Part shown: piece after piece, positions 1-64,000 of the stretch | How the letters are laid out: every line of letters starts with the position of its first letter | Position numbering within the stretch: the first letter of the stretch is position 1 | Assembly: GCA_031394435.1 (NCBI GenBank) | Contig: JANNTQ010000081.1 | Location: 186 to 64,185 of the forward strand | Source of the DNA: Betaproteobacteria bacterium | GTDB taxonomy: Bacteria; Pseudomonadota; Gammaproteobacteria; Burkholderiales; SG8-39 | Length of the DNA stretch: 64,000 bases | Reading direction: 5' to 3' | Made by a program: the position numbers and the translations under genes | Notes under the pieces: generated by a model | Databases searched by the model: none | The model's input: only the letters and a program-made list of their open reading frames with translations | Told to the model about the DNA's origin: nothing

Positions 1-78
1 TCCAGGCTGCGTAGTTGTCGTAGAGTGGGGAGGGGTGAGCCGAGTGCGTCCGGGCGGCTCAACTCGGGGCCGTTAGGC
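1..78 (+). mobile_element. 3' arm of an integron attC-like site, truncated by the window edge; R' core GTTAGGC at 72-78
   Basis: GGGCGGCTCAACTCGGGGCC-GTTAGGC (52-78) ends in a GTTRRRY core. It shares 23 of 27 positions with the 3' arm of the complete attC-like site at 1004-1131. It also resembles the L'/R' arm of classical aadA-type attC (..CGGCTTAACTCAAGCGTTAGAT). Confidence 0.55.
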
Positions 79-1125
79 GTCGCTGATTAACGCGAGTCTT
101 GGGTTGAGGAGCTAAGGGAGGTGGGATCATGTCAAACACAATGCAGAGCCAGCTTGGTTCGGTGGTTGGTCTGTGGCGCTATCCTGTCAAGTCAATGATG
201 GGAGAAGAGCTAAACGCCGCCCACGTTACGGAACGCGGGCTGCTCGGGGATCGCGCGTACGCGCTTGTGGACCCGTCCAACGGGAAAGTTGCGAGCGCCA
301 AGAACCCGCGGAAATGGGCGAAGCTCTTCGATTGCCGGGCCGCCTTTCCCGGGTCCCCGCGCCTCGGCGAGAAGATACCTCCAGCCCGGATCACGCTTCC
401 GGACGGGACCATCGTCACCAGCGACCAGAGTGACCTCAAGCAAATCCTGTCGAAGGTGTTTGGTCGGGAGGTGACCCTTGAGACCATGGCGCCGCAGATG
501 CCCAGCCTCGAGGAGTACTGGCCGGACATGGAGGGCCTGGCCCACAGGGAAACGACCACCGATGAGACTATGCCGGCCGGCACATTCTTCGACCTGGCCG
601 TCATCCATGTATTGACGACTGCCACGATCGACCGGCTTCGGGAGCTCTATCCGCAAGGGCGCGTCGAGGTGAGGCGGTTTCGTCCTAACATAGTGGTAGA
701 GGTTGCCTCCGGCGAGAAAGATTTCGTTGAAAATGCTTGGGTTGGCCACACGCTGGCCATCGGGAACGAGCTTCGCCTGAATATCAGTGGCCCCTGCCCC
801 CGCTGCGTGATGACGACCCTGCCGCAGGGGGACCTCCCAAAGGACCCGGGGATCTTGCGTACGGCGGCCCAGCATAACCAAGTCAACGTCGGTGTTTATT
901 CCGCTGTGGTCCGGGGCGGTGCGATTCGCCGCGGTGATCCGGTCAGGCTTGAGTAAGTGCGGTCGCCAAAAGCGTAGCATTGCCTACCAATCAGAGCTAC
1001 GACGCCTAACAGCTCGCTGGAGCGACCCTCCTAGCTGGCGAAAATCCGAAGGTCCGTCGCCCGTCAGGTAGCACGAGAATTGATCACGCGTTGCCCCAGC
1101 CGGGGGGCGGCTCAGCTCGAGGTCG
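73..1125 (+). mobile_element. Putative integron-type gene cassette (~1053 bp) carrying the MOSC-domain ORF
   Basis: Bounded by G|TTAGGC (72-78) and G|TTAAGC (1125-1131). Holds a single ORF that starts 51 nt after the left core, with its own attC downstream. Codon third-position GC is lower than in neighbouring core genes. Confidence 0.55.
129..956 (+). CDS. MOSC domain-containing protein (MOSC_N beta-barrel + MOSC)
   Basis: 275-aa ORF. N-terminal WRYPVKSMMGE and C-terminal GPCPRCVMTT cysteine motif are typical of MOSC proteins. GGGAGG lies 7 nt upstream of the ATG. Confidence 0.85.
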   Translation: MSNTMQSQLGSVVGLWRYPVKSMMGEELNAAHVTERGLLGDRAYALVDPSNGKVASAKNPRKWAKLFDCRAAFPGSPRLGEKIPPARITLPDGTIVTSDQSDLKQILSKVFGREVTLETMAPQMPSLEEYWPDMEGLAHRETTTDETMPAGTFFDLAVIHVLTTATIDRLRELYPQGRVEVRRFRPNIVVEVASGEKDFVENAWVGHTLAIGNELRLNISGPCPRCVMTTLPQGDLPKDPGILRTAAQHNQVNVGVYSAVVRGGAIRRGDPVRLE

Positions 1126-1131
1126 TTAAGC
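1004..1131 (+). mobile_element. Complete attC-like recombination site (128 bp)
   Basis: Inverse core GCCTAAC (RYYYAAC, 1004-1010) and core GTTAAGC (GTTRRRY, 1125-1131). The arms GCCTAACAGCTCGCTGGAGCGAC / GGCGGCTCAGCTCGAGGTCGTTAAGC are imperfectly complementary, with an unpaired G (CTG[G]AGC vs GCTCAG). The 5' arm parallels aadA attC GTCTAACAATTCGTTCAAGCCGAC. Confidence 0.65.
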
Positions 1132-1173
1132 CGCAATGAAGATTAATTTGACGTAAATCCAGTGTCTGCTTTT

Positions 1174-1207
1174 GGCCGTAAGCAGCCGTTCTCGAGGTTT
1201 AGGGGGA
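1174..1207 (+). other. Degenerate copy of the attC 3' arm (possible decayed terminal site)
   Basis: AAGCAGCCGTTCTCGAGGT--TTAGGGG matches about 18 of 28 positions of the arm consensus, including an identical CTCGAGGT. The core lacks 2 nt and no inverse core is found upstream. Confidence 0.2.
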
Positions 1208-1208
1208 G

Positions 1209-1508
1209 CTACCTAGGCCAGGTACACGGTGTCGCCATGCACCATGTCAGCCGCAGCAGCCTTGCGGCGGTTCCGCCTCTTATCTGGTCGCGCTCGGTGT
1301 CGGTCAGTCCCTCGATTCGCGCAACAGTCGCAAGTGGATCCGTGAGTGCCATGTCAAAGCAGTAGTCGCTCCCCAGCAGCACCCGGTCGGCGCCAACCAG
1401 GCGCACGAGGTTGGCGTTGATGCGGTCGTCATGCCTGATGGTGTCGTAGCTGAAGCGCCGCAGGTATTCGCTCGGCAGCCGCTGAGGTCCGTGCGACAAC
1501 TCGTTCAA
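1209..1508 (-). pseudogene. Amidohydrolase-2 (ACMSD-like) gene remnant; only the 3' ~85 codons are present
   Basis: ..VLLGSDYCFDM..TDTERDQIRGGTAARLLRL resembles the C-terminal part of ~330-aa metal-dependent TIM-barrel amidohydrolases. There is no upstream coding continuation: the DUF547 gene ends 15 nt away. Confidence 0.55.
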
Positions 1509-1522
1509 CGGCGACTGATCGC

Positions 1523-2251
1523 CTAGTCGAACGCACCGTAGCGCAGCTTGATGCGGCCGATGTTGCGGTCGGCACGCTCGAACGAGGCGTCGTCCAGCCG
1601 GCGCAGGACAAATTCAAGCACCGCGCTCTCGCCGCCGAAGTCCTCCGCGTACCAGCGCAGCCAATTCGGCACAGTCACCACGCTGCCGTCGCGCTCCACC
1701 TGCGCCAGGCGCCGGATGTACAGCGCGGCGGCTTCCTCGAGCTGGGCGTCCAGCTTGCCGGCCTCGAAGACGCGAAACGCCGGCGACGAGCGCGAGGCGC
1801 GGAACAGCGCGAAGTGCAGGCGCTCGTCGAAGGCGATCGGCATGTAGGCGAGGCGCGGATCGTCGCGCCTCATGGGCGCGCGCAGCCTGCCGTGCGCCGG
1901 CATGTTGCCGCGCAACAGGCCATGGTAGATCTCGTCCAGCGAGAACGGCTGCCCGAGGATCGTGAGCCGCGGCCGCTCGAAGAACTCTTCCATGCCCCGC
2001 TCGCCGGGGTCGAGCTTCAGTTCCGGCGCGTCGCGCAGCAGGCCGGCGTTGTACACGTTGATCCAGAACGCCATTTGGGCCGCGATGCGGACCTGCTTGG
2101 GATCGAAGGTTTCGAGCCTGGCCAGGCAGACGGCGAGGTGGCCGCGTTCGCGCGAGGCAGCGAGGGCCGCGTAGTCGCACGCCAGTCCCTCGGCATCGAA
2201 GTGCACGGCCAGCGCCGCCAGTGCCTGCGGAAGCTCGCGTTCAGGGTCCAT
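1523..2251 (-). CDS. DUF547 domain-containing protein
   Basis: 242-aa ORF with the ..AFWINVYNAGLL.. signature of DUF547. Confidence 0.75.
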   Translation of the reverse strand: MDPERELPQALAALAVHFDAEGLACDYAALAASRERGHLAVCLARLETFDPKQVRIAAQMAFWINVYNAGLLRDAPELKLDPGERGMEEFFERPRLTILGQPFSLDEIYHGLLRGNMPAHGRLRAPMRRDDPRLAYMPIAFDERLHFALFRASRSSPAFRVFEAGKLDAQLEEAAALYIRRLAQVERDGSVVTVPNWLRWYAEDFGGESAVLEFVLRRLDDASFERADRNIGRIKLRYGAFD

Positions 2252-2254
2252 GCA

Positions 2255-2710
2255 CTAGAACGCCCCCATGGCGAGGCCCGCGGCCATCGCCGCGCCGAGT
2301 TCCTCGCAGGCAGCGAGCTGTTCGGGCTTGAGCTCCTTCACCACGACGATCGGCTCGCCGATCTTCTTCAGCCGCAGGCCGGTGACGATGCGTTCAACTG
2401 AAGTTACGGCGCCAGTACCATCCTGCCCGGCGCCGACGAACAGCGCCCAGGGCCGGCCTTCCACCTTGCCCTCGCAGGCGTAGAAGATGCGCTCGAGGAA
2501 GTCCTTCATCATCCCCGACATATAGCCGAAGTTCTCCGGTGTGCCGAGGATCAGGCCGTCGGCGGCGAGCACGTCCTCGGCACCGGCCTCCGCGCAGCGC
2601 CTCACCACCACGCGCACGCCTTCCTCGCTCCGGGCGCCGCGCTCCACGGCCTCGGCCATCTTCGCTGTCTTCACGCCGCCTGTGTGAAAGACGATGAGCA
2701 GGGTTTTCAT
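2255..2710 (-). CDS. Flavodoxin-like fold protein (NAD(P)H-dependent FMN reductase/WrbA-like)
   Basis: 151-aa ORF, MKTLLIVFHTGG..GLILGTPENFGYMSG. Its start overlaps the upstream gene's stop (ATGA). Confidence 0.7.
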   Translation of the reverse strand: MKTLLIVFHTGGVKTAKMAEAVERGARSEEGVRVVVRRCAEAGAEDVLAADGLILGTPENFGYMSGMMKDFLERIFYACEGKVEGRPWALFVGAGQDGTGAVTSVERIVTGLRLKKIGEPIVVVKELKPEQLAACEELGAAMAAGLAMGAF

Positions 2711-3465
2711 GCCGAAAGCCGTGTGGCGGGGTCTTGCCCGTAAAACAGCTTCAGCTGGACATAGACATCAGGATAACGGCGCTTGGTCTCGTTCGGCGCC
2801 TCGAAGAACGCCTCGCTGATGACGGCGAAGAACTCCGCCGGGGCTTCGGCCGCGTAAGGATCGAGCCAGGTCTCCTTGTCGCGGTCCACCGCGTCGCAAA
2901 AACCCTCATAGGCCAGGCGGAATGCGTCCGTCCAGGCGCGCCGGTCCATGCCGGAATGCAGCGGCGGCATGCCGTCGGCCTCGCCGTTCGCCATGTCCAG
3001 CTTGTGCGCGAACTCGTGGATCACGACGTTCATGTCCGGCGCGTGCACGGCGGCGTCCCAGGACAGCACCACCGGCCCCCCCGGCCAGGCTTCGCCCGCG
3101 CGCTGGTCGTCGAACTCGTGCACCACGCCGTGGTCGTCGGTTTCCGAGACCTGCACCCTGAAGTCGCCCGGGTGGACGACGATCTCGCTCCAGCCGGCGT
3201 AACGATCCAGCCCCAGCTCGAGCACCGGCAGGCAGGCCTGTGCCGCGATGGACAGGCGCATGGCGTCGTCGAGCGCGAAGCCGTGCGCACCGGAGAACTG
3301 CTTCTCGGCGAGGAACAGCAGGGTAAGTTCCCGCAGGCGGCGCAATTCCTCCGCCGACAGTCCGCGCAGGAACGGCAGCGACCCGACGACCGCATGCCAC
3401 AGGGGTTCGTCGATGCGATGGCGCGCGAGCACGCGCCGGCGCCTACGGTCCTTCAGCCAACCCAT
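2707..3465 (-). CDS. mtfA: MtfA-like zinc metallopeptidase (peptidase M90 / DUF980)
   Basis: 252 aa from the ATG at 3465, with the HExxH motif VIHEFAHKLD and ..EFFAVISEAFFE... The upstream 325 codons of the 577-aa track ORF are antisense to the DMT transporter and were not used. Confidence 0.8.
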   Translation of the reverse strand: MGWLKDRRRRRVLARHRIDEPLWHAVVGSLPFLRGLSAEELRRLRELTLLFLAEKQFSGAHGFALDDAMRLSIAAQACLPVLELGLDRYAGWSEIVVHPGDFRVQVSETDDHGVVHEFDDQRAGEAWPGGPVVLSWDAAVHAPDMNVVIHEFAHKLDMANGEADGMPPLHSGMDRRAWTDAFRLAYEGFCDAVDRDKETWLDPYAAEAPAEFFAVISEAFFEAPNETKRRYPDVYVQLKLFYGQDPATRLSA

Positions 3466-4331
3466 CGGATGCCAAGCAGTATCAGCACGATCCCGACCAG
3501 ATGGTAGAGGTGCAGCTCTTCGTCCAGCAGCGCGACCGCCATCAGCGCGCCGAACAGCGGGATCAGGTGCAGGTAGACGCCAGCACGCGCCGGCCCCACC
3601 TCTGCGACCCCGCGGTTCCACATCGCGTAGCACACCACGGACGGAAACAGCCCCAGGTACAGGGTGCCGAACACCGAGCCCCAGGTCGGCTCGAAGCGCC
3701 CCCCGGCAGCAATGTCGATGAGATACGCGGGAAGCCCGGTCAGCATTCCGGCAAGCATCACCGCAAGCATGAAGGCGAACGGATCGAGGCCCTTGGGCGC
3801 CCAGCGCAGGCAGGCTGTATAGAGCGCCCACAGCGCCACGTTGGCGAGCAGCCACAGGTCGCCGGGATTCGCCCCCAGCGAGCCCAGGGCGGCGAAGTCC
3901 AGGCGCAGCACGATCGCCAGCACGCCGCAGGACGACAGCACCAGCCCCGCCACGGCGCGCGGGCGGATCTTGTCGCGGAACAGCAGGAACGCGAACAAGG
4001 GGATCAGCGCCGGCGTCACCGACTGGAACAGCACCGCGTTGGTGGCGGTGGTCTGCTTGATGCCAACGTAGCCGATGGCGTTGTAGAGCACCGTGCTGCA
4101 GGTGCCAAAGAACAGGATTGGCCGCCACGCGGCGCACGCTTTTGGCCACTCGCGCACCAGGATCGGCATGGCGAGCGGCGCCAGAAACGCGATCGCCGCT
4201 GCCCAGCGCCAGAACGCAAGGCTCACCGGCGAGACGTGCGGGTGCACGGCGCGCGCCACGATCCAGTGCGCCGCCCAGAAGAAGGACGTGAGCGCGAGCA
4301 GGAAGTGGGGCGAAACGGGGAGGGCTGGCAT
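3453..4331 (-). CDS. DMT (EamA/RhaT) family transporter
   Basis: 292-aa, ~10-TM hydrophobic ORF with two EamA-like halves. Confidence 0.8.
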   Translation of the reverse strand: MPALPVSPHFLLALTSFFWAAHWIVARAVHPHVSPVSLAFWRWAAAIAFLAPLAMPILVREWPKACAAWRPILFFGTCSTVLYNAIGYVGIKQTTATNAVLFQSVTPALIPLFAFLLFRDKIRPRAVAGLVLSSCGVLAIVLRLDFAALGSLGANPGDLWLLANVALWALYTACLRWAPKGLDPFAFMLAVMLAGMLTGLPAYLIDIAAGGRFEPTWGSVFGTLYLGLFPSVVCYAMWNRGVAEVGPARAGVYLHLIPLFGALMAVALLDEELHLYHLVGIVLILLGIRWVG

Positions 4332-4352
4332 GCTCCTCGCTACAATACCCGC

Positions 4353-6359
4353 ATGGTTTCCGTCGTCCAGCTACACCCGCAAAACAGCGCTGCCGCGCTA
4401 GAGCCGCTGACCGAAGGGCTGTCGGGCGGGGAGCGCGCACTGCTCGCGCGCGCGCTCGAGTTCGCCGAGCCGCTGTACGCCGGACAGGTGCTGTCCACCG
4501 GAGAACCGGTGTGGCCGCACGCGCTGGGGCTCGGCGCGAATCTTGCCGCGATCGGCATGGACCCGGCGGCGCGCGCCGCCGGGGTGCTGTTCGCGGCGCC
4601 GAAGTACCTGGGTGGCACGCAGAAGCTGGCGGAAGGGTTCGGCGCGGAGGTCGCTGGCCTCGCCGACGGCGTGGAGAAGCTCTACCAGCTGCGCGTGCTG
4701 ACGCGCGCCAACGCCGCGCAGCAGAGCGAAGTGCTGCGCAAGATGGTGCTCGGCATGGTGCAGGACGTGCGCGTCGTGCTGATTCGTCTGGCGAGCCGCA
4801 CGCAGACGCTGCGCTGGTTTGCCAAGCACGCGAGCGAGGATCGGCGCGCCTACGCGCAGGAGACGCTGGACATCTACGCGCCGCTGGCCAACCGGCTCGG
4901 CGTATGGCAGCTCAAGTGGGAACTGGAGGACCTGTCGTTCCGCTTCCTCGAGCCCGAGGTGTACCGCAGGATCGCCAAGATGCTGGACGAGCGCCGCGTC
5001 GAGCGCGAGCAGTACATCGCGCAGGCCATGGCGGCGCTCGGCGGCGAGCTGCAGGCCGCCGGCGTGCGGGGCGAGGTCAGCGGCCGGCCCAAGCACATCA
5101 CCTCGATCTGGAACAAGATGCAGGTGAAGGGCCTGGACTACGAGCAGGTGCACGACGTGCGCGCACTGCGCGTGATCGTGCCCAGCGTGCAGGACTGTTA
5201 CGCCGCGCTCGGCGTGGCGCACAATCTGTGGCAGCCGATCGCGCGCGAGTTCGACGACTACATTTCGCGCCCGAAGGGCAACCTGTACCAATCGCTGCAT
5301 ACCGCGGTGCTCGGGCCGGGCGGCAAGACGCTGGAAGTGCAGATCCGTACCGAGGAGATGCATCGCCACGCCGAGCTCGGCGTGGCGGCGCACTGGCGCT
5401 ACAAGGAGGCCGGCAAGGCGACTCGCGCAGACAGCGCCTTCGACGACAAGATCGCCTGGCTGCGGCAGTTGCTCGCCTGGCGCGACGAGATCACAGACCG
5501 CGCTTCGTGGACCGAGCAGACGCAACGCGCGGCGCTCGACGACACCATCTACGCCGTCACGCCGCAGGGCAAGGTGGTGGACCTGCCCTTTGGCTCCACG
5601 CCGATCGACTTCGCCTACGCGCTGCACACCGACCTCGGCCACCGCTGCCGCGGCGCCAAGGTGGATGGGCACATCGTGCCGCTCGATACTGCGCTGCAGA
5701 GCGGGCAGCGCGTGGAGATCACCGTCGCCAAGACTGGCGGCCCATCACGCGACTGGTTGAGCGCCGAGCGCGGGTTCCTGAAAACCAGCCGCGCGCGCGC
5801 CAAGGCGCGCCACTGGTTCAAGCTGCGGGAAGGCGGCCGGGAAGCGGAAGCAGCGCCCAAACCAAGACTGGTGCCGGCGCCGGCCGCGCCCGCGCCGCGC
5901 AAGCGCAAGGCCGCGGTGGCGGGCAGCGGCATCCTGGTGGTGGGTATTGACCGCCTGTTGACGCAGCTCGCCAAGTGCTGCAAGCCGGTGCCGCCCGACC
6001 CGATCCGCGGCTTCGTCACACGCGGGCGCGGCGTATCCATCCACCGGGAGGACTGCGCGAGTTTCAAGCGCCTGGCGCAGACCGATCCCGCGCGCCTCAT
6101 CGACGCGCAGTGGGGCGGCGCTGCCGGCGCCTACAGCGTGGACATGGTGGTGACCGCGAGCGACCGGCCGGGCCTGCTGCGCGACATCGGCGATGCGCTC
6201 GCGCGCGAGCGCATCAATGTCACGGCGGTGCGCACACAGAGCCGGGACGAGATCGCCCTCATGCGTTTTTCATATGAGGTGGGGGACGTGGCGCAGTTGA
6301 GGCGCGCGTTCGCGGTGGTGCGCGATGTGGCTGGCGTGATGCGCGTGGCGCGCGGCTGA
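4353..6359 (+). CDS. relA: GTP pyrophosphokinase RelA ((p)ppGpp synthetase I)
   Basis: Synthetase motifs HDVRALRVIV and YISRPKGNLYQSLHTAV. TGS segment IYAVTPQGKVVDLPFGSTPIDFAY and a C-terminal ACT-like domain. The N-terminal HD region is degenerate. Start taken at the first ATG after the divergent transporter gene. Confidence 0.9.
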   Translation: MVSVVQLHPQNSAAALEPLTEGLSGGERALLARALEFAEPLYAGQVLSTGEPVWPHALGLGANLAAIGMDPAARAAGVLFAAPKYLGGTQKLAEGFGAEVAGLADGVEKLYQLRVLTRANAAQQSEVLRKMVLGMVQDVRVVLIRLASRTQTLRWFAKHASEDRRAYAQETLDIYAPLANRLGVWQLKWELEDLSFRFLEPEVYRRIAKMLDERRVEREQYIAQAMAALGGELQAAGVRGEVSGRPKHITSIWNKMQVKGLDYEQVHDVRALRVIVPSVQDCYAALGVAHNLWQPIAREFDDYISRPKGNLYQSLHTAVLGPGGKTLEVQIRTEEMHRHAELGVAAHWRYKEAGKATRADSAFDDKIAWLRQLLAWRDEITDRASWTEQTQRAALDDTIYAVTPQGKVVDLPFGSTPIDFAYALHTDLGHRCRGAKVDGHIVPLDTALQSGQRVEITVAKTGGPSRDWLSAERGFLKTSRARAKARHWFKLREGGREAEAAPKPRLVPAPAAPAPRKRKAAVAGSGILVVGIDRLLTQLAKCCKPVPPDPIRGFVTRGRGVSIHREDCASFKRLAQTDPARLIDAQWGGAAGAYSVDMVVTASDRPGLLRDIGDALARERINVTAVRTQSRDEIALMRFSYEVGDVAQLRRAFAVVRDVAGVMRVARG

Positions 6360-6365
6360 TGGAAT

Positions 6366-6863
6366 ATGATCGCCCGCTCGGCTGTTAAGCTGGGCACGCA
6401 TGCAGAGGAGCTCTTGAATACTCCCGCCGTCCAGACGCGCTACGGGACGGGCGCGCAAGCACTCCACTGGCTCATGTTCCTGTTGATTGCCGCCATGTAC
6501 TTCATCGGCCTGTCGATGGTCGCGATGGAAGTCAGCCCCGAGCGCCTGCGCTACTTTTCATTGCACAAGTACGTGGCGAAATTCCCTACAATCAGCTTTG
6601 GCGCGCCGAGCGTGCAACTGGTCGGAGAGGCGCCAACGCGTGTGCCAGGCACGCTGACCATGCTGGGAGTCACCAGGCCGCTGACGCTGGAGGTAAGCCG
6701 GTTCCGCTGCATGGATCACCCGTTCCAGAAGGCCAGGGAACTCTGCGGTGGCGATGCTGCGGTGACCATCAAGCGCTCGGAGTGGGGCATGAAGCACTTG
6801 ATTCCGGCCGTGGGTGACGACATCCGACTGGACATCCAGCTCGAGGCGGTGCGGGAAAAATAA
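6366..6863 (+). pseudogene. Chimeric ORF: cytochrome b561 N-terminus (~1 TM) fused in frame to the C-terminal half of a YceI-like protein
   Basis: Residues ~20-67 (TRYGTGAQALHWLMFLLIAAMYFIG..YFSLHK) match the start of CybB-type cytochrome b561. From ..AKFPTISF.. to ..GTLTMLGVTRPLTLEV..IKRSEWGM..IRLDIQLEAV it matches the YceI C-terminal half. The junction lies near 6570-6578. Confidence 0.55.
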
Positions 6864-6872
6864 GGAGAACGG

Positions 6873-7038
6873 TTACAGCCGGGGCAGCAGGACCAGCAGC
6901 CACACGGCGGCGAGCGCGGCGAGAGCCATCATCACCGCGGCGCTGCCGAGGTCCTTGGCGCGCTTGGCAAGCTGGTGATCCTCGAGCGAAATGCGTTCCA
7001 CGGTCGCCTCGCTCGCGGAGTTGAGCAGCTCGACCACC
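6873..7038 (-). pseudogene. 3' remnant (~54 codons) of a second diacylglycerol kinase gene
   Basis: 6871-7038 aligns without gaps to 10563-10730 (3' end of the intact dgkA) at roughly 80% identity. It encodes VVELLNSASEATVERISLEDHQLAKRAKDLGSAAVMMALAALAAVWLLVLLPRL. The N-terminal two thirds are absent. Confidence 0.8.
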
Positions 7039-7266
7039 GACGAGCACCTGAGGAGCGCCGACTTTTTCAACGTCGCGGAATTCCCGCGCATGACCTTCAA
7101 GGCCTCCGATGTGAAGTTCAACGGCGATAACCCTACCGAAGTCACGGGCGAACTCACGCTGCTCGGCGTCACCAAGCCGCTTACGCTGAAGATCGAGCGC
7201 TGGGTGTGCAAGGACAACCCCTTCAACAAGAAGCCGATCGTCGGGTTCGAGGGCTACAAGGACTAG
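7039..7266 (+). pseudogene. YceI-like gene fragment, truncated at both 5' and 3' ends
   Basis: DEHLRSADFFNVAEFPRMTFKASDVKF..GELTLLGVTKPLTLKI matches the central YceI region. It starts directly at the dgkA-remnant junction and stops early (..GFEGYKD*) compared with the copy at 6366-6863. Confidence 0.65.
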
Positions 7267-7321
7267 TTTCACCGAAGCGTCACCAATCCTTCACGGGCGG
7301 GTCATCCTCGGGGACCAGGAT
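7266..7321 (+). promoter_or_regulatory. Pho-box-like array plus -10-like hexamer upstream of the Zn-PLC-superfamily gene
   Basis: GTTTCAC-N4-GCGTCAC-N4-CCTTCAC-N4-GGGTCAT (heptamers end at 7272, 7283, 7294, 7305; exact 11-bp period). Then 10 bp, then CAGGAT (7316-7321). Confidence 0.55.
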
Positions 7322-7329
7322 GCTCGCCC

Positions 7330-8118
7330 GTGCAGGCCGTCCTTCTCGCCGTTCCCCTGCTGCTGTTCGCCGGCGACGCCCTCGCCTGGGGACTGCAGAC
7401 GCACCTCTACTTCGCGCAGCAAGTCCTGTTCGCGGTCCCGCTGCTGGATCCGGAGATCCGCCGCGCGGCACTGAGGTTACCCCGCCTGGTGCTGGCCGGC
7501 GCCTGCCTGCCCGACATTTCGCTCGTCGGCAGCGTGCTGGGCATTCGCCTGTTCCGCAGCACGCACCAGTGGGCGACGCTGCGCAGGCTCGCCGCCGCCA
7601 ATTGTGACGAGGAGCGTGCTGTGGCGCTGGGCTATGCCAGCCACCTGATGTCCGACGTAATGGCGCACAACTGCTTTGTGCCCGAGCACGAGCGGCGCGT
7701 AGCCGACGTGGCGTACGCGACGCATGCGCTGTGCGAATGGGCGATGGACGACTACCTCAAGCCCTGGGTGTGCGCCGTGCCTGGTGAACTGCTGGCGGCG
7801 GAACGCAGGCCGCTGGCGCAGATCGTCGCGCGGCGCTGGCACTGCAGCGAGCCGCTGGCGCTGCGCGCCATCGACTGGCTTTCCGGCGCCGACCGCCTGC
7901 TGCGCGCTGCGCGCATGCCGCGCATTTGTGGCGCCCTGCTGCGATTCGTCGATCAGCGCCTCGCGCCGAGATTCGACGCCTACGTACGCGACACCTCGAC
8001 ACTGCTGGTCCAGGTGGGCGCGGTTCTGGAGGGCCGCCAGCCCGTGGCGCAGGCCGAGCCGAAACGTCCTTCCGCCTTCTGGCGCACGGGCAAGCTGTTG
8101 CCCCAGCCGCCACTTTGA
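7330..8118 (+). CDS. Secreted zinc-dependent phospholipase C / S1-P1 nuclease superfamily protein
   Basis: 262-aa ORF with a GTG start. The signal peptide ends ..GDALA|WGLQTH, so the mature protein would begin with Trp as in Zn-PLC and P1 nuclease. Metal motif ..GYASHLMSDVMAH... Confidence 0.7.
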   Translation: MQAVLLAVPLLLFAGDALAWGLQTHLYFAQQVLFAVPLLDPEIRRAALRLPRLVLAGACLPDISLVGSVLGIRLFRSTHQWATLRRLAAANCDEERAVALGYASHLMSDVMAHNCFVPEHERRVADVAYATHALCEWAMDDYLKPWVCAVPGELLAAERRPLAQIVARRWHCSEPLALRAIDWLSGADRLLRAARMPRICGALLRFVDQRLAPRFDAYVRDTSTLLVQVGAVLEGRQPVAQAEPKRPSAFWRTGKLLPQPPL

Positions 8119-8819
8119 ACTGCGGTCCTCGCAGCCTGCGCCGCGTCCCGGCGGCCCAGGCGGTGGGTGGCAATGGCGCCGCAGCAGCGGATTTCCAGCG
8201 TCAGCGAAGGCAAGCCTGCGATCATGCACAGGGACTGCCACAGATTCATGTCGCCGAGATAGGCAGCCTCGATGCACCGCCTGCCGGCGCGATCGCGGTA
8301 ATCGAGCGCGAGCGCCCGCACGGGATGGCCGCCCGCCACTGCGGCCTGGAACAGCGCGGGCCGAAACGGCAGCAGCTGCACGCCGTCCGTGGTGGTCCCT
8401 TCTGGAAACATGGCGACGGACTCGCCTCGCGCGAGCCGTAGCGAGATGTCTGCGTTGACTAGCAGCAAGGCGCGGCAGGCGCGGCGCTCGACGAACAGTG
8501 TTTCATTGCGCGCCAGCATGCGACCGAGCAGGGGCCACCGGTGCGCCTCGGCCTTGGCGACGATCGCCGCGGGGAGCAGCGCATGCAGTGCGACGGCATC
8601 GAGCCAAGACACGTGATTGGCGACCACCAAGCTGCCGGGCGCAATTCGCAGCGCGCCGCACTCGAGCCGCACGCCGAGCATGCGTAGCAGGTCGCGCGCC
8701 CAGGCGCGGCGCACGGCCAGGCGCGCTTGCGGTCCTAGCAGCGGATAAAGCCATGCGCTCAGCGCGCAACCGGCCGCCAGGTGCAGGCCCACGCGCGACA
8801 GGCGCAGGGTCCGCCTCAC
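7980..8819 (-). CDS. Lysophospholipid (PlsC-family) acyltransferase; OlsA candidate
   Basis: NHVSWLD (HX4D) and FPEGTT motifs. The start overlaps the PAP2 stop. The C-terminal ~46 codons overlap the convergent gene at 7330-8118. Confidence 0.8.
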   Translation of the reverse strand: MRRTLRLSRVGLHLAAGCALSAWLYPLLGPQARLAVRRAWARDLLRMLGVRLECGALRIAPGSLVVANHVSWLDAVALHALLPAAIVAKAEAHRWPLLGRMLARNETLFVERRACRALLLVNADISLRLARGESVAMFPEGTTTDGVQLLPFRPALFQAAVAGGHPVRALALDYRDRAGRRCIEAAYLGDMNLWQSLCMIAGLPSLTLEIRCCGAIATHRLGRRDAAQAARTAVQSGGWGNSLPVRQKAEGRFGSACATGWRPSRTAPTWTSSVEVSRT

Positions 8820-9349
8820 GCAATGGCGATCGAGGCCGTGGCCACCGCGGCGCCGATCAGCGCCCCGGCCAGCACGTCGCTCGGGTAGTGCAGGCCCAGC
8901 ACCACGCGCGAGGCCGCGGTGAGCAGCGCGAAGGGCAGCAGCAGTGGCGCGAGCGATGGCCAGTAGTCGAGGGCGACCAGGGTAAACCCCACGGCGTGCA
9001 GCGTATGACCCGAGGGAAAACTGAATGCATCCAGCGGCGCGGTGCCGGCTGCCACGCGCGGCAGCGCCTGGTAGGGGCGCGGGCGCAGAGTGCTTCTCTT
9101 CAGCATCTTGTAGGCCGCGGTGCAGACCACGCCGACGAACAGCATGTGCAGCACCGGCAGTGCCGCCTCGCGCGGCTGGCGCAGCAGCAGCGCGAGCATC
9201 AGTGCGTACCAGAAGATGCCGTTGCCGAGCCAGCTGACCAGTTGCGCGACCTGCAGCAGCGGGCGGTAATGCAGCCAGCGGTTGGAACGCTGGCAGACGC
9301 GCTCGTCCCAGCGCTGCAGACGCTCGAGCGCACCTTCAAGCCGCGGCAT
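8816..9349 (-). CDS. PAP2-family phosphatase (phosphatidic acid phosphatase type 2-like)
   Basis: 177-aa membrane ORF with the tripartite PAP2 motif Kx6RP (KRSTLRPRP), PSGH (FPSGHT) and SRx5Hx3D (SRVVLGLHYPSD). Confidence 0.85.
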   Translation of the reverse strand: MPRLEGALERLQRWDERVCQRSNRWLHYRPLLQVAQLVSWLGNGIFWYALMLALLLRQPREAALPVLHMLFVGVVCTAAYKMLKRSTLRPRPYQALPRVAAGTAPLDAFSFPSGHTLHAVGFTLVALDYWPSLAPLLLPFALLTAASRVVLGLHYPSDVLAGALIGAAVATASIAIA

Positions 9350-10505
9350 GCGCCGCCTCCCGGCGCACGGAAGAGGGCTGCGCTGCGCCGAGCAGCACCG
9401 CTTCGAAATCGGCGGTGATGCACTCCCAGCTGACCGGTTCGGCAGCAGCGCGCGCGGCGCGGCCGAGTTCGCGCGCTAGCGCGGGCTCGCGCGCCAGCCG
9501 CTCGGCCTGGGCGATGAAGCCGGCGTGGTCGCCAGGTTCCGCGAGCAGCCCGGAGCGCCCGTGCTCGAGGTGCTGGCGCGCTGCAGCGTAGCGGTAGGCG
9601 ACGATGGCAAGTCCGCTCGCCGCCGCTTCCAGCGTGACATTGCCGAAGGTCTCGGTGACGCTGGGAAACAGAAACACGTCCGCCGAGGCGTAGTGCGCCG
9701 AGAGTTCGCCGTTCACCAGCCGGCCGGCGATCACGCTGCCGGTATCGGCATTGCGCAACTCTGCTAGCAGCGGTCCGTCGCCGACCAGCACCAGCCGCGT
9801 GGCGGGATTGAGGTGGCGCATCGCCTCGTAGGCCTCGATCACCAGCGGGAAGTTCTTCTCCGGCGCGAATCGGCTGACGCACAAGGCCACCAGGTCCCGT
9901 TCGCCGGCGCCCCATTGCGCGCGCAGCTCCGCGCGGCGCTTTGCCGGGGAGAAGGTCTGCGCATTGACCCCGCGTCCCACGACGCGCAGGCGCTCGAAGC
10001 CCAGGCGCGCCAGTGCTTCGGCCATCTCGCCGGTGGGCACCATGGTGCAGTCGCAGCGGTTGTGAAAGCGGCGCAGCACCGCGGCCACCGGGCGTGCCAG
10101 CCAGGCGAGGCCGTAGTGCCGGCTGTAGGCATGAAAATTGGTGTGGAAATCGCTCGCCACCGGCAAGCCGAGCTTGCGCGCGGCGGCGATCGCCGACCAG
10201 CCGAGGGGGCCTTCGGTGGCGACGTGGACCACGTCGGGACGCTGATCGCCCCATGCGCGCAGCAGCGCGCGCCGCGACGGCAACCCCATCTTCAACTGCG
10301 TGTAGCGCGGTATGGGAATACCGGGGCGCAGCAGTTCTTGATAGTTCGCGCCGGTGCGGGCCGCCGTGTCACTGCGGTTCTGGCGCGGTCGCACCAGCTG
10401 GATCGAATGGCCGAGTGCGCGCAGACCGTCGGCCATCAGCGCGACGGTGCGCGCCACGCCGTTGACCTCCGGCGGGTAGGTCTCGGTCACCATGGCGATG
10501 TGCAT
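9336..10505 (-). CDS. GT4-family glycosyltransferase (SqdX / DAG-glycosyltransferase-like)
   Basis: 389 aa from MHIAMVTETYPPEVNGVARTV.., a typical GT4 N-terminus. C-terminal ..FPSVTETFGNVTLEAAASG.. (EX7E region). An alternative start exists at 10532. Confidence 0.85.
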   Translation of the reverse strand: MHIAMVTETYPPEVNGVARTVALMADGLRALGHSIQLVRPRQNRSDTAARTGANYQELLRPGIPIPRYTQLKMGLPSRRALLRAWGDQRPDVVHVATEGPLGWSAIAAARKLGLPVASDFHTNFHAYSRHYGLAWLARPVAAVLRRFHNRCDCTMVPTGEMAEALARLGFERLRVVGRGVNAQTFSPAKRRAELRAQWGAGERDLVALCVSRFAPEKNFPLVIEAYEAMRHLNPATRLVLVGDGPLLAELRNADTGSVIAGRLVNGELSAHYASADVFLFPSVTETFGNVTLEAAASGLAIVAYRYAAARQHLEHGRSGLLAEPGDHAGFIAQAERLAREPALARELGRAARAAAEPVSWECITADFEAVLLGAAQPSSVRREAAHAAA

Positions 10506-10514
10506 GCGGCGCGC

Positions 10515-10570
10515 AGTCTGCGTGCCGCGCATGAATTTTCGATGAAGCTTTTGTGAGCTTTCGGTTACAG
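10515..10570 (-). promoter_or_regulatory. Pho-box-like array plus -10-like hexamer upstream of the GT4 gene
   Basis: Minus strand: CTGTAAC-N4-AGCTCAC-N4-GCTTCAT-N4-AATTCAT, then 10 bp, then CAGACT, then 9 nt before the ATG at 10505. The first heptamer contains the dgkA stop codon. Confidence 0.55.
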
Positions 10571-10978
10571 CCGGGGGAGCAGGACCAGCAGCCAGACCAC
10601 CGCGACGCTCACAAGAGACATCATCACTGCGGCGCTGCCGAGGTCCTTGGCGCGCTTGGCGAGGCGATGGTCCTCGAGTGAGACGCGGTCCACTGTCGCC
10701 TCGACTGCGGAATTGAGCAGCTCGACCACCAGCACCAGCAGCACGCTGCCCACCAGCAGGGCGCGCTCGAGGCCGTCGTTGCCCAGCCACAGCCCGAGCG
10801 GCACCATAGCAGCAGCAAGCAACAGTTCCTGGCGAAACGCATCCTCGTGGCGCGCCGCGGCGGCAAAGCCCTCGAACGAATAGCGCGCCGCGTTGATCAG
10901 GCGCTGCAGGCCGGTCTTGCCCTTGAAGGGACTCTCGCCATTCATCGCGCGGCGGAATGTAGCACGCACTGCTGTCAT
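10565..10978 (-). CDS. dgkA: Diacylglycerol kinase
   Basis: 137-aa 3-TM ORF, ..RYSFEGFAAAARHEDAFRQE..ELLNSAVEATVDRVSLEDHRLAKRAKDLGSAAV... Confidence 0.9.
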   Translation of the reverse strand: MTAVRATFRRAMNGESPFKGKTGLQRLINAARYSFEGFAAAARHEDAFRQELLLAAAMVPLGLWLGNDGLERALLVGSVLLVLVVELLNSAVEATVDRVSLEDHRLAKRAKDLGSAAVMMSLVSVAVVWLLVLLPRL

Positions 10979-11027
10979 CGAGATTTCACCGTCGCGTCAC
11001 TCCGGCGTCATGCGATCCGCCTAGATT
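10972..11027 (+). promoter_or_regulatory. Pho-box-like array plus -10 hexamer upstream of olsB
   Basis: CTGTCAT-N4-ATTTCAC-N4-GCGTCAC-N4-GCGTCAT (heptamers end at 10978, 10989, 11000, 11011). Then 10 bp, then TAGATT (11022-11027). The first heptamer contains the dgkA start codon on the other strand. Confidence 0.6.
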
Positions 11028-11060
11028 GCGCCCCGTTCGAGCAACCGAAAGGGCGCGAGC

Positions 11061-11831
11061 ATGGAGCACATCGACGAGCTGCTGGTGCAGCACCCGGGCA
11101 CCGAGGCGCGCGCGCGGCGCCGTCTTTCCGTGGGTTTCGCGCGTTCGCCCCAGTTGCTGCGCGCCGCGCAGGCGCTGCGCTGGCGGGTGTTCGTCGACGA
11201 GCTTGGCGCACGGCTCGAGTCGCGCGAGCCGGGCATCGATCAGGACATTTTCGACGCCCATTGCGAGCACCTCGTGGCGCGGGATGACGACACAGGCGAG
11301 GTGGTCGGCACCTACCGGCTGCTGCCGCCGGCAGCAGCCCGGCGTGTAGGCAGCTACTACGCGGAGACCGAGTTCGACCTGACGCGGCTATGGCTATTGC
11401 GCGCACGCATGGTGGAAGTGGGGCGCTCGTGCATCCACCCGGACTACCGCAACGGCGCAGCGATCGGCCTGCTGTGGGCGGGCCTTACCCGCTACATGCT
11501 GGCGCAGGGGCACGAATACCTAGCGGGCTGCGCTTCGATGGGCATGGCGGACGGCGGCCATGCCGCGGCGTCTGTCTACGCACGCCTCGGCGAGCGCTGC
11601 CATGCGCCGATCGAATACCGCGTGTTTCCGCGTTGCCCGCTGCCGCTGGATCGCCTGGACGCCGGCGCGGGCGGCGCGCTGCCCGCGCTGATCAAGGCCT
11701 ACCTGCGCGCCGGCGCCTGGATCTGCGGCGAGCCGGCCTGGGACCCGGACTTCAACACCGCCGACTTCTTCGTCCTGCTGCCGCTGGCCAACGTCGCGCC
11801 GCGCTACACGCGGCACTACCTCAAAAAATAG
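11061..11831 (+). CDS. olsB: Ornithine-acyl-ACP N-acyltransferase (GNAT, OlsB family)
   Basis: 256 aa. AQALRWRVFVDELGA.., ..VVGTYRLL.., ..EVGRSCIHPDYRNG.., ..LPALIKAYLRAGAW..FNTADFFVLL follow the OlsB/Acetyltransf_5 pattern. Confidence 0.8.
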   Translation: MEHIDELLVQHPGTEARARRRLSVGFARSPQLLRAAQALRWRVFVDELGARLESREPGIDQDIFDAHCEHLVARDDDTGEVVGTYRLLPPAAARRVGSYYAETEFDLTRLWLLRARMVEVGRSCIHPDYRNGAAIGLLWAGLTRYMLAQGHEYLAGCASMGMADGGHAAASVYARLGERCHAPIEYRVFPRCPLPLDRLDAGAGGALPALIKAYLRAGAWICGEPAWDPDFNTADFFVLLPLANVAPRYTRHYLKK

Positions 11832-11847
11832 GGTCCGTCCCCTTTTT

Positions 11848-13929
11848 CTACGACGGAGTTGCGAGGGTGAAGAGCAGTTCTTCCTGCGCCGAGCGGCGCC
11901 GGCCGCGGCGCGGCTTGACGCGCGCGTAGCTGCCGTCGGCGTCCATCGCCCAGGCCTGGCAGTTGTCGTCGAGGTAGGGCTGCAGGCCTTCGCGCACCAC
12001 GCGGCGCTTCAACGCCGGGTCGAGCACCGGAAAGCACAACTCGATGCGGCGGAAGAAGTTGCGCCCCATCCAGTCCGCGCTCGCCAGGTAGACGTCCTCG
12101 GCGCCGGCATTGTGGAAGTAGAACACCCGCGAGTGCTCGAGGAAGCGCCCGATCACCGAGCGCACGCGGATATTCTCCGACAGGCCCTCGATGCCCGGCC
12201 GCAGCGCGCACACGCCGCGCACGATGAGGTCGACCTTCACGCCAGCCTGCGATGCCAGGTACAGCTCGTCGATCGCCTGCGAGTCGAGCAGCGAGTTCAT
12301 CTTGGCGATGATGCGCGCCGGCTGGCCGTCGCGCGCCAGGCGAGCCTCGTTCTGGATCGCGGCGAGCATCCGCTTGTGCAGCGTGAAGGGCGACTGCCAG
12401 AGGTGCTTCATCTTGCCGGCACGCCCCAGGCCGGTGAGCTGCTTGAACACCTCGGCCACGTCGGCGCACAGGTCTTCGTTGGAAGTGATCAGGCCGAAGT
12501 CCGTATACAGGCGGGCGGTTCGCGGGTGGTAGTTGCCCGTGGCCAGATGCACGTAGCGCCGCAGCACCTTGCCGGACTCGGCGTCTTCACGGCGCACGAT
12601 CAACGCCATCTTGGCGTGCGTCTTGTGGCCGACCACGCCGTAGACCACGTGCGCGCCCACCTCCTCCAGACGCGCCGCCCAGTTGAGGTTGGCTTCCTCG
12701 TCAAAGCGCGCCATCAGCTCCACCACCACGGTCACTTCCTTGCCGCGGCGCGCCGCATCCACCAGGATCTCCATCAGCTCCGAATCGGTGCCGGTGCGGT
12801 ACACCGTCTGCTTGATCGCGATTACGTTCGGGTCCGCCGCGGAGGTGCGGATGAAGTCGATCACCGGCTTGAACGACTGGTAAGGGTGATGCAGCAGCAC
12901 GTCCTGCTTCTTCAGCAGATCGAACAGGTCACTTTGCTCCACCAGCGGCGCCGGCAGTCCGGGCTGGAACGGCGGGAACTTGAGGTTGGGCCCGTCCACG
13001 CGGTCGGGGACCTCGCGCAGGCGAACCAGGTTGACCGGGCCCTCGACCCGGTACAGATCCTCGTCGCGCAGGCCGAACTGCTGCAACAGGAAGTCGACCA
13101 TCGGCTGCGAGCAGTTGTCGGCCACCTCCAGCCGCACCGCGTCGCCGAAATGGCGGTGCAGCAGTTCGCCTTTTAACGCGGTGTGCAGGTTCTTGATTTC
13201 CTCCTCGTCCACGAACAGGTCGGAATTGCGCGTGACGCGAAACTGGTAGCAGCCAAGCACTTTCATGCCGGCGAACAGCTCGTCGACGTGAGCGTGCAGG
13301 ATCGAGGACAGAAAGACGAAGCAGTGGTGCGCGCCGCCGATACCGTGCGGCAGGCGGATGACGCGCGGCAGGGCGCGCGGCGCCTGCACGATCGCCGCGC
13401 CCGAGTTGCGTCCGAAAGCGTCGCGGCCGACCAGTTCCACCGCGAGGTTCAGACTCTTGTTGAGCACCTTGGGAAACGGGTGCGCCGGGTCCAGGCCGAT
13501 CGGCGTCAGCACCGGCAGCAGCTCGCGGAAGAAGTAGTCGCGGATCCACTGTTTCTGCGCCGCGGTCCACTGCTCGCGCCGCGGGAACAGGATGCCCGCG
13601 TCGGCCAGCGCCGGCAGCACAACATCATTGAGCAGCCGGTACTGCTCGGCCACGATGGCGCGCGCTTCACGGCTCACGGCCTCGAACACCTCCAGCGGCC
13701 CCTTGCCGTCGGGGCCGGGTTCGGGCAGGTTGAGCTTGATCTGCTCCTTCAGGCCGGCGACGCGGATCTCGAAGAATTCGTCGAGATTGCCCGAAACGAT
13801 GGTGAGGAAGCGCAGGCGCTCGAGCAGCGGCACAGAGTCATCCGCGGCCTGTGCGAGCACGCGCCGGTTGAACTCGAGCAGGCCGAGTTCGCGGTTCAGG
13901 TAGTGCGCTGCGGGCAGGTCTCTTTTCAT
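11848..13929 (-). CDS. ppk1: Polyphosphate kinase 1
   Basis: 693-aa ORF, YLNRELGLLEFNRRVL.. N-terminus and full-length PPK1 architecture. Confidence 0.95.
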   Translation of the reverse strand: MKRDLPAAHYLNRELGLLEFNRRVLAQAADDSVPLLERLRFLTIVSGNLDEFFEIRVAGLKEQIKLNLPEPGPDGKGPLEVFEAVSREARAIVAEQYRLLNDVVLPALADAGILFPRREQWTAAQKQWIRDYFFRELLPVLTPIGLDPAHPFPKVLNKSLNLAVELVGRDAFGRNSGAAIVQAPRALPRVIRLPHGIGGAHHCFVFLSSILHAHVDELFAGMKVLGCYQFRVTRNSDLFVDEEEIKNLHTALKGELLHRHFGDAVRLEVADNCSQPMVDFLLQQFGLRDEDLYRVEGPVNLVRLREVPDRVDGPNLKFPPFQPGLPAPLVEQSDLFDLLKKQDVLLHHPYQSFKPVIDFIRTSAADPNVIAIKQTVYRTGTDSELMEILVDAARRGKEVTVVVELMARFDEEANLNWAARLEEVGAHVVYGVVGHKTHAKMALIVRREDAESGKVLRRYVHLATGNYHPRTARLYTDFGLITSNEDLCADVAEVFKQLTGLGRAGKMKHLWQSPFTLHKRMLAAIQNEARLARDGQPARIIAKMNSLLDSQAIDELYLASQAGVKVDLIVRGVCALRPGIEGLSENIRVRSVIGRFLEHSRVFYFHNAGAEDVYLASADWMGRNFFRRIELCFPVLDPALKRRVVREGLQPYLDDNCQAWAMDADGSYARVKPRRGRRRSAQEELLFTLATPS

Positions 13930-13967
13930 CGCGGGAGGCCGCAGGGACGCGGCTCGCGGAGGGGCGC

Positions 13968-14012
13968 ATCCTACGCCATTGGAATGACAATATGGTTACA
14001 GACAGGTTACAT
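13968..14012 (-). promoter_or_regulatory. Pho-box-like array plus -10 hexamer upstream of ppk1
   Basis: Minus strand: ATGTAAC-N4-CTGTAAC-N4-TTGTCAT (14012-13984), then 10 bp, then TAGGAT (13973-13968). Confidence 0.6.
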
Positions 14013-14020
14013 GCAGCGCT

Positions 14021-14054
14021 GCGCAACCGGACTGTCACATTCGCAAGCTAGGCT
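14021..14054 (+). promoter_or_regulatory. Weaker Pho-box-like element upstream of phoU
   Basis: GCGCAAC-N4-CTGTCAC (14032-14038), then 10 bp, then TAGGCT (14049-14054). Only one heptamer is a good match. Confidence 0.3.
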
Positions 14055-14063
14055 GTGGGCCGC

Positions 14064-14777
14064 ATGTCCACGCCGCAGCCGCCCCATACCTCGAAGGACT
14101 ACGACCAGCAACTCGCACAGGCGCATGCGCTGGTGCTGCAAATGGGCGCGCGCGTCGAGCGCCAGGTTGTGGATGCCATCGAATGCCTGGCCTCGGGGTC
14201 GGTCGCGCTCATCAACTGGGTGCTGCGCCATGAGGTCGTGATCAACGCGATGGAACTTTCCATCGACGAACTCGCGTGCCAGATCATCGCGCGCCGCCAG
14301 CCCGCGGCCAACGACCTGCGCCTGCTGACCGCCGTGCTGAAGGCGACGACCGATCTGGAGCGCGTCGGGGACGAAGCGAAGAAGATCGCGCTGCAGGCGC
14401 GCAAGGCGCGGGCCGATGGCGGCTCGCGACTGCCGCGCCAGGCCGAAGTGCGGCGCATGGCGCAGCTCGCGCTCGGCATGCTGCGGCGTGCGCTCAGCGC
14501 ATTCGAGCGGCTCGATCTCGAAGGCACCGCCGAAGTCGTACGCCGCGACGCGGAAGTGAACGACGCGTTTCTCGTCATCCTGCGCCAGCTGGTCACCAGC
14601 ATGGTCGAGGACCCGCGCAGCATCTCCGTCAACCTCGAATTGCTGTTCGTCGCCAAGGCGCTCGAGCGCATCGGCGACCACGCCAAGAACATCGCCCAGC
14701 ACGCCATCTATGCGGTGAAGGGCGCCGATATGCGCCACGCCTCGGTGGCCGAGATCGAGCAGGAACTGCGCGGCTAG
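14064..14777 (+). CDS. phoU: Phosphate signalling complex protein PhoU (stand-alone, not next to pst genes)
   Basis: 237 aa from the ATG at 14064 (the track ORF starts at GTG 14055). Two PhoU repeats with ..DLERVGDEAKKIA.. and ..ALERIGDHAKNIA... Confidence 0.9.
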   Translation: MSTPQPPHTSKDYDQQLAQAHALVLQMGARVERQVVDAIECLASGSVALINWVLRHEVVINAMELSIDELACQIIARRQPAANDLRLLTAVLKATTDLERVGDEAKKIALQARKARADGGSRLPRQAEVRRMAQLALGMLRRALSAFERLDLEGTAEVVRRDAEVNDAFLVILRQLVTSMVEDPRSISVNLELLFVAKALERIGDHAKNIAQHAIYAVKGADMRHASVAEIEQELRG

Positions 14778-14794
14778 GCTATTCTGGCCGCAAC

Positions 14795-16312
14795 ATGGCG
14801 CGCCCGGACACTCTTGCCGCCGTCGACCTCGGCTCGAACAGCTTTCACCTGCAGATCGGCCGCGTGGTCGACGGCCAGATCTACCCCCTCGACTGGGTGC
14901 GCGAAGTGGTGCGCATCGGCGCCGGCCTCACCGCCGACAAGCGCATCGATCGCGCCACGCAGGCGCGCGCGCTCGAGGCGCTGCGCAAGTTCGGCGAGCG
15001 CCTGCGCGGCTTCCCGCGCCAGGCGGTGCGCGCGGTGGGCACCAACACCCTGCGCGTGGCGAAGAACGCGCCGCAGTTCCTGCGCGAAGCGCGCCAGGAG
15101 CTCGGCTTCCCGATCGAGGTGATCGCCGGCCGCGAGGAAGCGCGCCTGATCTACCTCGGCGTGGCTCACTCGATGCCGCCGGCGCAGCACCACCGGCTGG
15201 TGGTGGACATCGGCGGCGGCTCGACCGAGTTCATCGTCGGCGAGGGCCTGGAGCCGCAGCTCACCGAGTCGCTCTACATGGGCTGCGTGAGCTACAGCCT
15301 GAAATACTTTCCCGAGGGCAAAGTCGAGAAATCCGCGCTCAAGGCGGCGCAACTCGCCGCACGCCAGGAAGTCGCGGGCATCGCGCGCGCCTACCGCGCG
15401 GCAGGCTGGCAGGAGGCCGTGGCTTCCTCGGGCACCGCACGCTCGATCGAGAACATCCTGCGCGAGAACGGCTTTGCCGAGCAAGGCATCACGCGCGACG
15501 GATTGGAGCGGCTGAGGAGCCTGCTGGTCAAGCAGGAGCGCGCCGACCCCGAGCGCATCGCCGGGCTGCGGCCGAACCGCGCGCCGGTATTTCCGGGCGG
15601 CCTTGCCATCATGAGCGCGGTGTTCGACGAACTGGAACTGGAGGCGATGGCAGTTTCCGACGGCGCCCTGCGCCATGGCGTCCTCTACGACCTGCTCGGC
15701 CGCGTGCAGCACCGCGACATGCGCGCGGCAACGGTGACGCAGTTCGTACGCCGCTACCACGTGGAAGCGGCCCAGGCCGAACGTGTGCGGCGCCTCGCGC
15801 TGACCGTCTACGACGCCCTGGCGCCGGGCCGCGAGCGCGAGGACGACGCCGACCGCCTGCTGCTCGACTGGGCCGCGAGCCTCGCCGAGATCGGCCTGTC
15901 GATCGAGCATGCGCAGTACCACAAGCATTCCGCCTACGTGCTGCAGAACGCCGACATGCCCGGGTTCTCGCGCATGGAACAGCAGCGCTTGGCCAGGATC
16001 GTGCTGGCGCATCGCGGCAAGCTCGGCAAGATGCACGACGCGGGGCTGGAATCCGCCGACTGGCCGCTGGTGTTCGCGCTGCGGCTCGCCTCGCTCATCC
16101 TGCGCAGCCGTACCGAGGTCAAGCTGCCGCTGTTGCGCGTGGCGGGCGACACGGGAGGGTTCGAAATCGAGTTGGCGCAGTCCTGGCTCGACGACAATCC
16201 GCTGTCGGCGGCGGCCCTGGAGGACGAGGCGTGGCACTGGAAGTCGGTCGGCATGAAGCTGGCGGTGAGCGGGCTCTCGGACAAGAAGGTATCGGTGCTG
16301 AGCCGAGCGTAG
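14795..16312 (+). CDS. ppx: Exopolyphosphatase (Ppx/GppA family)
   Basis: 505 aa from MARPDTLAAVDLGSNSFHLQIGRV..; Ppx-GppA ASKHA fold plus a C-terminal HD-like domain. Confidence 0.92.
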   Translation: MARPDTLAAVDLGSNSFHLQIGRVVDGQIYPLDWVREVVRIGAGLTADKRIDRATQARALEALRKFGERLRGFPRQAVRAVGTNTLRVAKNAPQFLREARQELGFPIEVIAGREEARLIYLGVAHSMPPAQHHRLVVDIGGGSTEFIVGEGLEPQLTESLYMGCVSYSLKYFPEGKVEKSALKAAQLAARQEVAGIARAYRAAGWQEAVASSGTARSIENILRENGFAEQGITRDGLERLRSLLVKQERADPERIAGLRPNRAPVFPGGLAIMSAVFDELELEAMAVSDGALRHGVLYDLLGRVQHRDMRAATVTQFVRRYHVEAAQAERVRRLALTVYDALAPGREREDDADRLLLDWAASLAEIGLSIEHAQYHKHSAYVLQNADMPGFSRMEQQRLARIVLAHRGKLGKMHDAGLESADWPLVFALRLASLILRSRTEVKLPLLRVAGDTGGFEIELAQSWLDDNPLSAAALEDEAWHWKSVGMKLAVSGLSDKKVSVLSRA

Positions 16313-16329
16313 GGTGGGCCTGGGCCAGC

Positions 16330-16782
16330 CTACAGCAGGTCCGGCGTTACCACGGCGCGCACCACGACCTGGGCTTCGTCTTGCCTCACGCGATTGCTCA
16401 GCCACCATGCGCCGCCCTTCTTGATGCTCCAGCCGTTCGCGGCGCCGGATACCAACTGCGCCGCAGTCCGGCCGAGGTCCGGCTGATGCCCCACCACCAC
16501 CACGGCGTTCTTGCGATCCGGCCAGCCCGCAGCCTGCAGGATCTGCGCCACCGAGGCGCCAGGGGCAAGCCGCTCCGCAGTCTTGAAGGCGACGCCCAGC
16601 GCCTGGGCGGTCTCCTGCGCGCGGCGCGCGGGGCTGGCGAGCACGACGAATTTCGCGGGCAGGCGCTGCAGCAGCCACTGTGCCACGTGTGCGGCGTGCT
16701 TGTGGCCCCGCGGCGTAAGGCGGCGCTCGAGGTCGGGCGCGCCGTCCTCGGCTTCGGCGTGGCGCCAGAGAATCAGGTCCAT
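16330..16782 (-). CDS. sixA: Phosphohistidine phosphatase SixA-like (histidine phosphatase superfamily)
   Basis: 150 aa, MDLILWRHAEAE.. (RHxxA motif) and ..VVVGHQPDLG... Confidence 0.8.
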   Translation of the reverse strand: MDLILWRHAEAEDGAPDLERRLTPRGHKHAAHVAQWLLQRLPAKFVVLASPARRAQETAQALGVAFKTAERLAPGASVAQILQAAGWPDRKNAVVVVGHQPDLGRTAAQLVSGAANGWSIKKGGAWWLSNRVRQDEAQVVVRAVVTPDLL

Positions 16783-16859
16783 GTCGCTATGAACGTCATC
16801 GGCGGGATGTTGTTCCGTGGATGTGGCGCTTCAGTTAAGATTCCGCTCCTCGTTCCACC

Positions 16860-16936
16860 AGGCGCGTAGCTCAGCTGGTTAGAGCACTACCTTGACATGG
16901 TAGGGGTCGTTGGTTCGAGTCCAATCGCGCCTACCA
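16860..16936 (+). tRNA. tRNA-Val (anticodon GAC)
   Basis: Cloverleaf folded by hand: acceptor AGGCGCG/CGCGCCT, D arm GCTC/GAGC, anticodon arm CTACC-TTGACAT-GGTAG, T arm GTTGG-TTCGAGT-CCAAT, encoded CCA. Confidence 0.9.
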
Positions 16937-16941
16937 ACATC

Positions 16942-18843
16942 TTGCCAAACATTAAGCTCCCCGACGGCTCGGTGAAGAGCTTCCCGGGTCCGGTTACGGT
17001 CGCCGAGGTGGCGCAGTCCATCGGCGCCGGCCTGGCGCGCGCGGCGCTCGCCGGCAAGGTCAACGGCAAGCTCGTCGATATCAGTCACCGCATCGAGGGC
17101 GACGCCGACCTCGCCATCGTGACCGAGCGCGATGCCGAGGGACTCGAGATCCTGCGCCATTCCACGGCGCACCTGCTGGCGCATGCGGTGAAAGAGCTGT
17201 TTCCCGACGCCCAGGTGACCATCGGGCCGGTGATCGACAACGGCTTTTACTACGACTTCGCTTACCAGCGCCCGTTCACGCCCGACGACCTGGCCGCGAT
17301 CGAAAAGCGCATGGCCGAGATCGCGAAGAAGGATTACCCGGTGGCGCGCCGCGAGCTGCCACGCGACGAAGCAGTAAAGTTCTTCCGCGAGCAGGGCGAG
17401 GTGTACAAGGCCGAGATCATCGCTTCGATCGCTGCGGGCGAGAAGATTTCTCTCTACGGCCAGGGCAACTTCGTCGACCTGTGCCGCGGGCCGCACGTGC
17501 CATCCACGGGCAAGCTAAAGGTGTTCAAGCTGATGCGCGTGGCCGGCGCCTACTGGCGCGGCGACTCGAAGAACGAAATGCTCCAGCGCATTTACGGCAC
17601 GGCCTGGGCGAAGAAGGAGGACCAGGATGCGTACCTGAAGATGCTGGAGGAGGCCGAGAAAAGGGATCACCGGCGGCTCGGCACGCAACTCGACTTGTAT
17701 CACATGCAGGAGGAGGCGCCGGGACTGGTGTTCTGGCACCCGAAGGGCTGGACGCTGTGGCAGTGCGTCGAGCAGTACATGCGGCGCGTGTACCGCGAGC
17801 ACGGCTACCACGAGGTGCGCGGCCCGGAGATCCTCGACCAGAGGCTGTGGCAGCGTACCGGGCACTGGGAGAATTTCCGCGACAGCATGTTCACCACGGC
17901 CTCCGAGAACCGCGAATACTGCTTGAAGCCGATGAACTGCCCGGGGCACATCCTGATCTTCAACAAGGGCGTGCGCAGCTACCGCGAGCTGCCGCTGCGC
18001 TACGGCGAGTTTGGATCCTGCCACCGCAATGAGCCTTCCGGAGCGCTGCACGGCCTGATGCGCGTGCGCGGCTTCGTGCAGGACGACGGCCACATCTTCT
18101 GCACCGAGGACCAGATCCTCGCCGAGTGCGTCGCCTACACCGTGCTGCTGCAGAAGGTGTACGCCGACTTCGGGTTCAGCGACATTGTCTACAAGGTGGC
18201 GACACGGCCCGCGGCGCGCATCGGCGCGGACGAGGTCTGGGACAAGGCCGAGCAGGCGTTAATGGAGTCGCTGCGGCGCTCGGGCGTCGAGTTCCGGATT
18301 TCGCCGGGCGAAGGCGCTTTCTACGGCCCCAAGATCGAGTATTCGCTCAAGGACGCCCTCGGCCGCCTGTGGCAGTGCGGCACCATGCAGGTGGACTTCA
18401 GCATGCCGGGGCGCCTGGGCGCCGAATACGTCGCCGAGGACAACAGCCGCAGGACCCCGGTGATGCTGCACCGCGCGATCATCGGCTCGATGGAGCGCTT
18501 CATCGGCATCCTGATCGAGCATTACGGCGGTGCGTTTCCGCTCTGGCTGGCGCCGCATCAGGTCGTGGTGATGAACATCTCCGAGCACCAGGCGGCGTAT
18601 GCCCAAGCGGCGGCGGATGCCTTGCGCAAAGCTGGATTCCGCGCCTTCGAAGATTTGCGAAACGAGAAAATTTCCTATAAGATTCGGGAACATAGCTTGC
18701 AAAAGCTTCCCTACCAGTTGGTGGTGGGAGACAAGGAAAAGCAGGCTGGAACGGTGGCCGTGCGCACGCGCGGCGGTGAGGATCTCGGCGGCATGGCGCT
18801 GGATGCCTTCATCGCACGCCTCCGCAACGAGGCGAGCGCGTAA
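16942..18843 (+). CDS. thrS: Threonine--tRNA ligase
   Basis: The TTG at 16942 gives [12 protein letters not shown].., matching the canonical ThrRS N-terminus (TGS domain). The track ORF start at 16897 lies inside the tRNA. Confidence 0.93.
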
Positions 18844-18886
18844 GCAGCACGGCCGGTTTTTTTGACGAGCAGAGGAGTTGTCACCC

Positions 18887-19507
18887 ATCGCACTCGAAAG
18901 ATCGCAGCGCATCAACGGGGAGATCACCGCACCACAGTTGCGGCTGGTCGGTGAGCAGGGAGAGCAGCTCGGCATCGTGGCCATCGCCGACGCGCTGCGC
19001 ATGGCGGAAGAGCAGAGCGTGGACCTGGTGGAGATCGCGCCGCTCGCTGTGCCGCCGGTGTGCAAGCTGATGGACTACGGCAAGTTCCGCTACCGCGAGC
19101 AGAAGAAAGCGCACGAGGCTAAGCTCAAGCAGAAGCAGATCCAGGTCAAGGAGATCAAGTTCCGACCCGGTACCGACGATGGCGATTACAAGATCAAGCT
19201 TGGCAAGCTGATCCAGTTCCTGGAGGAAGGCGACAAGGCGAAGGTGACGCTGCGCTTCCGCGGCCGCGAGATGGCGCATCAGGAGTTCGGTGTTCGGCTG
19301 CTGGAACGCGTGAAAGCGGATCTGCAGGCCGTTGGGCTGGTGGAGCAGTTTCCCAAGCTGGAGGGCCGGCAGATGGTGATGGTGCTGGCGCCGAAGAAGA
19401 AGGCTCCGCCGCCCAAGGCCAGGCCCAAGGCCGCGAAGGAAGCAAAAGAGCCGCAGGAACCGAAGGCCAAGAAGGAAACAGCAGCAAAACCCGCCGCCGC
19501 GACCTAG
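18887..19507 (+). CDS. infC: Translation initiation factor IF-3 (probable non-canonical ATC start)
   Basis: ..[24 protein letters not shown].. is IF3. GAGGAG (18872-18877) lies 9 nt before ATC 18887 but directly abuts the TTG at 18878. The C-terminus has a ~40-aa Lys/Pro/Ala-rich tail. Confidence 0.85.
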
Positions 19508-19597
19508 CAGTCGCAGCGCGCACAAGTGATGGCCGCGGCTTCAAGCGCCCGCAAGGCGGGCCGCCCGGCGTCAAGCTAAAAAAGAAGGAGCCGTGCC

Positions 19598-19798
19598 GTG
19601 CCAAAAATGAAGACCAAGAAGTCCGCCGCCAAGCGCTTCAAGATCCGCTCCTCCGGCAGCATCAAGCGCTCGCAGGCCTACATGCGTCACATCCTCACCA
19701 AGAAGTCCACCAAGAGGAAGCGCCACCTGCGCGGCACCACCGAAGTGCACGCCACCAACAAACGGGCAGTGCGCGCCATGCTGCCGTACTCCTCCTAA
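19598..19798 (+). CDS. rpmI: 50S ribosomal protein L35
   Basis: [15 protein letters not shown]..; GTG start with AAGGAG upstream. Confidence 0.95.
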
Positions 19799-19807
19799 GG
19801 GGGCGCC

Positions 19808-20167
19808 ATGCCAAGAGTCAAACGCGGAGTCACGGCGCGCGCGCGCCACAAGAAGGTCCTGAAGCAGGCCAAGGGCTTCCGCGGCCGCCGCGGCAACGTC
19901 TATCGAATCGCCAAGGAAGCGGTGATGAAAGCGGGGCAGTATGCCTACCGCGACCGCCGCAACCGCAAGCGCACCTTCCGCGCGCTGTGGATCGCACGCA
20001 TCAACGCCGCCGTGCGCGAGTTGGGAATGAGCTATTCCACGTTCATGGCTGGCCTGAAGCGCGCCAACATCGAGATCGACCGCAAGGTGCTCGCCGATCT
20101 GGCGGTGCTGGACAAGCCTGCGTTCGCCAAGATCGCCAGCCAGGTCAAGGCCAGCCTCGCCCACTGA
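19808..20167 (+). CDS. rplT: 50S ribosomal protein L20
   Basis: [26 protein letters not shown]... Confidence 0.97.
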
Positions 20168-20189
20168 CCCCGTTGCCGGAAGCACGGGG

Positions 20190-21206
20190 ATGCAAGACAT
20201 CGACAGTATCGTCGAGCGCGCACTGGCGGAATTCCGCGGTGCCGCCGACCCGGCTGCGCTCGAGAACTGCAAGGCGCGCTATCTCGGCAAAAACGGCGAG
20301 CTGACCGCGCTGCTCAGGACTTTGGGCGCGCTGGCGCCCGAGGAGCGCAAGCAGCACGGCGCGCGCATCAATACCGGCAAGGCGCGCATCGAGCAGGCGC
20401 TGGAGGCGCGCCGCGCCGATTTGGCCGGCGCCAGGCTGCAGCAGCGCCTGGCGGGGGATGCGCTCGACGTGACGCTGCCGGCGCGCGGCCGCAGCCGCGG
20501 CGGCATCCACCCGATCGTGCGCACCTGGCAGAGGATCGAGGCCATCTTCGGCTCGATCGGCTTCGAGGTCGCCGATGGTCCGGAAATCGAGACCGACTGG
20601 TACAACTTCACTGCGCTGAACAACCCGGAGAACCACCCGGCGCGCTCGATGCAGGACACTTTCTATGTGGACCTGAAGGACGCGCAAGGTCTGCCGCTGC
20701 TGCTGCGTACGCACACCAGCCCGATGCAGGTGCGTTACGCGCGCTTGCACCAACCGCCGATCAAGGTGATCGCGCCGGGTCGCACCTACCGCGTGGATTC
20801 CGACGCGACGCACTCGCCGATGTTTCACCAGGTCGAGGGTTTGTGGATCGACGAGCACATCAGCTTCGCCGACCTGAAGGGCGTGTACACGGACTTCCTG
20901 CGCCGTTTCTTCGAATCCGACGCACTCGAGGTTCGCTTCCGGCCGTCGTACTTCCCGTTCACCGAGCCCTCGGCGGAGATCGACCTGCAGTTCGCCTCCG
21001 GACCGCTGAAAGGGCGCTGGTTGGAACTCTCCGGCGCAGGCCAGGTGCACCCGCAGGTGGTGCGCAATTTCGGGCTCGACCCGGAGCGCTACCTCGGCTT
21101 TGCCTTCGGCTCCGGGCTCGAGCGCCTGACCATGCTGCGCTATGGCATCGACGACCTGCGCCTGTTCTTCGACGGCGACCTGCGCTTCCTGCGCCAGTTC
21201 TCATGA
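20190..21206 (+). CDS. pheS: Phenylalanine--tRNA ligase alpha subunit
   Basis: 338 aa, ..[11 protein letters not shown].., ..[14 protein letters not shown]... Confidence 0.96.
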
Positions 21207-23584
21207 ATATCCCCGAGAACTGGCTGCGCAGTTATTGCGATCCTTCGCTGAAGACGGAAAAGCTCGCGTATCTGCTGACCATGTCGGGCCTGGAAGTCGA
21301 GGCCTGCATGCCGGTGGCGCCGCCGTTCAGCGGGGTGGTGGTAGGCGAGATCCTCGCCGTCGAGCGCCACCCGAACGCCGACAAGCTGACCGTCTGTACG
21401 GTGAACGCCGGCAAGGAAAAGCTGCAAGTGGTGTGCGGTGCGCCCAATGTTCGCGCCGGCATGAAGGCGCCGCTGGCCCTGGTGGGCACGAAGCTGGGGG
21501 GCGTCGAGATCAGGGCGGCCGCACTGCGCGGCGTCGACAGCAGGGGCATGCTCTGCTCGGCGAAGGAGCTCGGATTGTCCGACGACCACTCCGGCCTGCT
21601 CGAGCTGCCTGCTGCGGCGAAGCCCGGGCAGGACTTGCGCAAGGCACTCGATCTGGACGAGCAAGTCCTGACTTTCAAGCTGACGCCCAACCGTGCCGAC
21701 TGCCTGTCGGTGCTCGGCATTGCGCGCGAAGTGTCGGCGCTGACGGGTGCGAAGCTGAAGGTGCCCGCGATCAAGCCGGTGCCGGCGATGAGCAAGGCAA
21801 AGCACCCGTTCAGGATTACTCATGCGGAAGGCTGCGGCCGATTCGCCGGGCGCGTGATCCGCGATGTGAATGCCGGCGCGCCGACCCCATCATGGATGCG
21901 CCAGCGCCTGGAGCGCGCCGGCCAGCGCTCGATCGCGGCGCTGGTGGACGTCACCAACTACGTCATGCTGGAGCTCGGCCGGCCGCTGCACGTCTACGAT
22001 CAGGACAAGCTCAAGGGCGCCATCGACGTGCGCTGGGGCCGCAAGGGCGAAAAGGTCCTGCTGCTCAATGGTCAGGAGGTGGAGGTCGATGCGTCCGTGC
22101 TGTGCATCACCGACGACTCGGGCCCGATCGGACTCGGCGGCATCATGGGCGGGGAGTCGACCAAGGCCGAGACGACGACGCGCAACCTGTTCCTCGAGTC
22201 GGCGTTTTTTTACCCCGACGCTGTCGCCGGGCGCGCCCGGCGCTACAACTTCGCGAGCGACGCCTCGCACCGCTTCGAACGCGGCGTCGATTTCGGCAAC
22301 AACGTCGACGGCATCGAGCGCGCGACGCGGCTGATCCTGGAAATCTGCGGCGGTAAGCCCGGCCCCACGGTGGACCTGGTGGCGCGCCTGCCGAAGAGAA
22401 AGCCGGTACGCATGCGCACTTCGCGCGCGCAAAAGGTACTCGGCATCCCGCTCAAGGACCAAGAGATCGGCCGCGTGTTCAAGCGCCTGGGCCTTGCCTT
22501 CAAGCATCAGCCTGGCAGCTTTACGGTCGCGCCTCCATCCCACCGCTTCGACCTCCAGATCGAAGAAGACCTGATCGAGGAGGTGGCACGAGTGCATGGC
22601 TTCGAGCGCATCCCGGCACTGCCGCCGCGCGCGCCGGCGGCGATGGTCGCGCCGGCGGAGACGCGGCGCTCGCTGCACGCATTGCGCGAGCGCCTGGCGG
22701 GCTGCGACTATCAGGAGGTGATCACCTTCAGCTTCGTCGAGCCGCAGTGCGAAGCGGACCTCGCGGGCGAGGCGAACCCGATCCGCTTGCTCAACCCGAT
22801 CGCCAGCTCGCTGTCGGTGATGCGCACCACTTTGCTCGGCGGCCTGCTGGCGAACGTGCGCTACAACGCCGCGCGCAAGCTTTCCCGCATTCGCGTATTC
22901 GAAGTCGGTCGCGTGTTCCTGCGCGACGCGACGCTCAAGGATGGTCCGCTGGAAGTGGCCGGGCTGCGCCAGCCCATGCGCATCGCGGCCGTGGCCTGTG
23001 GCCCGGCCTGCGAAGAGCAATGGGGCATCGCCACGCGGCCGGTGGATCTGTACGACCTCAAGGCCGACCTCGAAGCGCTGGTTTTCCCCCGCGCGGCACG
23101 CTTCGAAGCCGCTCCGCACCCGGCATTGCATCCGGGGCGGTCGGCACGCGTTCGCGTGGAGGGCAGGGAAGTCGGTTGGATCGGCGAATTGCATCCGCAA
23201 TGGCAGCAGAAATATGAACTGAGTCAAGCACTTGTGTGTTTTGAGGTCGACGCCGCCGTGCTGCAGGAGATTCCCCTGCCACAGGCGTCCGTGCCCTCCA
23301 GGTTTCCGCCCGTGACCCGCGATATTGCGCTGCTAGTCAATGCCGACGTCGCTGTACAGGCGTTACTGGATGCCATCGCCGAAGAAAAACCGGCCATCGT
23401 GCGTGAGGTCCGGCTGTTCGACTTGTACCAGGGTCCGAACCTCCCCGCTGGCAGAAAAAGCCTTGCGTTCCGGGTAGTTATGCAAGATACTGAACGAACC
23501 CTCACGGATGCGGAGGCCGACGCGGCGCGCGAAGCGCTGGTCGCGCTGTGGGGTCGTCGTTTCGCTACGACACTTCGGACATAA
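21203..23584 (+). CDS. pheT: Phenylalanine--tRNA ligase beta subunit
   Basis: 793 aa from [14 protein letters not shown]..; the ATGA overlaps the pheS stop. Confidence 0.95.
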
Positions 23585-23606
23585 ATAAAGAAATCAGGGA
23601 GTTGTG

Positions 23607-23924
23607 ATGACTTTGACCAAGGCCGAACTGGCCGATCTGCTATTCGAGAAGGTCGGTCTGAACAAGCGCGAGGCCAAGGACATGGTGGAGGCGTTCTTCG
23701 AGGAGATCCGCGGGGCCCTCGAACGGGGCGAGAGCGTCAAGCTCTCCGGCTTTGGCAACTTCCAGTTGCGCGACAAGCCGCAGCGGCCCGGCCGCAATCC
23801 GAAGACTGGCGAAGAGATCCCGATCAGTGCCCGCCGCGTAGTCACCTTTCACGCCAGCCAGAAGCTGAAGGCGATGGTGGAAAAGGCGCGCCATGGAAAG
23901 CCGCAACCCCAGCAAGAAAGCTGA
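23607..23924 (+). CDS. ihfA: Integration host factor alpha subunit
   Basis: [58 protein letters not shown]... Confidence 0.95.
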
Positions 23925-24279
23925 GCTGCCGCCGATCCCGGCGAAGCGCTACTTCACCATCGGTGAAGTGAGCGAGCTGTGTGGCGTCAAGCCGCACGTG
24001 CTGCGCTACTGGGAGCAGGAATTCACGCAGTTGAAGCCCGTCAAGCGCCGCGGCAACCGGCGCTACTACCAGCACCACGAGGTGCTGCTGATCCGGCGCA
24101 TCCGCGAGTTGCTATACGAGGATGGCTTCACCATCAGCGGCGCGCGCAACCGGCTCGACAACGCGATGTCCGACGAGCGGGCGGAGGCGACGGGCCGTAG
24201 CGAGCGCGCCATCGCCGGCGCCGACCTTTCCGCGATCAAGAGAGAGCTACGCGCGCTGCTGGACACCCTGCGCGCCTGA
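23893..24279 (+). CDS. MerR-family transcriptional regulator (the conserved ihfA-linked type)
   Basis: ..[29 protein letters not shown].. HTH; overlaps the ihfA 3' end by 32 nt. Confidence 0.85.
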
Positions 24280-24294
24280 TAAGATTCGCTTCTT

Positions 24295-24371
24295 CGGGGC
24301 GTAGCGCAGCCTGGTAGCGTACCTGCATGGGGTGCAGGTGGTCGCGAGTTCGAATCTCGCCGCCCCGACCA
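24295..24371 (+). tRNA. tRNA-Pro (anticodon GGG)
   Basis: Acceptor CGGGGCG/CGCCCCG, anticodon arm CCTGC-ATGGGGT-GCAGG, T arm GCGAG-TTCGAAT-CTCGC, encoded CCA. Confidence 0.9.
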
Positions 24372-24398
24372 GTACTTTTCCGCGCGCCGGCGCTCGGC

Positions 24399-24593
24399 TT
24401 ACCTGCGCCCGCCGTGCTTCCTCATCCAGAGCGCTGCCAGGGCAATCAGTCCCACCAGCGGCGCCTTTGACGGCGCAGGCGGAATTCGGTCCGCGCCAGG
24501 CTGGCGACCGCGGATAGCTTCGTTGATCTCGCTGAGGCCTCCGGGCATTGCTTCGGCGCCGAAGGCGGCGAGTTCGTTGTCGCGATTGACCAT
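24399..24593 (-). CDS. Hypothetical 64-aa tail-anchored protein
   Basis: High-GC3 ORF MVNRDNELAAF..IPPAPSKAPLVGLIALAALWMRKHGGRR. It has a single C-terminal TM followed by a basic cluster and no N-terminal signal peptide. Confidence 0.35.
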   Translation of the reverse strand: MVNRDNELAAFGAEAMPGGLSEINEAIRGRQPGADRIPPAPSKAPLVGLIALAALWMRKHGGRR

Positions 24594-24618
24594 GGCATCA
24601 GTCCGGCGTCGAGTCAGG

Positions 24619-25065
24619 TCAGGCAAGGTGGCCCGAGCCGCGGTGCGCGCTTGACCCGGGCGGGAGCTCGGTGTGCGAAGACAGCTGCGGCGCGCCCGCC
24701 GGGACGATTTCCGACTCGAGTTCCGCGAGCTTCGCGCAGGCGAGAAAGAAGAACAGGTCCAACTCGACAAGCTCGGGCGTCAGCAGCACGCCGGCGCCCC
24801 TCAGCGCCTCGCATTGGCTAACCACCGCGTCACGCATCCGGCGCACGTCCGTGGCCCGGTACACCACTGTCGGCTTCTGGTCCTGGTCGAACGGCGCCCA
24901 GCCTGCGTCGACTCTCTGCACGCTGGCCACGCGCTCCACGGGCCAGGCTGCAAGGTAGTCACGCACCGCCGCTACGACATCGGGCGCTTCCCGGGCCCCC
25001 GCCAGCAGGCATACAAATCGATCCATTCCGCTCGCAGAACCGAGAATGTATTCGGCAGTCCCCAT
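24619..25065 (-). CDS. Hypothetical protein (148 aa)
   Basis: ATG at 25065 preceded by GGGGAGGA. The upstream part of the 306-aa track ORF is antisense to the SDR gene. No family recognised. Confidence 0.45.
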   Translation of the reverse strand: MGTAEYILGSASGMDRFVCLLAGAREAPDVVAAVRDYLAAWPVERVASVQRVDAGWAPFDQDQKPTVVYRATDVRRMRDAVVSQCEALRGAGVLLTPELVELDLFFFLACAKLAELESEIVPAGAPQLSSHTELPPGSSAHRGSGHLA

Positions 25066-25210
25066 TGCATCCTCCCCGTGTGCGTTGCATGGCCTGCGAA
25101 AACATTCAACTCCAGAATTGGGGCGCCTGGTGTAAACGTGTGCAAGGCAGGCGGGGCGCAAAATTCTGTTAGAGTTTTCAGCATCCAAGCGACATGACGA
25201 TCCAGCACGC

Positions 25211-26119
25211 ATGATGGTGAAGGACAAGGTGGTGGTGGTGACCGGCGCCGGCGGCGGCATCGGGCGCGATTTCGCGCTGCTGTTCGCGGCGCATGGCGCC
25301 AAGGTGGTGGTCAACGACCTCGGCACCTCGGTGGCGGGCGAAGGCGCGAGCGCGGGGCCCGCGCAGAAGGTGGTGGACGAAATCCGCTCGCAGGGCGGGC
25401 AGGCGGTGGCCAGCACCGACAGTGTTGCCGATTGGCAAGCGGCCAACCGCATCGTCAAGGCCGCGATCGACTCCTTCGGGCGCATCGATTGCGTGGTGAA
25501 CAACGCCGGCATCCTGCGCGACCGCTTCTTCTTCAACATGTCGGTCGAAGAATGGCAGGCGGTGATCGAGGTGCACCTTAACGGCTCGTTTTACGTGTCG
25601 CGCGCCGCCGCGCCCTACTTCAAGAACCAGAATTCCGGCTGCTACGTCAACATGACGTCGACCTCGGGTTTGATCGGCAACCTCGGCCAGGCCAACTACT
25701 CGGCGGCGAAGCTCGGCATCGCCGGTCTGTCCAAGTCCATCGCTCTCGACATGGCCAGGTACAGGGTGCGCTCGAACTGCATTGCGCCCTTCGCCTGGAG
25801 CCGCATGATCGGCTCGATTCCCACCGAGACCGAAGAGCAGAAGGCGCGCGTGGAGAAGATGAAGGTGATGCATACGGCGAAGATCGCGCCGCTCGCCGTG
25901 TACCTGGCGAGCGATGCCGCGCAGGACGTCTCGGGCCAGATCTTCGCGGTGCGCGCCAACGAGATCTTCCTCATGTCGCACAGCCGTCCCGTGCGCTCGG
26001 TGCACCGCGCCGGCGGCTGGACGCCGCAGGACATCGCCGACCAGGCGATGCCGGCGCTGCGCGGCAGTTTCTTCCCCCTCGACCGCACGCAGGACGTGTT
26101 CACGTGGGATCCGCTGTAG
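25211..26119 (+). CDS. SDR-family NAD(P)-dependent oxidoreductase (hydroxyacyl-CoA dehydrogenase-like)
   Basis: VVVVTGAGGGIGR (TGxxxGxG), NNAGI, and a YSAAK active-site motif. Confidence 0.88.
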   Translation: MMVKDKVVVVTGAGGGIGRDFALLFAAHGAKVVVNDLGTSVAGEGASAGPAQKVVDEIRSQGGQAVASTDSVADWQAANRIVKAAIDSFGRIDCVVNNAGILRDRFFFNMSVEEWQAVIEVHLNGSFYVSRAAAPYFKNQNSGCYVNMTSTSGLIGNLGQANYSAAKLGIAGLSKSIALDMARYRVRSNCIAPFAWSRMIGSIPTETEEQKARVEKMKVMHTAKIAPLAVYLASDAAQDVSGQIFAVRANEIFLMSHSRPVRSVHRAGGWTPQDIADQAMPALRGSFFPLDRTQDVFTWDPL

Positions 26120-27270
26120 CCGACACCAGCTACACGGACCTGCGCGAAGGCGTGCGCAGCCTGTGCCTGCAGTTCGACTCCGCCTACTGGCAGAAGGTGG
26201 ACGAGGCGCGCGCCTATCCCGAGGCCTTCGTCGCCGCACTGACCAAGGCGGGATGGATGTCGGCCCTGATCCCGGAGCAGTACGGCGGCTCGGGCCTGTC
26301 GCTGACCGAAGCCACCGTGATCATGGAAGAGGTGACGCGCTCCGGCGGCAACGCAGGCTGCTGCCACGGGCAGATGTACAACATGAACACGCTGCTCAGA
26401 AACGGGTCGGAGGCGCAGAAAAGGAAATACCTGCCGCGCATCGCCTCGGGCGAACTGCGCATGCAGGCGATGGGCGTGACCGAGCCCACCGCCGGCACCG
26501 ACACGACCAGGATCAAGACCGTGGCGGTGAGGAAGGGCGACCGCTACGTGGTGAACGGCCAGAAGGTGTGGACGTCGCGCCTGCAGCACTCCGACCTGAT
26601 GATCCTGCTGGCGCGCACCACGCCGCTCGCCGAGGTAAAGAAGAAATCCGACGGCATGTCGGTGTTCCTGATCGAGAAGGAGGCAGCGCTGGGCAAGGGC
26701 CTGAGCATGCGCCCGATCCGCAACATGGTGAATCACGAGACCAACGAAGTGTTCCTCGACAACCTCGAGATCCCGGCCGACAGCCTGATCGGCGAAGAGG
26801 GCAAGGGCTTCAAGTACATCCTCGACGGCCTGAACGCCGAGCGGATCCTGATCGCCGCGGAGTGCATCGGCGACGGCTACTGGTTCGTCGAGCGCGCCGT
26901 GAAGTACGCGAAGGAACGCGTGGTGTTCGAGCGGCCGATCGGGCAGAACCAGGGCGTGCAGTTCCCCATCGCCGAGTGCCACATGGAGATCGAGGCGGCC
27001 AACCTGATGCGCTACAAGGCCGCCGCGCTGTACGACGCCAAGCAGCACTGCGGGGCCGAGGCCAACATGGCGAAGCACCTCGGCGCCAAGGCCGCGTGGG
27101 AAGCGGCTAACGTCTGCCTGCAGACCCACGGCGGCTTCGGCTTTGCCGCCGAGTACGACATTGAGCGCAAGTTCCGCGAGACGCGCCTGTACCTGGTGGC
27201 GCCGATCTCCACCAACCTGATCCTGGCCTATATTGCCGAGCACGTGCTGGGGCTGCCGCGATCGTTCTAG
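26104..27270 (+). CDS. Acyl-CoA dehydrogenase family protein
   Basis: 388 aa, ..GVTEPTAGTDTT.., ..QTHGGFGFAAEYDIERKFRE..; the GTG start overlaps the SDR 3' end. Confidence 0.9.
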   Translation: MGSAVADTSYTDLREGVRSLCLQFDSAYWQKVDEARAYPEAFVAALTKAGWMSALIPEQYGGSGLSLTEATVIMEEVTRSGGNAGCCHGQMYNMNTLLRNGSEAQKRKYLPRIASGELRMQAMGVTEPTAGTDTTRIKTVAVRKGDRYVVNGQKVWTSRLQHSDLMILLARTTPLAEVKKKSDGMSVFLIEKEAALGKGLSMRPIRNMVNHETNEVFLDNLEIPADSLIGEEGKGFKYILDGLNAERILIAAECIGDGYWFVERAVKYAKERVVFERPIGQNQGVQFPIAECHMEIEAANLMRYKAAALYDAKQHCGAEANMAKHLGAKAAWEAANVCLQTHGGFGFAAEYDIERKFRETRLYLVAPISTNLILAYIAEHVLGLPRSF

Positions 27271-27300
27271 CCGGTGTCGGCTAGAATCGCACGCTCAGCG

Positions 27301-28044
27301 ATGCGCATCCTGGTCTCCAATGACGACGGCTATTTCTCCCCCGGGATCGCGCTGCTGGCCGAGCACCTCGCGCCGCTGGGCGACGTCACCGTAGTCGCGC
27401 CCGAGCGGGACCGGTCCGGGGCGTCGAATTCGCTGACACTTGACCGGCCGCTGTCGGCGCGGCGGGCCCCGAACGGGTTCTACTTCGTCAACGGCACGCC
27501 GACCGACTGTGTGCACCTCGCGGTCACCGGGCTGCTCGATTTCCTGCCCGAGGTAGTGGTCTCGGGGATCAACCTCGGCGCCAACATGGGAGACGACACG
27601 ATCTACTCCGGCACGGTTGCCGCCGCCACCGAGGGGTTCCTGTTTGGCATCCCCTCGCTCGCCGTGTCGCTCACCAGCAAGGAGGCGCGCTACCTGGAGT
27701 CCGCTGCGGGCGTCGCAGTGCGCCTGGTCGAGCGCCTCGCGCGAGTGCCGTTCGGCCAGCCCGTACTGCTCAACGTGAACGTGCCCGACGTGCCGCCGGA
27801 ATCGCTCGGCGCGCTCGAAATCACGCGCCTGGGACGCCGCCACAAGGCCGAGCCGGTGGAAAAGACGCGCACGCCGCGCGGCGAGGCCGCCTACTGGATC
27901 GGAGCGGCCGGGACCGCGGCGGACGCGGGCCCGGGCACGGATTTCCACGCGGTGGCCGCACGCCGCGTGTCGGTGACGCCGTTGCAGGTGGATCTGACGC
28001 ATCACGCCCAGCTCGGCATGGTAAAGGACTGGCTCGCCCGATGA
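27301..28044 (+). CDS. surE: 5'/3'-nucleotidase SurE
   Basis: [16 protein letters not shown].. from the ATG at 27301. Confidence 0.93.
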
Positions 28045-28727
28045 ACGCGCGCGGCGCGCACAACCTGAGCGGCGTCGGCATGACTTCGCAGCGCACGCGC
28101 GCGCGCATGGTCGAGCGGCTGCGCGGCGAGGGCATTCGCGACGAGAAGGTGCTGGCGGCAATGGGCAGCGTGCCGCGCCACCTGTTCGTCGACGAAGCGC
28201 TGGCCAGCCGCGCCTACGAGGATACGGCGCTGCCGATCGGCTTCGGCCAGACCATCTCGCAGCCCTACGTGGTGGCGCGCATGATCGAGGCCTTGTGCGC
28301 GGGCGACCGGTCGCTCGGCAAGGCGCTGGAAATCGGCACCGGCTGCGGCTACCAGGCGGCGGTGCTGGCCCAGCTCGCGCGCGAGGTGTACTCGGTGGAG
28401 CGCATCCATGCGCTACTCGAGCGCGCGCGCGCGAATCTTCGCCGCCTGCGCCTGTCCAATCTGCGGCTCACGCATGCTGACGGCAACCTAGGCCTGGACA
28501 AAGCGGCGCCCTTCGACTCGATCATCGTCGCGGCGGCAGCGCCCGAATTGCCGCAGGCCCTCTTACAGCAACTGGCGCCGGGTGGCAGAATGGTGCTGCC
28601 GCTGAAATCGCCGGACGCGCCGCGCGGCGCGCAGCGCCTCGCGCTTTACCAGCGCGGCGCGCGCGGCATCGCCGAAACGGTGCTCGAAGCAGTGCGCTTC
28701 GTGCCGCTGGAGACAGGAAAACTGTGA
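28041..28727 (+). CDS. pcm: Protein-L-isoaspartate O-methyltransferase
   Basis: ..[35 protein letters not shown]... Confidence 0.93.
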
Positions 28728-29722
28728 CGCTCGAAGTGACGCGCTGGACCCGGCTTGCCCTGGTGGTGCTGCTCGGCGCTGCCGGTTGCGGATCGGTGTC
28801 GACGCAAGCGCCGGTGGACGACCGCCGGCCGGCGGCGGCGTCCAAGCCGCCAGCGCAGGCGGCGCAGCCGGTGCCGGCGCCCGCGGCGGCACAGCCCGGG
28901 CAGCACGTGGTGAAGCGCGGTGACACGCTCTACAGCATCGCGCTCGAGTATGGCGCCGATTACCGCGACGTCGCGCAATGGAACAGTCTGGAAGATCCGA
29001 CCAGGATCTCGATCGGCCAGGTGCTGCGCGTGACGCCGCCGGAGGGGCAGTCCCCGATCCAGGTCGGCATCGCCCGGGGCGCCGTGCCTCTGGAGGCGCG
29101 CGCGCTGGAGGGCGCCAGCGTCGCGCCGCAAGGCCAGGGCGATGGCGGCAACAGGATCGCACCCAAGGCGCTCCGTCTGCCTTACTCGGAGCAGAATCTC
29201 GCGCTGCTGCAGCAGGGCGAAACGGCGGCGGCTACCGGCATGGCGTCCGCAGCGTCCAAGCCCGAGCCGGCCAAGCCCGAGCCGGCCAAGCCGGAGCCGG
29301 CCAAGCCGGAACCGCCGAAGACGGCGGCAGTGGAGCGCGATCCGGATGCGATCGACTTCATCTGGCCGGCCAAGGGCAGCGTGCTGGCCGGATTTTCCGA
29401 ACCCGGCAGCAAGGGCGTGGACATCGGCGGCAAGCTCGGCGACCCGGTGGTGGCCGCTGCGGCGGGCCAGGTGCTCTACACCGGTACCGGCATTCGCGGT
29501 TTTGGCAAGCTGATCGTCATCCGGCATGAGGGCGGCTTCAGCAGCGTGTACGCGCACAATCGCGAGATCCTGGTGAAGGAAGGACAGTCGGTGGCGCGCG
29601 GCCAGAGAATCGCCGAACTGGGTGACTCCGATGCCGACCGGCCGAAACTGCACTTCGAGATCCGCAAGGCCGGCAAGCCGGTCGATCCGTTGCGTTACCT
29701 GCCCGGCGCCAAGCCTTCCTGA
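28724..29722 (+). CDS. nlpD: LysM + M23 peptidase lipoprotein (NlpD-like)
   Basis: Lipobox LLGAAGC, LysM ([17 protein letters not shown]) and an M23 domain (..GVDIGG..YAHN..HFEIRK..). Confidence 0.88.
29258..29317 (+). repeat. 15-bp tandem repeat x4 inside nlpD encoding (KPEPA)n
   Basis: aagcccgagccggcc / aagcccgagccggcc / aagccggagccggcc / aagccggaaccgccg. Confidence 0.9.
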
Positions 29723-29740
29723 GTCGGCCTGCGTGGTGGA

Positions 29741-30745
29741 CTATTTCTGCCTGGCGCGCGCCGCGCGCAGCGCATCCGCCAGATCGGACACCGCCATGGC
29801 GTAGAACGCGCTGCGGTTGTAGCGCGTGAGTACGTAGAAATTCTGCAGACCCAGCCGGTATTCGGCCGGCCGCTCCGGCGAGCGCAGTGCCAGCAGCACG
29901 GCACGCGTGCCGGATGGCAGCGGCGCGCCGCTCGATTCGATGCCGGCTTGCGTGAGTTCCTCCACGCTGTGACGCGGCAGCGGATTGCCGTCCGCATAGG
30001 CGGCGTGGCGGTCGCCGTCCACGCGCGCGCCGCGTTGCACCGGCTCGCCGCGGCGCCAGCCGTGGTGCTTGAGGAAATTGCCTACGCTGCCGATGGCGTC
30101 GACAGCATTGCCGCTCAGGTCGGAGACGCCGTCGCCGTCGAAGTCCACCGCGTAGCGCAGGTAACTGGTGGGCATGAACTGCGGGATGCCGATGGCGCCA
30201 GCGTAGGAACCCTTCAAGACGAACACGTCGAGTTGCATCTCGCGCGCGAACACGAGGTAATTTTCCAGCTCGCCGCGGAAGTAGGGCGCGCGCGGCGGGT
30301 AGTCAAAGGCCAGCGTGGCCAGCGCGTCGATGACGCGCCAGCGGCCCGTGTTGCGGCCATAGAAGGTTTCCACGCCGAGGATCGCGATGATGATCTCCTC
30401 CGGCACGCCGTAGGTGCGGCGCGCGCGCTCCAGCTGGTCGCGGTGTTCCCGCCAGAAAGCGAGGCCGGCACGCAGCAGGCGCTCATTGACGAAAGTCGCG
30501 CGGTAGTCGACCCAGGAACGCGCCAGCGCCACCGGCTGGGTCTGCACGGCCGTGAGCACCGCCTCCTCGCGACGCGCGCGCGAGAACACGTTGTGCAGTT
30601 CGCTCTCATTGAACGCATGCCGCTCGACCAGTTGGCGGATGAACGACTGGACTTCGGGGCGGGCGGCAAAGGACTCCGCGTCGGCGCGCGCGCTGCCGGC
30701 CGCCAGCGCGTGTAGCAGCGCGAGGGCCGCGATGGTCCGCGTCAT
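29741..30745 (-). CDS. mltB: Lytic murein transglycosylase B family
   Basis: 334 aa with a signal peptide; ..ILGVETFYG.., ..GAIGIPQFMPTSY... Confidence 0.88.
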   Translation of the reverse strand: MTRTIAALALLHALAAGSARADAESFAARPEVQSFIRQLVERHAFNESELHNVFSRARREEAVLTAVQTQPVALARSWVDYRATFVNERLLRAGLAFWREHRDQLERARRTYGVPEEIIIAILGVETFYGRNTGRWRVIDALATLAFDYPPRAPYFRGELENYLVFAREMQLDVFVLKGSYAGAIGIPQFMPTSYLRYAVDFDGDGVSDLSGNAVDAIGSVGNFLKHHGWRRGEPVQRGARVDGDRHAAYADGNPLPRHSVEELTQAGIESSGAPLPSGTRAVLLALRSPERPAEYRLGLQNFYVLTRYNRSAFYAMAVSDLADALRAARARQK

Positions 30746-32706
30746 GCCAGGCGCAGCGCGCGCACGCGCTGCTTCAGTTCGGCCACCTGTTCGCGCGATG
30801 CCGTGCGGCCATAGCGCGCGCCGAGGTACAGAGCGGCGATGGCTTCGATCGCTGCGGCGGCAGCAGGCAGCCGGTGCGCGGCGCGCTCCGCGTAGTCGCG
30901 TGGACCCTCGTGCGGCGCGCGCGCGACGCCGCGCGCGCCGAGCTTGCGGCAGAACGACCGCCAGGCACGCTGCACGGGATCAGGCCGGGCCAGGCGCCGC
31001 AGCGACCACGCGAGCAGCAGCAGCGTGAATGCGCCCAACGCCGACGCCATGGCAGCGGTCATGCTGCGCCAGTCGGCGTCGCGCATGCCCAGGCGGGACA
31101 TCAGGTCGCGCTGGCGCTCCGGGTTGTAGCCCAGCACCATCACGTTCCAGCGGTGCGCCAGCGCTTCCCAGTTGTACCGGACGGAGCGCAGCCACTCGAG
31201 CTGCGGTCGCAACAGCAGCGGCACCGGCTCCCCCTGGCGCATCGAGCGCGCCAGGCCGGATTCGATCCTGCCGGGTACCGCAGCAGCAGTCGGGTCCAGG
31301 CGCAACCAGCCGCGGCCGGGCAGGTAAGCCTCGGCCCAGGCGTGGGCGTCGGCCTGGCGCACGGTGATGATCCGGTCGACGGTGTTCACCTCGCCCCCCT
31401 GGTAGCCGGTGACCACCCTCGTCGGCACGCCCGCCGCCCTCAGCAGGAAGACGAACGCGGAGGTGAAGTGCTCGCAGAAGCCGGCACGCGTGTCGAACAG
31501 GAACTCGTCGACAGTCTCCTGCCCGAGCAGGGGCGGCTCGAGCGTGTAGGCCAGGCCCGCGCCGCGGAAATAGTCGACTGCGCGCTGGACAACCTCGGTG
31601 TCATCCTTTGCGCCGCGGCGCCACTGTGCGGCAAGTGCACGGGCGCGCGGATTGCCGCCCGCGGGCAGGGCGAGCGCCCGCTGCAGCGAGCCGCCGCTTT
31701 CGCGCAGGCCGGTCTGCGCATCGGCCACCGACGCCAGCGCGTAGCGCATGCGCGTGCGCACCGGCGTCGATGCCACGATCATACCGTCGTTGGTGTAGCG
31801 GCCGCGCTCCGGCAGGCTGGCCGCGCTCTCCAGCGCGAACAGCCAGTTGCGGTTGTGCACTTCGAGCGTCACCACGTAGTCGAAGCGGCCCTCGCCCCGC
31901 GGCGGCTCGAAGCGCTCCAGCCAGTTCTGCCCCATGCTCCAGGTGCGCCCGTCGAAGTCCCACAGTACCGGACCGCGCCAGTAGCGCTGGCGCGGCGCGG
32001 GGGTATCGCCTTGGAACTCGGCGCGGAACGCGACCGAGTCCGATTGCGCGAGATGCGACAGGTTGCCGGGCGACATGGTGTCGGAAAGGCCCGTGACGCC
32101 CGAGTAAGCGTCCTGCGGCAGGCCCCACAGCGGTCCCTGCACTCGGGGAAACAGCAGGAAAAGTACCAGCGCCGCGGGTGCGGCATGTGCCAGCAACAGG
32201 CCGGCAGTGCGCAGGTTGGCGCGCATCGAGCGCCGCGGCGCGGCGAATCCCACCAGCGTGAAAGTCACGGCCAGCAGCGCCGCGCACATCAGCGCCGCGG
32301 TGGGGATGCTCTGCGTGTAGAGCAGGTTGGTCATGATCAGGAAGTAGCACAGGAAGGCCACCACTGCGCCGTCCCGGTGCGTGCGCATCTCGAGCAGCTT
32401 GAGCCCCGAGAACAGGACCAGCAGCACGATTCCGGGCGTGCGGCCGAACAGGGTCCGGTACTCGAAAAAAACCGCCGCGAGCGCCAGCGCCGCAACCCCC
32501 AGCAGCAGCCAGCGCGAAGGCAGGGCGGCGCGGCTCAGCGCAAGTCGCGTGCGCCAACCATACAGTCCCAGCGTCAGCAAGCTAAGCCACCACGGCATGC
32601 GCAAGGCATGCGGGCCGGCGACGAGCAGCAGCGCGAACAACAGCCCGCCGAGGTCGCGCAACGACACGGCGCGCAGTTCCGGGGCGAGCGGGTGGGGTAC
32701 TTTCAT
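30742..32706 (-). CDS. Transglutaminase-domain membrane protein (DUF3488 + transglutaminase core; TgpA-like)
   Basis: Multi-TM N-terminus; ..GFCEHFTSAFVFLLRAAGVPTRVVTGY.. Cys core; ..DAHAWAE... Start taken at the ATG at 32706, which overlaps the DUF58 stop (ATGA). The track ORF starts at 32748. Confidence 0.85.
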   Translation of the reverse strand: MKVPHPLAPELRAVSLRDLGGLLFALLLVAGPHALRMPWWLSLLTLGLYGWRTRLALSRAALPSRWLLLGVAALALAAVFFEYRTLFGRTPGIVLLVLFSGLKLLEMRTHRDGAVVAFLCYFLIMTNLLYTQSIPTAALMCAALLAVTFTLVGFAAPRRSMRANLRTAGLLLAHAAPAALVLFLLFPRVQGPLWGLPQDAYSGVTGLSDTMSPGNLSHLAQSDSVAFRAEFQGDTPAPRQRYWRGPVLWDFDGRTWSMGQNWLERFEPPRGEGRFDYVVTLEVHNRNWLFALESAASLPERGRYTNDGMIVASTPVRTRMRYALASVADAQTGLRESGGSLQRALALPAGGNPRARALAAQWRRGAKDDTEVVQRAVDYFRGAGLAYTLEPPLLGQETVDEFLFDTRAGFCEHFTSAFVFLLRAAGVPTRVVTGYQGGEVNTVDRIITVRQADAHAWAEAYLPGRGWLRLDPTAAAVPGRIESGLARSMRQGEPVPLLLRPQLEWLRSVRYNWEALAHRWNVMVLGYNPERQRDLMSRLGMRDADWRSMTAAMASALGAFTLLLLAWSLRRLARPDPVQRAWRSFCRKLGARGVARAPHEGPRDYAERAAHRLPAAAAAIEAIAALYLGARYGRTASREQVAELKQRVRALRLA

Positions 32707-33668
32707 GCGCTGGGGTACAACGCAAGGGCCTGCAGGCAGTTGCTGCAATGCGCATCACCCCTGCCCGGGGCCAGTTCGCGGCCGGGCAAACGCAGGCCGT
32801 ATGCAGCGCCAGCCAACTCCGCAGCCAGCACCCAGGCCGTCAGTCGAGACAGGCGCTGCTCGGGCTCGGGGGCGCCCGCCAGCAAGGACCAGTCGAGCCA
32901 CAGTTCCACACCTGCCGCGCCGCTGAACTGCTTGGTCAGCATGTCGTCGGACCGCGCTGCGGCTTTCCACGCCACGTGGCGCGGCGAATCGGACAGCTGG
33001 TAGGTACGCAAGCCCGAGAAGTCGTCGTTGCCCAGGGTTTGCGCGCGTGCCGCGCCGGCCGCAGCGTCCGCCGCCGGCGCCGGCAGCGGCGTGCGCTCCG
33101 GACGCGGGTAGACCAGGCAGCGAGCATCGGGCTCGACGTAGCTCCATGCGCGAAACAGGCCGAGCGGGAATCGCGTCTCGAGCATCACGCGCCCAAGCGG
33201 CAGCCAGCCCCGCTTCTGCGCGGGCACCGCCAGCACGGCTTCGCCGAGGGCGCCCGCCGCCACGCCGAGCACCAGCTGGGAACCGGAACCCACATGCCGC
33301 ACCAGCAGCGCCGGCCGGTCGTAGCGAGCCTGGTTGTCGAGCAGCAGGCGAAACTGTGCCTCCTCGCCGGCGAATACCGAATCCGCGCGCCCCGCGCTCA
33401 CCGCAAGGCGCGCCAGGTTGCGCGTGGTATGCACCATGCCGGCAACCGCCGTGCCGGCGAGCACGAAGGTAAGCGCGAAGCCCAGTTGCAGCGCGTAGTT
33501 GATCGAACCGACGAGCAGGATGCCGAGCGTCGCGGCATAGATCCAGCCCAGGCGCGTCGGCAAGATGTACACGCGGCGGTGGCCGAGGACGACCGTGCCC
33601 CGTTCCGGCGGCGAGTAGCCGTAGAACCAATTGCGCAGGCGCGGGCCGGCGAGCAAAGCGCGCATCAT
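32703..33668 (-). CDS. DUF58 domain-containing protein
   Basis: Two N-terminal TM segments followed by a DUF58-like (vWA-like) region. Start taken at 33668, 1 nt after the upstream stop. Confidence 0.75.
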   Translation of the reverse strand: MMRALLAGPRLRNWFYGYSPPERGTVVLGHRRVYILPTRLGWIYAATLGILLVGSINYALQLGFALTFVLAGTAVAGMVHTTRNLARLAVSAGRADSVFAGEEAQFRLLLDNQARYDRPALLVRHVGSGSQLVLGVAAGALGEAVLAVPAQKRGWLPLGRVMLETRFPLGLFRAWSYVEPDARCLVYPRPERTPLPAPAADAAAGAARAQTLGNDDFSGLRTYQLSDSPRHVAWKAAARSDDMLTKQFSGAAGVELWLDWSLLAGAPEPEQRLSRLTAWVLAAELAGAAYGLRLPGRELAPGRGDAHCSNCLQALALYPSA

Positions 33669-33669
33669 G

Positions 33670-34278
33670 TCAGCTGGTGACTCCCTGGTAACCCCAGTGC
33701 ACTTTCCACGCCGCCAGGACGGCACGCGGGTAGTCCGGCTGTCCCAGGCTGCCGTTGTAGCGCCCGAGCGCCCTGAAGTAGTCGCCCTTCTCCTGGTCGA
33801 GATAGTGCCTGAGGATCACGCAGCCGTAGCGCAGGTTGATGCGCAGGTGGAACAGGTTGTGGCTTTGCCGCCCGATCAGCTTGACCCAGAACGGCATCAC
33901 CTGCATGTAGCCGCGCGCGCCCGCCTTCGACACCGCGTACTTGCGGAAACCGCTTTCCACCTCCATCACGCCGAGCACTAATTGCGGATCGAGCCCCGCG
34001 CGTTGTGCCTCGAAGTGCACGGTGCGCAACAGCTCGACGCGCTCCTTGCGGTCGGCGATGCGCTTCTCCAGGCGGCGCGACATCTCCGTGATCCACTTGT
34101 GGCCGTCGTCGCGGTCGCGGAAAGCAAGTTCCGGCACGGACTTGTCGGCGATCGCCGCCGACAGCCGATCGCGCACGCTCTTCGCGAGGTCCTCGTACAC
34201 TTGCGCACCTGCGATGGCTGCCGCCGGCAACAGCAACGCGACGCTCAGCGCCGCGGCGCAGGCGCGGGCGATGATCAT
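33670..34278 (-). CDS. SLT-domain lytic transglycosylase
   Basis: Signal peptide; ..[27 protein letters not shown].. (ES / GLMQ-type motifs). Confidence 0.85.
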
Positions 34279-35981
34279 GCCGCCGCCAGGCGCTCCTTGA
34301 GGAAGCCGGCGACGCCGGCGAGGGGGATGTTGCGCGGCTGCGCCGCGGTGCGCGACTTGTACTCCGCCTCGCCGAGCGCGAGGCCGCGTTCCGACAGCAC
34401 GATGCGGTGCGGGATGCCCACCAGGTCCATGTCAGCGAACAGGACCCCAGGGCGCTCATCGCGGTCGTCCAGCAGCAATTCGATGCCGGCGGCGCGCAGT
34501 TCGTCGTACAGCCGGTCCGCTGCGGCGCGCACCTTCTCGTTCTTGGCATAGGCAATCGGCACCAGGCAGGCGGCGAAAGGCGCCATCGGTGGGGGCAACA
34601 CGATGCCGCGTTCATCGTGGCTCTGCTCTATGGCCGCGGCCACCACGCGCGTGATACCGATGCCGTAGCAGCCCATTTCCATTGGCAGTGCCGTGCCCTT
34701 GTCGTCAAGCACAGTGGCCTTCATGGCTGCGGAATACTTGGTACGCAACTGGAAGATGTGCCCCACTTCGATGCCGCGCTGGATGCGCAGGCTGCCCTTG
34801 CGGTCGGGACTGGGGTCGCCCGCCATGACGTTTCTGATATCGGCGACGAGCGAAGGTTCCGCCAGGTCGCGCCCCCAGTTGACGCCGGCGTAGTGGAAGC
34901 CCGCCGCGTTGGCGCCACAGACAAAATCGCTCATGGCGGCCACGGTGCGGTCGGCCACGATGCGCGCGGAAGTCGCGCCAACCGGCCCCAGGTACCCCGG
35001 CGGGCAATCGAGTGCGCGCATGATCTCTGCCTCGCTGGCGAAACGGAACTGGCCGATCGCCTTCTGCGCCTTGACCTCGTTCAAGTCGTGATCGCCGCGC
35101 AATAGCAGCAGGTGGAATTCGTCGCCGCGCATCAGGGCGATCGCCTTGACCGTGCGCTCGAGCGGCAGTTTGAGCAGCGCAGCGACTTCCTCGCAGCGCG
35201 TCTGGCCCGGGGTAGGCACCTTGCTCTTCGGCTGCGCGGGCGCTCGCCGCGGCTCGCGCGGCGCGAGCGCTTCGGCCAGCTCCACGTTGGCGGCATAGTC
35301 CGATTCCGGGCAGTACGCGATCGCGTCCTCGCCGGAATCGGCCAGCACCTGGAACTCGTGCGAGCCGGTGCCGCCAATCGCGCCGGTGTCCGCCGCCACC
35401 GCGCGGAACTTCAACCCCAGGCGGGTGAAGATGCGGCAGTAGGTGTCGTACATGCTGCGGTATTCGCGCTGCAGGTCCGCGTAGTTGGCGTGAAACGAGT
35501 AGCCGTCCTTCATCAGGAATTCGCGCGCGCGCATCACGCCGAAGCGCGGCCGGCGCTCATCGCGGAACTTGGTCTGGATCTGGTAGAAATGAACCGGCAA
35601 CTGGCGGTAGCTCTTCAGCTCGCCGCGCGCCAGGTCGGCAATCACTTCCTCGGAAGTCGGCTGGATGACGAAATCGCGCTCATGGCGGTCCTTGAAGCGC
35701 AGCAGCTCCGGCCCGTAGTCCTGCCAGCGGCCCGACTCCTGCCACAGTTCGGCGGGCTGCACCGCCGGCATGAGCAATTCGATGGCGCCGGCGCGCTCCA
35801 TTTCCTCGCGCACGATGGCTTCGACCTTGCGCAGCACGCGCACGCCCAATGGCAGCCAGGTGTAGATGCCCGCCGCCACGCGCCGGATGAAGCCCGCGCG
35901 CAGCATCAGCCTGTGGCTGGCGAGCTCTGCGTCGGCGGGCGCCTCCTTGATCGTTCCGAGGTGGAATCGCGATGTACGCAT
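34275..35981 (-). CDS. proS: Proline--tRNA ligase
   Basis: 568 aa, [33 protein letters not shown]... Confidence 0.96.
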
Positions 35982-36056
35982 CGGTACGGCGCTGCGTTGT
36001 GTTTGCGCCGCGCCTGTGAAAAAATGCGATGGAATTCTAACTTAGGTGGTGTGGCC

Positions 36057-36572
36057 ATGCTCGACCGCGACGGCTACCGTCCGAATGTCGGCATCATCCT
36101 CGCCAACAGCCGCGACGAAGTGTTCTGGGGCAAGCGCGTCAACCAGCACGCGTGGCAGTTTCCCCAGGGCGGCATCAAGCACGGCGAGGCGCCGGAGCAG
36201 GCGATGTATCGGGAACTGGAGGAGGAAACCGGCCTCAAGCCCGATCACGTCCGCATTCTGGGGCGCACGCGCCAATGGCTGCGCTACGAGGTGCCCGACA
36301 AGTGGCTGCGTCGCGACTGGCGCGGCAGCTACCGCGGGCAGAAGCAGATTTGGTACTTGTTGCGCATGCTGGGCCGCGACTGCGACGTGCGCCTGCGCAC
36401 CAGCGACAAGCCCGAATTCGACGCCTGGCGCTGGCACGGCTACTGGGTGCCGCTCGAGGCGGTGATCGAGTTCAAGCGCGAGGTCTACCAGGAGGCGCTC
36501 GCCGAGCTGCACCGCTACCTGGGCGCCGACCGGGGTCCGCGCGCGCGGCGCGCGGCGGCGACGACGCGCTGA
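36057..36572 (+). CDS. rppH: RNA pyrophosphohydrolase
   Basis: [15 protein letters not shown]..; Nudix box [23 protein letters not shown]. Confidence 0.92.
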
Positions 36573-36625
36573 GCGCCCCCGGCAACACATAGCGTGCATC
36601 AATTGTTGGTATTGCAAAAATCGAT

Positions 36626-36633
36626 TTGATCAA
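36626..36633. promoter_or_regulatory. Palindrome TTGATCAA in the AT-rich patch upstream of rubrerythrin (possible operator)
   Basis: Perfect 8-bp palindrome inside the only AT-rich stretch (36598-36636) of the intergenic region. No known box could be assigned. Confidence 0.2.
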
Positions 36634-36712
36634 TGGTGCCGGCGGGCGTAACTTGGCTGCGCCAGCCGACGCAAGGTCCGGCAAGTCCACGTTGCAGCAC
36701 AAGGAGACAGCG

Positions 36713-37135
36713 ATGAAAGCACTCAAAGGCACGAGAACCCACGACAACCTGAAGGCCGCCTTCGCCGGCGAATCGCAGGCCAACCGCAGATACTTGTACT
36801 TCGCCGCCAAAGCCGACGTGGAAGGCCAGAATGATGTCTCGGCGCTGTTTCGCTCCACCGCCGAAGGCGAGACCGGGCACGCGCACGGCCACCTCGAGTA
36901 CCTGGAGCAAGTGGGCGATCCGGCAACCGACCTGCCGATCGGGCGCACGCGCGACAACCTGAAAGCGGCGGTGGCGGGCGAGACGCACGAGTACACCGAC
37001 ATGTACCCCGGCATGGCGAAGGCAGCGCGCGGCGAAGGCTTCGCGGAGATCGCGGACTGGTTCGAGACGCTCGCCAAGGCCGAGCGCAGCCATGCCAACC
37101 GCTTCCAGAAGGCCCTCGACGCCTTGGCGGATTGA
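36713..37135 (+). CDS. Rubrerythrin-family diiron protein (no rubredoxin domain)
   Basis: 140 aa, two ExxH ferritin-like halves (..[20 protein letters not shown].. and ..[21 protein letters not shown]..); AAGGAG upstream. Confidence 0.88.
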
Positions 37136-37719
37136 TGATGGCGCAAATCGAGCGCCGCAGCCTGCTGTCGCTCGAAGCCTACGCGCGCGAACGCCACGCG
37201 TTTCGCGCGCGCGTCATCGAGCACAAGAAGCGCCGCACGGTCCACCTCGGCGATCACGTCACGCTGATCTTCGAGGACGAGCTGACGGTCCGCTACCAGA
37301 TCCAGGAGATGCTGCGCATCGAGCGCATCTTCGAGGAGACCGGCATCGAGGACGAGCTCGAGGTCTACAACCCGCTGGTGCCCGACGGCGGCAACCTGAA
37401 GGCCACCATGATGATCGAGTACACGGACGTCGCTGAACGCCAGCGCAGCCTGGCACAGCTCAAGGGCATCGAGGACCGGGTGTGGCTGCAGGTGGCAGGC
37501 GGCGTACGCGTCTACGCCATCGCCGACGAGGACCTGGAGCGCGAAAACGACGAGAAGACGTCGGCGGTGCATTTCCTGCGCTTCGAGCTGGACCAGGAAA
37601 TGCGCAACACCCTGCGCTATGGCGTCGGGTTGGCGATGGGAATCGATCACCGCCAGTACCAGGCAAACGTCGAGGTGGCGCCGGAGATCCGCGCCGCACT
37701 CCTCGCCGATCTCGCCTGA
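37135..37719 (+). CDS. DUF3501 family protein
   Basis: 194 aa; the start overlaps the rubrerythrin stop (TGATG). Sequence ..[27 protein letters not shown].. is typical of DUF3501, which is commonly rubrerythrin-linked. Confidence 0.7.
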
Positions 37720-37727
37720 GCAGCAGC

Positions 37728-38240
37728 GTGCGGCGCCTGGCCGCGCTACTGCTGTTGGTCGGCGCCGCGGCCGCCTGGGCGCAGCCCAAGTCCGACTGGG
37801 AGCGCCTGGACGAGCAGCGCAACTGGCTGGAGATTGAGTCGGCGCCTCCGTCTTTGCCTCTGCGCGAGGAGCGCCTGCCGTTCTTCGTGAGCTCCGCCAG
37901 CGACTTCCGCTTCTTCGTGGACCGTCCTTCAATCTCGGTCGGCAAGGACGGCGTGGTGCGTTACACGCTGATCGCGTTGAGCCCGCTTGGTGCTGAAAAC
38001 GTCAGCTTTGAGGGTGTGCGCTGCAAGAGCCGCGAGCACAAGACCTACGCCACCGGGCGCGCGGACGGCAGCTGGTCGCGCCGCGAAGGCCCATGGCGGC
38101 GTGCCACGCAGAGCTGGCAGCAGGTGCTGCGGGTGGAGTACTTTTGCCCCCAAGGCGTGCCGATCGCAACCGCGGCCGAGGGCATCGAGGCGCTCAGGCG
38201 CGGCGGGCATCCCGACAAGGGCCACGTCAGCCACGATTAG
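37728..38240 (+). CDS. CNP1-like periplasmic protein
   Basis: GTG start and a signal peptide ([17 protein letters not shown]). ..[34 protein letters not shown].. resembles the CNP1 family. Confidence 0.6.
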
Positions 38241-38246
38241 CCGGCG

Positions 38247-39365
38247 CTACAGCAGTACCAGGTTGTCGCGATGGATCAGCTCGGGCTGGTCGATGTAGCC
38301 CAGGATGGATTCGATCTCGCTCGAAGGCCGGCGCATGATGAGCCGCGCCTCGGTGGCCGAGTAATTCGCCAGGCCGCGCGCGACCTCGCGGCCCTCCGGG
38401 CCGTCGCAGCCGACAAGTGCACCGCGCTCGAAATCCCCGCTCACCGCCGTCACGCCGATCGGCAGCAGGCTCTTGCCGTCGCGCACCAGGGCGCGAGCGG
38501 CGCCGGCGTCCAATGCGAGCCGCCCACCCACCGTGACGTGATCCGCCAGCCACTGCTTGCGCGCTGCCAGCGGCGTGGTCTGCGACAGCAGCAGGGTGCC
38601 GATGCGCTCGCCCCGCGCCAGGCGCACCAGCACTTCGGGCTCGTGTCCCGAGGCGATCGCGGTGTGCGCGCCGCTGCGCGCCGCGCGCTTGGCGGCCAGC
38701 ACCTTGGTGATCATGCCGCCGCGCGCAAGGCTCGAGCCGGCCCCCCCAGCCACCGCCTCGAGGCGAGGCTCGCCGGCGATGGCCTCCTCGATAAGCTTGG
38801 CCGCAGGCGCATGCCGTGGATCGGCGTCGTACAACCCGGCCTGGTCCGTGAGGATCACCAGGGCATCGGCCTCCACCAGGTTGGTCACCAGCGCTGCAAG
38901 CGTGTCGTTGTCGCCGACTTTGATCTCGTCGGTGACCACGGTGTCGTTCTCGTTGATCACCGGAATCACGCCCAGCTTGAGCAAGGTCAGCAGCGTGGAG
39001 CGTGCGTTGAGGTAGCGCTGCCGGTCTGCCAGGTCGGCATGCGTCAACAGCACTTGGGCGGTGGCGATGCCGTGCTTGCGAAAGCAGGTTTCGTAGCATT
39101 GCACCAGGCCCATCTGTCCCACTGCCGCCGCTGCCTGCAGTTCGTTAAGGGCGTGCGGGCGCTGGCTCCAGCCCAGGCGCTGCAGTCCCTCGGCGATCGC
39201 ACCCGAGGACACCAGCACGCAACGCCGGCCGAGCGCGCGCAACTGCGCGATCTGCGCCGCCCAGCGCGCGATCGCCGCCACGTCCAGGCCACGGCCCTGG
39301 TTGGTGACCAGCGAGCTGCCGACCTTTACGATCAGCGTCTGCGCGGCCGCGAGCTGTGTCGCCAT
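38247..39365 (-). CDS. proB: Glutamate 5-kinase
   Basis: 372 aa from [21 protein letters not shown]..; C-terminal PUA domain. Confidence 0.94.
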
Positions 39366-39370
39366 CCGCT

Positions 39371-40405
39371 TCAGGCCGCGCGCCGCGCGCGCGACCCCTT
39401 CGCAGCTTGGGCGAGGAACCGATAGGCCGCGTTGCAAAGCTCACGGCAACCGGCACCGTTCAATGCGCTGACCTTGAACCAGGGCCCTTTCCAGCGCAGC
39501 GCGCGGCGCAGGCGCGCGATGCGCGCATCGGCGTCCGCCACCGCGTCGATCTTGTTGAACACCAGCCAACGCGGCTTGCGGTACAGCGGCTCGTCGTATT
39601 TCTTCAGTTCCTGCACCAGGGCGCGAGCGTCCTGCGCGGGATCGGCTTGCGGATCGGGCGGCGCGATGTCCACCAGGTGCAGCAGCAGGCGCGTGCGCGA
39701 GAGGTGCCGCAGGAACTGGTGGCCGAGCCCTGCACCCTCGGCGGCTCCCTCGATCAGCCCCGGGATGTCGGCGATGACGAAGCTCGCCTCTGACGCGATG
39801 CGCACCACGCCCAGCGAAGGGTTGAGAGTGGTGAACGGGTAATCCGCCACCTTCGGCCGCGCGCTGGAAACGGCGCGCACCAGGGTGGACTTACCGGCAT
39901 TCGGCAGGCCGAGCAGGCCGACATCGGCCAGCACGCGCAATTCGAGCGCCAGCGCGCGGCTTTCCCCGGGCAGGCCGCGCGTGTACTGGCGCGGCGCGCG
40001 GTTGATGCTGGACTTGAAATGCAGGTTGCCGAGGCCGCCCTGGCCGCCTTTGGCGAGCAGCGCGCGCTCTCCATCGCGCGCCAGGTCGGCGATCAGGTCA
40101 CTACTCGCCGCTTCGCGCACGAGGGTGCCCACGGGCACGCGCAGCTCGATGTCGCGGCCGCCGCGGCCATACTTGTCCGAGCCGCGCCCCGCATCGCCGT
40201 CTTCTGCCCGATGGATGCGCGCAAAGCGGTAGTCGATCAGCGTATTCAGGTTGCGATCGGCCACCGCCCATACGCTGCCGCCGCGTCCGCCGTCGCCGCC
40301 GCTCGGTCCGCCGCGCGGAACGGACCTCTCGCGCCGGAACGCAGCGCTGCCGTCACCGCCCTTGCCGGCATGCACTTCGATTTTTGCTTCGTCGATGAAT
40401 TTCAT
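39371..40405 (-). CDS. obgE: GTPase ObgE/CgtA
   Basis: [26 protein letters not shown].., G1 motif GLPNAGKST. Confidence 0.96.
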
Positions 40406-40416
40406 GGCCTGGAAAT

Positions 40417-40446
40417 GAAAAAGCCCTACCGCGACCGATAGGGCTT
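40417..40446 (-). terminator. Rho-independent terminator/attenuator between rpmA and obgE
   Basis: Minus strand: AGCCCTA-N10-TAGGGCT followed by TTTTTC. Confidence 0.65.
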
Positions 40447-40463
40447 CGCGGGAGCGGGCTCGT

Positions 40464-40721
40464 CTACGCCGGGACGATGCTCACGGTCTGCCTGCTGGCG
40501 GCGCCTTTCACTGCGAACTGCACTTTTCCCGCCACCCGTGCGAACAGGGTATGGTCGCGCCCCATGCCGACATTGCTGCCGGGATGCACCCGGGTGCCGC
40601 GTTGCCGCACCAGGATCTGCCCAGCATTGACTTGCTCGCCGCCATAGGCTTTTACGCCTAGCCGCTTGGCCTGTGAATCGCGTCCGTTGCGCGAGCTGCC
40701 GCCCGCTTTCTTGTGTGCCAT
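40464..40721 (-). CDS. rpmA: 50S ribosomal protein L27
   Basis: [24 protein letters not shown].. from the ATG at 40721. Confidence 0.96.
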
Positions 40722-40737
40722 GTCCTCAGCTCCCTGC

Positions 40738-41055
40738 TCAGGCCCCGCCGACAATGTCGTCGATGCGGATCTCGGTGTAATTCTGGCGATGTCCCTGTGA
40801 TTTCTGGAAATGCTTGCGCCGGCGCAGCTTGAAAATCCTGACCTTGTCGCCGCGGCCGTGCGCGAGCACCGTGGCCTTGACCGTGGCGCCGGCTAGCAGC
40901 GGCGTGCCGACGCGCACCGCGTCGCCGTTGCCGACCGCCAGCACCTGGTCAAAGGAAACCGCGGCGCCGACGTCCGCGGGGAGAGTCTCGACGCGCAGCT
41001 GCTCGCCCGACTTGACCCGGTATTGCTTGCCGCCGGTCTTGATGATTGCGTACAT
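40738..41055 (-). CDS. rplU: 50S ribosomal protein L21
   Basis: [23 protein letters not shown]... Confidence 0.96.
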
Positions 41056-41093
41056 GGGAAACCCGTTGCCAACCTGATCTGTAAAGACTTGGA

Positions 41094-41123
41094 ATTATAG
41101 GAGATTCCGGCTGCGGCCGTCAA
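41094..41123 (-). promoter_or_regulatory. sigma70-type promoter of the rplU-rpmA(-obgE-proB) operon
   Basis: Minus strand: TTGACG-N18-TATAAT, about 32 nt upstream of the rplU ATG. Confidence 0.65.
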
Positions 41124-41161
41124 AGACTTGTATGCTACGGTTCGTGCCCGCCGCGCCCGCC

Positions 41162-42148
41162 ATGTCCGCCATACCCGCGACCACCGCCAGCGCATTCCTA
41201 GCCCCCGTCGCCGAGGACATGCAGCAGGTGGACGCGCTGATCCGCACGCGCCTCACCTCCGACGTGGGATTGGTCAGGCAGGTTGCCGAGTACATCGTGG
41301 CCGGCGGCGGCAAACGCCTGCGCCCGTCGCTGGTGTTGCTGGCCGCGGGTGCGGTCGGCTTCCGCGGCCAGGCGCGGCTGGAACTCGCCGCGGTGGTGGA
41401 GTTCATCCACACCGCAACGCTGCTGCACGACGACGTGGTGGACGAATCACAGCTGCGCCGCGGGCGCCGCACCGCCAACGCGGCTTTCGGCAACGCCGCT
41501 TCCGTGCTGGTCGGCGATTTCCTGTATTCACGCGCCTTCCAGATGATGGTCGGCCTGGACAGCATGCGCGTGATGCGCGTGTTGGCGGACGCCACCAATA
41601 CCATCGCCGAAGGCGAGGTGCTGCAGCTGATGAACTGCCACGACCCGGACGTGGACGAGGCGCGTTACCTCGACGTGGTGCGCAGGAAGACTGCCAAGCT
41701 GTTCGAGGCAGCGGCGCGCATCGGCGCGATTCTCGGCGGCGCCGCGCCCGCCGTGGAGGAGGGACTGGCCGCCTACGGCATGCACCTCGGCACGGCCTTC
41801 CAGGTGGTCGACGACGTGCTCGACTACTCCGGGGAGGCCGAGGAGACCGGCAAGAGCCTGGGCGATGACCTCGCCGAGGGCAAGCCGACGTTGCCGGTGA
41901 TCCGCGCGATGCAGGCGGCGGGCCCGCGCGAGCGCGCACTGGTGCGCCGCGCGATCTTGGATGGCGGCCGCGAAGGCTTCGCGCCGGTGCTGGCGGCGAT
42001 CAGGGCCAGCGGGGCGCTCGACTACGCCCGCGATGTGGCAACGCGCGAGGCCGCAGTGGCGGCCGCCGCCCTGCACGGGCTGGCAGCGTCACCCTACCGG
42101 AGTTCTTTGCTAGAATTGGCGTCCTTTTCAGTGACGCGCCGCAGCTAG
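41162..42148 (+). CDS. ispB: Octaprenyl-diphosphate synthase (polyprenyl synthetase family)
   Basis: DDxxD motifs (LLHDDVVDES, FQVVDDVLDY). An alternative start exists at 41132. Confidence 0.9.
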   Translation: MSAIPATTASAFLAPVAEDMQQVDALIRTRLTSDVGLVRQVAEYIVAGGGKRLRPSLVLLAAGAVGFRGQARLELAAVVEFIHTATLLHDDVVDESQLRRGRRTANAAFGNAASVLVGDFLYSRAFQMMVGLDSMRVMRVLADATNTIAEGEVLQLMNCHDPDVDEARYLDVVRRKTAKLFEAAARIGAILGGAAPAVEEGLAAYGMHLGTAFQVVDDVLDYSGEAEETGKSLGDDLAEGKPTLPVIRAMQAAGPRERALVRRAILDGGREGFAPVLAAIRASGALDYARDVATREAAVAAAALHGLAASPYRSSLLELASFSVTRRS

Positions 42149-42162
42149 TTTTTCCTGCACGT

Positions 42163-42239
42163 CGGGGTGTAGCTCAGCCTGGTAGAGTACTGCGTTCGGG
42201 ACGCAGGTGTCGCTGGTTCGAATCCAGTCACCCCGACCA
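42163..42239 (+). tRNA. tRNA-Pro (anticodon CGG)
   Basis: Acceptor CGGGGTG/CACCCCG, anticodon arm CTGCG-TTCGGGA-CGCAG, T arm GCTGG-TTCGAAT-CCAGT, encoded CCA. Confidence 0.9.
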
Positions 42240-42272
42240 ATCCTGTTCACCTGGATTTCCTAGAATAGCGCC

Positions 42273-42488
42273 ATGGGACGCCTGATCCTGCTCGCGCTCG
42301 CCGTGCTGGTGCTGGTGTGGCTGGTGCGCCGCGCGCTGCGCGCGCGCGGCAGGCGGGCGCCGCCGCCAGCGGAGCTGGTCGGTTGCGCGCACTGCGGTGT
42401 GCTGCTGCCGCGCGCCGAGGCGCGCAGCGCGGACGGTGCGCAGTACTGCAGCGAAGAGCACGCGCGCCTCGGTCGGCGGCGGCCCTGA
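42273..42488 (+). CDS. PP0621-family small protein (N-terminal TM plus CxxC..YCSxxH zinc-finger-like tail)
   Basis: 71 aa, ..LVGCAHCGVLLPRAEA....QYCSEEHARLG..; typical partner of the following kinase/regulator pair. Confidence 0.7.
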   Translation: MGRLILLALAVLVLVWLVRRALRARGRRAPPPAELVGCAHCGVLLPRAEARSADGAQYCSEEHARLGRRRP

Positions 42489-44083
42489 TGGCGAACCCGG
42501 CCTACGCCCCGCTGTTTGCGCGCGAAGACCGCCCGCCCGAGTCCTACTGGATCTCGCTGCAGTACTTCAACCTGTACCGCATCGTGATCGCGATGGTGTT
42601 CTTCATCGCTTCCTACTTCGAGCACGAGCCGGTCAATTTCGGCGCGCACGACCTGCGCCTGTTCCGCGCCGTATGCATCGGCTACCTGGCGCTCGGCATC
42701 GGGCTGCAGTTGGTCATGCGCTCGGTGCGCGAGCGCTTCAACCTGCAGCTTTCGCTGCACGCGCTGCTCGACGTGATCACCATCCCGCTGCTCATGTACG
42801 CCAGTGGCGGCATGCGCAGCGGCCTGGGCGTGATGCTGCTGATTTCGCTTACCGGCGCGGGCTTGGTGGCGCCGCTGCGCCTGAACTTCCTGTATGCCGC
42901 GCTGGCGACCATCGCAGTGCTGCTGGAAGAGAGCTACTGGGTACTGGCGCTCGACCTGCCTTCGGCGAGCGTGGTGCCGGCGGGATTGCTGTCGATGGGC
43001 TACTTCGCCACCGCGGGCGCCACCGGCTGGCTGGCGCAGCGCCTCGCCGTCAACGAGCGCCTGGCGCGCGATCGCGGGCGCGAGCTCGCCAACCAGATGC
43101 GCGTCAACCAGCTGGTGATCGCCGACATGCAGGACGGCGTACTGGTGCTGGACCGTCAGGGCCGCGTGGTGGAGCACAACCCGCAGGCGATGCGGCTGCT
43201 CGGCATGGATGCGCTGCGCGGCCTGGCGCTCGGTGCCGTGCTGCCGGGGCTGGCGCAGCGTTGGCGCGCCTGGCGCGACGCGGGCGGCAGGCCCGCGGTG
43301 TCGGTCGACCTCGAGGCGCGCGGCAAGGAAGTGCGCACACGCCTGCTCGATACCGGCGGCGAGGATCGCTTGACGGTGGTGTTCGTCGAGGACATGACGC
43401 GCTCGCGCGAGCAGGCGCAGCAGCTCAAGCTGGCCGCGCTGGGCACGCTCACCGCCAACATCGCGCACGAGATCCGTAATCCGCTGTCGGCGATCAGCCA
43501 CGCCTCCGAACTGCTCGTCGAGGAGCGTCGCGACCAGGACCGCAGCCGCCTGACGCGCATCATCCACGACAACACGCTGCGGCTGGAGCGCCTGGTCGCC
43601 GACGTGCTGCAGCTCAACCGGCGAGACCGCGTGGCCACCGAGCGCATTGCGCTCAACGCCTGGCTGCGCGCCTTCGTCGAGGAATTCAACGCCAATGAAG
43701 CGGTGCCCGCCGGGCGCATTGCGCTCGAGCCATCGCTCGACGCGTGGGTTGATTTCGACCGCGAGCACCTGCGCCAGGTGCTGTGGAACCTGCTGCGCAA
43801 CGCGGTGCGGCACGCGCGCACCGGCGCCGGCAGCGTGCGCCTCGCAGTGAGGGCATTCGGCGATCAAGTAGAATTGAATGTCGTTGACGACGGCCCTGGC
43901 GTGTCCGCGTCCATGCAGGGACAGTTGTTCGAGCCGTTCTTCACCACCGACAGCAAGGGGACCGGACTGGGCCTATACCTCGCGCGCGAGCTGAGCGCCG
44001 CCAACCGAGCCCGGCTCGAGTACCTTGCCGACCTGCCGGGCGCGCATTTCCGCTTGGTGTGTCGCGGCGGGGCGGCACCTTGA
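42488..44083 (+). CDS. PilS/NtrB-type sensor histidine kinase (multi-TM, PAS, HisKA, HATPase)
   Basis: H-box ..LTANIAHEIRNPLSAI..; N, G1 and G2 boxes ..DDGPGV..GTGLGLYLAREL..; the start overlaps the upstream stop (TGATG). Confidence 0.88.
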   Translation: MANPAYAPLFAREDRPPESYWISLQYFNLYRIVIAMVFFIASYFEHEPVNFGAHDLRLFRAVCIGYLALGIGLQLVMRSVRERFNLQLSLHALLDVITIPLLMYASGGMRSGLGVMLLISLTGAGLVAPLRLNFLYAALATIAVLLEESYWVLALDLPSASVVPAGLLSMGYFATAGATGWLAQRLAVNERLARDRGRELANQMRVNQLVIADMQDGVLVLDRQGRVVEHNPQAMRLLGMDALRGLALGAVLPGLAQRWRAWRDAGGRPAVSVDLEARGKEVRTRLLDTGGEDRLTVVFVEDMTRSREQAQQLKLAALGTLTANIAHEIRNPLSAISHASELLVEERRDQDRSRLTRIIHDNTLRLERLVADVLQLNRRDRVATERIALNAWLRAFVEEFNANEAVPAGRIALEPSLDAWVDFDREHLRQVLWNLLRNAVRHARTGAGSVRLAVRAFGDQVELNVVDDGPGVSASMQGQLFEPFFTTDSKGTGLGLYLARELSAANRARLEYLADLPGAHFRLVCRGGAAP

Positions 44084-45459
44084 GGCGCGCCGAGCGCAGG
44101 CCCGCGCCGCGCGAGCGCCAGGTGCTGGTGGTCGACGACGAACCCGACATCCGCGAGCTGCTCGAGCTGACGCTGGCCAAGATGGGGTTGGGCGTGGTGG
44201 CGGTCGGCTCGATCGCAGAGGCGCGCGAGCAGCTGCAGCACGCGCGCTTCGAGCTGTGCCTCACCGACATGCGCCTGCCCGACGGCGAAGGGCTCGACCT
44301 GGTGCGCCACATCGGCAGCCTGCAGGCCGACCTGCCGGTGGCGGTGATCACCGCCCACGGCAGCGCCGAAAACGCGGTGGCGGCGCTCAAGGCTGGCGCC
44401 TTCGACTACGTATCCAAGCCGGTGGGCCTCGAGCAGCTGCGCGCGCTGGTCAAGTCCGCGCTGTCGCTGCCCGACCAGGCGACGGCGCCGGCGCGCGACC
44501 TGCCGTTGCTGGGCGGCAGCGCCCCGCTAGTGGAGGTGCGCGAATTGATCGGCAAGCTCGCACGCACCCAGGCGCCGGTGTACATCACCGGCGAATCGGG
44601 CAGCGGCAAGGAATTGGCGGCGCGGCTGATCCATGGCGAGGGCGCGCGCCGCGAGCGGCTGTTCGTGCCGGTGAACTGCGGCGCGATTCCGGAGAACCTG
44701 ATGGAGAGCGAATTCTTCGGCTACAAGAAGGGCGCATTCACCGGCGCGGAGCAGGATCGCGACGGCTTCTTCCAGGCGGCGCACGGCGGTACGCTGTTCC
44801 TCGACGAGGTGGCGGACCTGCCGCTGGCGATGCAGGTGAAGCTGCTGCGCGCGATCCAGGAGAAGCGCGTGCGCAAGGTCGGCGCCACGCAGGAGGACCC
44901 GGTTGACGTGCGCGTGATCAGCGCGACGCACCAGGACCTGGCGCGACTCGTCGAGGCGGCGAAATTCCGCCAGGACCTGTTCTACCGCCTGAACGTCATC
45001 GAGCTCAAGATGCCGCCACTGCGCGATTGCCGCGAAGACATCCCGTTGATCGCGGCGAGCATCCTGGAGCGCATCGCCCGCCAGTCGCGCGCCAGCGCGG
45101 CGCGGCTGTCCGCGGCCGCGCTGGAGGAACTGGCGCAATACGACTTCCCGGGCAATATCCGCGAGCTGGAAAACATCCTGGAGCGTGCCACGGCGCTGTC
45201 GGGCGAGGGGGAGATCGGCACCGAGGACCTGCGGCTCAGGCCGGCGCCCTCGGACGAGGCAGGCGCGCAGCCGGCAGAAGGCGCGCTCGGCGTGCCCTTG
45301 CCCGAGTACCTCGACCGCATCGAGCGCGAGGCGATCCTGGAGGCGCTCGCGCGCACCAGCTTCATCCGCACCGCCGCCGCCAAGCTGCTCGGCGTCACCT
45401 TCCGCACCCTGCGCTACCGCATGCAGAGGCTCGGCATCAAGGATGAGACTCGGCCCTGA
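44059..45459 (+). CDS. sigma54-dependent Fis-family response regulator (PilR/NtrC-like)
   Basis: REC (VLVVDDEPDIRE), AAA+ (GESGSGKE; GAFTGA loop KKGAFTGAE) and a C-terminal HTH. The start is uncertain: GTG 44059, or TTG 44080 overlapping the kinase stop. Confidence 0.9.
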   Translation: MSRRGGTLRRAERRPAPRERQVLVVDDEPDIRELLELTLAKMGLGVVAVGSIAEAREQLQHARFELCLTDMRLPDGEGLDLVRHIGSLQADLPVAVITAHGSAENAVAALKAGAFDYVSKPVGLEQLRALVKSALSLPDQATAPARDLPLLGGSAPLVEVRELIGKLARTQAPVYITGESGSGKELAARLIHGEGARRERLFVPVNCGAIPENLMESEFFGYKKGAFTGAEQDRDGFFQAAHGGTLFLDEVADLPLAMQVKLLRAIQEKRVRKVGATQEDPVDVRVISATHQDLARLVEAAKFRQDLFYRLNVIELKMPPLRDCREDIPLIAASILERIARQSRASAARLSAAALEELAQYDFPGNIRELENILERATALSGEGEIGTEDLRLRPAPSDEAGAQPAEGALGVPLPEYLDRIEREAILEALARTSFIRTAAAKLLGVTFRTLRYRMQRLGIKDETRP

Positions 45460-45985
45460 CGGGCGCATCGCGCGCGCGCGCTACGTCGCCTCGCCGAACT
45501 GCGATGCGCGCCCTGCCGGCGCGCAGATTTCCTTGCTGGTGCTGCACTCGATCAGCCTGCCGCCGGGCGAGTTCGGCGGCGACGCGGTCGAGCGCCTGTT
45601 CACCAACCGGCTCGACGCGGCGGCCCACCCGTACTACCGTGACATCGCGCACCTGCGCGTGTCGGCCCATTTCCTGGTGCGGCGCGACGGCGCTCTGGTG
45701 CAATTCGTGCCAGTGCAGCGGCGCGCCTGGCACGCCGGACTGTCGCGCTGGCGCGGGGCTGCATGCTGCAACGATTTTTCCGTCGGCATCGAGCTGGAAG
45801 GCACCGACCGCGCGCGCTACGCCGACGCACAGTATCGCTGCCTCGGCGCGCTGACGCGCGCCCTCGCCGCGCGGCTGGCGTTGCATGCCTGTGCGGCCCA
45901 TAGCGACGTGGCGCCGGCGCGCAAGACCGATCCCGGCGCGCACTTCAATTGGACGCGCTTTCACGCCGAACTGGTGGCCCGCTAG
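45443..45985 (+). CDS. ampD: 1,6-anhydro-N-acetylmuramyl-L-alanine amidase AmpD
   Basis: 180 aa, ..SPNCDARP..LVLHSISLPPGEFGG..SAHFLVRRDG..AWHAG...; overlaps the regulator 3' end by 17 nt. Confidence 0.88.
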   Translation: MRLGPDGRIARARYVASPNCDARPAGAQISLLVLHSISLPPGEFGGDAVERLFTNRLDAAAHPYYRDIAHLRVSAHFLVRRDGALVQFVPVQRRAWHAGLSRWRGAACCNDFSVGIELEGTDRARYADAQYRCLGALTRALAARLALHACAAHSDVAPARKTDPGAHFNWTRFHAELVAR

Positions 45986-46077
45986 ATCTTGTGGCTCCGG
46001 GGCGTGCACGCCCCGTCCCTAGTGGTTTCGCTGCACTGCGCAAAACATGCCGCCGGGCGCGCTGCGCGGCGTCGTGC

Positions 46078-46105
46078 TTGCAAAAAATAATCGCCGTGGT
46101 ACATT
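46078..46105 (+). promoter_or_regulatory. sigma70-type promoter of nrdAB
   Basis: TTGCAA-N16-TACATT, immediately upstream of the NrdR boxes. Confidence 0.5.
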
Positions 46106-46110
46106 GCGAC

Positions 46111-46124
46111 CACTAGAAGTAGTG
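46111..46124. promoter_or_regulatory. NrdR box 1
   Basis: CACTAGAAGTAGTG: inverted repeat CACTA/TAGTG matching the NrdR-box core. Confidence 0.7.
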
Positions 46125-46141
46125 AGCAATCAGTGCTTCAG

Positions 46142-46155
46142 CACTATATATTGTG
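46142..46155. promoter_or_regulatory. NrdR box 2
   Basis: CACTATATATTGTG. Its centre is 31 bp from box 1, the usual tandem NrdR-box spacing. Confidence 0.7.
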
Positions 46156-46250
46156 GTTTTAGTGCAGGTCGTCACAGAACCGTAGCCACACGGCGGGACG
46201 GCCGGGCCGGGACAGGTTGCCGCAGGGCAGCCGCGCACGGGAGACAGGAC

Positions 46251-49105
<2,855 letters not shown>

Positions 49106-49106
<1 letters not shown>

Positions 49107-50245
49107 TGCTCAGCTTCGAAGAACAGGGCAAGCTGAACGCCATCGCCGGCCTGGCGGTGCAGCCGAACAGCGCTTTCGTGCCGTCTGCCGGCGCCGCCGA
49201 GGAGCGCTTCGCCGCCGGCAACGCCTTCCGCCGCATCACGGTGGACGACAAGCGCATCATCAATTCGAAGGCCGACGTCAATCAGCTGGTGCCGTTCAAG
49301 TACAAGTGGGCCTGGGAAAAATATCTCTCCGCCTGTGCCAACCACTGGATGCCGCAGGAAATCAACATGAGTCGCGACATCGCCCTGTGGAAGGACCCGA
49401 ACGGCCTCACCGCCGACGAGCGGCGCATCGTCACGCGCAACCTGGGCTTCTTCGTCACTGCGGACTCGCTGGCGGCGAACAACATCGTGCTCGGCACCTA
49501 CCGCCACATCACGGCGCCGGAGTGCCGCCAGTACCTGCTGCGGCAGGCATTCGAGGAGGCGATCCACACCCATGCCTACCAGTACATCGTCGAGAGCCTG
49601 AACCTCGACGAAGGCGAGGTGTTCAACGCCTACAACGAGATCGCCTCGATCCGCGCCAAGGACGAGTTCCTGGTGCCGTTCATCGACACGCTCACCGACC
49701 CGGCATTCAAGACCGGCACGCCGGAGAGCGACCAGGCGCTGCTGAAGAGCTTGATCGTGTTCTCCTGCCTGATGGAGGGCCTGTTCTTCTACGTCGGTTT
49801 CGCGCAGATTCTGTCGCTCGGCCGGCAGAACAAGATGACGGGCGCGGCCGAGCAGTACATGTACATCCTGCGCGACGAGTCGATGCACTGCAATTTCGGC
49901 ATCGATCTGGTCAACCAGATCAAGCTGGAGAACCCGCACTTGTGGACGCCGCAATTCCGCGAGGAACTGCAGGGGCTGTTCCGCCAGGCCGTGGAGCTGG
50001 AATACCGCTACGCGGAGGACACCATGCCGCGCGGCGTGCTGGGCCTGAACGCGCCGATGTTCAAGGAGTACCTGCGCTTCATCGCCAACCGCCGCTGCCA
50101 GCAGATCGGCCTGGACGCGCTCTATGCGGGAGCCAGCAACCCGTTTCCGTGGATGAGCGAGATGATCGACCTGAAGAAGGAGCGCAACTTCTTCGAGACC
50201 CGCGTCATCGAGTACCAGACCGGCGGCGCGCTGAGCTGGGAATGA
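49106..50245 (+). CDS. nrdB: Class Ia ribonucleotide reductase beta subunit
   Basis: 379 aa; ..[12 protein letters not shown].., ..DESMHCNFG..; the start overlaps the nrdA stop (TAATG). Confidence 0.95.
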
Positions 50246-50255
50246 AAGGGACCCC

Positions 50256-50504
50256 ATGCACCGAGTAACCGCCTGCAAGGTAGAAGAAGACTACAAGCTT
50301 TGGTTAAGATTCGACGACGGGCTGGAGGGCAGCGTGTTCCTCGGCAACCTGCTCGAGATCGGCGCGTTCAAGCTATGGCGCGACGTGCGCGAGTTCGAAA
50401 AGGTGAGCGTCGATCCCGAGACCGCCACCGTGACCTGGGAAGGCGGCATCCGGCTCGACCCGGATATCCTGTACCAGGACCTGGCGGCGCGGGGCGTGCG
50501 CTGA
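50256..50504 (+). CDS. DUF2442 domain-containing protein
   Basis: 82 aa, ..YKLWLRFDDGLEGSV..; no DUF4160-type partner next to it. Confidence 0.65.
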   Translation: MHRVTACKVEEDYKLWLRFDDGLEGSVFLGNLLEIGAFKLWRDVREFEKVSVDPETATVTWEGGIRLDPDILYQDLAARGVR

Positions 50505-50566
50505 TGGGTCGTTGCAGAGAATTCAGTCCGCCGCCGGGGAGCGATTCCCGGCAGCGGTTGAATAGT

Positions 50567-50594
50567 CCGGCCAGGGATGGCCGGGCTTCTTTTG
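50567..50594 (+). terminator. Rho-independent terminator after nrdAB-DUF2442
   Basis: CCGGCC-AGGGAT-GGCCGG followed by GCTTCTTTTG. Confidence 0.6.
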
Positions 50595-50619
50595 TCCAAC
50601 TACCAGTAAGGAGCTAGTC

Positions 50620-50901
50620 ATGGCAAAGAAAAAAGCGAAAAAAGGCGGAAAGAAAAAGAAGAAGAAGAAATCATCAAAGAAAAAGAAGAAAGCAGTAAAG
50701 AAGTCGTCCAAGAAGAAGGCAGCGGGCCGTAAGCAAAAAGCCGCCAAGAAAAAGGCAAAGCCCGTTAAACCTGTGGCCAGCACTGCGGGAGCAATGACGA
50801 CGGCTCGAGCTGTACCGCCGTCTACCGCCGCGATTCCAGCCGCGAGAAGCGCGCTGAATCCGGCGGCCGCATGGCCGTTTCCAACCGGATCCCGGCCGTA
50901 A
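50620..50901 (+). CDS. Lysine-rich histone H1-like protein
   Basis: 93 aa; AAGGAG lies 6 nt upstream. About half of the first 50 residues are Lys (MAKKKAKKGGKKKKKKKSSKKKKKAVKK..). The C-terminus ..LNPAAAWPFPTGSRP resembles, from memory, the tail of betaproteobacterial H1-like proteins. Confidence 0.6.
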   Translation: MAKKKAKKGGKKKKKKKSSKKKKKAVKKSSKKKAAGRKQKAAKKKAKPVKPVASTAGAMTTARAVPPSTAAIPAARSALNPAAAWPFPTGSRP

Positions 50902-50921
50902 CCGGGGTTTGCGCGGGAATG

Positions 50922-50947
50922 TGGCGGGGGGCGCTAGCCCCCCGCCA
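50922..50947. other. Perfect 11-bp GC hairpin without a U-tract
   Basis: TGGCGGGGGGC-GCTA-GCCCCCCGCCA, 20 nt after the lysine-rich ORF stop. Confidence 0.5.
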
Positions 50948-51165
50948 GGCCCTCGAAGCACTGCGGACCGCCTCCGTCAATGGGGCGTTACTCAAAGGCT
51001 GAGGCTGGTCCGCGCGCTTCACTTGATCCCGGCCGCAGTTCGGCCAGGGTCAGCTTCAAGTCCGCATTTTACCGGCCTGGTCAGTCCGTGATTGCGGTGG
51101 TTCACGGGGCGAGGTCAGCGGATATTGCGCTGCAATATAATAGTCATAGGAAGTGTCAGAACACG

Positions 51166-51195
51166 TTGACATAATTGTGGAATTTGACCTATGAT
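51166..51195 (+). promoter_or_regulatory. sigma70-like promoter in an AT-rich patch
   Basis: TTGACA-N18-TATGAT. It would give a ~145-nt leader to the ATG at 51347. Confidence 0.4.
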
Positions 51196-51346
51196 GCAGA
51201 CCGTTGCAACGCAGCAAAACCTGCGACAGGCGCGCTCCGACTCCAGGCAGCCCGTGGTTCCTCGAACCGTCCCCGGCTTGCTTGCGTCCACCCGGCGGAG
51301 CCGCGACGGCGGCGGGCGGCGGGCGCCCAGTGCAAGGGGGACCATC

Positions 51347-52015
51347 ATGCAAGGAATCGAGAATTTGAACCGGCTGTTTTCGATCGCGCGCGGCACGCTG
51401 GCCCTGCTCGGGCTGGCTGGCGTACTGGCGGTCGCGCTGCCGGCGCCGCGCGACGCGCTGTTCAGGCAGGCGGCAGCGTTACTGGTCACCGCCGAGGCCG
51501 CTGCCGGCGCGGTGTCCGCCGCGGGCCCGATCCAGGTCGTCGAGGTCGAGTCGTCCCAGGAGCGCGAGCAGCGCGCGGTGACGGAATTCATCGCGCGGCG
51601 CTACCGGGTGTCCGAAGAGGCGACCGCGGGTTTCGTCGCCAGCGCCTACCGCGCGGGGCGCGAGTATTCAGTTGACCCGCTGCTGATCCTGGCGGTGATG
51701 GCGATCGAGTCGCGATACAACCCGGTGGCCGAAAGCTCGATGGGCGCCAAGGGCCTGATGCAGATCATGCCGCGCTATCACTTGGAAAAGCTGGTGGAGC
51801 ACGGCGGCGTGCAGGCGCTGCTTGAGCCCGAGGTCAACATCCAGGTCGGTGCCCGCATCCTGCGCGAGTATCTGCGCCGCTTCGGCGAGACCGAGACCGC
51901 GCTGCAGATGTACGCCGGCGCGTTCGACGAGCCCACCTCGCAGTATTCCGGCAAGGTATTGGCCGAAAAGTCCCGCCTGCTGCAGGTGCTGGCGCGGGCT
52001 CGCCGCCAGGCCTGA
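51347..52015 (+). CDS. SLT-domain lytic transglycosylase (membrane-anchored)
   Basis: 222 aa from MQGIENLNRLFSIARGTLALLGLAGVLAV.. (AGGGGG upstream); ..ILAVMAIESRYNPVAESSMGAKGLMQIMP... An in-frame alternative start exists at 51191. Confidence 0.8.
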   Translation: MQGIENLNRLFSIARGTLALLGLAGVLAVALPAPRDALFRQAAALLVTAEAAAGAVSAAGPIQVVEVESSQEREQRAVTEFIARRYRVSEEATAGFVASAYRAGREYSVDPLLILAVMAIESRYNPVAESSMGAKGLMQIMPRYHLEKLVEHGGVQALLEPEVNIQVGARILREYLRRFGETETALQMYAGAFDEPTSQYSGKVLAEKSRLLQVLARARRQA

Positions 52016-52027
52016 GAGCCTGTTAGA

Positions 52028-52492
52028 GTGGGCCTCCGCCCGGAGGCCCGCGTAAAATTCCTTTCCGCCGCGTCCCGTCCGCGCGCCCTGTTGGGTGCGC
52101 TGCTGCTGGCCTTGGCCTGCGCCGCGCCGGCGCAGCTGCTGGACGGCGACGAGGTGAGCGCGATGCGCCGCGTAATCGACGCGCAGTTGGCAGCCTTCGC
52201 GCGCGACGACCATGAAGGCGCGTTTTCGCTGGCCTCGCCCGGGATCCGCGAGCGCTTTGTCACCGCCGATATCTTCGTGCGCATGGTGCGCGAGCAATAT
52301 GCGGTGGTCTATCGCTCCGCCTCGCGCACTTTCCTCAAGCCGGTGGTGGAGGAGGGCACGGTGATCTTCCCGGTGCAGCTGAGCGATCGTGCCGGGCAAG
52401 TTTGGCTGGCGCTCTACACCATGCAGCGCGTGGGCAGCGATTGGCGCGTCGCCGGCTGCCAGCTGGTGCCGGGAGCCGCAGTCTCGACCTAA
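52028..52492 (+). CDS. DUF4864 domain-containing protein
   Basis: 154 aa with a signal peptide; ..IDAQLAAFARDDHEGAFSLASPGIRERF... Confidence 0.65.
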   Translation: MGLRPEARVKFLSAASRPRALLGALLLALACAAPAQLLDGDEVSAMRRVIDAQLAAFARDDHEGAFSLASPGIRERFVTADIFVRMVREQYAVVYRSASRTFLKPVVEEGTVIFPVQLSDRAGQVWLALYTMQRVGSDWRVAGCQLVPGAAVST

Positions 52493-52530
52493 CGGCGGGC
52501 GGCGCAGTCGCCGGCGATGCGCCGCCGGGT

Positions 52531-52539
52531 TGCTATAAT
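52531..52539 (+). promoter_or_regulatory. Extended -10 promoter element (TGcTATAAT) upstream of maeB
   Basis: TGCTATAAT lies 27 nt before the GTG start; GAGGAGG Shine-Dalgarno at 52554-52560. Confidence 0.45.
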
Positions 52540-52565
52540 TTTTCCCCGCAGTCGAGGAGGCGGTA

Positions 52566-54863
<2,298 letters not shown>

Positions 54864-54875
54864 GCGGCAGGCGCC

Positions 54876-56053
54876 ATGGCAAGCGAAGCCACCGCCGGCA
54901 ATCCGGCGCAATCTCCTGCCCGCCGCGCCAAGCCGCGTGCCGGCCTGGTGCTGACCGGGGGCGGTGCGCGCGCCGCCTACCAGGTAGGCGTGGTGAAGGC
55001 GGTGCGCGACATCCTCGGCAATCCGGTGAACAACCCGTTCCCGATCCTGTGCGGAACCTCGGCGGGCGCGATCAACGCGGCCACGCTGGCGGTGTTCGCT
55101 GACGACTTTACGCGAGCGGTGGGCAAGCTGCTCGAGGTGTGGAGAACATGCACTGCTCACAGGTGTATCGCACCGACTTGCCGAGCATCTTGAAGAGCGG
55201 CGCGCGCTGGCTCGCCGCGCTGATGCTGATCTCGCGTGACAGCCCGGTATCGCTGCTCGACAACAGCCCGCTGAGGGAGATGCTCGAGAAGACCATGCCG
55301 TTCGAGAGAATCCAGCAGCACATCGATTCCGGCGCGCTGTACGCGGTCAGCGTCACGGCTTCCGGCTACACCACAGGCCAGAGCGTGTCGTTCTTCCAGG
55401 GCGGCTCCGGGCTGGAGGGCTGGGAGCGCAATCAGCGCATCGGCGCGGCGGTGATGCTGAAGATCGAGTACCTGCTCGCTTCCGCCGCGCTGCCGTTCAT
55501 CTTCCCGGCAGTCAAGGTGCACCGCGAGTATTTCGGCGACGGCTCGATGCGCCAGATTGCGCCGGTGAGCCCGGCGCTGCACTTGGGCGCCGACCGCGTG
55601 CTGATTGTCGGCACCGGCCGCCAGACGCTGGAGCAGGCGCGCGCGCGCTCGAATATCTACCCGTCGCTGGCGCAGGTCGCCGGCCACGCGCTCAACTCGA
55701 TCTTCCTCGACAGCCTGGCGGTGGACATCGAGCGGCTGGAGCGCATCAACCGCACCGTGCAATTGATACCGCGCGACAAGCTGGAGGATTCAAACGTCAT
55801 GCTGCGCCCGGTGAAGGTGCTGTTCATCACGCCCTCGCAGCCGCTCGAGCGCATCGCCTCGCGTTTCATCCACGAGCTGCCGCGCAGCGTGCGCTTCATT
55901 CTGCGCCCGACCGGGGCGCTGTCGCGCTCGGGCTCGAACCTGGCGAGCTACCTGCTGTTCGAGGAACCGTTTTGCCGCGCGCTCATCGATCTGGGGTACC
56001 AGGACACCATCGGCCGCGAGGCCGAGGTGAAGGAATTCTTCTCCGCAACTTGA
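54876..56053 (+). pseudogene. Patatin-like phospholipase (RssA/YjjU-like), split by a -1 frameshift near 55140-55145
   Basis: ORF 54876-55193 carries GLVLTGGGARAAYQVG and GTSAGAIN (nucleophile elbow). ORF 55139-56053 continues with ..QVYRTDL.. and ..YFGDGSMRQ (DG dyad). The frames join if 1 nt is restored after TGG 55140-55142. Confidence 0.8.
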
Positions 56054-56061
56054 GGCTCCCG

Positions 56062-56451
56062 ATGCCAGAACAGAACCCGCCGCAGGACCCGTTCGAGATC
56101 TTCCGCCGCCTGTGGGGCCCGCTGGGGCTGCCGGTGCCGGGCATGGCGATGCCGACCATGGATCCGAAGGAAGTCGAGAAGCGCGTTGCGGACCTGAAAT
56201 CCATCGAAGCCTGGCTGTCGATGAACCTCAACATGGTGCGGTTCGCCATCCAGGGTCTGGAAATGCAGCGCGCGGCCCTGGTGGCGATGCACAGTGGCGG
56301 CGCCGAGGCCGCGCTCGCCGGGATGAGCGCCGCGGGCGCCAGTACCGCCGCCAGCACCATGCTATGGCCGTGGGCGGTGATGCAGCAGGCGATGTCCGAA
56401 AACGCGCCGGCCGCCGCCGAACCGGGCGCGCCGAAGGCACCGAAGGAATAA
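56062..56451 (+). CDS. PhaM-like PHA granule-associated regulatory protein
   Basis: 129 aa; ..DPKEVEKRVADLKSIEAWLSMNLNMVRFAIQGLEMQRAALVAM.. matches, from memory, the conserved PhaM-family core. Confidence 0.5.
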   Translation: MPEQNPPQDPFEIFRRLWGPLGLPVPGMAMPTMDPKEVEKRVADLKSIEAWLSMNLNMVRFAIQGLEMQRAALVAMHSGGAEAALAGMSAAGASTAASTMLWPWAVMQQAMSENAPAAAEPGAPKAPKE

Positions 56452-56478
56452 CCGCAACTCAACCAGGAGCAGACTGAA

Positions 56479-57450
56479 ATGACCAAGGCAGTGAGATTCC
56501 ACAAGACCGGCGGACCCGAAGTCCTGCAATTCGAGGACGTGCAAGTGGGCGAGCCGGGGCAGGGCCAGGCGCGCATGCGCCACACGGCGATCGGCGTCAA
56601 CTTCGTCGACACCTACCAGCGCTCGGGCCTGTACCCCATGCCGCTGCCCGCCACCGCGGGCAATGAGGGCGCCGGCGTGGTCGAAGCCGTTGGCCCGGGG
56701 GTCACGCTGGTGAAGGCCGGCGACCGCGTGGCTTACACCGGCCAGGTCGGGTCCTATTGCGGGCAGCGCCTGTTGCAGGCGGACAGGCTGGTGAAGATTC
56801 CCGAGGGCGTCAGCGACGAGCAGGCCGCCTCGATGATGCTCAAGGGCATGACGGTGCACTACCTGATCCACCGCACCTACGCGGTGAAAGCGGGAGACAC
56901 GGTGCTATGGCATGCCGCCGCGGGCGGCGTGGGCCTCATTGCCTGCCAGTGGCTCAAGGCGCTCGGCGCCACCGTCATCGGCACCGTGGGCTCGGAAGAA
57001 AAGGCGAAGCTCGCCAAGGCGCACGGCGCCGACCACGTCATCAACTACAGCACGGAGAACTTCGTCGAGCGCGTAAAGGCGATCACCGGCGGCAAGGGCG
57101 TGCCGGTGGTGTACGACTCGGTGGGCAAGACGACCTGGGAAGGGTCGCTGGATTGCCTGCGCCCGCTGGGCATGTGGGTGAGCTTCGGCAACGCCTCCGG
57201 GCCGGTGCCGCCGCTCAATACCGGCATTCTGGCGCCGAAGGGCTCTCTGTTCCTGACGCGCCCCACGCTGGCGACCTATACGGCGTCGCGTGCGGACCTG
57301 GAGATGACCTCGAAATCGCTGTTCGACATCGTAAGGTCGGGCAAGGTGAAAATCGGGATTACCGCGCGCTACAAGCTCGCCGACGCGGCGCAATGCCACC
57401 GCGACCTGGAAGGGCGCAAGACCACCGGTTCGGTGATCCTGCTGCCGTAG
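56479..57450 (+). CDS. qor: NADPH:quinone oxidoreductase (zeta-crystallin/MDR family)
   Basis: 323 aa; ..GVNFVDTYQRSGLYP..AGNEGAGVV..AAAGGVGL... Confidence 0.9.
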   Translation: MTKAVRFHKTGGPEVLQFEDVQVGEPGQGQARMRHTAIGVNFVDTYQRSGLYPMPLPATAGNEGAGVVEAVGPGVTLVKAGDRVAYTGQVGSYCGQRLLQADRLVKIPEGVSDEQAASMMLKGMTVHYLIHRTYAVKAGDTVLWHAAAGGVGLIACQWLKALGATVIGTVGSEEKAKLAKAHGADHVINYSTENFVERVKAITGGKGVPVVYDSVGKTTWEGSLDCLRPLGMWVSFGNASGPVPPLNTGILAPKGSLFLTRPTLATYTASRADLEMTSKSLFDIVRSGKVKIGITARYKLADAAQCHRDLEGRKTTGSVILLP

Positions 57451-57475
57451 GGCGGGCTCCGGCCCCGCAGACGAG

Positions 57476-57499
57476 AACGCCGCCCGCGGGCGGCGTTTT
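57476..57499 (+). terminator. Rho-independent terminator after qor (shared with the convergent small gene)
   Basis: AACGCCGCCC-GC-GGGCGGCGTT followed by TTC. Confidence 0.6.
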
Positions 57500-57520
57500 C
57501 GTCCCGTGGCGGCCTGGTGG

Positions 57521-57760
57521 CTACTTGAGGCCGAGGATTCCCTTCGCCTTTTTCAGGGACGACTCGGAATCGCTGTGCTTGCCCGCCTTGTGCAAGTCCT
57601 CGCCGTCGGCGCGGAGCTTCTTCACCTCCGACATTTGCGCGGCGCTCAGCTTGGCCGCAGGCAAGGCGGCGTCGATCTCCTTCCACAGCTTCGGGCAGGT
57701 GCCGGCCATTGCCGCCGAGCTGAGCAGGGCCAGGGCGGTAAGCAGGATGATTCTCTTCAT
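57521..57760 (-). CDS. Small secreted hypothetical protein (79 aa)
   Basis: GGAGGA Shine-Dalgarno; signal peptide MKRIILLTALALLSSAAMA; Lys/Ser-rich mature part. Confidence 0.6.
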   Translation of the reverse strand: MKRIILLTALALLSSAAMAGTCPKLWKEIDAALPAAKLSAAQMSEVKKLRADGEDLHKAGKHSDSESSLKKAKGILGLK

Positions 57761-57851
57761 GGGTTTCCTCCGTGATCGGGTGGGTAGGTTGCCGGAGAAG
57801 CTTATCATCCCGGCTGCAACGCTAACAGCCGGCAATGGGACAACATTCCAC

Positions 57852-58493
57852 ATGCGCGCGACGCTGATCCACGACAGGCCGGTCGAGCTGGACGCCGTCT
57901 GGCTGCGGCGGCACTTCGCCGCCGCCGGCACGCCCGGCGAGACCCTGTACGGCGACCAGGGCACCGAGGCCGGGCGCGCCGCCGGGCGCCGGCCGGCCTC
58001 GGTGCTGGTGCCGATCATCCAGCGCCCCGAGGAGTTGCGCGTGCTGTTCACGCGTCGCACCGCGCACCTGAAGGACCACTCCGGCCAGATCAGCTTCCCG
58101 GGCGGGCGCGCCGAAGCGCACGACCCTTCGCCAGAGGCCACTGCGCTGCGCGAGGCCGAGGAGGAGATCGGCCTCGACCCGCGGCGGGTGGAAGTACTTG
58201 GCAAGCTTTCCGATTACCACACGCGCACCGATTTCCGCGTCACGCCGGTGGTGGGCCTGGTGGCGGCGCCTTTCGAGCTGCGCCTGGACGCGCACGAAGT
58301 GGACGAAGTGTTCGAGGTGCCGCTGTCGTTCCTGCTCGACCCGGCCAACCACCAGCGTCACGCGCGCGAATTCCAGGGCCGAAACGTGCACTACTTCGCG
58401 ATTGTGTGGCGCGAGTACAACATCTGGGGGGCGACGGCCGGCATGCTGGTGAATCTTTACCGCTTCCTCGCGCAGCCGCGGGGCGGCGCATGA
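57852..58493 (+). CDS. CoA pyrophosphatase (Nudix hydrolase, NudL-like)
   Basis: ..VLFTRRTAHLKDHSGQISFPGG.. plus the Nudix box GGRAEAHDPSPEATALREAEEEIGL. Confidence 0.85.
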   Translation: MRATLIHDRPVELDAVWLRRHFAAAGTPGETLYGDQGTEAGRAAGRRPASVLVPIIQRPEELRVLFTRRTAHLKDHSGQISFPGGRAEAHDPSPEATALREAEEEIGLDPRRVEVLGKLSDYHTRTDFRVTPVVGLVAAPFELRLDAHEVDEVFEVPLSFLLDPANHQRHAREFQGRNVHYFAIVWREYNIWGATAGMLVNLYRFLAQPRGGA

Positions 58494-59395
58494 GCGTGTT
58501 CGCCATCGTCGCGGCGCTGATCCTGGAGCAGTGGCGCCCGCTGGGCGAGCGCAAGGCCTACAGCGCGCTGCTGGCGCACTGGGGCCAGTGGCTCGAGCGC
58601 TCGTTCAACGCAGGCGAAGCGCGCCACGGCACCACCGCCTGGCTGGTGGCGGTGCTGCCGGTGCTGGCGGTGTCGATGGTCGCGTATTACCTCCTGCTCT
58701 GGGCGAGCCCGCTGCTGGCGCTGCTGTTCAATGTCGGCGTGCTCTACCTGACGCTGGGATTTCGCCAGTTCAGCCATTACTTCACCGACCTGCAGCTCGC
58801 GATCCGCGCCGGCGAAGTGGACCGGGCGCGTGAGCTGCTCGGCGCCTGGCGCGGCGAGCCGGCGCAGCATCGCAGCCGCGAGGAAGTGATCCGCCTCGCC
58901 ATCGAGGAGGCGCTGGTGGCATCGCACCGTCACGTGTTCGGCGTGCTGTTCTGGTTCCTGCTGCTGCCCGGCCCGAGCGGCGCCATCCTGTATCGCCTCG
59001 CGCTGCACCTGCGCCGGCGCTGGCATGGGCTGGGCGCTTTCGGCGCCTTCGCCGCGCGCACGGTGCGCGTGCTGGAATGGCCCGCCGTGCGGCTCACCGC
59101 CGCGTCCTTCGCGGTGGTGGGCGATTTCGAGGACGCCGTCTACTGCTGGCGCACGCAGGCGCGTAGCTGGAGCGATCCGGACACCGGCGTGGTTCTGGCC
59201 GCCGGCGCCGGCGCGATGGGCGTGCGCCTGGGCATGCCGCTCACCGCGATCGACGGCGTCGAGGTGCGCCCGGAGCTGGGCTTGGGCGAGAGCGCCGACA
59301 GCCCATTCCTCGACAGCGCAGTGGGGCTGGTGTGGCGTGCGCTGGTAGTGTGGGTGTTCGCGCTGGTGACGCTGGGCCTGGCGCGCGCGCTCTAG
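58490..59395 (+). CDS. CobD/CbiB (AmpE-like) family membrane protein
   Basis: 301 aa, multi-TM; the start overlaps the Nudix stop (ATGA). Confidence 0.7.
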   Translation: MSVFAIVAALILEQWRPLGERKAYSALLAHWGQWLERSFNAGEARHGTTAWLVAVLPVLAVSMVAYYLLLWASPLLALLFNVGVLYLTLGFRQFSHYFTDLQLAIRAGEVDRARELLGAWRGEPAQHRSREEVIRLAIEEALVASHRHVFGVLFWFLLLPGPSGAILYRLALHLRRRWHGLGAFGAFAARTVRVLEWPAVRLTAASFAVVGDFEDAVYCWRTQARSWSDPDTGVVLAAGAGAMGVRLGMPLTAIDGVEVRPELGLGESADSPFLDSAVGLVWRALVVWVFALVTLGLARAL

Positions 59396-59685
59396 TGGCC
59401 GCAGCGCCAGCATTGCGTGAACTGCGGCTCGAGCTGTTCGCCGCAGGCGGAGCAGGTCCAGGGTGCGCCCGACACCTGCACTCCCTCGCGCAGCAGGCGC
59501 TCGGCGCGCGGCGCATCGCCCGCTTCCATCACCCAGACTTCCGCCTGGCACTCCGCCGGCGGCAGCTCGCCCATGGCGGAGGCCAGCCGCTCGTTTCTTA
59601 CCACGGCGCGGATGCCTTCCGACTCGAGCAGGTTCCGCGCGTGATGCACCGCGACCAGGTCGAAGGAGCTGAACACGCGGGGCAC
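59392..59685 (-). CDS. DUF2007-domain protein with a C-terminal CxxC..CxxC zinc ribbon
   Basis: ..VHHARNLLESEGIRAVVRNE.. and ..WTCSACGEQLEPQFTQCWRCGH. The GTG start is uncertain (59685 or 59676). Its stop shares CTAG with the convergent gene's stop. Confidence 0.6.
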   Translation of the reverse strand: MPRVFSSFDLVAVHHARNLLESEGIRAVVRNERLASAMGELPPAECQAEVWVMEAGDAPRAERLLREGVQVSGAPWTCSACGEQLEPQFTQCWRCGH

Positions 59686-59698
59686 GCGGGGGTGCGCG

Positions 59699-60028
59699 TT
59701 AAAGGTCAAACAGCGCGTCGCACTTGGCGGCGCAGATGAAATCGTTCTCCGACAGCCCGCCCACCGCGTGCGTCCAGTAGGTGACACGGCACTGGTTGTA
59801 GCCGACAGCGAGGTCGGGGTGGTGATCCTCGCGGTGAGAGATCCAGGCCAGCGCGTTTACGAACGCCATGGTGTGGTGGTAGTTGGCGAAGGGGTAGACC
59901 TTGACCAGCTTGCCGTCCTCCAGCAGCCAGCCCTTCAGTTGTCGCAGCGTGTCGCGCGCCTGTTGCGCGCTGTAGGGGGGCACGCCGCCCTCGCAGGGCT
60001 TGCACTTTTTCTTCGACAGCGTTTCCAT
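59699..60028 (-). CDS. phhB: 4a-hydroxytetrahydrobiopterin dehydratase
   Basis: 109 aa from METLSKKKCKPCEGG..; ..HREDHHPDL.. motif; AGGAGG upstream. Confidence 0.88.
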   Translation of the reverse strand: METLSKKKCKPCEGGVPPYSAQQARDTLRQLKGWLLEDGKLVKVYPFANYHHTMAFVNALAWISHREDHHPDLAVGYNQCRVTYWTHAVGGLSENDFICAAKCDALFDL

Positions 60029-60036
60029 CGCGCCTC

Positions 60037-61284
60037 CTAGGTGCCGGCCTGCAGCCGCGCGATGCGCGTGGCGGCGGGTGGGTGGGAATCGTAGAACGCG
60101 GAATGCAGGGGGTCGGGCGTGAGGGTGGCGGCGTTGTCCTGGTAGAGCTTGACCAGCGCGCGCACCAGTTCGGCGGCGCTGGCGTGCGTCGCGGCGTAGG
60201 TGTCGGCCTCGAATTCGTGCTTGCGCGAGTAAAGGCTGGTCAGCGGCTGCAGGACGAACGTGAATACCGGCATCACCAGCACGAACAACAGCAGCCCCAT
60301 CGCCACGTCCGGCGTGCCGGCATTGAGTCCCTGGTAGAACCAGGGCCGGTCGATCAGGCCGCCCAGCGCCCACAGCAGCGCGAGCGAGAGCACGAACATC
60401 ACCGCGATGCGCTTCCACACATGGTGGCGCCGGTAGTGGCCGAGTTCGTGCGCCAGCACCGCCTCGACCTCGCCCGGGGCGAGGCGCGACAGCAGGGTGT
60501 CGAAGAACACGATGCGCTTGGCGGCGCCGAAGCCGGTGAAATAGGCGTTGCCGTGCGCTGAGCGCCTGGAGCCGTCCATCACGTACAAGCCGCTCGAGCG
60601 GAAGCCGCAGCGCGCGAGCAGCGCCTCGACGCGACCGGCAAGCGCGGGATCCTCGAGCGGGGTGAACTTGTTGAATAGCGGCGCGATGAACGTCGGGTAG
60701 ACCAGCAGGATCAGCAGATTGAAGCCAATCCATGCTGCCCAGACGGTGAGCCACCAGTACTCGCCCATGTGCTGCATCAGCCACAGCACCAGCAGCAGCA
60801 GGGGCAGGCCGAGCGCCGCGCCGAGCAGCGCGTGCTTGGCGAGGTCGGCGACGAACAGGGCCGGCGTCATGCGGTTGAAGCCGAAGCGCGCTTCGACCAC
60901 GAAGGTGCGGTAGATCGAACTGGGCAACTCGAGCACCGAGAGCAGCAGCACCACGCTCGCCACCAGCGCAGTGCCATGCCACAGGCTCCCAGGCTCGAGC
61001 ACGGCGGCCCACTGCCGCGAGGACCAATGCAGCAGACCGCCCAGCGTGAGCGCAAGCAGCGCCAGCACGCCGATGAGCAGATCCAGCAGGCCGAGGCGCG
61101 CCTTGGCCACCGTGTAGTCGGCAGCCTTGCGGTGCGCGGCAAGCGGCATCACGTCGGCGAAGCCCGGCGGCACTGCGTCGCGGTGCGCGCGCACGTGCGA
61201 CATCTGGCGCAGCGCAAGCCAGACGCGCGTCAGCGTCGCGCCGGCGAGCGCCGCCAGGAACAGCCAGGTCAGGGCATTCATCAC
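60037..61284 (-). CDS. M48-family (Ste24-like) zinc metallopeptidase
   Basis: 415 aa, multi-[12 protein letters not shown] (HExxH). Confidence 0.88.
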
Positions 61285-61302
61285 GCCATGAGAGAATACG
61301 TC

Positions 61303-61848
61303 ATGCCTGCGGACCAGAACAACCTCATCTGGATCGACATGGAGATGACCGGCCTCACGCCCGACTGCGACCGCATCATCGAAATCGCGCTGCTGGTCAC
61401 CGACGCGCAGCTCGAAGTGATCGCCGAAGGCCCGGTGCTGGTACTGCGGCAGCCCGACGTGGTGCTGGCGGCGATGGATTCATGGAACAAGGGCGTGCAC
61501 GGCAAGTCCGGCCTGGTCGACAAGGTAAAGGGCTCGACCCTGGACGAGGCGACAGTGGAGGCGCGGATGCTCGCGTTTCTGGCGCCGCACGTGGGCGCGG
61601 GGGTTTCGCCCATGTGCGGCAACTCGATCTGCCAGGACCGGCGTTTTCTCGCGCGCTGGATGCCTCGGCTGGAGGCATTCTTCCACTATCGCAACCTGGA
61701 TGTCTCCACGCTGAAGGAGCTGGTCAAGCGCTGGAAGCCCGAAGCGGCCAAGGGCCTGACGAAGGAGGGCAAGCACCAAGCGCTCGCCGACATCCTTGAT
61801 TCGATCGCGGAGCTGAAGTACTACCGCCGGACGGTAATGACCATCTGA
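61303..61848 (+). CDS. orn: Oligoribonuclease
   Basis: [18 protein letters not shown].. DEDDh exonuclease. An alternative ATG exists at 61288. Confidence 0.93.
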
Positions 61849-61854
61849 AAATAA

Positions 61855-61900
61855 GGTCAGACCCCATTTTCAAAAAAAATGAGGTCTGACCCTATTTTTT
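61855..61900. terminator. Bidirectional rho-independent terminator between orn and the RidA-like gene
   Basis: GGTCAGACC-CC-ATTTT / AAAAT-GA-GGTCTGACC, flanked by T-runs on both strands. The right flank overlaps the RidA-like C-terminal KKKKK codons. Confidence 0.65.
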
Positions 61901-62377
61901 CTTCTTCTTCGTCCGCGCCGGTCCCACTTCGACGATCACTTCGATCTCGACCGGGATGCCCATGGGGAGCGACCCCATGCCGACCGCCGAGCGGGCGTGC
62001 TTGCCGGCCTCGCCCAGCACTTCGACGAACAGATCAGAGCAGCCGTTGATCACTTTCGGGTGGTCCTGGAACTCTGGTACGGCGTTCACCATGCCCAGCA
62101 CCTTCACCACGCGCCGCACGCGGTCCAGGCTGCCGAGCTCCGCGCGCATCGCCGCCAGCAGGTCCATGCCGACCGTGCGCGCGTGCTGGTACGCCTGCTC
62201 GGCCGTGAACTCGCGCCCGACCTTGCCCTGCGGCCGCTTGCCGTCGACGGCACGCGGGCCCTTGCCGGCGAGGAACAGCAGCTTGCCCGTCCTCACCGCG
62301 TTGACGTAGTTCGCCACCGGCGCCGAAACGGTGCCGAGGTCGATGCCGAGCTGCCTGAGGCGCTTCTCCGCGCTCAC
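61892..62377 (-). CDS. RidA/YjgF family protein
   Basis: 161 aa; ..ARSAVGMGSLPMGIPVEIEVIVEV.. typical RidA C-terminus, plus an unusual TKKKKK tail. Confidence 0.8.
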   Translation of the reverse strand: MSAEKRLRQLGIDLGTVSAPVANYVNAVRTGKLLFLAGKGPRAVDGKRPQGKVGREFTAEQAYQHARTVGMDLLAAMRAELGSLDRVRRVVKVLGMVNAVPEFQDHPKVINGCSDLFVEVLGEAGKHARSAVGMGSLPMGIPVEIEVIVEVGPARTKKKKK

Positions 62378-63759
62378 AGCTGGACGACCTTGCCCGGGTT
62401 GAACAGGTTCTCCGGGTCGAAGCTGCGCTTCAGGTCCCGCATCAGGTCCACAGCCTCGCCCAGCTCTTGCGTCATGGAAGCCTGCTTGCCGATGCCGATG
62501 CCGTGCTCGCCGGTGCAGGTGCCTTCCATGGCGAGCGCACGCTGTACCACGCGCAGGTTGAGCGCCTTGGCTTCTTCCATGTCGGATTTGCTGTCCGGAT
62601 CGATCAGAATCACGAGGTGGAAATTACCGTCGCCGACGTGGCCGAAGAGGGGCACTGGCATCGACGCCCGCTCGATGTCCTTGATGGTCTCCACGATGCA
62701 CTCCGCGAGCCGCGAGATCGGCACGCACACGTCGGTGGAGATGGCGCGCGAACCCGCTTTCAGCTGCAGGCAGGCGAAGTAGGCATTATGTCGCGCCTCC
62801 CACAATTTGGTGCGTTCCTCGGGTTTGGTGGCCCACTGGAAGTCTAGCCCGCCGTTGTCGCGCGCGATCTCCTGCACCATCTCGGCCTGTTCCACCACGC
62901 TGGCCGCGGTGCCGTGGAACTCCAGCAGCAGCGTTGGCATCTCGCGGTGGCTGGTCTTGTTGTGGCGGTTGAGCGCGGCCATGGTAGTGGCGCACAGCAA
63001 TTCGCTCCTTGCGATCGGGATGCCCGACTGCAGCGTCTGGATCACGGTGTCCGCGGCGCCCTTTACGCTGGCGAAGGCGCACACCGCGGCGGACATCGCG
63101 GCCTGCACCGGGTGCAGTTTCACCGTCACCTCGGTGATGATGCCCAAGGTCCCCTCCGAGCCGACGAACAGGCGCGTCAGGTCGTAGCCCGCCGAGGACT
63201 TCTTCGCGCGGCGCGAGGTCTGGATGATGCGTCCGTCGGCGAGCACCACCTTTAGCGACAGCACGTTTTCGCGCATGGTGCCGTAGCGCACCGCGTTGGT
63301 GCCCGAGGCGCGCGTGGCGCTCATGCCGCCCAGCGTAGCGTCCGCGCCCGGATCGATCGGGAAGAAAAGGCCCGTGTGCTTGATGTACTCGTTGAGTTGC
63401 TTGCGCGTCACGCCCGCCTGCACCACGGCGTCGAGATCCTGCTCGTGCACCGCGAGCACCTCGTTCATCTGGCTCATGTCGACGCACACGCCGCCATGGA
63501 TGGCGAGGATGTGGCCCTCGAGCGAGGTGCCCACGCCGTACGGGATCATCGGCACGCGGTGCCGGGCGCAGATCTGCACGATGTCGCGCACTTCCTCGGT
63601 GGAATGCGGAAACACCACCGCGTCGGGCGGGGCGTAGGGAAAGCAGGACTCGTCCTTGCCGTGGTGCTCGCGGATGCTCGCCGACGTGCTCACGCGGTCC
63701 CCGAGCAGCGCGCGCAGCTCGGTGACCACGCTCTGGTCGAATTCACGTGCCTTGTTCAT
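62374..63759 (-). CDS. FAD-linked oxidase (D-lactate dehydrogenase / GlcD-like)
   Basis: 461 aa; FAD_binding_4 N-domain (..VVFPHSTEEV..IPYGVGTSLEGH..) and a C-terminal ..GTCTGEHGIGIGK... Confidence 0.88.
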   Translation of the reverse strand: MNKAREFDQSVVTELRALLGDRVSTSASIREHHGKDESCFPYAPPDAVVFPHSTEEVRDIVQICARHRVPMIPYGVGTSLEGHILAIHGGVCVDMSQMNEVLAVHEQDLDAVVQAGVTRKQLNEYIKHTGLFFPIDPGADATLGGMSATRASGTNAVRYGTMRENVLSLKVVLADGRIIQTSRRAKKSSAGYDLTRLFVGSEGTLGIITEVTVKLHPVQAAMSAAVCAFASVKGAADTVIQTLQSGIPIARSELLCATTMAALNRHNKTSHREMPTLLLEFHGTAASVVEQAEMVQEIARDNGGLDFQWATKPEERTKLWEARHNAYFACLQLKAGSRAISTDVCVPISRLAECIVETIKDIERASMPVPLFGHVGDGNFHLVILIDPDSKSDMEEAKALNLRVVQRALAMEGTCTGEHGIGIGKQASMTQELGEAVDLMRDLKRSFDPENLFNPGKVVQL

Positions 63760-63763
63760 CGGC

Positions 63764-63970
63764 TTATTTTAGCTTTATTTCACCTTCGAACGGCACCTTC
63801 ACCCCCAGCGCAGGAATTTCCAGCATCACGCGCGCGGCGAGGGTTTCGTCGCCCTTTAGCCGTGCCGCGACGAGCGCCTGCTGCACCGCCTGCTCGATCT
63901 CGCGCTGCGAGTTGACGCCCACCATCTTCAGGAACTTGCGGATGCTCAGATTGAAGGTTTCCTGGTCCAT
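63764..63970 (-). CDS. Small conserved hypothetical protein (68 aa)
   Basis: MDQETFNLSIRKFLKMVGVNSQREIEQAV..; it ends 4 nt upstream of the FAD-oxidase start. Family not recognised with confidence. Confidence 0.5.
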   Translation of the reverse strand: MDQETFNLSIRKFLKMVGVNSQREIEQAVQQALVAARLKGDETLAARVMLEIPALGVKVPFEGEIKLK

Positions 63971-64000
63971 GTGCTAAGTCCTCCGTTGCAGAATTTCGTC

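Follow-up and report, generated by a model that had tools for sequence, protein, structure and literature searches.

At the left edge of the window, i.e., the whole 64-kb stretch of DNA that was analysed, lies the 3' part of an attC site belonging to a preceding cassette (positions 1-78, + strand), which is cut by the window edge and whose arm matches the site family described below. It is followed by a complete MOSC gene cassette of 1053 nt (73-1125, + strand), which begins at the TT of G|TTAGGC, ends at the G of G|TTAAGC, and carries a MOSC-domain ORF (129-956, + strand) and the attC site of this cassette (1004-1131, + strand), the latter being the last attC of the array. A non-coding spacer of 77 nt (1132-1208) separates this final attC from the stop codon of a 5'-truncated, ACMSD-like Amidohydro_2 remnant (1209-1508, - strand), beyond which the first intact gene past the array encodes a DUF547 protein (1523-2251, - strand). 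The proposal, made in the preliminary description of this DNA, that the window opens within the last cassette of an integron array is borne out by this order of a partial attC, one cassette and a final attC.

The MOSC ORF encodes a YcbX-like protein of 275 amino acids, in which the Pfam domains MOSC_N (PF03476, E 5e-11) and MOSC (PF03473, E 2e-17) were identified, and in which the conserved cysteine motif GPCPRC is present. A Shine-Dalgarno-like element, AAGGGAGG (114-121, + strand), was read from the sequence 7 nt ahead of the ATG. E. coli YcbX and MOSC-domain proteins participate in the Moco-dependent detoxification of N-hydroxylated base analogues. The window protein shares the MOSC_N and MOSC pair with E. 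coli YcbX, yet no ferredoxin domain was found in its 275 residues, whereas YcbX possesses a C-terminal 2Fe-2S ferredoxin domain; furthermore, unlike E. coli YcbX, the window gene is carried on a mobile cassette. A scan of positions 1-1600 returned neither sigma-70-like promoters nor terminators, and the suggestion that the MOSC ORF is framed like a promoterless cassette of ~1.05 kb was thus substantiated, with 73-1125 lying between two attC sites and the promoter scan being empty. As had also been proposed, third codon positions are less GC-rich in the MOSC gene (GC3 of 0.746) than in the genes to the right, including the DUF547 gene, a flavodoxin-like gene, EamA and others (0.87-0.90), while overall GC content amounts to 0.62 in 1-1131 compared to 0.675 beyond position 1522.

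The attC site at 1004-1131 exhibits the full architecture that had been attributed to it, i.e., two cores, a length of 128 bp and imperfectly complementary arms. Its R'' core (GCCTAAC, 1004-1010) and R' core (GTTAAGC, 1125-1131) delimit a site of 128 nt overall, which falls within the usual attC length of ~57-141 nt, and these cores pair at six of seven positions on the top strand and at all seven positions, one of them a G.T wobble, on the bottom strand. Between the cores are located L'' (1016-1023, including an extra G1019), an A bulge at 1025 and L' (1110-1116), and in the resulting inverted repeat GCT[G]GAGC-G[A]CCC pairs with GGG-C[G]GCTC-AGC. The unpaired G noted earlier in the arms is real: it is the bracketed base of L'' (GCT[G]GAGC), top-strand G1019, and its counterpart on the bottom strand, the one that recombines, is an extrahelical C. 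The second bulge is formed by A1025 on the top strand and hence T on the bottom strand; inspection of the bottom strand for extrahelical bases, as had been advised, therefore returned a C and a T.

A home-built covariance model of the site family, designated R1, was used for the attC-model search that had been put forward as a check, and returned, with filters off, 66.1 bits (E 4e-17) for 1004-1131 on the + strand and only 7.6 bits on the - strand. No R1 score above 15 bits was observed in the rest of the 64-kb window; a match of 15 bits at 37363-37476 is located inside long ORFs and was rejected as noise. The suggested resemblance of the arms to those of aadA-type sites was likewise upheld, in that R1 aligns the aadA1 attC arm for arm with the window family. 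The box order is shared with the aadA1 and aadA7 attC sites of class 1 integrons, which serve as the reference in experimental studies (R'' RYYYAAC, a 5-nt spacer, L'' with an extra base, GCCG[A], L', a spacer and R' GTTRRRY), and both single-base bulges occupy the same positions as in the aadA1 attC, in the 3' half of the folded bottom strand. The aadA attC is 60 nt long with a 3' spacer of 6 nt, whereas the window site measures 128 nt with a 3' spacer of 8 nt; moreover, the extrahelical bottom-strand base of the L box is an atypical C in the window site as opposed to the usual G of aadA1, while the other bulge is a T in both.

The family to which these sites belong was collected by scanning a relaxed 3' arm pattern across genome contigs, one genome per species, which yielded 32 loci, mostly in Chloroflexota MAGs, with the remainder in Planctomycetaceae, Acidobacteriota, Armatimonadetes and Methylomirabilales. 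One Chloroflexia MAG has copies of the arm spaced 0.6-1.3 kb apart along a stretch of at least 55 kb that runs to the end of the contig. The 5' arm was found by leftward extension, giving the consensus arms 5' GCCTAACAACTCGCTGGAGCCGACC ... 3' GGGCGGCTCAGCTCGAGGCCGTTAGGC, and the family sites fall into discrete size classes of ~100 and ~130 nt within an overall range of 57 to ~180 nt. R1 was constructed from 26 sites of other genomes, to which the window contributed none, and its structure was defined by the canonical R-box and L-box pairings; in its helices 95% of cells are paired and compensatory changes occur at five pairs, and it produced ~90 matches in the 32 arm loci. Since the 3' arm served to collect the family sites, independent tests are provided by the remaining features only, namely the 5' arm, the site interior and the structure. 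As a positive control, R1 was applied to a class 1 integron comprising intI1, blaVIM-2, aac(6')-Il, aadA1 and qacEdelta1, from which it recovered exactly the three attC sites (3/3), each just downstream of its gene, with scores of 46.6 (aadA1), 33.6 (aac(6')-Il) and 27.1 bits (blaVIM-2), and nothing else in this integron above 11.3 bits.

The upstream attC, with its R' core GTTAGGC at 72-78, belongs to the ~130-nt class or is longer. The 27-nt 3' arm GGGCGGCTCARCTCGRGGYCGTTARGC is present exactly twice in the 64 kb, at 52-78 and 1105-1131, where shuffled sequences gave an expectation of zero; these two copies are 85% identical over 27 nt, and the centres of the two sites differ. The earlier claim of a second 3' arm ending at 78, 51 nt ahead of the MOSC start codon, was confirmed in both respects. 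Window positions 1-78 correspond almost base for base to the 3' two-thirds of sites from four of the related loci (L010, L020, L032 and L034), and when the cut site was extended by 46 nt from an identical Logan contig (L001), it scored 29.9 bits (E 7e-7) by R1 with its 5' arm still missing. The window shares its consensus arms with the environmental family found in Chloroflexota arrays (e.g., CAVPYC010000001.1 and the Anaerolineales contig JBBDZX010000007.1, the latter encoding a full-length IntI). The inner start of the site at 1004-1131, CCCTCCTAGCTGGCGAAAA, recurs in sites of two MAGs, one of Armatimonadetes and one of Acidobacteriota. The hosts of this family in the genome-contig scan are non-proteobacterial save for an arm match in Pseudomonas, whereas the window host is apparently a betaproteobacterium.

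Integron integrases were found beside sites of this family. An Anaerolineales MAG (L020) encodes a full-length integrase (L020:3733-4704), which scores 462 bits on TIGR02249, the profile of tyrosine recombinases with the IntI-specific insertion (cutoff 265), and is followed, in this order, by an attI-like GTTAGGC, the first cassette and family attC sites; L024 contains a frameshifted intI (251 bits) just upstream of its first attC, and intI fragments are present in L006, L038, L054 and L010. The integrase or its fragment is positioned 5' of the attC top strand in each of these related loci (6/6), its own orientation being divergent in three and co-directional in three. The rule by which the preliminary description had placed the integrase relative to the attC top strand thus holds throughout this set, and any integrase associated with the window array would accordingly lie to the left of the window, as would an attI site and a Pc promoter; neither intI nor attI is visible within the window.

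The MOSC cassette was found to possess close copies elsewhere. By blastn, window positions 70-955 are 96.6% identical at the DNA level to L125:9941-10827, from a MAG labelled Gemmatimonadetes, and positions 70-1028 are 93.5% identical to L126:1710-2669, from another MAG. Identity to both starts at approximately position 70, 2-3 nt ahead of the G|TT crossover point (72/73), and the upstream attC is different in the window, in L125 and in L126. An identity edge at the core site combined with differing upstream attC sites represents a signature of integrase-mediated cassette exchange. It had been stated in advance that the same MOSC gene with the same flanks in unrelated genomes would count against a cassette; what was observed in L125 and L126 is the same gene behind different upstream sites. 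Judging from these sequence relationships, the MOSC gene is a mobile cassette. MOSC homologues at 82-85% identity in L035, L038 and L039 are also flanked by attC sites, several other homologues carry attC sites of other types, and the downstream attC varies in length among the cassette copies (57, 91, 128 and ~230 nt). At the protein level, the MOSC protein has 7972 database relatives at E<=1e-60, which by label belong to several phyla; one of these, from a MAG labelled Gemmatimonadetes, is a 96% protein match, and others are labelled Armatimonadota, Deltaproteobacteria and Betaproteobacteria. The best match in a metagenome scan with the MOSC protein is 85% identical. Some MOSC homologues are apparently ordinary chromosomal genes.

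The arms of the site at 1004-1131 are intact, while its inner stem is degraded. Over all 128 nt, the bottom strand folds no better than shuffled sequences (z-score of +0.56), compared to z-scores of -3.0 and -5.6 for family relatives and -4.9 for the aadA1 attC in the same comparison, and its canonical fold has an energy of -19.2 kcal/mol against an MFE of -21.0. A typical attC of the family obtains 100-118 bits by R1 versus the 66 bits of this site, which shows five departures from the consensus arms, and which, relative to the consensus, has lost 1 nt from L'' and carries a mismatched C.A pair in its R box. The site is therefore read as an eroded terminal attC. The window copy of the cassette may recombine poorly, and in view of the erosion it is perhaps close to being locked in its terminal position; it may still be mobilisable.

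The weak fold of the 128-nt site is also a point in favour of a different reading, according to which the repeats are palindromic elements of another kind (REP/BIME-like, MITE or terminator) and the MOSC gene is an ordinary fixed gene. The lack of any Rfam family matching the region may be cited on the same side, a result that is in itself uninformative either way. Nevertheless, sites of this family form arrays beside integron integrases, R1 recovers attC sites that have been established experimentally, the MOSC gene switches neighbours with an identity edge 2-3 nt before G|TT, and many of its homologues carry other attC types. The reading is refuted by the L020 integrase, the identity edge of the cassette copies and the class 1 control, and it is considered to have practically no chance of being correct.

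At its right-hand side the array ends at position 1131 against a piece of rearranged host DNA. The view that it ends against core chromosome was consequently upheld in one part and amended in another: the last attC indeed terminates at 1131 with none to its right, but the spacer and the truncated remnant precede the first intact gene. R1 and integrase searches detected no attC or intI in the 62.9 kb to the right of the array, nor an IntI homologue anywhere in the window. The spacer (1132-1208) shows no similarity to any compared locus except identical Logan contigs. The amidohydrolase remnant covers PF04909 profile positions 203-289 of 289, approximately the last third of the protein, and its homology to longer relatives is limited to window positions 1248-1502. 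Its closest named relatives, at 69-90% amino acid identity, are from Burkholderiales, Casimicrobiaceae and Betaproteobacteria MAGs; these relatives are ordinary genes with no attC adjoining, and exhibit a GC3 of 0.84-0.96 compared to 0.78 for the remnant. Short amidohydrolase ORFs of 81-122 amino acids, which occur on many contigs, were considered as a possible family of cassette-borne fragments, a candidate that was rejected as none of them adjoins an attC; they are copies of an ordinary host gene that are interrupted by frameshifts or cut off by contig ends. The DUF547 gene (PF04784, E 3e-26), with a GC3 of 0.90, marks the start of neighbouring genes with a GC3 of ~0.9. Its homologues are 75-88% identical, and those that are named carry the label of Burkholderiales MAGs; its relatives in L115-L119 are not syntenic with the window, and therefore no 'empty site' is definable.

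A rival reading of this boundary is an artefact, i.e., an assembly or binning chimera in which the left 1.1-1.5 kb derive from a foreign array (e.g., of Chloroflexota) joined to a betaproteobacterial contig. The exact arm pattern is known from genomes of Chloroflexota, Planctomycetota, Acidobacteriota, Armatimonadota and Methylomirabilota, and its sole proteobacterial match, the one in Pseudomonas, is isolated and has neither a 5' arm nor an R1 match; in addition, composition shifts near position 1500 and no independent contig spans 1467-1522. The junction itself, however, is reproduced independently, as two Logan assemblies match window positions 1-1176 or 1-1466 exactly, including the point at which the attC is joined to the amidohydrolase remnant. 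Because the nearest relatives of this remnant are Burkholderiales-type MAGs, both sides of the uncovered interval 1467-1522 are betaproteobacterial, and close copies of the cassette are also labelled Betaproteobacteria and Deltaproteobacteria. A chimeric origin is therefore regarded as highly improbable.

In common with chromosomal integron arrays and CALINs (IntegronFinder definition, PMC4889954), the window contains two same-strand attC sites ~1 kb apart and a single ORF that lacks a promoter, shares their orientation and has an attC of its own, and the likeness extends to the chromosomal location, the non-resistance cargo, a composition unlike that of the host and a cassette that is common to other arrays. 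It differs in that the array is seen here from its last cassette only and adjoins a truncated host gene. Sedentary chromosomal integrons have large arrays of ~20 cassettes or more with homogeneous attC sites; two sites, with similar arms and different centres, are visible in the window. CALINs are common (Cury et al. 2016, PMC4889954). A CALIN is recognised by two or more attC sites no further than 4 kb apart with no intI nearby; the window contains two sites 1053 nt apart, with no intI to the right. Were the locus a CALIN, it would be an integrase-less relic, its two or few cassettes having been left behind when intI was lost, when the region was rearranged or when part of an array was transferred, and these cassettes would be immobile unless an integrase were provided in trans. 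The cluster in L125 lacks intI in 20.8 kb and has core genes (methylmalonyl-CoA mutase and FBPase) directly upstream and an IS (rve) downstream, and L126 is also devoid of intI in 10.6 kb. Given that a 96.6%-identical copy resides in the integrase-less L125 cluster, a CALIN and a complete integron are equally likely. Further points on the side of a CALIN are the erosion of the terminal attC, the truncation of the adjoining host gene, a sign of rearrangement, and the length of the source contig (68,444 nt), of which at most 4.4 kb lie outside the window. Against a CALIN stands the presence of an integrase or its fragment beside the attC family in six related loci, as well as the fact that both Logan contigs end at one and the same base within the upstream attC; an arm present in several copies would produce such a shared break in the assembly graph, which hints at more cassettes. 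Overall, the chance that the locus is a CALIN is judged to fall just short of even.

It is very probable that window positions 1-1131 constitute the integrase-far end of an integron-type cassette array in the chromosome of a probable betaproteobacterium (a Burkholderiales-like MAG), with an integrase possibly located to the left of the window. According to established integron biology, an IntI tyrosine recombinase would recognise the folded bottom strand of the attC through its R and L boxes with extrahelical bases, and recombination between two attC sites at G|TT would excise the cassette, which would then be re-inserted at attI. Transcription would proceed from a promoter far upstream, and weak expression would for this reason be expected of a cassette in last position. 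It is probable that the contig is broken within or close to the repeat array, which is of relevance for MAG quality and binning.

The centres of the family sites seem to form a few discrete modules whose sequence is conserved even where it is unpaired. These centres have apparently been swapped among otherwise identical cassettes, the same MOSC cassette being associated with at least four centres. A by-eye search for -35/-10 elements in the conserved attC centres (GATACT, TAGAGT) revealed no convincing spacing. The labels encountered across the family and the cassette copies are Chloroflexota, Gemmatimonadota, Armatimonadota, Acidobacteriota, Planctomycetota and Methylomirabilota, with Burkholderiales added here. 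A wider and rather speculative proposal, to which a low probability is assigned, is that the attC family may mark one soil-wide, cross-phylum cassette pool rather than a lineage-specific repeat, its sites combining invariant arms with swappable, conserved centres that have a function of their own, and that the Burkholderiales copy was imported. If this were true, the centres would serve, for example, in the binding of the integrase or of a host factor, or as an outward-facing expression signal.

The integron-type array described here is a known kind of element, and knowledge of integrons is unchanged by it. The site at 1004-1131 is a clear-cut case, found in nature, of a terminal attC that has eroded. 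For the purpose of annotation, the MOSC gene is to be treated as mobile accessory DNA and not as part of the core genome, and its cassette represents a non-resistance cassette that circulates almost unchanged (94-97% DNA identity) among MAGs, at least two of which are labelled as members of distant phyla.

The attC family that includes the partial upstream site (window 1-78), the last site of the array (window 1004-1131) and the sites of loci L004-L034 from other genomes falls into discrete classes. The centres of attC sites are normally regarded as variable. The predicted fold of the bottom strand leaves the central parts of these classes mostly unpaired, yet their sequence is kept across phyla; the centre of the ~100-nt class reads GATACTAG, and that of the ~130-nt class CGAAAATGG..ACT...GTAGAGTGGGGAGGGGTGAGCCGAG.

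The ~100-nt type is found in dozens of near-identical copies in a single Chloroflexia MAG, in a very large cassette array of at least 55 kb (CAVPYC010000001.1, 688001-743900; loci L030, L007, L005, L029, L004, L008 and L018) which reaches the contig end; a frameshifted intI and the first cassettes are located on a second contig of this MAG, CAVPYC010000002.1 (L024, L016). One cassette of the large array is present in seven near-identical copies (reverse-complement positions 1630, 7215, 641, 3088, 488, 5444 and 2055 in L005, L007, L008, L018 and L029), the sites of which possess the usual 3' arm and lack the usual 5' arm (GCCTAACAACTCGCTGGAGC).

The window-type attC family is used by both integron layouts, i.e., with divergent and with co-directional intI: the integrase gene is divergent in L020 (an Anaerolineales MAG), L024 and L006, and C-terminal intI fragments lie on the cassette strand at L038:176-340, L054:19-93 and L010:4942-5037. 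The first cassette past intI in L054 is a MOSC homologue.

Homologous MOSC cassettes, which are 82-97% identical, are followed by quite unlike attC sites of 57 nt (L035:3011-3067), 91 nt (L038:3603-3693), 93 nt (L126:2644-2736), 128 nt (window 1004-1131) and about 230 nt (L125:10858-11090). L126 matches the window in the 3' UTR and as far as the 5' arm of the attC, and diverges thereafter, which suggests that parts of attC sites have been exchanged or have decayed. In L125, a Gemmatimonadetes-labelled MAG, an IS transposase (rve; L125:11581-12513) lies downstream of the small cluster to which the 96.6%-identical MOSC cassette belongs, and this cluster has no integrase within 10 kb on either side.

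Two Logan contigs identical to the window start, L001 (SRR20217207) and L002 (SRR20217197), begin at one and the same base, 46 nt to the left of window position 1, inside the upstream attC and just past the expected place of the conserved 5' arm; this is consistent with the assembly graph having broken at an arm present in multiple copies. In a relative, the 84-kb contig JBGQFF010000001.1 (L116) stops 59 nt past the stop codon of an 88%-identical DUF547 gene, on the side where the window carries its array.

Across the 64 kb, Rfam matches at gathering score comprised three tRNA genes (window 16860-16933, 24295-24368 and 42163-42236) and nothing else. A 5'-truncated, ACMSD-like amidohydrolase remnant (window 1209-1508, minus strand) separates the last attC from the first intact gene; its GC3 of 0.78 is lower than the 0.84-0.96 of its relatives, suggesting that it is a decaying pseudogene and that the array end was rearranged in the past.

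Follow-up and report, generated by a model that had tools for sequence, protein, structure and literature searches.

Putative PhoB-Type Promoters at Lipid and Polyphosphate Genes of an Uncultured Betaproteobacterial Lineage

Introduction

Pho boxes are composed of 7-nt direct repeats separated by 4-nt spacers (PMC4415409, PMC4447250). In Escherichia coli, the phoB promoter carries one such box (TTTTCAT aaat CTGTCAT aaatctgacg CATAAT), and the pstS promoter carries two tandem boxes, with four units (CTGTCAT aaaa CTGTCAT attc CTTACAT ataa CTGTCAC ctgtttgtcc TATTTT). PlcP-Agt lipid renovation operons have been reported to be under PhoBR control in marine bacteria (PMC4796936), Pho boxes occur at plcP-agt of Pseudomonas aeruginosa (PA3219-PA3218 and PA0842; PMC8528852), and the plcP-agt-dagK operon of Burkholderia cenocepacia is induced by Pi depletion (bioRxiv 10.1101/2023.05.30.542800). 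Pho boxes have also been predicted at olsB in Burkholderia sensu lato (PMC7814305), and ornithine-lipid synthesis is PhoB dependent in Sinorhizobium meliloti and P. aeruginosa (as cited in PMC7814305). Polyphosphate kinase and PhoU, in turn, belong to the phosphate-starvation response (reviewed in PMC4415409).

We analyzed a 64-kb window (the whole stretch of DNA under study) from an uncultured betaproteobacterial lineage, in which heptamer arrays precede five genes. These arrays are like the E. coli phoB and pstS promoters in their 11-bp period, their orientation, their 10-bp offset to the -10 element, and the lack of a -35 element; those of the phospholipase C (PLC)-like, GT4 glycosyltransferase, and olsB genes have four units, the same number as pstS. 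They differ from the E. coli promoters in their unit sequence, which is (G/C)(C/T)(G/T)TCA(C/T) plus an xxGCAAC variant rather than CTGTCAT, in their GC-rich spacers and weaker -10 hexamers, and in having three start codons only 8-9 nt past the -10.

As in PlcP-Agt operons, the genes for a PLC, a lipid-type glycosyltransferase, and a diacylglycerol kinase lie together behind predicted Pho boxes, and the presumed purpose, the use of glycolipids for phospholipids when phosphate is scarce, is shared. PlcP is a metallophosphoesterase, whereas the phospholipase here is of the PF00882 type with a signal peptide, and its gene has a promoter of its own on the other strand; no PlcP-type PLC was found in the cluster, in which the only PLC-like gene matches PF00882. 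Further differences are that the operon here also encodes a PAP2 phosphatase and an OlsA-like acyltransferase, and that dgkA precedes the GT4 Pho promoter, outside the unit that would be induced. As in Burkholderia sensu lato, also Betaproteobacteria, an OlsB-like gene stands behind Pho boxes; unlike there, the olsB array has four units with a fixed 10-bp offset, both here and in many Rhodocyclales-like genomes, and in the closest relatives of the present locus olsB is split from olsA, which lies in the GT4 operon. The functions of the known Pho-regulated ppk, ppx, and phoU genes are likewise found behind boxes here, although phoU, unlike in known systems, is detached from pstSCAB and forms a unit with ppx that is divergent from ppk1.

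Results

The genes of the cluster are as follows.

7330..8118, + strand: Zn-dependent phospholipase-C-family protein (PLC-like), 262 aa, with a signal peptide ending in ALA, followed by W; predicted secreted
7980..8819, - strand: OlsA-like acyltransferase (Pfam Acyltransferase), last gene of the GT4 operon
8816..9349, - strand: PAP2-family lipid phosphatase (Pfam PAP2, 75.8 bits)
9336..10505, - strand: GT4 glycosyltransferase, probable lipid glycosyltransferase (Pfam Glyco_transf_4 and Glycos_transf_1)
10565..10945, - strand: dgkA, prokaryotic diacylglycerol kinase (Pfam DAGK_prokar, 120.9 bits), start ATG at 10945, not 10978
11061..11831, + strand: OlsB-like N-acyltransferase, ornithine or amino-lipid synthesis (Pfam Acetyltransf_5, 123 bits)
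11848..13929, - strand: polyphosphate kinase 1, ppk1 (TIGR03705, 952 bits, cutoff 466)
14064..16312, + strand: phoU (14064-14777) and ppx (ATG 14795-16312), probable operon

The gene labels of the initial annotation hold at the family level in Pfam and NCBIfam (Zn_dep_PLPC, GT4, OlsB-like, Ppk1, and PhoU); PhoU scored 197 bits against TIGR02135 (cutoff 130), and Ppx 241 bits against Pfam Ppx-GppA. The PLC-like protein matched Pfam PF00882 (Zn_dep_PLPC) with 52.8 bits (cutoff 26.8), and residues W20, H25, D62, H79, H105, D109, H113, H132, and E136 were invariant in 22 homologues; we take these nine positions to map onto the metal ligands of Bacillus cereus PC-PLC. On this mapping, the set of PF00882 metal ligands is complete. 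A PDB sequence search with it gave no match, and its AlphaFold2 model from a 22-sequence alignment was too poor for use (mean pLDDT 48). Both the alignment and a 3-nt insertion in the related locus L005 place its start at the GTG at 7330, which is conserved; the ATG at 7320 lies in the wrong frame and was rejected as a start.

The best NCBIfam matches of the GT4 protein were lipid glycosyltransferases, GlcN-PG synthase (143 bits, cutoff 480) and MGlcDAG synthase (114 bits, cutoff 400); both were under cutoff, as were the matches of the OlsA-like protein to the NCBIfam OlsA models (104 and 95 bits, cutoff 300) and of the OlsB-like protein to the OlsB models (163 and 154 bits, cutoffs 350 and 320). 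The family assignment of the OlsB- and OlsA-like proteins is right, and an olsB-olsA operon in Rhodocyclaceae relatives supports it; the amino-acid specificity that these names imply is putative. A 137-aa version of the dgkA reading frame, starting inside the first olsB heptamer, was discarded, since its frame is broken in L006 and L009.

Upstream of these genes, the following promoter features were located.

7266..7305, + strand: PLC-like gene array, GTTTCAC cgaa GCGTCAC caat CCTTCAC gggc GGGTCAT (unit starts 7266, 7277, 7288, 7299)
7316..7321, + strand: PLC-like gene -10-like hexamer CAGGAT, 8 nt 5' of the GTG start
10531..10570, - strand: GT4 array of four units, CTGTAAC cgaa AGCTCAC aaaa GCTTCAT cgaa AATTCAT
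10515..10520, - strand: GT4 -10-like hexamer CAGACT, 9 nt 5' of the ATG
10956..10964, - strand: dgkA conserved extended -10, TGcTACATT, 10 nt 5' of the ATG and 7 bp from the first olsB heptamer
10972..11011, + strand: olsB array, CTGTCAT cgag ATTTCAC cgtc GCGTCAC tccg GCGTCAT (unit starts 10972, 10983, 10994, 11005)
11022..11027, + strand: olsB -10-like hexamer TAGATT, leader of ~27 nt with SD present
13984..14012, - strand: ppk1 array of three units, ATGTAAC ctgt CTGTAAC cata TTGTCAT
13968..13973, - strand: ppk1 -10-like hexamer TAGGAT
14021..14038, + strand: phoU two-unit box, GCGCAAC cgga CTGTCAC (unit starts 14021, 14032)
14049..14054, + strand: phoU -10-like hexamer TAGGCT, 9 nt 5' of ATG 14064
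16807..16840, - strand: weak candidate sixth box at a sixA-like phosphatase gene, TCTTAAC tgaa GCGCCAC atccacggaa CAACAT

In all five promoters, the unit period is exactly 11 bp and the gap between the last heptamer and the hexamer exactly 10 bp, so that the heptamers, period, gap, and -10-like hexamers first described in the initial annotation were all recovered. The units point along transcription, and a consensus scan of 6800-16950 found no canonical -35/-10 promoter. The first GT4 unit contains the dgkA stop codon TAA, and the ppk1 and phoU boxes lie back-to-back, 8 bp apart. Heptamer positions 1-3 are degenerate (e.g., AATTCAT, AGCTCAC, and GGGTCAT), the local unit consensus is (G/C)(C/T)(G/T)TCA(C/T) with a frequent xxGCAAC variant, and the hexamers CAGGAT and CAGACT lack T1. 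The spacers have 46% A+T against 33% for the genome and are not clearly A/T-rich as in E. coli; a TGTCA tract and spacer A+T content weaker than in E. coli are plausible for a genome of 67% GC.

The initial annotation had proposed conservation of the heptamers in orthologous promoters as a check, and we found them to be kept. We compared 24 orthologous four-unit promoters of uncultured related betaproteobacteria. All 96 units kept the core T(C/A)A(C/T), heptamer position 3 being G in 53 of them and T in another 35, and -10 positions A2 and T6 were kept in 24/24; the 4x11+10 bp geometry aligned without gaps, while the spacers drift. The TCAY core of the PLC array was 100% kept (6 orthologous promoters), and the corresponding -10 hexamers (GAGCAT, GACGAT, GAGGAT, and CAGCAT) all keep A2 and T6. 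This also led us to reject CAGGAT as an SD instead of a -10, since AGGA is not kept in orthologues and A2 and T6 are. At GT4, A2 and T6 were kept in 9/9 promoters, including that of L082, which keeps the array and whose PLC homologue is 60% identical; a phoX gene adjoins the PLC homologue in this locus. Among betaproteobacterial olsB upstream regions, 56/77 had at least 3 units followed by 10 bp and nAnnnT, compared with 0 in shuffles; this count used a relaxed unit definition, the strict core having missed many arrays through the xxGCAAC variant. Cultivable relatives are among the carriers: Azospira oryzae DSM 21223 (L014) has arrays at olsB and GT4, and strains of Thauera, Zoogloea, and Pseudothauera have them at olsB. 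Across the five nearest loci (L001-L005), OlsB shows 81-90% identity, and Ppk1 is up to 93% identical to that of uncultured Betaproteobacteria/Burkholderiales MAGs.

The ppk1 promoters of L006, L007, L011, and L071 have two units at the same 10-bp offset, and the ppk1 -10 in relatives is TAAAAT, TAGAAT, TAGGCT, or TACACT; L082 lacks the box, and the copies in L001, L002, and L004 are degenerate or displaced by 1 bp. The phoU gene had been said to carry a weaker version of the motif, and this box proved to be conserved in four relatives (L001, L002, L004, and L071), where TAG(G/C)(C/A)T again follows at a 10-bp offset. The candidate box of the sixA-like gene has better copies in L004 and L009 and is absent in L001, L002, and L006. 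In a related genome (L061), the pstS promoter, CTGTAAC acgg GCGTAAC followed by 10 bp and GACAAT, has the same motif and geometry. The extended -10 of dgkA, which we infer to act as a promoter, was conserved in 9/9 loci.

The suggestion that such a geometry, repeated within 7 kb, is unlikely to be due to chance was borne out statistically. The pattern TMAY-N7-TMAY-N7-TMAY had 7 matches in the 64-kb window, every one inside the four arrays, against an expectation of 0.00 from 100 dinucleotide shuffles. Only four two-unit core matches occurred outside the arrays in the window; they were isolated, and none had a -10-like hexamer at +10. The other annotated genes of the window are housekeeping genes without arrays, and the motif of the arrays was absent from non-promoter DNA, where its frequency had been put forward as a further check. 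With an independent weight matrix, trained on the olsB promoters of distant relatives only, the top six three-unit matches in the window all fell in the four arrays (15.8-24.4 bits), compared with shuffle maxima of 12.0 bits on average and 17.1 bits at the highest, so that the GT4 array, at 15.8 bits, is inside the extreme of the shuffle range. Two-unit scores fall within the shuffle range, so the phoU box, which the window by itself does not make significant, rests on conservation. Across 1.33 Mb of related loci, 72 triple matches were found against 1.3 expected; 70 of them lay no farther than 150 bp upstream of an olsB, GT4, PLC, or ppk1 homologue and on its strand.

The start codons of the PLC, GT4, and phoU genes are located only 8-9 nt past the hexamer, so that either these genes have (near-)leaderless mRNAs or the -10 has been misassigned. 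When dgkA is included, the spacing is 8-10 nt, which suggests that several genes of the cluster have leaderless mRNAs, as far as transcription starts can be predicted from the -10 positions. This short spacing is kept in genomes with PLC homologues that are only 60% identical.

Discussion

The arrays have the form by which Pho boxes are defined, i.e., at least 2 direct 7-nt repeats related to CTGTCAT with 4-nt spacers, and the genes behind them have typical Pho-regulon functions. In this lineage the motif also occurs at canonical Pho-regulon genes, namely phoU (in the window and four relatives) and pstS (in L061). Every in-silico check agreed with the proposal that these are PhoB promoters of the classical kind, with a Pho box in place of the -35 element. 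It is thus very probable that PhoB-type activator sites drive a phosphate-starvation regulon comprising the PLC-like gene, the GT4-PAP2-OlsA-like operon, the OlsB-like gene, ppk1, and phoU-ppx. We infer both the identity of the binding protein and activation over repression from sequence; phoB and phoR were found neither in the 64-kb window nor in the related loci examined.

The promoters would be activator-dependent and of the sigma-70 type. Under phosphate scarcity, each 11-bp unit would be occupied by one monomer of phosphorylated PhoB, or of its orthologue, in head-to-tail order; this would amount to two dimers at the PLC, GT4, and olsB promoters, one or two at ppk1, and a single one at phoU. 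The monomer closest to the promoter, ending 10 bp upstream of a weak -10, would replace the missing -35 and bring in RNA polymerase via sigma region 4. The output may be a coordinated phosphorus-sparing programme, in which the predicted secreted Zn-phospholipase-C-like enzyme would strip phosphorylated head groups, the GT4-PAP2-acyltransferase operon and the OlsB-like enzyme would produce phosphorus-free glyco- and amino-lipids, and Ppk1 and PhoU-Ppx would act in polyphosphate handling and phosphate signalling; these enzyme activities are predicted from family membership.

The arrays might also be chance similarities, or repeat debris of a local duplication, without a regulatory role. That the region has been rearranged is indicated by a diverged second copy of the dgkA 3' end, located 230 bp upstream of the PLC array. 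However, an expectation of 0.00 in the window and the excess of 72 over 1.3 triple matches in 1.33 Mb speak against chance; the spacers differ between arrays, and the arrays are therefore not recent copies; and the cores are kept across genomes with only 58-60% identical proteins. The probability left to this explanation is negligible, and it is effectively refuted.

The 11-bp direct-repeat periodicity is general in the OmpR/PhoB family, which favors the idea that a different response regulator of this family, e.g., one for envelope or lipid stress, binds the arrays in answer to a signal other than phosphate. The departure of the local consensus from CTGTCAT at positions 1-3 and the lack of phoB in the window point the same way, and ornithine-lipid synthesis is reported to answer other stresses as well in some bacteria (PMC12971839). 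We nevertheless regard this as improbable: the conserved TCA(C/T) after G/T corresponds to the TGTCA tract of PhoB sites (PMC4447250), the same motif stands at two canonical PhoB targets (phoU here and pstS in L061), ppk1, ppx, and phoX (in L082) have Pho-regulon functions, and the -10 offset is identical to that of E. coli PhoB promoters. Even less probable, in our estimate, is that PhoB binds but represses, or has no effect, at some sites; the GT4 array, for example, could be a roadblock to dgkA read-through, and the olsB array could occlude the divergent dgkA promoter. In favor of this reading, the GT4 array sets in at the stop codon of dgkA, and the first unit of the olsB array is placed ~25-31 bp upstream of the inferred start of dgkA, beside the conserved extended -10; E. 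coli PhoB is, moreover, annotated as a dual regulator. Yet every array has activating geometry and an orientation toward a conserved hexamer with A2 and T6, and the kinase of the B. cenocepacia plcP-agt-dagK operon goes up on Pi depletion (bioRxiv 10.1101/2023.05.30.542800), on which ground PhoB repression of dgkA was downgraded.

Conclusions

The arrays belong to a familiar control system, of which they are an ordinary instance; published cases already include Pho boxes at olsB and plcP-agt, and the understanding of PhoB regulation is unchanged by this locus. The secreted PF00882 PLC-like subfamily has >1000 metagenomic homologues, and we found no study of any of them in the literature. We tentatively raise the idea, which we hold to be rather doubtful, that in soil betaproteobacteria this subfamily serves in PlcP's stead as the Pho-regulated supplier of diacylglycerol to the GT4/PAP2/OlsA operon, and that PhoB promoters of the lineage are typically (near-)leaderless. 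What the locus offers is a conservation-backed map of a partial regulon for phosphate starvation in an uncultured betaproteobacterial lineage of the soil type, in which a single regulator would tie together ornithine-type lipids, a probable glycolipid pathway, a secreted Zn-PLC-like enzyme, and polyphosphate turnover. Such a map helps the annotation of MAGs and nominates the PF00882 subfamily as a candidate phosphorus-scavenging or lipid-renovation enzyme.

Gene Map and Promoter Arrays

Pfam and NCBIfam profiles gave the following gene map.

7330-8118, +, Zn-dependent phospholipase-C family (PF00882; PLC)
7980-8819, -, OlsA-like acyltransferase
8816-9349, -, PAP2 phosphatase
9336-10505, -, GT4 glycosyltransferase
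10565-10945, -, dgkA
11061-11831, +, OlsB-like
11848-13929, -, Ppk1
14064-14777, +, PhoU
14795-16312, +, Ppx, after PhoU

The OlsB, OlsA and GT4 scores reached family level but not equivalog level. In the PLC-like protein, nine invariant residues are candidate metal ligands and the signal peptide ends ALA|W; the structure prediction for this protein has a pLDDT of only 48. The annotated remainder of the window is housekeeping (relA, thrS-infC-rplT-pheST, surE-pcm-nlpD, proS, proB-obg, pilSR, nrdAB, maeB), and no arrays were found at these genes. Neither phoB nor phoR was found in the 64-kb window or in the related loci examined. The heptamers were placed by scripted motif location as follows.

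7266, 7277, 7288, 7299 (starts), +, PLC array, four heptamers
10570 to 10531, -, GT4 array, four heptamers
10972, 10983, 10994, 11005 (starts), +, olsB array, four heptamers
14012 to 13984, -, ppk1 array, three heptamers
14021, 14032 (starts), +, phoU box, two heptamers

Sequence reading and the scripted location bore out every heptamer and hexamer position in the initial annotation. Its claim of identical geometry also held: units recur every 11 bp throughout, and exactly 10 bp separate the last unit from the hexamer at all five promoters. The -10-like hexamers (CAGGAT, CAGACT, TAGATT, TAGGAT and TAGGCT) all have A as their second base and T as their sixth. Directly 3' of the hexamer, a GC-rich GC(G/T)C(G/C)C is present at the PLC, GT4, olsB and ppk1 promoters (7322-7329, 10506-10514, 11028-11036 and 13959-13967) and not at phoU; this stretch is kept in relatives (majority fraction 0.72-0.94) and may be a discriminator-type element. 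An inverted repeat at 10505-10529 (11 pairs, 8 of them G-C), scored as terminator-like on the + strand, covers the GT4 -10 hexamer and extends to the GT4 ATG. It would form a hairpin at the GT4 start in a dgkA read-through transcript, or it may be incidental, because GC-rich palindromes are common in the region.

Directly upstream of the PLC array lies gene debris (6366-7266), in which a truncated dgkA 3'-end copy in minus orientation (6870-7038, 85% identical to 10562-10730) is flanked by two YceI-like fragments, 6366-6863, also with a cytochrome b561-like N-terminus, and 7038-7266. In relatives, L002 and L006 among them, sequence matching 7038-7238 of the second fragment is found immediately upstream of the PLC gene.

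Chance Expectation and Conservation

The units' common core is T(C/A)A(C/T). On both strands of the 64-kb window, a run of three such cores spaced by 11 bp was found seven times, always within the four arrays, and never in 100 dinucleotide shuffles, in agreement with the earlier view that the repeated geometry is unlikely to be chance. Only four two-unit matches lay outside the arrays, none followed by a correctly spaced -10-like hexamer. To avoid circularity, an 11-nt weight matrix was trained solely on distant relatives' olsB promoters and then run over the window. Its top six three-unit matches all fell in the four arrays (15.8-24.4 bits; shuffle maxima, mean 12.0, highest 17.1), with the GT4 array (15.8 bits) alone within the shuffle range. 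Two-unit scores were at chance level, and the phoU box must therefore rest on other support. No canonical -35/-10 promoter was found in 6800-16950, as expected for activator-dependent promoters.

An OlsB scan with one genome per species gave 80 loci, of which eight (L001-L007 and L009, from uncultured Betaproteobacteria or Burkholderiales MAGs) keep synteny mostly or fully. L007 and L009 have no PLC match, phoU is missing or only a fragment in L006, L007 and L009, and the L003 and L005 loci end early at the contig end. Heptamer conservation was checked by anchoring nine olsB, nine GT4 (including that of the more distant relative L082) and six PLC promoters on the first heptamer: the alignment of all 24 four-unit promoters was gap-free across units, spacers, linker and -10. 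The core was kept in 96/96 units and A2 plus T6 of the hexamer in 24/24 promoters; spacers and the 10-bp linker were variable. In the 80 loci (1.33 Mb), 72 strict triple matches were counted against 1.3 expected; 70 of the 72 are on the same strand as an olsB, GT4, PLC or ppk1 homologue and at most 150 bp upstream of it. At least three units, 10 bp and nAnnnT were present in 56 of 77 olsB upstream regions, accepting the common unit variant xxGCAAC, and in none of the shuffles. In Thauera, Zoogloea, Azospira, Dechloromonas and Azonexus-type genomes, xxGCAA(C/T) is frequent as the third or fourth olsB-array unit; such arrays (L010-L080) lie ~40-140 bp upstream of olsB and are followed by 10 bp and nAnAAT or nAGACT. 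The variant also occurs in the window's phoU box (GCGCAAC).

That box, initially described as a weaker version, is kept in L001, L002, L004 and L071 despite its chance-level window score, as (xxGCAAC, CATTCAT or CAGTCAC)-N4-(C/T)TGTCA(C/T)-N10-TAG(G/C)(C/A)T. The ppk1 box has two units in L006, L007, L011 and L071; in L001, L002 and L004 it is degenerate or displaced by 1 bp. At 4042-12662 of L082 (GCA_040756795.1, JBFLYF010000002.1), phoX is followed by the PLC-like gene; PAP2, GT4, dgkA and ppk1 lie on the other strand, and ppx is divergent. This locus has an intact GT4 array, and no olsB was found in this segment. Through its phoX neighbour, the PF00882 protein is tied to a canonical phosphatase of the Pho regulon.

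A candidate for a sixth Pho box (16807-16840, - strand; TCTTAAC tgaa GCGCCAC atccacggaa CAACAT) is located upstream of a gene for a sixA-like histidine phosphatase (16330-16782). Its copies in L004 and L009 are better (TTTTAAC-N4-GCGTCAC/T-N10-CAACAT/CAGGAT), and the ~38-bp segment holding it is wholly missing in L001, L002 and L006. Nearby, the longest thrS ORF (16897-18843) overlaps at its 5' end with a tRNA-Val (GAC) gene (16860-16936), so that the real thrS start must be further downstream.

Start Codons and dgkA

The start codons of PLC (GTG 7330), GT4 (ATG 10505) and phoU (ATG 14064) lie 8-9 nt past the hexamer. For dgkA, the true start is ATG 10945; a conserved extended -10 (TGcTACATT) stands before it and adjoins the first olsB unit. 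In all, four start codons follow a conserved -10-like hexamer by only 8-10 nt. The hexamer-to-start segments are as follows.

7316-7332, PLC
10503-10520, GT4
14049-14066, phoU
10943-10964, dgkA

None of the four has a Shine-Dalgarno sequence between hexamer and start, and the short spacing is kept in relatives, including L082. Together, these features suggest leaderless or near-leaderless mRNAs, which, if true, would be unusual for Proteobacteria. The first GT4 unit sits on the dgkA stop codon, so GT4-PAP2-olsA is served by a Pho promoter of its own, located downstream of dgkA. Simple repression of dgkA by PhoB is disfavoured by the case of B. cenocepacia, where Pi depletion induces the kinase encoded in the plcP-agt-dagK operon (bioRxiv 10.1101/2023.05.30.542800).

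PhoB as Candidate Regulator

The Pho box has been defined by a pair of 7-nt direct repeats (CTGTCAT in E. coli) with a 4-nt gap and was later described in terms of two 11-nt units that each contain a TGTCA tract (PMC4415409, PMC4447250). The E. coli K-12 promoters of phoB (TTTTCAT aaat CTGTCAT aaatctgacg CATAAT) and pstS (CTGTCAT aaaa CTGTCAT attc CTTACAT ataa CTGTCAC ctgtttgtcc TATTTT) equal the window arrays in unit length, orientation and 10-bp offset, and the four-unit layout of pstS is that of the window's four-unit arrays. In the related genome L061, pstS, a canonical PhoB target, has CTGTAAC acgg GCGTAAC aatggcccat GACAAT upstream of it. Because of this E. coli likeness, the L061 pstS, phoX and GT4 in L082, and the targets phoU, ppk1 and ppx, PhoB is the strongest candidate within the OmpR family of regulators.

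Under phosphate limitation, PhoB~P would fill the units head-to-tail, the proximal monomer substituting for the -35 contact, and RNA polymerase would be recruited to a weak -10. The PLC-like enzyme is predicted to strip phospholipid head groups; GT4, PAP2, the OlsA-like enzyme and OlsB would supply phosphorus-free lipids, Ppk1 and Ppx would turn over polyphosphate, and PhoU would provide feedback.

PhoB control of these functions is already published: predicted Pho boxes are reported for olsB in Burkholderia s.l. (PMC7814305) and for plcP-agt in P. aeruginosa (PMC8528852), marine bacteria are described as remodelling lipids in a PlcP-dependent way (PMC4796936), and ppk is a listed Pho-regulon member (PMC4415409). 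In contrast to the PlcP systems, the phospholipase at this locus is of the PF00882 type and not PlcP. What most sets the locus apart is this phospholipase, the transcripts that may be leaderless, and the grouping of five promoters in a compact cluster.

Follow-up and report, generated by a model that had tools for sequence, protein, structure and literature searches.

A candidate Pho-regulated lipid-renovation locus with an exported PF00882 zinc protein in uncultured Betaproteobacteria

Gene content and organisation

The window, a 64 kb stretch of DNA, was searched in full and compared with related loci labelled L001 onward. The assignment to gene families, the catalytic motifs, the layout of the promoters and how well it is kept, and synteny were computed directly. 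All six genes that an earlier note on this DNA had claimed at positions 7330-11831 are present: a gene encoding a phospholipase C (PLC)-like PF00882 protein, an operon encoding a GT4 glycosyltransferase, a PAP2 phosphatase and an OlsA-like acyltransferase, and the genes dgkA and olsB (Table 1). Only the GT4 start was corrected, to 10505. The three operon genes are translationally coupled, as had been proposed, with overlaps of 14 nt between GT4 and PAP2 and 4 nt between PAP2 and the acyltransferase. The 3' end of the acyltransferase gene also extends 139 nt into the PLC-like gene, and an alternative dgkA start at Met12 (10945) is possible. The neighbours were likewise correctly named as ppk1 and phoU-ppx. 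The unusual component is the exported and uncharacterised zinc enzyme, which occupies the slot held by the phospholipase PlcP in known systems.

Table 1. Features of the locus and its neighbours, in window coordinates
Feature	Position	Strand	Details
Tandem Pho boxes, PLC-like gene	7266-7305	+	GTTTCAC-N4-GCGTCAC-N4-CCTTCAC-N4-GGGTCAT; kept in L001-L006, L010
-10-like hexamer CAGGAT, PLC-like gene	7316-7321	+	10 nt past last heptamer; 8 nt before GTG start
PLC-like PF00882 protein, 262 aa	7330-8118	+	PF00882, 52.8 bits, E 5.7e-14 (gathering score 26.8)
OlsA-like acyltransferase, PlsC superfamily, last gene of GT4 operon	7980-8819	-	PF01553; HX4D motif 'HVSWLD', 'FPEGTT'
PAP2 lipid phosphate phosphatase, 177 aa	8816-9349	-	PF01569, 75.8 bits; integral membrane
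GT4 glycosyltransferase, Agt2 type	9336-10505 (ATG 10505-10503)	-	PF13439 and PF00534
Tandem Pho boxes, GT4	10531-10570	-	CTGTAAC-N4-AGCTCAC-N4-GCTTCAT-N4-AATTCAT; kept in L002-L008, L011, L016, L017
dgkA, prokaryotic diacylglycerol kinase	10565-10978	-	PF01219, 120.9 bits
Tandem Pho boxes, olsB	10972-11011	+	CTGTCAT-N4-ATTTCAC-N4-GCGTCAC-N4-GCGTCAT; kept in L001-L008, L011, L017
-10 hexamer TAGATT, olsB	11022-11027	+	10 nt past last heptamer
olsB, predicted ornithine N-alpha-acyltransferase	11061-11831	+	PF13444, 123 bits
ppk1	11848-13929	-	TIGR03705, 952 bits; neighbour with its own Pho box
Pho box, ppk1	13984-14012	-	ATGTAAC-N4-CTGTAAC-N4-TTGTCAT, then 10 nt, TAGGAT; architecture matches the three lipid promoters
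phoU-like gene, then ppx	14055-16312 (phoU-like 14055-14777)	+	PF01895; PF02541 with PF21447

Promoter architecture

Scanning for the four-repeat pattern TCAY-N7-TCAY-N7-TCAY-N7-TCAY with at most one mismatch returned exactly three arrays of four heptamers (7-bp NNNTCAY, 11-bp phase) in the 64 kb, against 0.00 expected. These lie upstream of the PLC-like gene, GT4 and olsB. The three-repeat version gave five matches (0.03 expected), all within the same three promoter regions. In every four-heptamer array the last repeat is separated by exactly 10 nt from a downstream -10-like hexamer, a layout that is kept across L001-L017 while the spacers diverge. Of 77 related loci, 50 have at least three phased repeats 5' of the PLC-like gene, where 0.009 would be expected per segment. 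The Pho-box-like promoters of the earlier note are the strongest part of the follow-up.

The CAGGAT hexamer is 8 nt from the GTG start of the PLC-like gene, so the mRNA is probably leaderless or nearly so if transcription starts where the hexamer predicts. The first heptamer of the GT4 array includes the dgkA stop codon, and the array is followed by 10 nt, CAGACT (10520-10515), 9 nt and the ATG. On the other side of dgkA, the olsB array overlaps the first ATG of the dgkA ORF. The olsB leader of about 26 nt carries a Shine-Dalgarno-like site (GAAAGGG) before the ATG, and TANNNT is kept at the olsB -10 position in nine of 11 aligned loci.

These promoters have the features of a Pho-box promoter, with CTGTCAT-type 7-bp direct repeats, 4-bp spacers, 10 bp to the -10 and no -35; a consensus scan over 6300-14200 found no sigma-70 -35/-10 promoter. 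In L029 the sole array precedes the PLC-like gene, the first gene of a phnF-DCE-GHI cluster. An array of the same type lies upstream of the Pi-induced agt2 of Pseudomonas aeruginosa, where a Pho box has been reported (PMC8528852). We infer that the arrays are Pho boxes bound by PhoB.

Glycolipid and ornithine-lipid enzymes

The GT4 protein is similar over its full length to a P. aeruginosa glycosyltransferase (48% identity over 371 of 389 aa, 329 bits), which we take to be PA0842 (Agt2) from its place downstream of plcH-plcR and from the PAO1 numbering. Purified Agt2, an enzyme of Pi stress, makes GADG from diacylglycerol (DAG) and UDP-GlcA (PMC8528852). Given its two-domain architecture, its similarity to this characterised enzyme and the four-heptamer Pho box before its gene, the GT4 protein is predicted to be a UDP-sugar:diacylglycerol glycosyltransferase, and its earlier assignment as a lipid glycosyltransferase is supported in silico.

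The PAP2 protein has four hydrophobic segments and intact catalytic motifs KX6RP (K84-X6-R91P92), PSGH (FPSGH) and SRX5HX3D (SRVVLGLHYPSD). Orthologous GT-PAP2 pairs, with PAP2 coupled to an agt2 homologue, are also present in A. baumannii (44.6% identity) and Ralstonia (43%). In 33 of 40 related loci the diacylglycerol kinase gene dgkA is found no more than 5 kb away from GT4.

For the third operon gene, the choice between OlsA and PlsC falls towards OlsA: the two OlsA models give the best NCBIfam scores, 104.5 and 94.8 bits, while E. coli PlsC scores 32.6, though neither OlsA score reaches the cut-off of 300. The protein is a putative OlsA-like lyso-ornithine-lipid O-acyltransferase. The OlsB protein is likewise best matched by OlsB models, at 163 and 154 bits, under their cut-offs of 350 and 320. 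Across 40 loci the two acyltransferases occur together in 32, are both absent from six, and occur singly in two. The OlsB/OlsA-like pair of the earlier note is hence backed by best models and co-occurrence, with both members under the equivalog cut-offs.

The exported PF00882 protein

The PLC-like protein belongs to PF00882 and not to the S1-P1 nuclease family, the two assignments between which a profile search was to decide. All 64 relatives pass the PF00882 gathering score (best E 2.2e-17), and none matches S1-P1 (PF02265). A hydrophobic signal peptide is predicted at residues 1-19 (MQAVLLAVPLLLFAGDALA, followed by WG), so that the mature protein would start at Trp20, directly after an Ala-x-Ala site. 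A19 and W20 never vary in the 64 relatives and reach at least 90% conservation in the superfamily alignment, in agreement with the mature N-terminal Trp noted earlier. Nine candidate zinc ligands (W20, H25, D62, H79, H105, D109, H113, H132 and E136) likewise show complete or at least 90% conservation, even in the superfamily alignment with its mean identity of 19%.

The classical Zn-PLCs of this Pfam family are B. cereus PC-PLC/CerA, L. monocytogenes PlcB and C. perfringens alpha-toxin. With these the protein shares the family by HMM, a predicted mature N-terminal Trp behind a leader, a predicted all-alpha make-up and a similar mature size (243 aa here and 245 aa there). The residues H14, D55, H69, H118, D122, H128, H142 and E146 (B. 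cereus PLC numbering), which are invariant in the classical alignment, and W1 all have counterparts in the PLC-like protein. Alignment by hhalign pairs H25/H14, D62/D55, H105/H118, D109/D122, H132/H142 and E136/E146, with weak E-values of 0.14 and 0.059. Unlike the classical enzymes, the protein has its first His at position 6 rather than 14 and a C-terminal half specific to its own family, and it comes from a Gram-negative host with predicted periplasmic location and Pho regulation. It also has no pairwise, profile or Foldseek match to them. Sequence searches with phmmer and two profiles (E<=10) found no similarity to any solved structure. AF2 predicts an all-alpha protein (pLDDT 86 at full length, 91 for the mature form), and Foldseek, which is weak on all-alpha folds, gave no PDB match at E<0.001 for two confident models. 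Neither a PLC nor a P1 nuclease is among the 50 best PDB matches listed; by this search the predicted models show no fold likeness to a solved Zn-PLC.

The N-terminus, W1-x4-H6, is closer in spacing to P1/S1 nucleases than to Zn-PLCs, which have H14. S1/P1 nucleases, members of the Zn-PLC structural superfamily, have the N-terminus 'WG..(G/T)H', its His at position 6; this start and their tri-zinc ligand pattern are shared with the PLC-like protein. The absence of PF02265 matches among the relatives and of a PDB match separates the two.

Relationship to known systems

We regard the locus as a new variation on the PlcP-Agt/OlsBA theme, in which all substrates, and above all the part that the zinc enzyme would play in lipid turnover, are our inference. 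PlcP-Agt pathways include S. meliloti PlcP, A. tumefaciens Agt, those of Phaeobacter and SAR11, P. aeruginosa PA3219-PA3218 with PA0842, and B. cenocepacia plcP-agt-dagK. The locus has in common with them its Pho-box promoters, a predicted GT4 DAG glycosyltransferase and the logic of making DAG and then glycosylating it. In contrast to these systems, the locus has no PlcP-type metallophosphoesterase, and its place is taken by a PF00882 tri-zinc protein that has a signal peptide and is encoded on the other strand; PAP2 is translationally coupled to agt, and the olsA-like gene is in the same operon. With the OlsB/OlsA pathway of S. meliloti it shares an OlsB-type N-acyltransferase, an OlsA-like O-acyltransferase and a Pho box 5' of olsB, but here olsA is apart from olsB, third and last in the agt2-PAP2 operon, and both proteins score below NCBIfam cut-offs. 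Other Pho-regulated OlsB/OlsA examples have been reviewed (PMC12971839).

The plcH-plcR-agt2 region of P. aeruginosa also places a secreted phospholipase C gene beside agt2, with a phased heptamer Pho box 5' of the latter. PlcH, which is exported by Tat, is a phosphoesterase of an unrelated family, and no PAP2, olsA or dgkA is adjacent there. The earlier note did not recognise the gene combination as characterised. No PF00882 enzyme in a lipid-renovation role is described in the literature searched, whereas a DAG kinase gene beside agt is already known from the Pi-induced plcP-agt-dagK operon of B. cenocepacia (bioRxiv 10.1101/2023.05.30.542800).

Proposed pathway and alternatives

We propose that the six genes form a Pho-regulated lipid-renovation locus of uncultured Betaproteobacteria that exchanges phospholipids for glycolipids and ornithine lipids, a reading to which we give a probability of roughly 0.55. 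Under phosphate scarcity, PhoB~P would bind the tandem Pho boxes of the three promoters, turning on the agt2-like GT4-PAP2-olsA-like operon, olsB, and the gene for the exported tri-zinc PF00882 enzyme. Ornithine lipid would be the product of OlsB and the OlsA-like acyltransferase. Two periplasm-facing active sites would supply DAG, with PAP2 converting phosphatidate to DAG and Pi, and the PF00882 enzyme, its N-terminal Trp exposed by signal peptidase, cleaving phospholipid head groups to give DAG and a phospho-alcohol. A PLC or a phosphatidate phosphatase have been named as the two possible DAG sources (PMC4796936). DAG crosses the membrane by spontaneous flipping and would be glycosylated at the cytoplasmic face by the Agt2-type GT4, the product probably being glucuronosyl- and/or glucosyl-DAG. 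DgkA would return surplus DAG to phosphatidate, while phosphorus freed outside the cytoplasm by the PF00882 enzyme would be taken up again. Of the remodelling interpretation first put forward, Pho control, the lipid glycosyltransferase and the OlsB/OlsA-like pair hold in silico; the PF00882 protein as a DAG-feeding phospholipase is not established.

That last part has a rival of its own. The locus could be Pho-regulated and make glycolipid and ornithine lipid while the PF00882 protein takes no part, acting as a periplasmic or secreted scavenging phosphodiesterase or nuclease on external substrates (nucleic acids, exogenous phospholipids or other organophosphates) and clustering with the rest only through the shared Pho regulon. 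In that case PAP2, or a PlcP whose gene lies elsewhere, would supply the DAG. The PLC-like gene is transcribed separately, convergent to the GT4 operon and behind a Pho box of its own, in a wholly phosphate-related neighbourhood (ppk1, phoU, ppx), and L025 and L029 have it as the first gene of a phn (C-P lyase) operon, phnF-phnDCE-phnGHI; this organisation makes general phosphate scavenging a live alternative. The nuclease-like N-terminus and the lack of detected similarity to solved Zn-PLCs point the same way. Eight of 68 related loci, including the two inspected with the phn operon, have no GT4 and PAP2 adjoining the gene, so the link of the PF00882 protein to lipids may be one of co-regulation rather than of a shared pathway. 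In the other 60 (88%), however, the gene is convergent to an Agt2-like GT4-PAP2 pair, down to 45% identity and across family-level divergence. This synteny, the uniform PF00882 membership of the relatives and the parallel of a secreted phospholipase C beside agt2 in P. aeruginosa lead us to regard a scavenger uninvolved in lipid renovation as the less likely reading.

Doubts about the acceptor and the regulator carry less weight. It is improbable that the GT4-PAP2-acyltransferase operon acts on phosphatidylglycerol (compare GpgS), on lipid A or LPS core, or on an undecaprenyl-linked glycan, with PAP2 as a lipid A or undecaprenyl-diphosphate phosphatase. The best NCBIfam match of GT4 is indeed the GlcNAc-PG synthase (GpgS) model (PMC12713373), but its 140 bits fall far below the equivalog cut-off of 480, whereas direct comparison favours Agt2. 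The top NCBIfam matches of PAP2 are undecaprenyl-diphosphatases (49.6 bits) and include undecaprenyl-diphosphatase SepP, PgpB and LpxE; cluster members also carry the JGI label 'undecaprenyl-diphosphatase'. Yet the locus contains no GpgD deacetylase, flippase or polysaccharide genes. Since GT4 enzymes work at the cytoplasmic face and PAP2 sites face the periplasm, sequential dephosphorylation and glycosylation of lipid A is unlikely. It is very improbable that the arrays serve another OmpR/PhoB-family regulator and a different envelope signal (Mg2+, pH or iron), with lipid remodelling for some end other than phosphate economy, even though many regulators of the OmpR family bind direct repeats at 10-11 bp phase. 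The heptamers are mostly unlike E. coli CTGTCAT at positions 1-3, and CTGTCAT-N4-CTGTCAT with at most three mismatches occurs in only two windows, which is chance level; the TCAY core, 7+4 spacing and 10-nt gap to the -10 nevertheless fit the Pho box (consensus cited in PMC8528852), and the same arrays precede ppk1, P. aeruginosa agt2 and a phn operon.

Within the lipid-renovation reading, we tentatively suggest, at somewhat less than even odds, that this narrow, uncharacterised PF00882 branch is the phospholipase C of Betaproteobacterial phosphate-starvation lipid renovation, a non-orthologous substitute for the cytoplasmic PlcP that works on the periplasmic side together with PAP2. The branch comprises about 48 clusters at 50% identity (E<=1e-30) and has members in 176 of 185,579 species genomes, extending to the iron-oxidising Gallionellaceae. 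Its all-alpha fold is confidently predicted and has no detectable PDB neighbour. If the suggestion is true, the branch would free head-group phosphorus outside the cytoplasm.

Organisation of the locus

Genes were called from an ORF listing together with Pfam and NCBIfam scans, and the features of this GC-rich region (~68% GC) are collected below. Upstream of the PLC-like gene lies a relA/spoT-like gene. The GT4 and PAP2 ORFs overlap by 14 nt and the PAP2 and acyltransferase ORFs by 4 nt, so these three genes are translationally coupled, as the earlier note had described. An alternative GT4 start at the upstream ATG 10532 was discarded, this ATG not being conserved in the related loci L003-L005.

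Features of the lipid locus and its putative Pho-box promoters
Feature	Position	Strand	Details
PLC-like protein	7330-8118	+	262 aa; PF00882, 52.8 bits, E 5.7e-14; no NCBIfam model matched
acyltransferase	7980-8819	-	PF01553
PAP2 phosphatase	8816-9349	-	PF01569
GT4 glycosyltransferase	9336-10505	-	PF13439 + PF00534; ATG at 10505-10503
dgkA	10565-10978	-	PF01219
olsB	11061-11831	+	PF13444
ppk1	11848-13929	-	adjoins olsB
phoU-like + ppx	14055-16312	+	beyond ppk1
PLC-like promoter repeats	7266-7305	+	GTTTCAC / GCGTCAC / CCTTCAC / GGGTCAT
GT4 promoter repeats	10570-10531	-	CTGTAAC / AGCTCAC / GCTTCAT / AATTCAT
olsB promoter repeats	10972-11011	+	CTGTCAT / ATTTCAC / GCGTCAC / GCGTCAT

The convergent PLC-like and acyltransferase genes overlap at their 3' ends by 139 nt (7980-8118), an overlap kept in L001-L006 and L017 and absent from L007, L008, and L011. 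The C-terminal ~45 residues of the acyltransferase resemble a low-complexity read-through tail.

Between relA and the PLC-like gene is a gene scar (6366-7266). It comprises a chimeric ORF (6366-6863, + strand) joining an N-terminal fragment of cytochrome b561 to a C-terminal fragment of YceI, a 169-nt duplicate of the 3' part of dgkA (6870-7038, - strand; about 84% identical to 10562-10730), and a fragment of the native yceI gene (7040-7266, + strand; 89% nucleotide identity to L005). Sequence resembling the C-terminal part of yceI lies just upstream of the PLC-like gene in L004, L005, L006, L015, and L016, and in none of L001-L003. The repeated dgkA 3' end was considered as the border of an inserted cluster island and rejected, because close relatives that lack the repeat have the genes in the same order; the additional copy is part of the local scar in yceI.

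Predicted Pho-box promoters

Regulation is the strongest result of the analysis. Each of three promoter regions, those of the PLC-like gene, GT4, and olsB, contains four 7-bp direct repeats (NNNTCAY) separated by 4-bp spacers. In every case, exactly 10 nt separate the last repeat from a -10-like hexamer: CAGGAT (PLC-like), CAGACT (GT4), or TAGATT (olsB). A distance of 10 bp between Pho box and -10 element is a feature of E. coli Pho promoters. The repeats, spacing, and hexamer together form the classical Pho-box promoter architecture, and the three arrays are predicted PhoB sites. The reported Pho-box consensus is CTGTCAT-N4-CTGTCAT (PMC8528852). Scanning with the E. coli consensus at 3 mismatches gave counts at chance level, and the highly specific phased TCAY pattern was used instead. 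With at most one mismatch, the four-repeat pattern matches three times in the 64-kb window (0.00 expected from shuffles) and the three-repeat pattern five times (0.03 expected), and all of these matches fall at the three promoter sites. Related genomes keep this geometry in their orthologous promoters, with divergent spacers, which bears out the Pho-box-like promoters of the earlier note. Of 77 related loci, 50 carry three or more phased repeats in the 160 nt preceding the PLC-like gene (0.009 expected per segment). A sigma-70 consensus scan of the region matched no promoter, as expected of promoters predicted to be PhoB-dependent.

Independent support for the heptamer as the Pho box of this lineage comes from three further arrays. 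Upstream of ppk1 (13984-14012, - strand) lie ATGTAAC / CTGTAAC / TTGTCAT, with TAGGAT 10 nt further on; on the divergent side, towards phoU-ppx, there is a single good heptamer, CTGTCAC, at about 14033. The phn operon is a canonical Pho operon, and in L029, a Sideroxydans-type MAG, the only such array sits before the PLC-like gene at the head of phnF-phnDCE-phnGHI. Finally, CCGTCAC / GCGTCAC / ACTTCAC precede agt2, the P. aeruginosa homologue of the GT4 gene, which is phosphate-induced and has a reported upstream Pho box (PMC8528852).

The start codons of two genes lie close to the -10-like hexamer: 8 nt for the PLC-like GTG (7316-7332) and 9 nt for the GT4 ATG (10503-10520), a short spacing conserved in relatives. 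This leaves no room for a Shine-Dalgarno site and predicts leaderless or near-leaderless mRNAs. In contrast, olsB has a predicted ~26-nt leader with a Shine-Dalgarno-like site. Its heptamer array takes up the greater part of the dgkA-olsB interval (83-116 nt), and the first heptamer, CTGTCAT (10972-10978), includes the initial ATG of the oppositely oriented dgkA ORF. Speculatively, PhoB bound to the olsB boxes could hinder dgkA transcription at low phosphate, steering diacylglycerol (DAG) to glycolipid and not phosphatidate.

Conservation in related genomes

We compared 80 related loci from uncultured Burkholderiales/Betaproteobacteria, Gallionellaceae (Sideroxydans, Gallionella, Sideroxyarcus), and Thiobacillaceae. 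Among the 68 with at least 3 kb of downstream sequence, the PLC-like gene is convergent to an Agt2-like GT4 in 60, with PAP2 present in 59. Of 40 loci, 33 have dgkA within 5 kb of GT4, and 30 have olsB there. The closest relatives (L001-L008) keep the full order relA - PLC - AT (acyltransferase) - PAP2 - GT4 - dgkA - olsB - ppk1.

Predicted lipid enzymes

Over 371 residues, GT4 shares 48% identity (329 bits) with the glycosyltransferase that P. aeruginosa encodes directly downstream of plcH-plcR; we take this enzyme to be Agt2 (PA0842 in PAO1 numbering). GT4 is classed as a predicted Agt2-type enzyme, which addresses the subfamily question raised in the earlier note. Among NCBIfam models, GT4 scores highest against GlcNAc-PG synthase (140 bits, cut-off 480), followed by MGlcDAG synthase (111 bits); both are lipid glycosyltransferases too, and far more distant from GT4 than Agt2 is (PMC12713373). 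Purified Agt2 converts DAG and UDP-GlcA into glucuronosyl-DAG (GADG); phosphate stress induces the enzyme, and GADG disappears when the enzyme is lost (PMC8528852).

The acyltransferase contains the motifs HX4D and FPEGTT. Its best models are two for OlsA (104.5 and 94.8 bits), with E. coli PlsC at 32.6, although both OlsA values fall below the equivalog cut-offs. Among 40 related loci with enough sequence, OlsB and the acyltransferase are both present in 32, both missing in 6, and split in 2; in Gallionellaceae the two genes are adjacent.

All three catalytic motifs of PAP2 are present, in a sequence with four hydrophobic segments. Orthologous GT-PAP2 pairs occur in A. baumannii (GT 42%, PAP2 44.6% identical) and Ralstonia wenshanensis (51% and 43%), indicating that GT-PAP2 is a conserved module. 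In A. baumannii CP035931.1 (L083:4768-4807) the operon is preceded by ATGTCAG / CTGTCAT / TTATCAT / GTGTCAA, then 10 nt, TAATCT, 6 nt, and ATG, which matches the near-leaderless Pho-box layout seen in the window; we found no description of this agt2-like operon in the literature searched. In P. aeruginosa NZ_CP131792.1 (L081:3062-7203), agt2 lies directly downstream of cerN, plcH, and plcR, so that a secreted phospholipase C, of an unrelated family, neighbours agt2 there too. That accession is filed as an 847-kb 'plasmid', yet its genes look core chromosomal.

The PLC-like protein

The window protein and 64 of 64 relatives pass the PF00882 gathering score, and no S1-P1 match was found by Pfam among the 64 relatives, which favours PF00882 of the two families that the earlier note had left side by side. 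A hydrophobic leader ends in Ala-x-Ala right before an invariant Trp, in agreement with the proposed Trp as predicted mature N-terminus. In a superfamily alignment of 19% mean identity, W20, H25, D62, H79, H105, D109, H113, H132, and E136 are conserved. Four genuine Zn-PLCs taken from PLSDB (B. thuringiensis CerA, Listeria PlcB, and the B. mycoides and C. acetobutylicum homologues) share the invariant residues H14, D55, H69, H118, D122, H128, H142, and E146, the known ligands. Six ligand positions pair in order when the protein is aligned to classical Zn-PLCs with hhalign, with weak statistics (E 0.14 and 0.059). These features favour placing the protein among the tri-zinc enzymes of the Zn-PLC family, as a candidate phospholipase.

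AF2 models are all-alpha and confident for the full-length (pLDDT 86, pTM 0.86) and mature (pLDDT 91, pTM 0.90) protein. Foldseek found no PDB neighbour of either at E<0.001, and searches of PDB sequences with phmmer and with two profiles (A2 and the broad A5) gave chance matches only. Given the PF00882 match, either Foldseek misses all-alpha similarity or this branch is structurally far diverged. The family comprises 536 clusters at 50% identity with E<=1e-3 (48 with E<=1e-30) and occurs in 176 stretches among 185,579 species genomes.

Proposed pathway and its significance

Replacement of phospholipids by phosphorus-free lipids is a major bacterial survival route under phosphate scarcity. In the best-supported model, PhoB would switch on olsB, the gene of the exported zinc enzyme, and the agt2-PAP2-olsA operon. 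Ornithine lipid would be made by OlsB together with OlsA, and Agt2 would glycosylate DAG supplied from phosphatidate by PAP2. As a phospholipase C working on periplasmic leaflets, the zinc enzyme would be a second DAG source, and DgkA would balance the DAG pool. A precedent is the Pi-induced plcP-agt-dagK operon of B. cenocepacia (bioRxiv 10.1101/2023.05.30.542800). DAG must come from a phosphatidate phosphatase or a PLC (PMC4796936), and a P. aeruginosa plcP mutant retains residual GADG (PMC8528852), which points to a second DAG source.

In the main rival reading, the zinc enzyme would serve general phosphate scavenging, as a phosphodiesterase or nuclease, and would share only its regulation with the lipid genes. 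GT4 does not adjoin the PLC-like gene in 8 loci. In the Sideroxydans-type MAGs L025 and L029 (L029:7908-14727), the PLC-like gene, preceded by a four-heptamer Pho box, lies directly upstream of phnF, phnD, phnC, phnE, phnG, phnH, and phnI, on their strand, and seems to open the phn C-P lyase cluster. Taken across genomes, the PLC-like gene is thus primarily a member of the Pho regulon, with lipid genes beside it in most genomes, not all.

To our knowledge, the characterised proteobacterial systems all begin with the cytoplasmic metallophosphoesterase PlcP. Pho-regulated Agt and OlsBA are already known, as is a DAG kinase adjoining agt. The literature searched yielded no PF00882 enzyme as conserved partner in the place of PlcP, no Pho-driven agt2-PAP2 coupling, and no olsA embedded in an agt2-PAP2 operon, and the gene combination as a whole was likewise not found described, in keeping with the earlier note. 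The locus is probably best seen as a variation on known lipid renovation, for which the regulatory and synteny evidence is strong in silico. Phospholipid replacement also raises polymyxin resistance in P. aeruginosa (PMC8528852), and in Acinetobacter baumannii, a pathogen, the agt2-PAP2 pair likewise has a heptamer array that resembles a Pho box. In its carriers, soil and groundwater Betaproteobacteria and iron oxidisers, the locus suggests a second, periplasm-facing DAG supply through an exported tri-zinc enzyme and a PAP2 phosphatase, and it offers a testable function for an unannotated protein family and for the widespread agt2-PAP2 pair.
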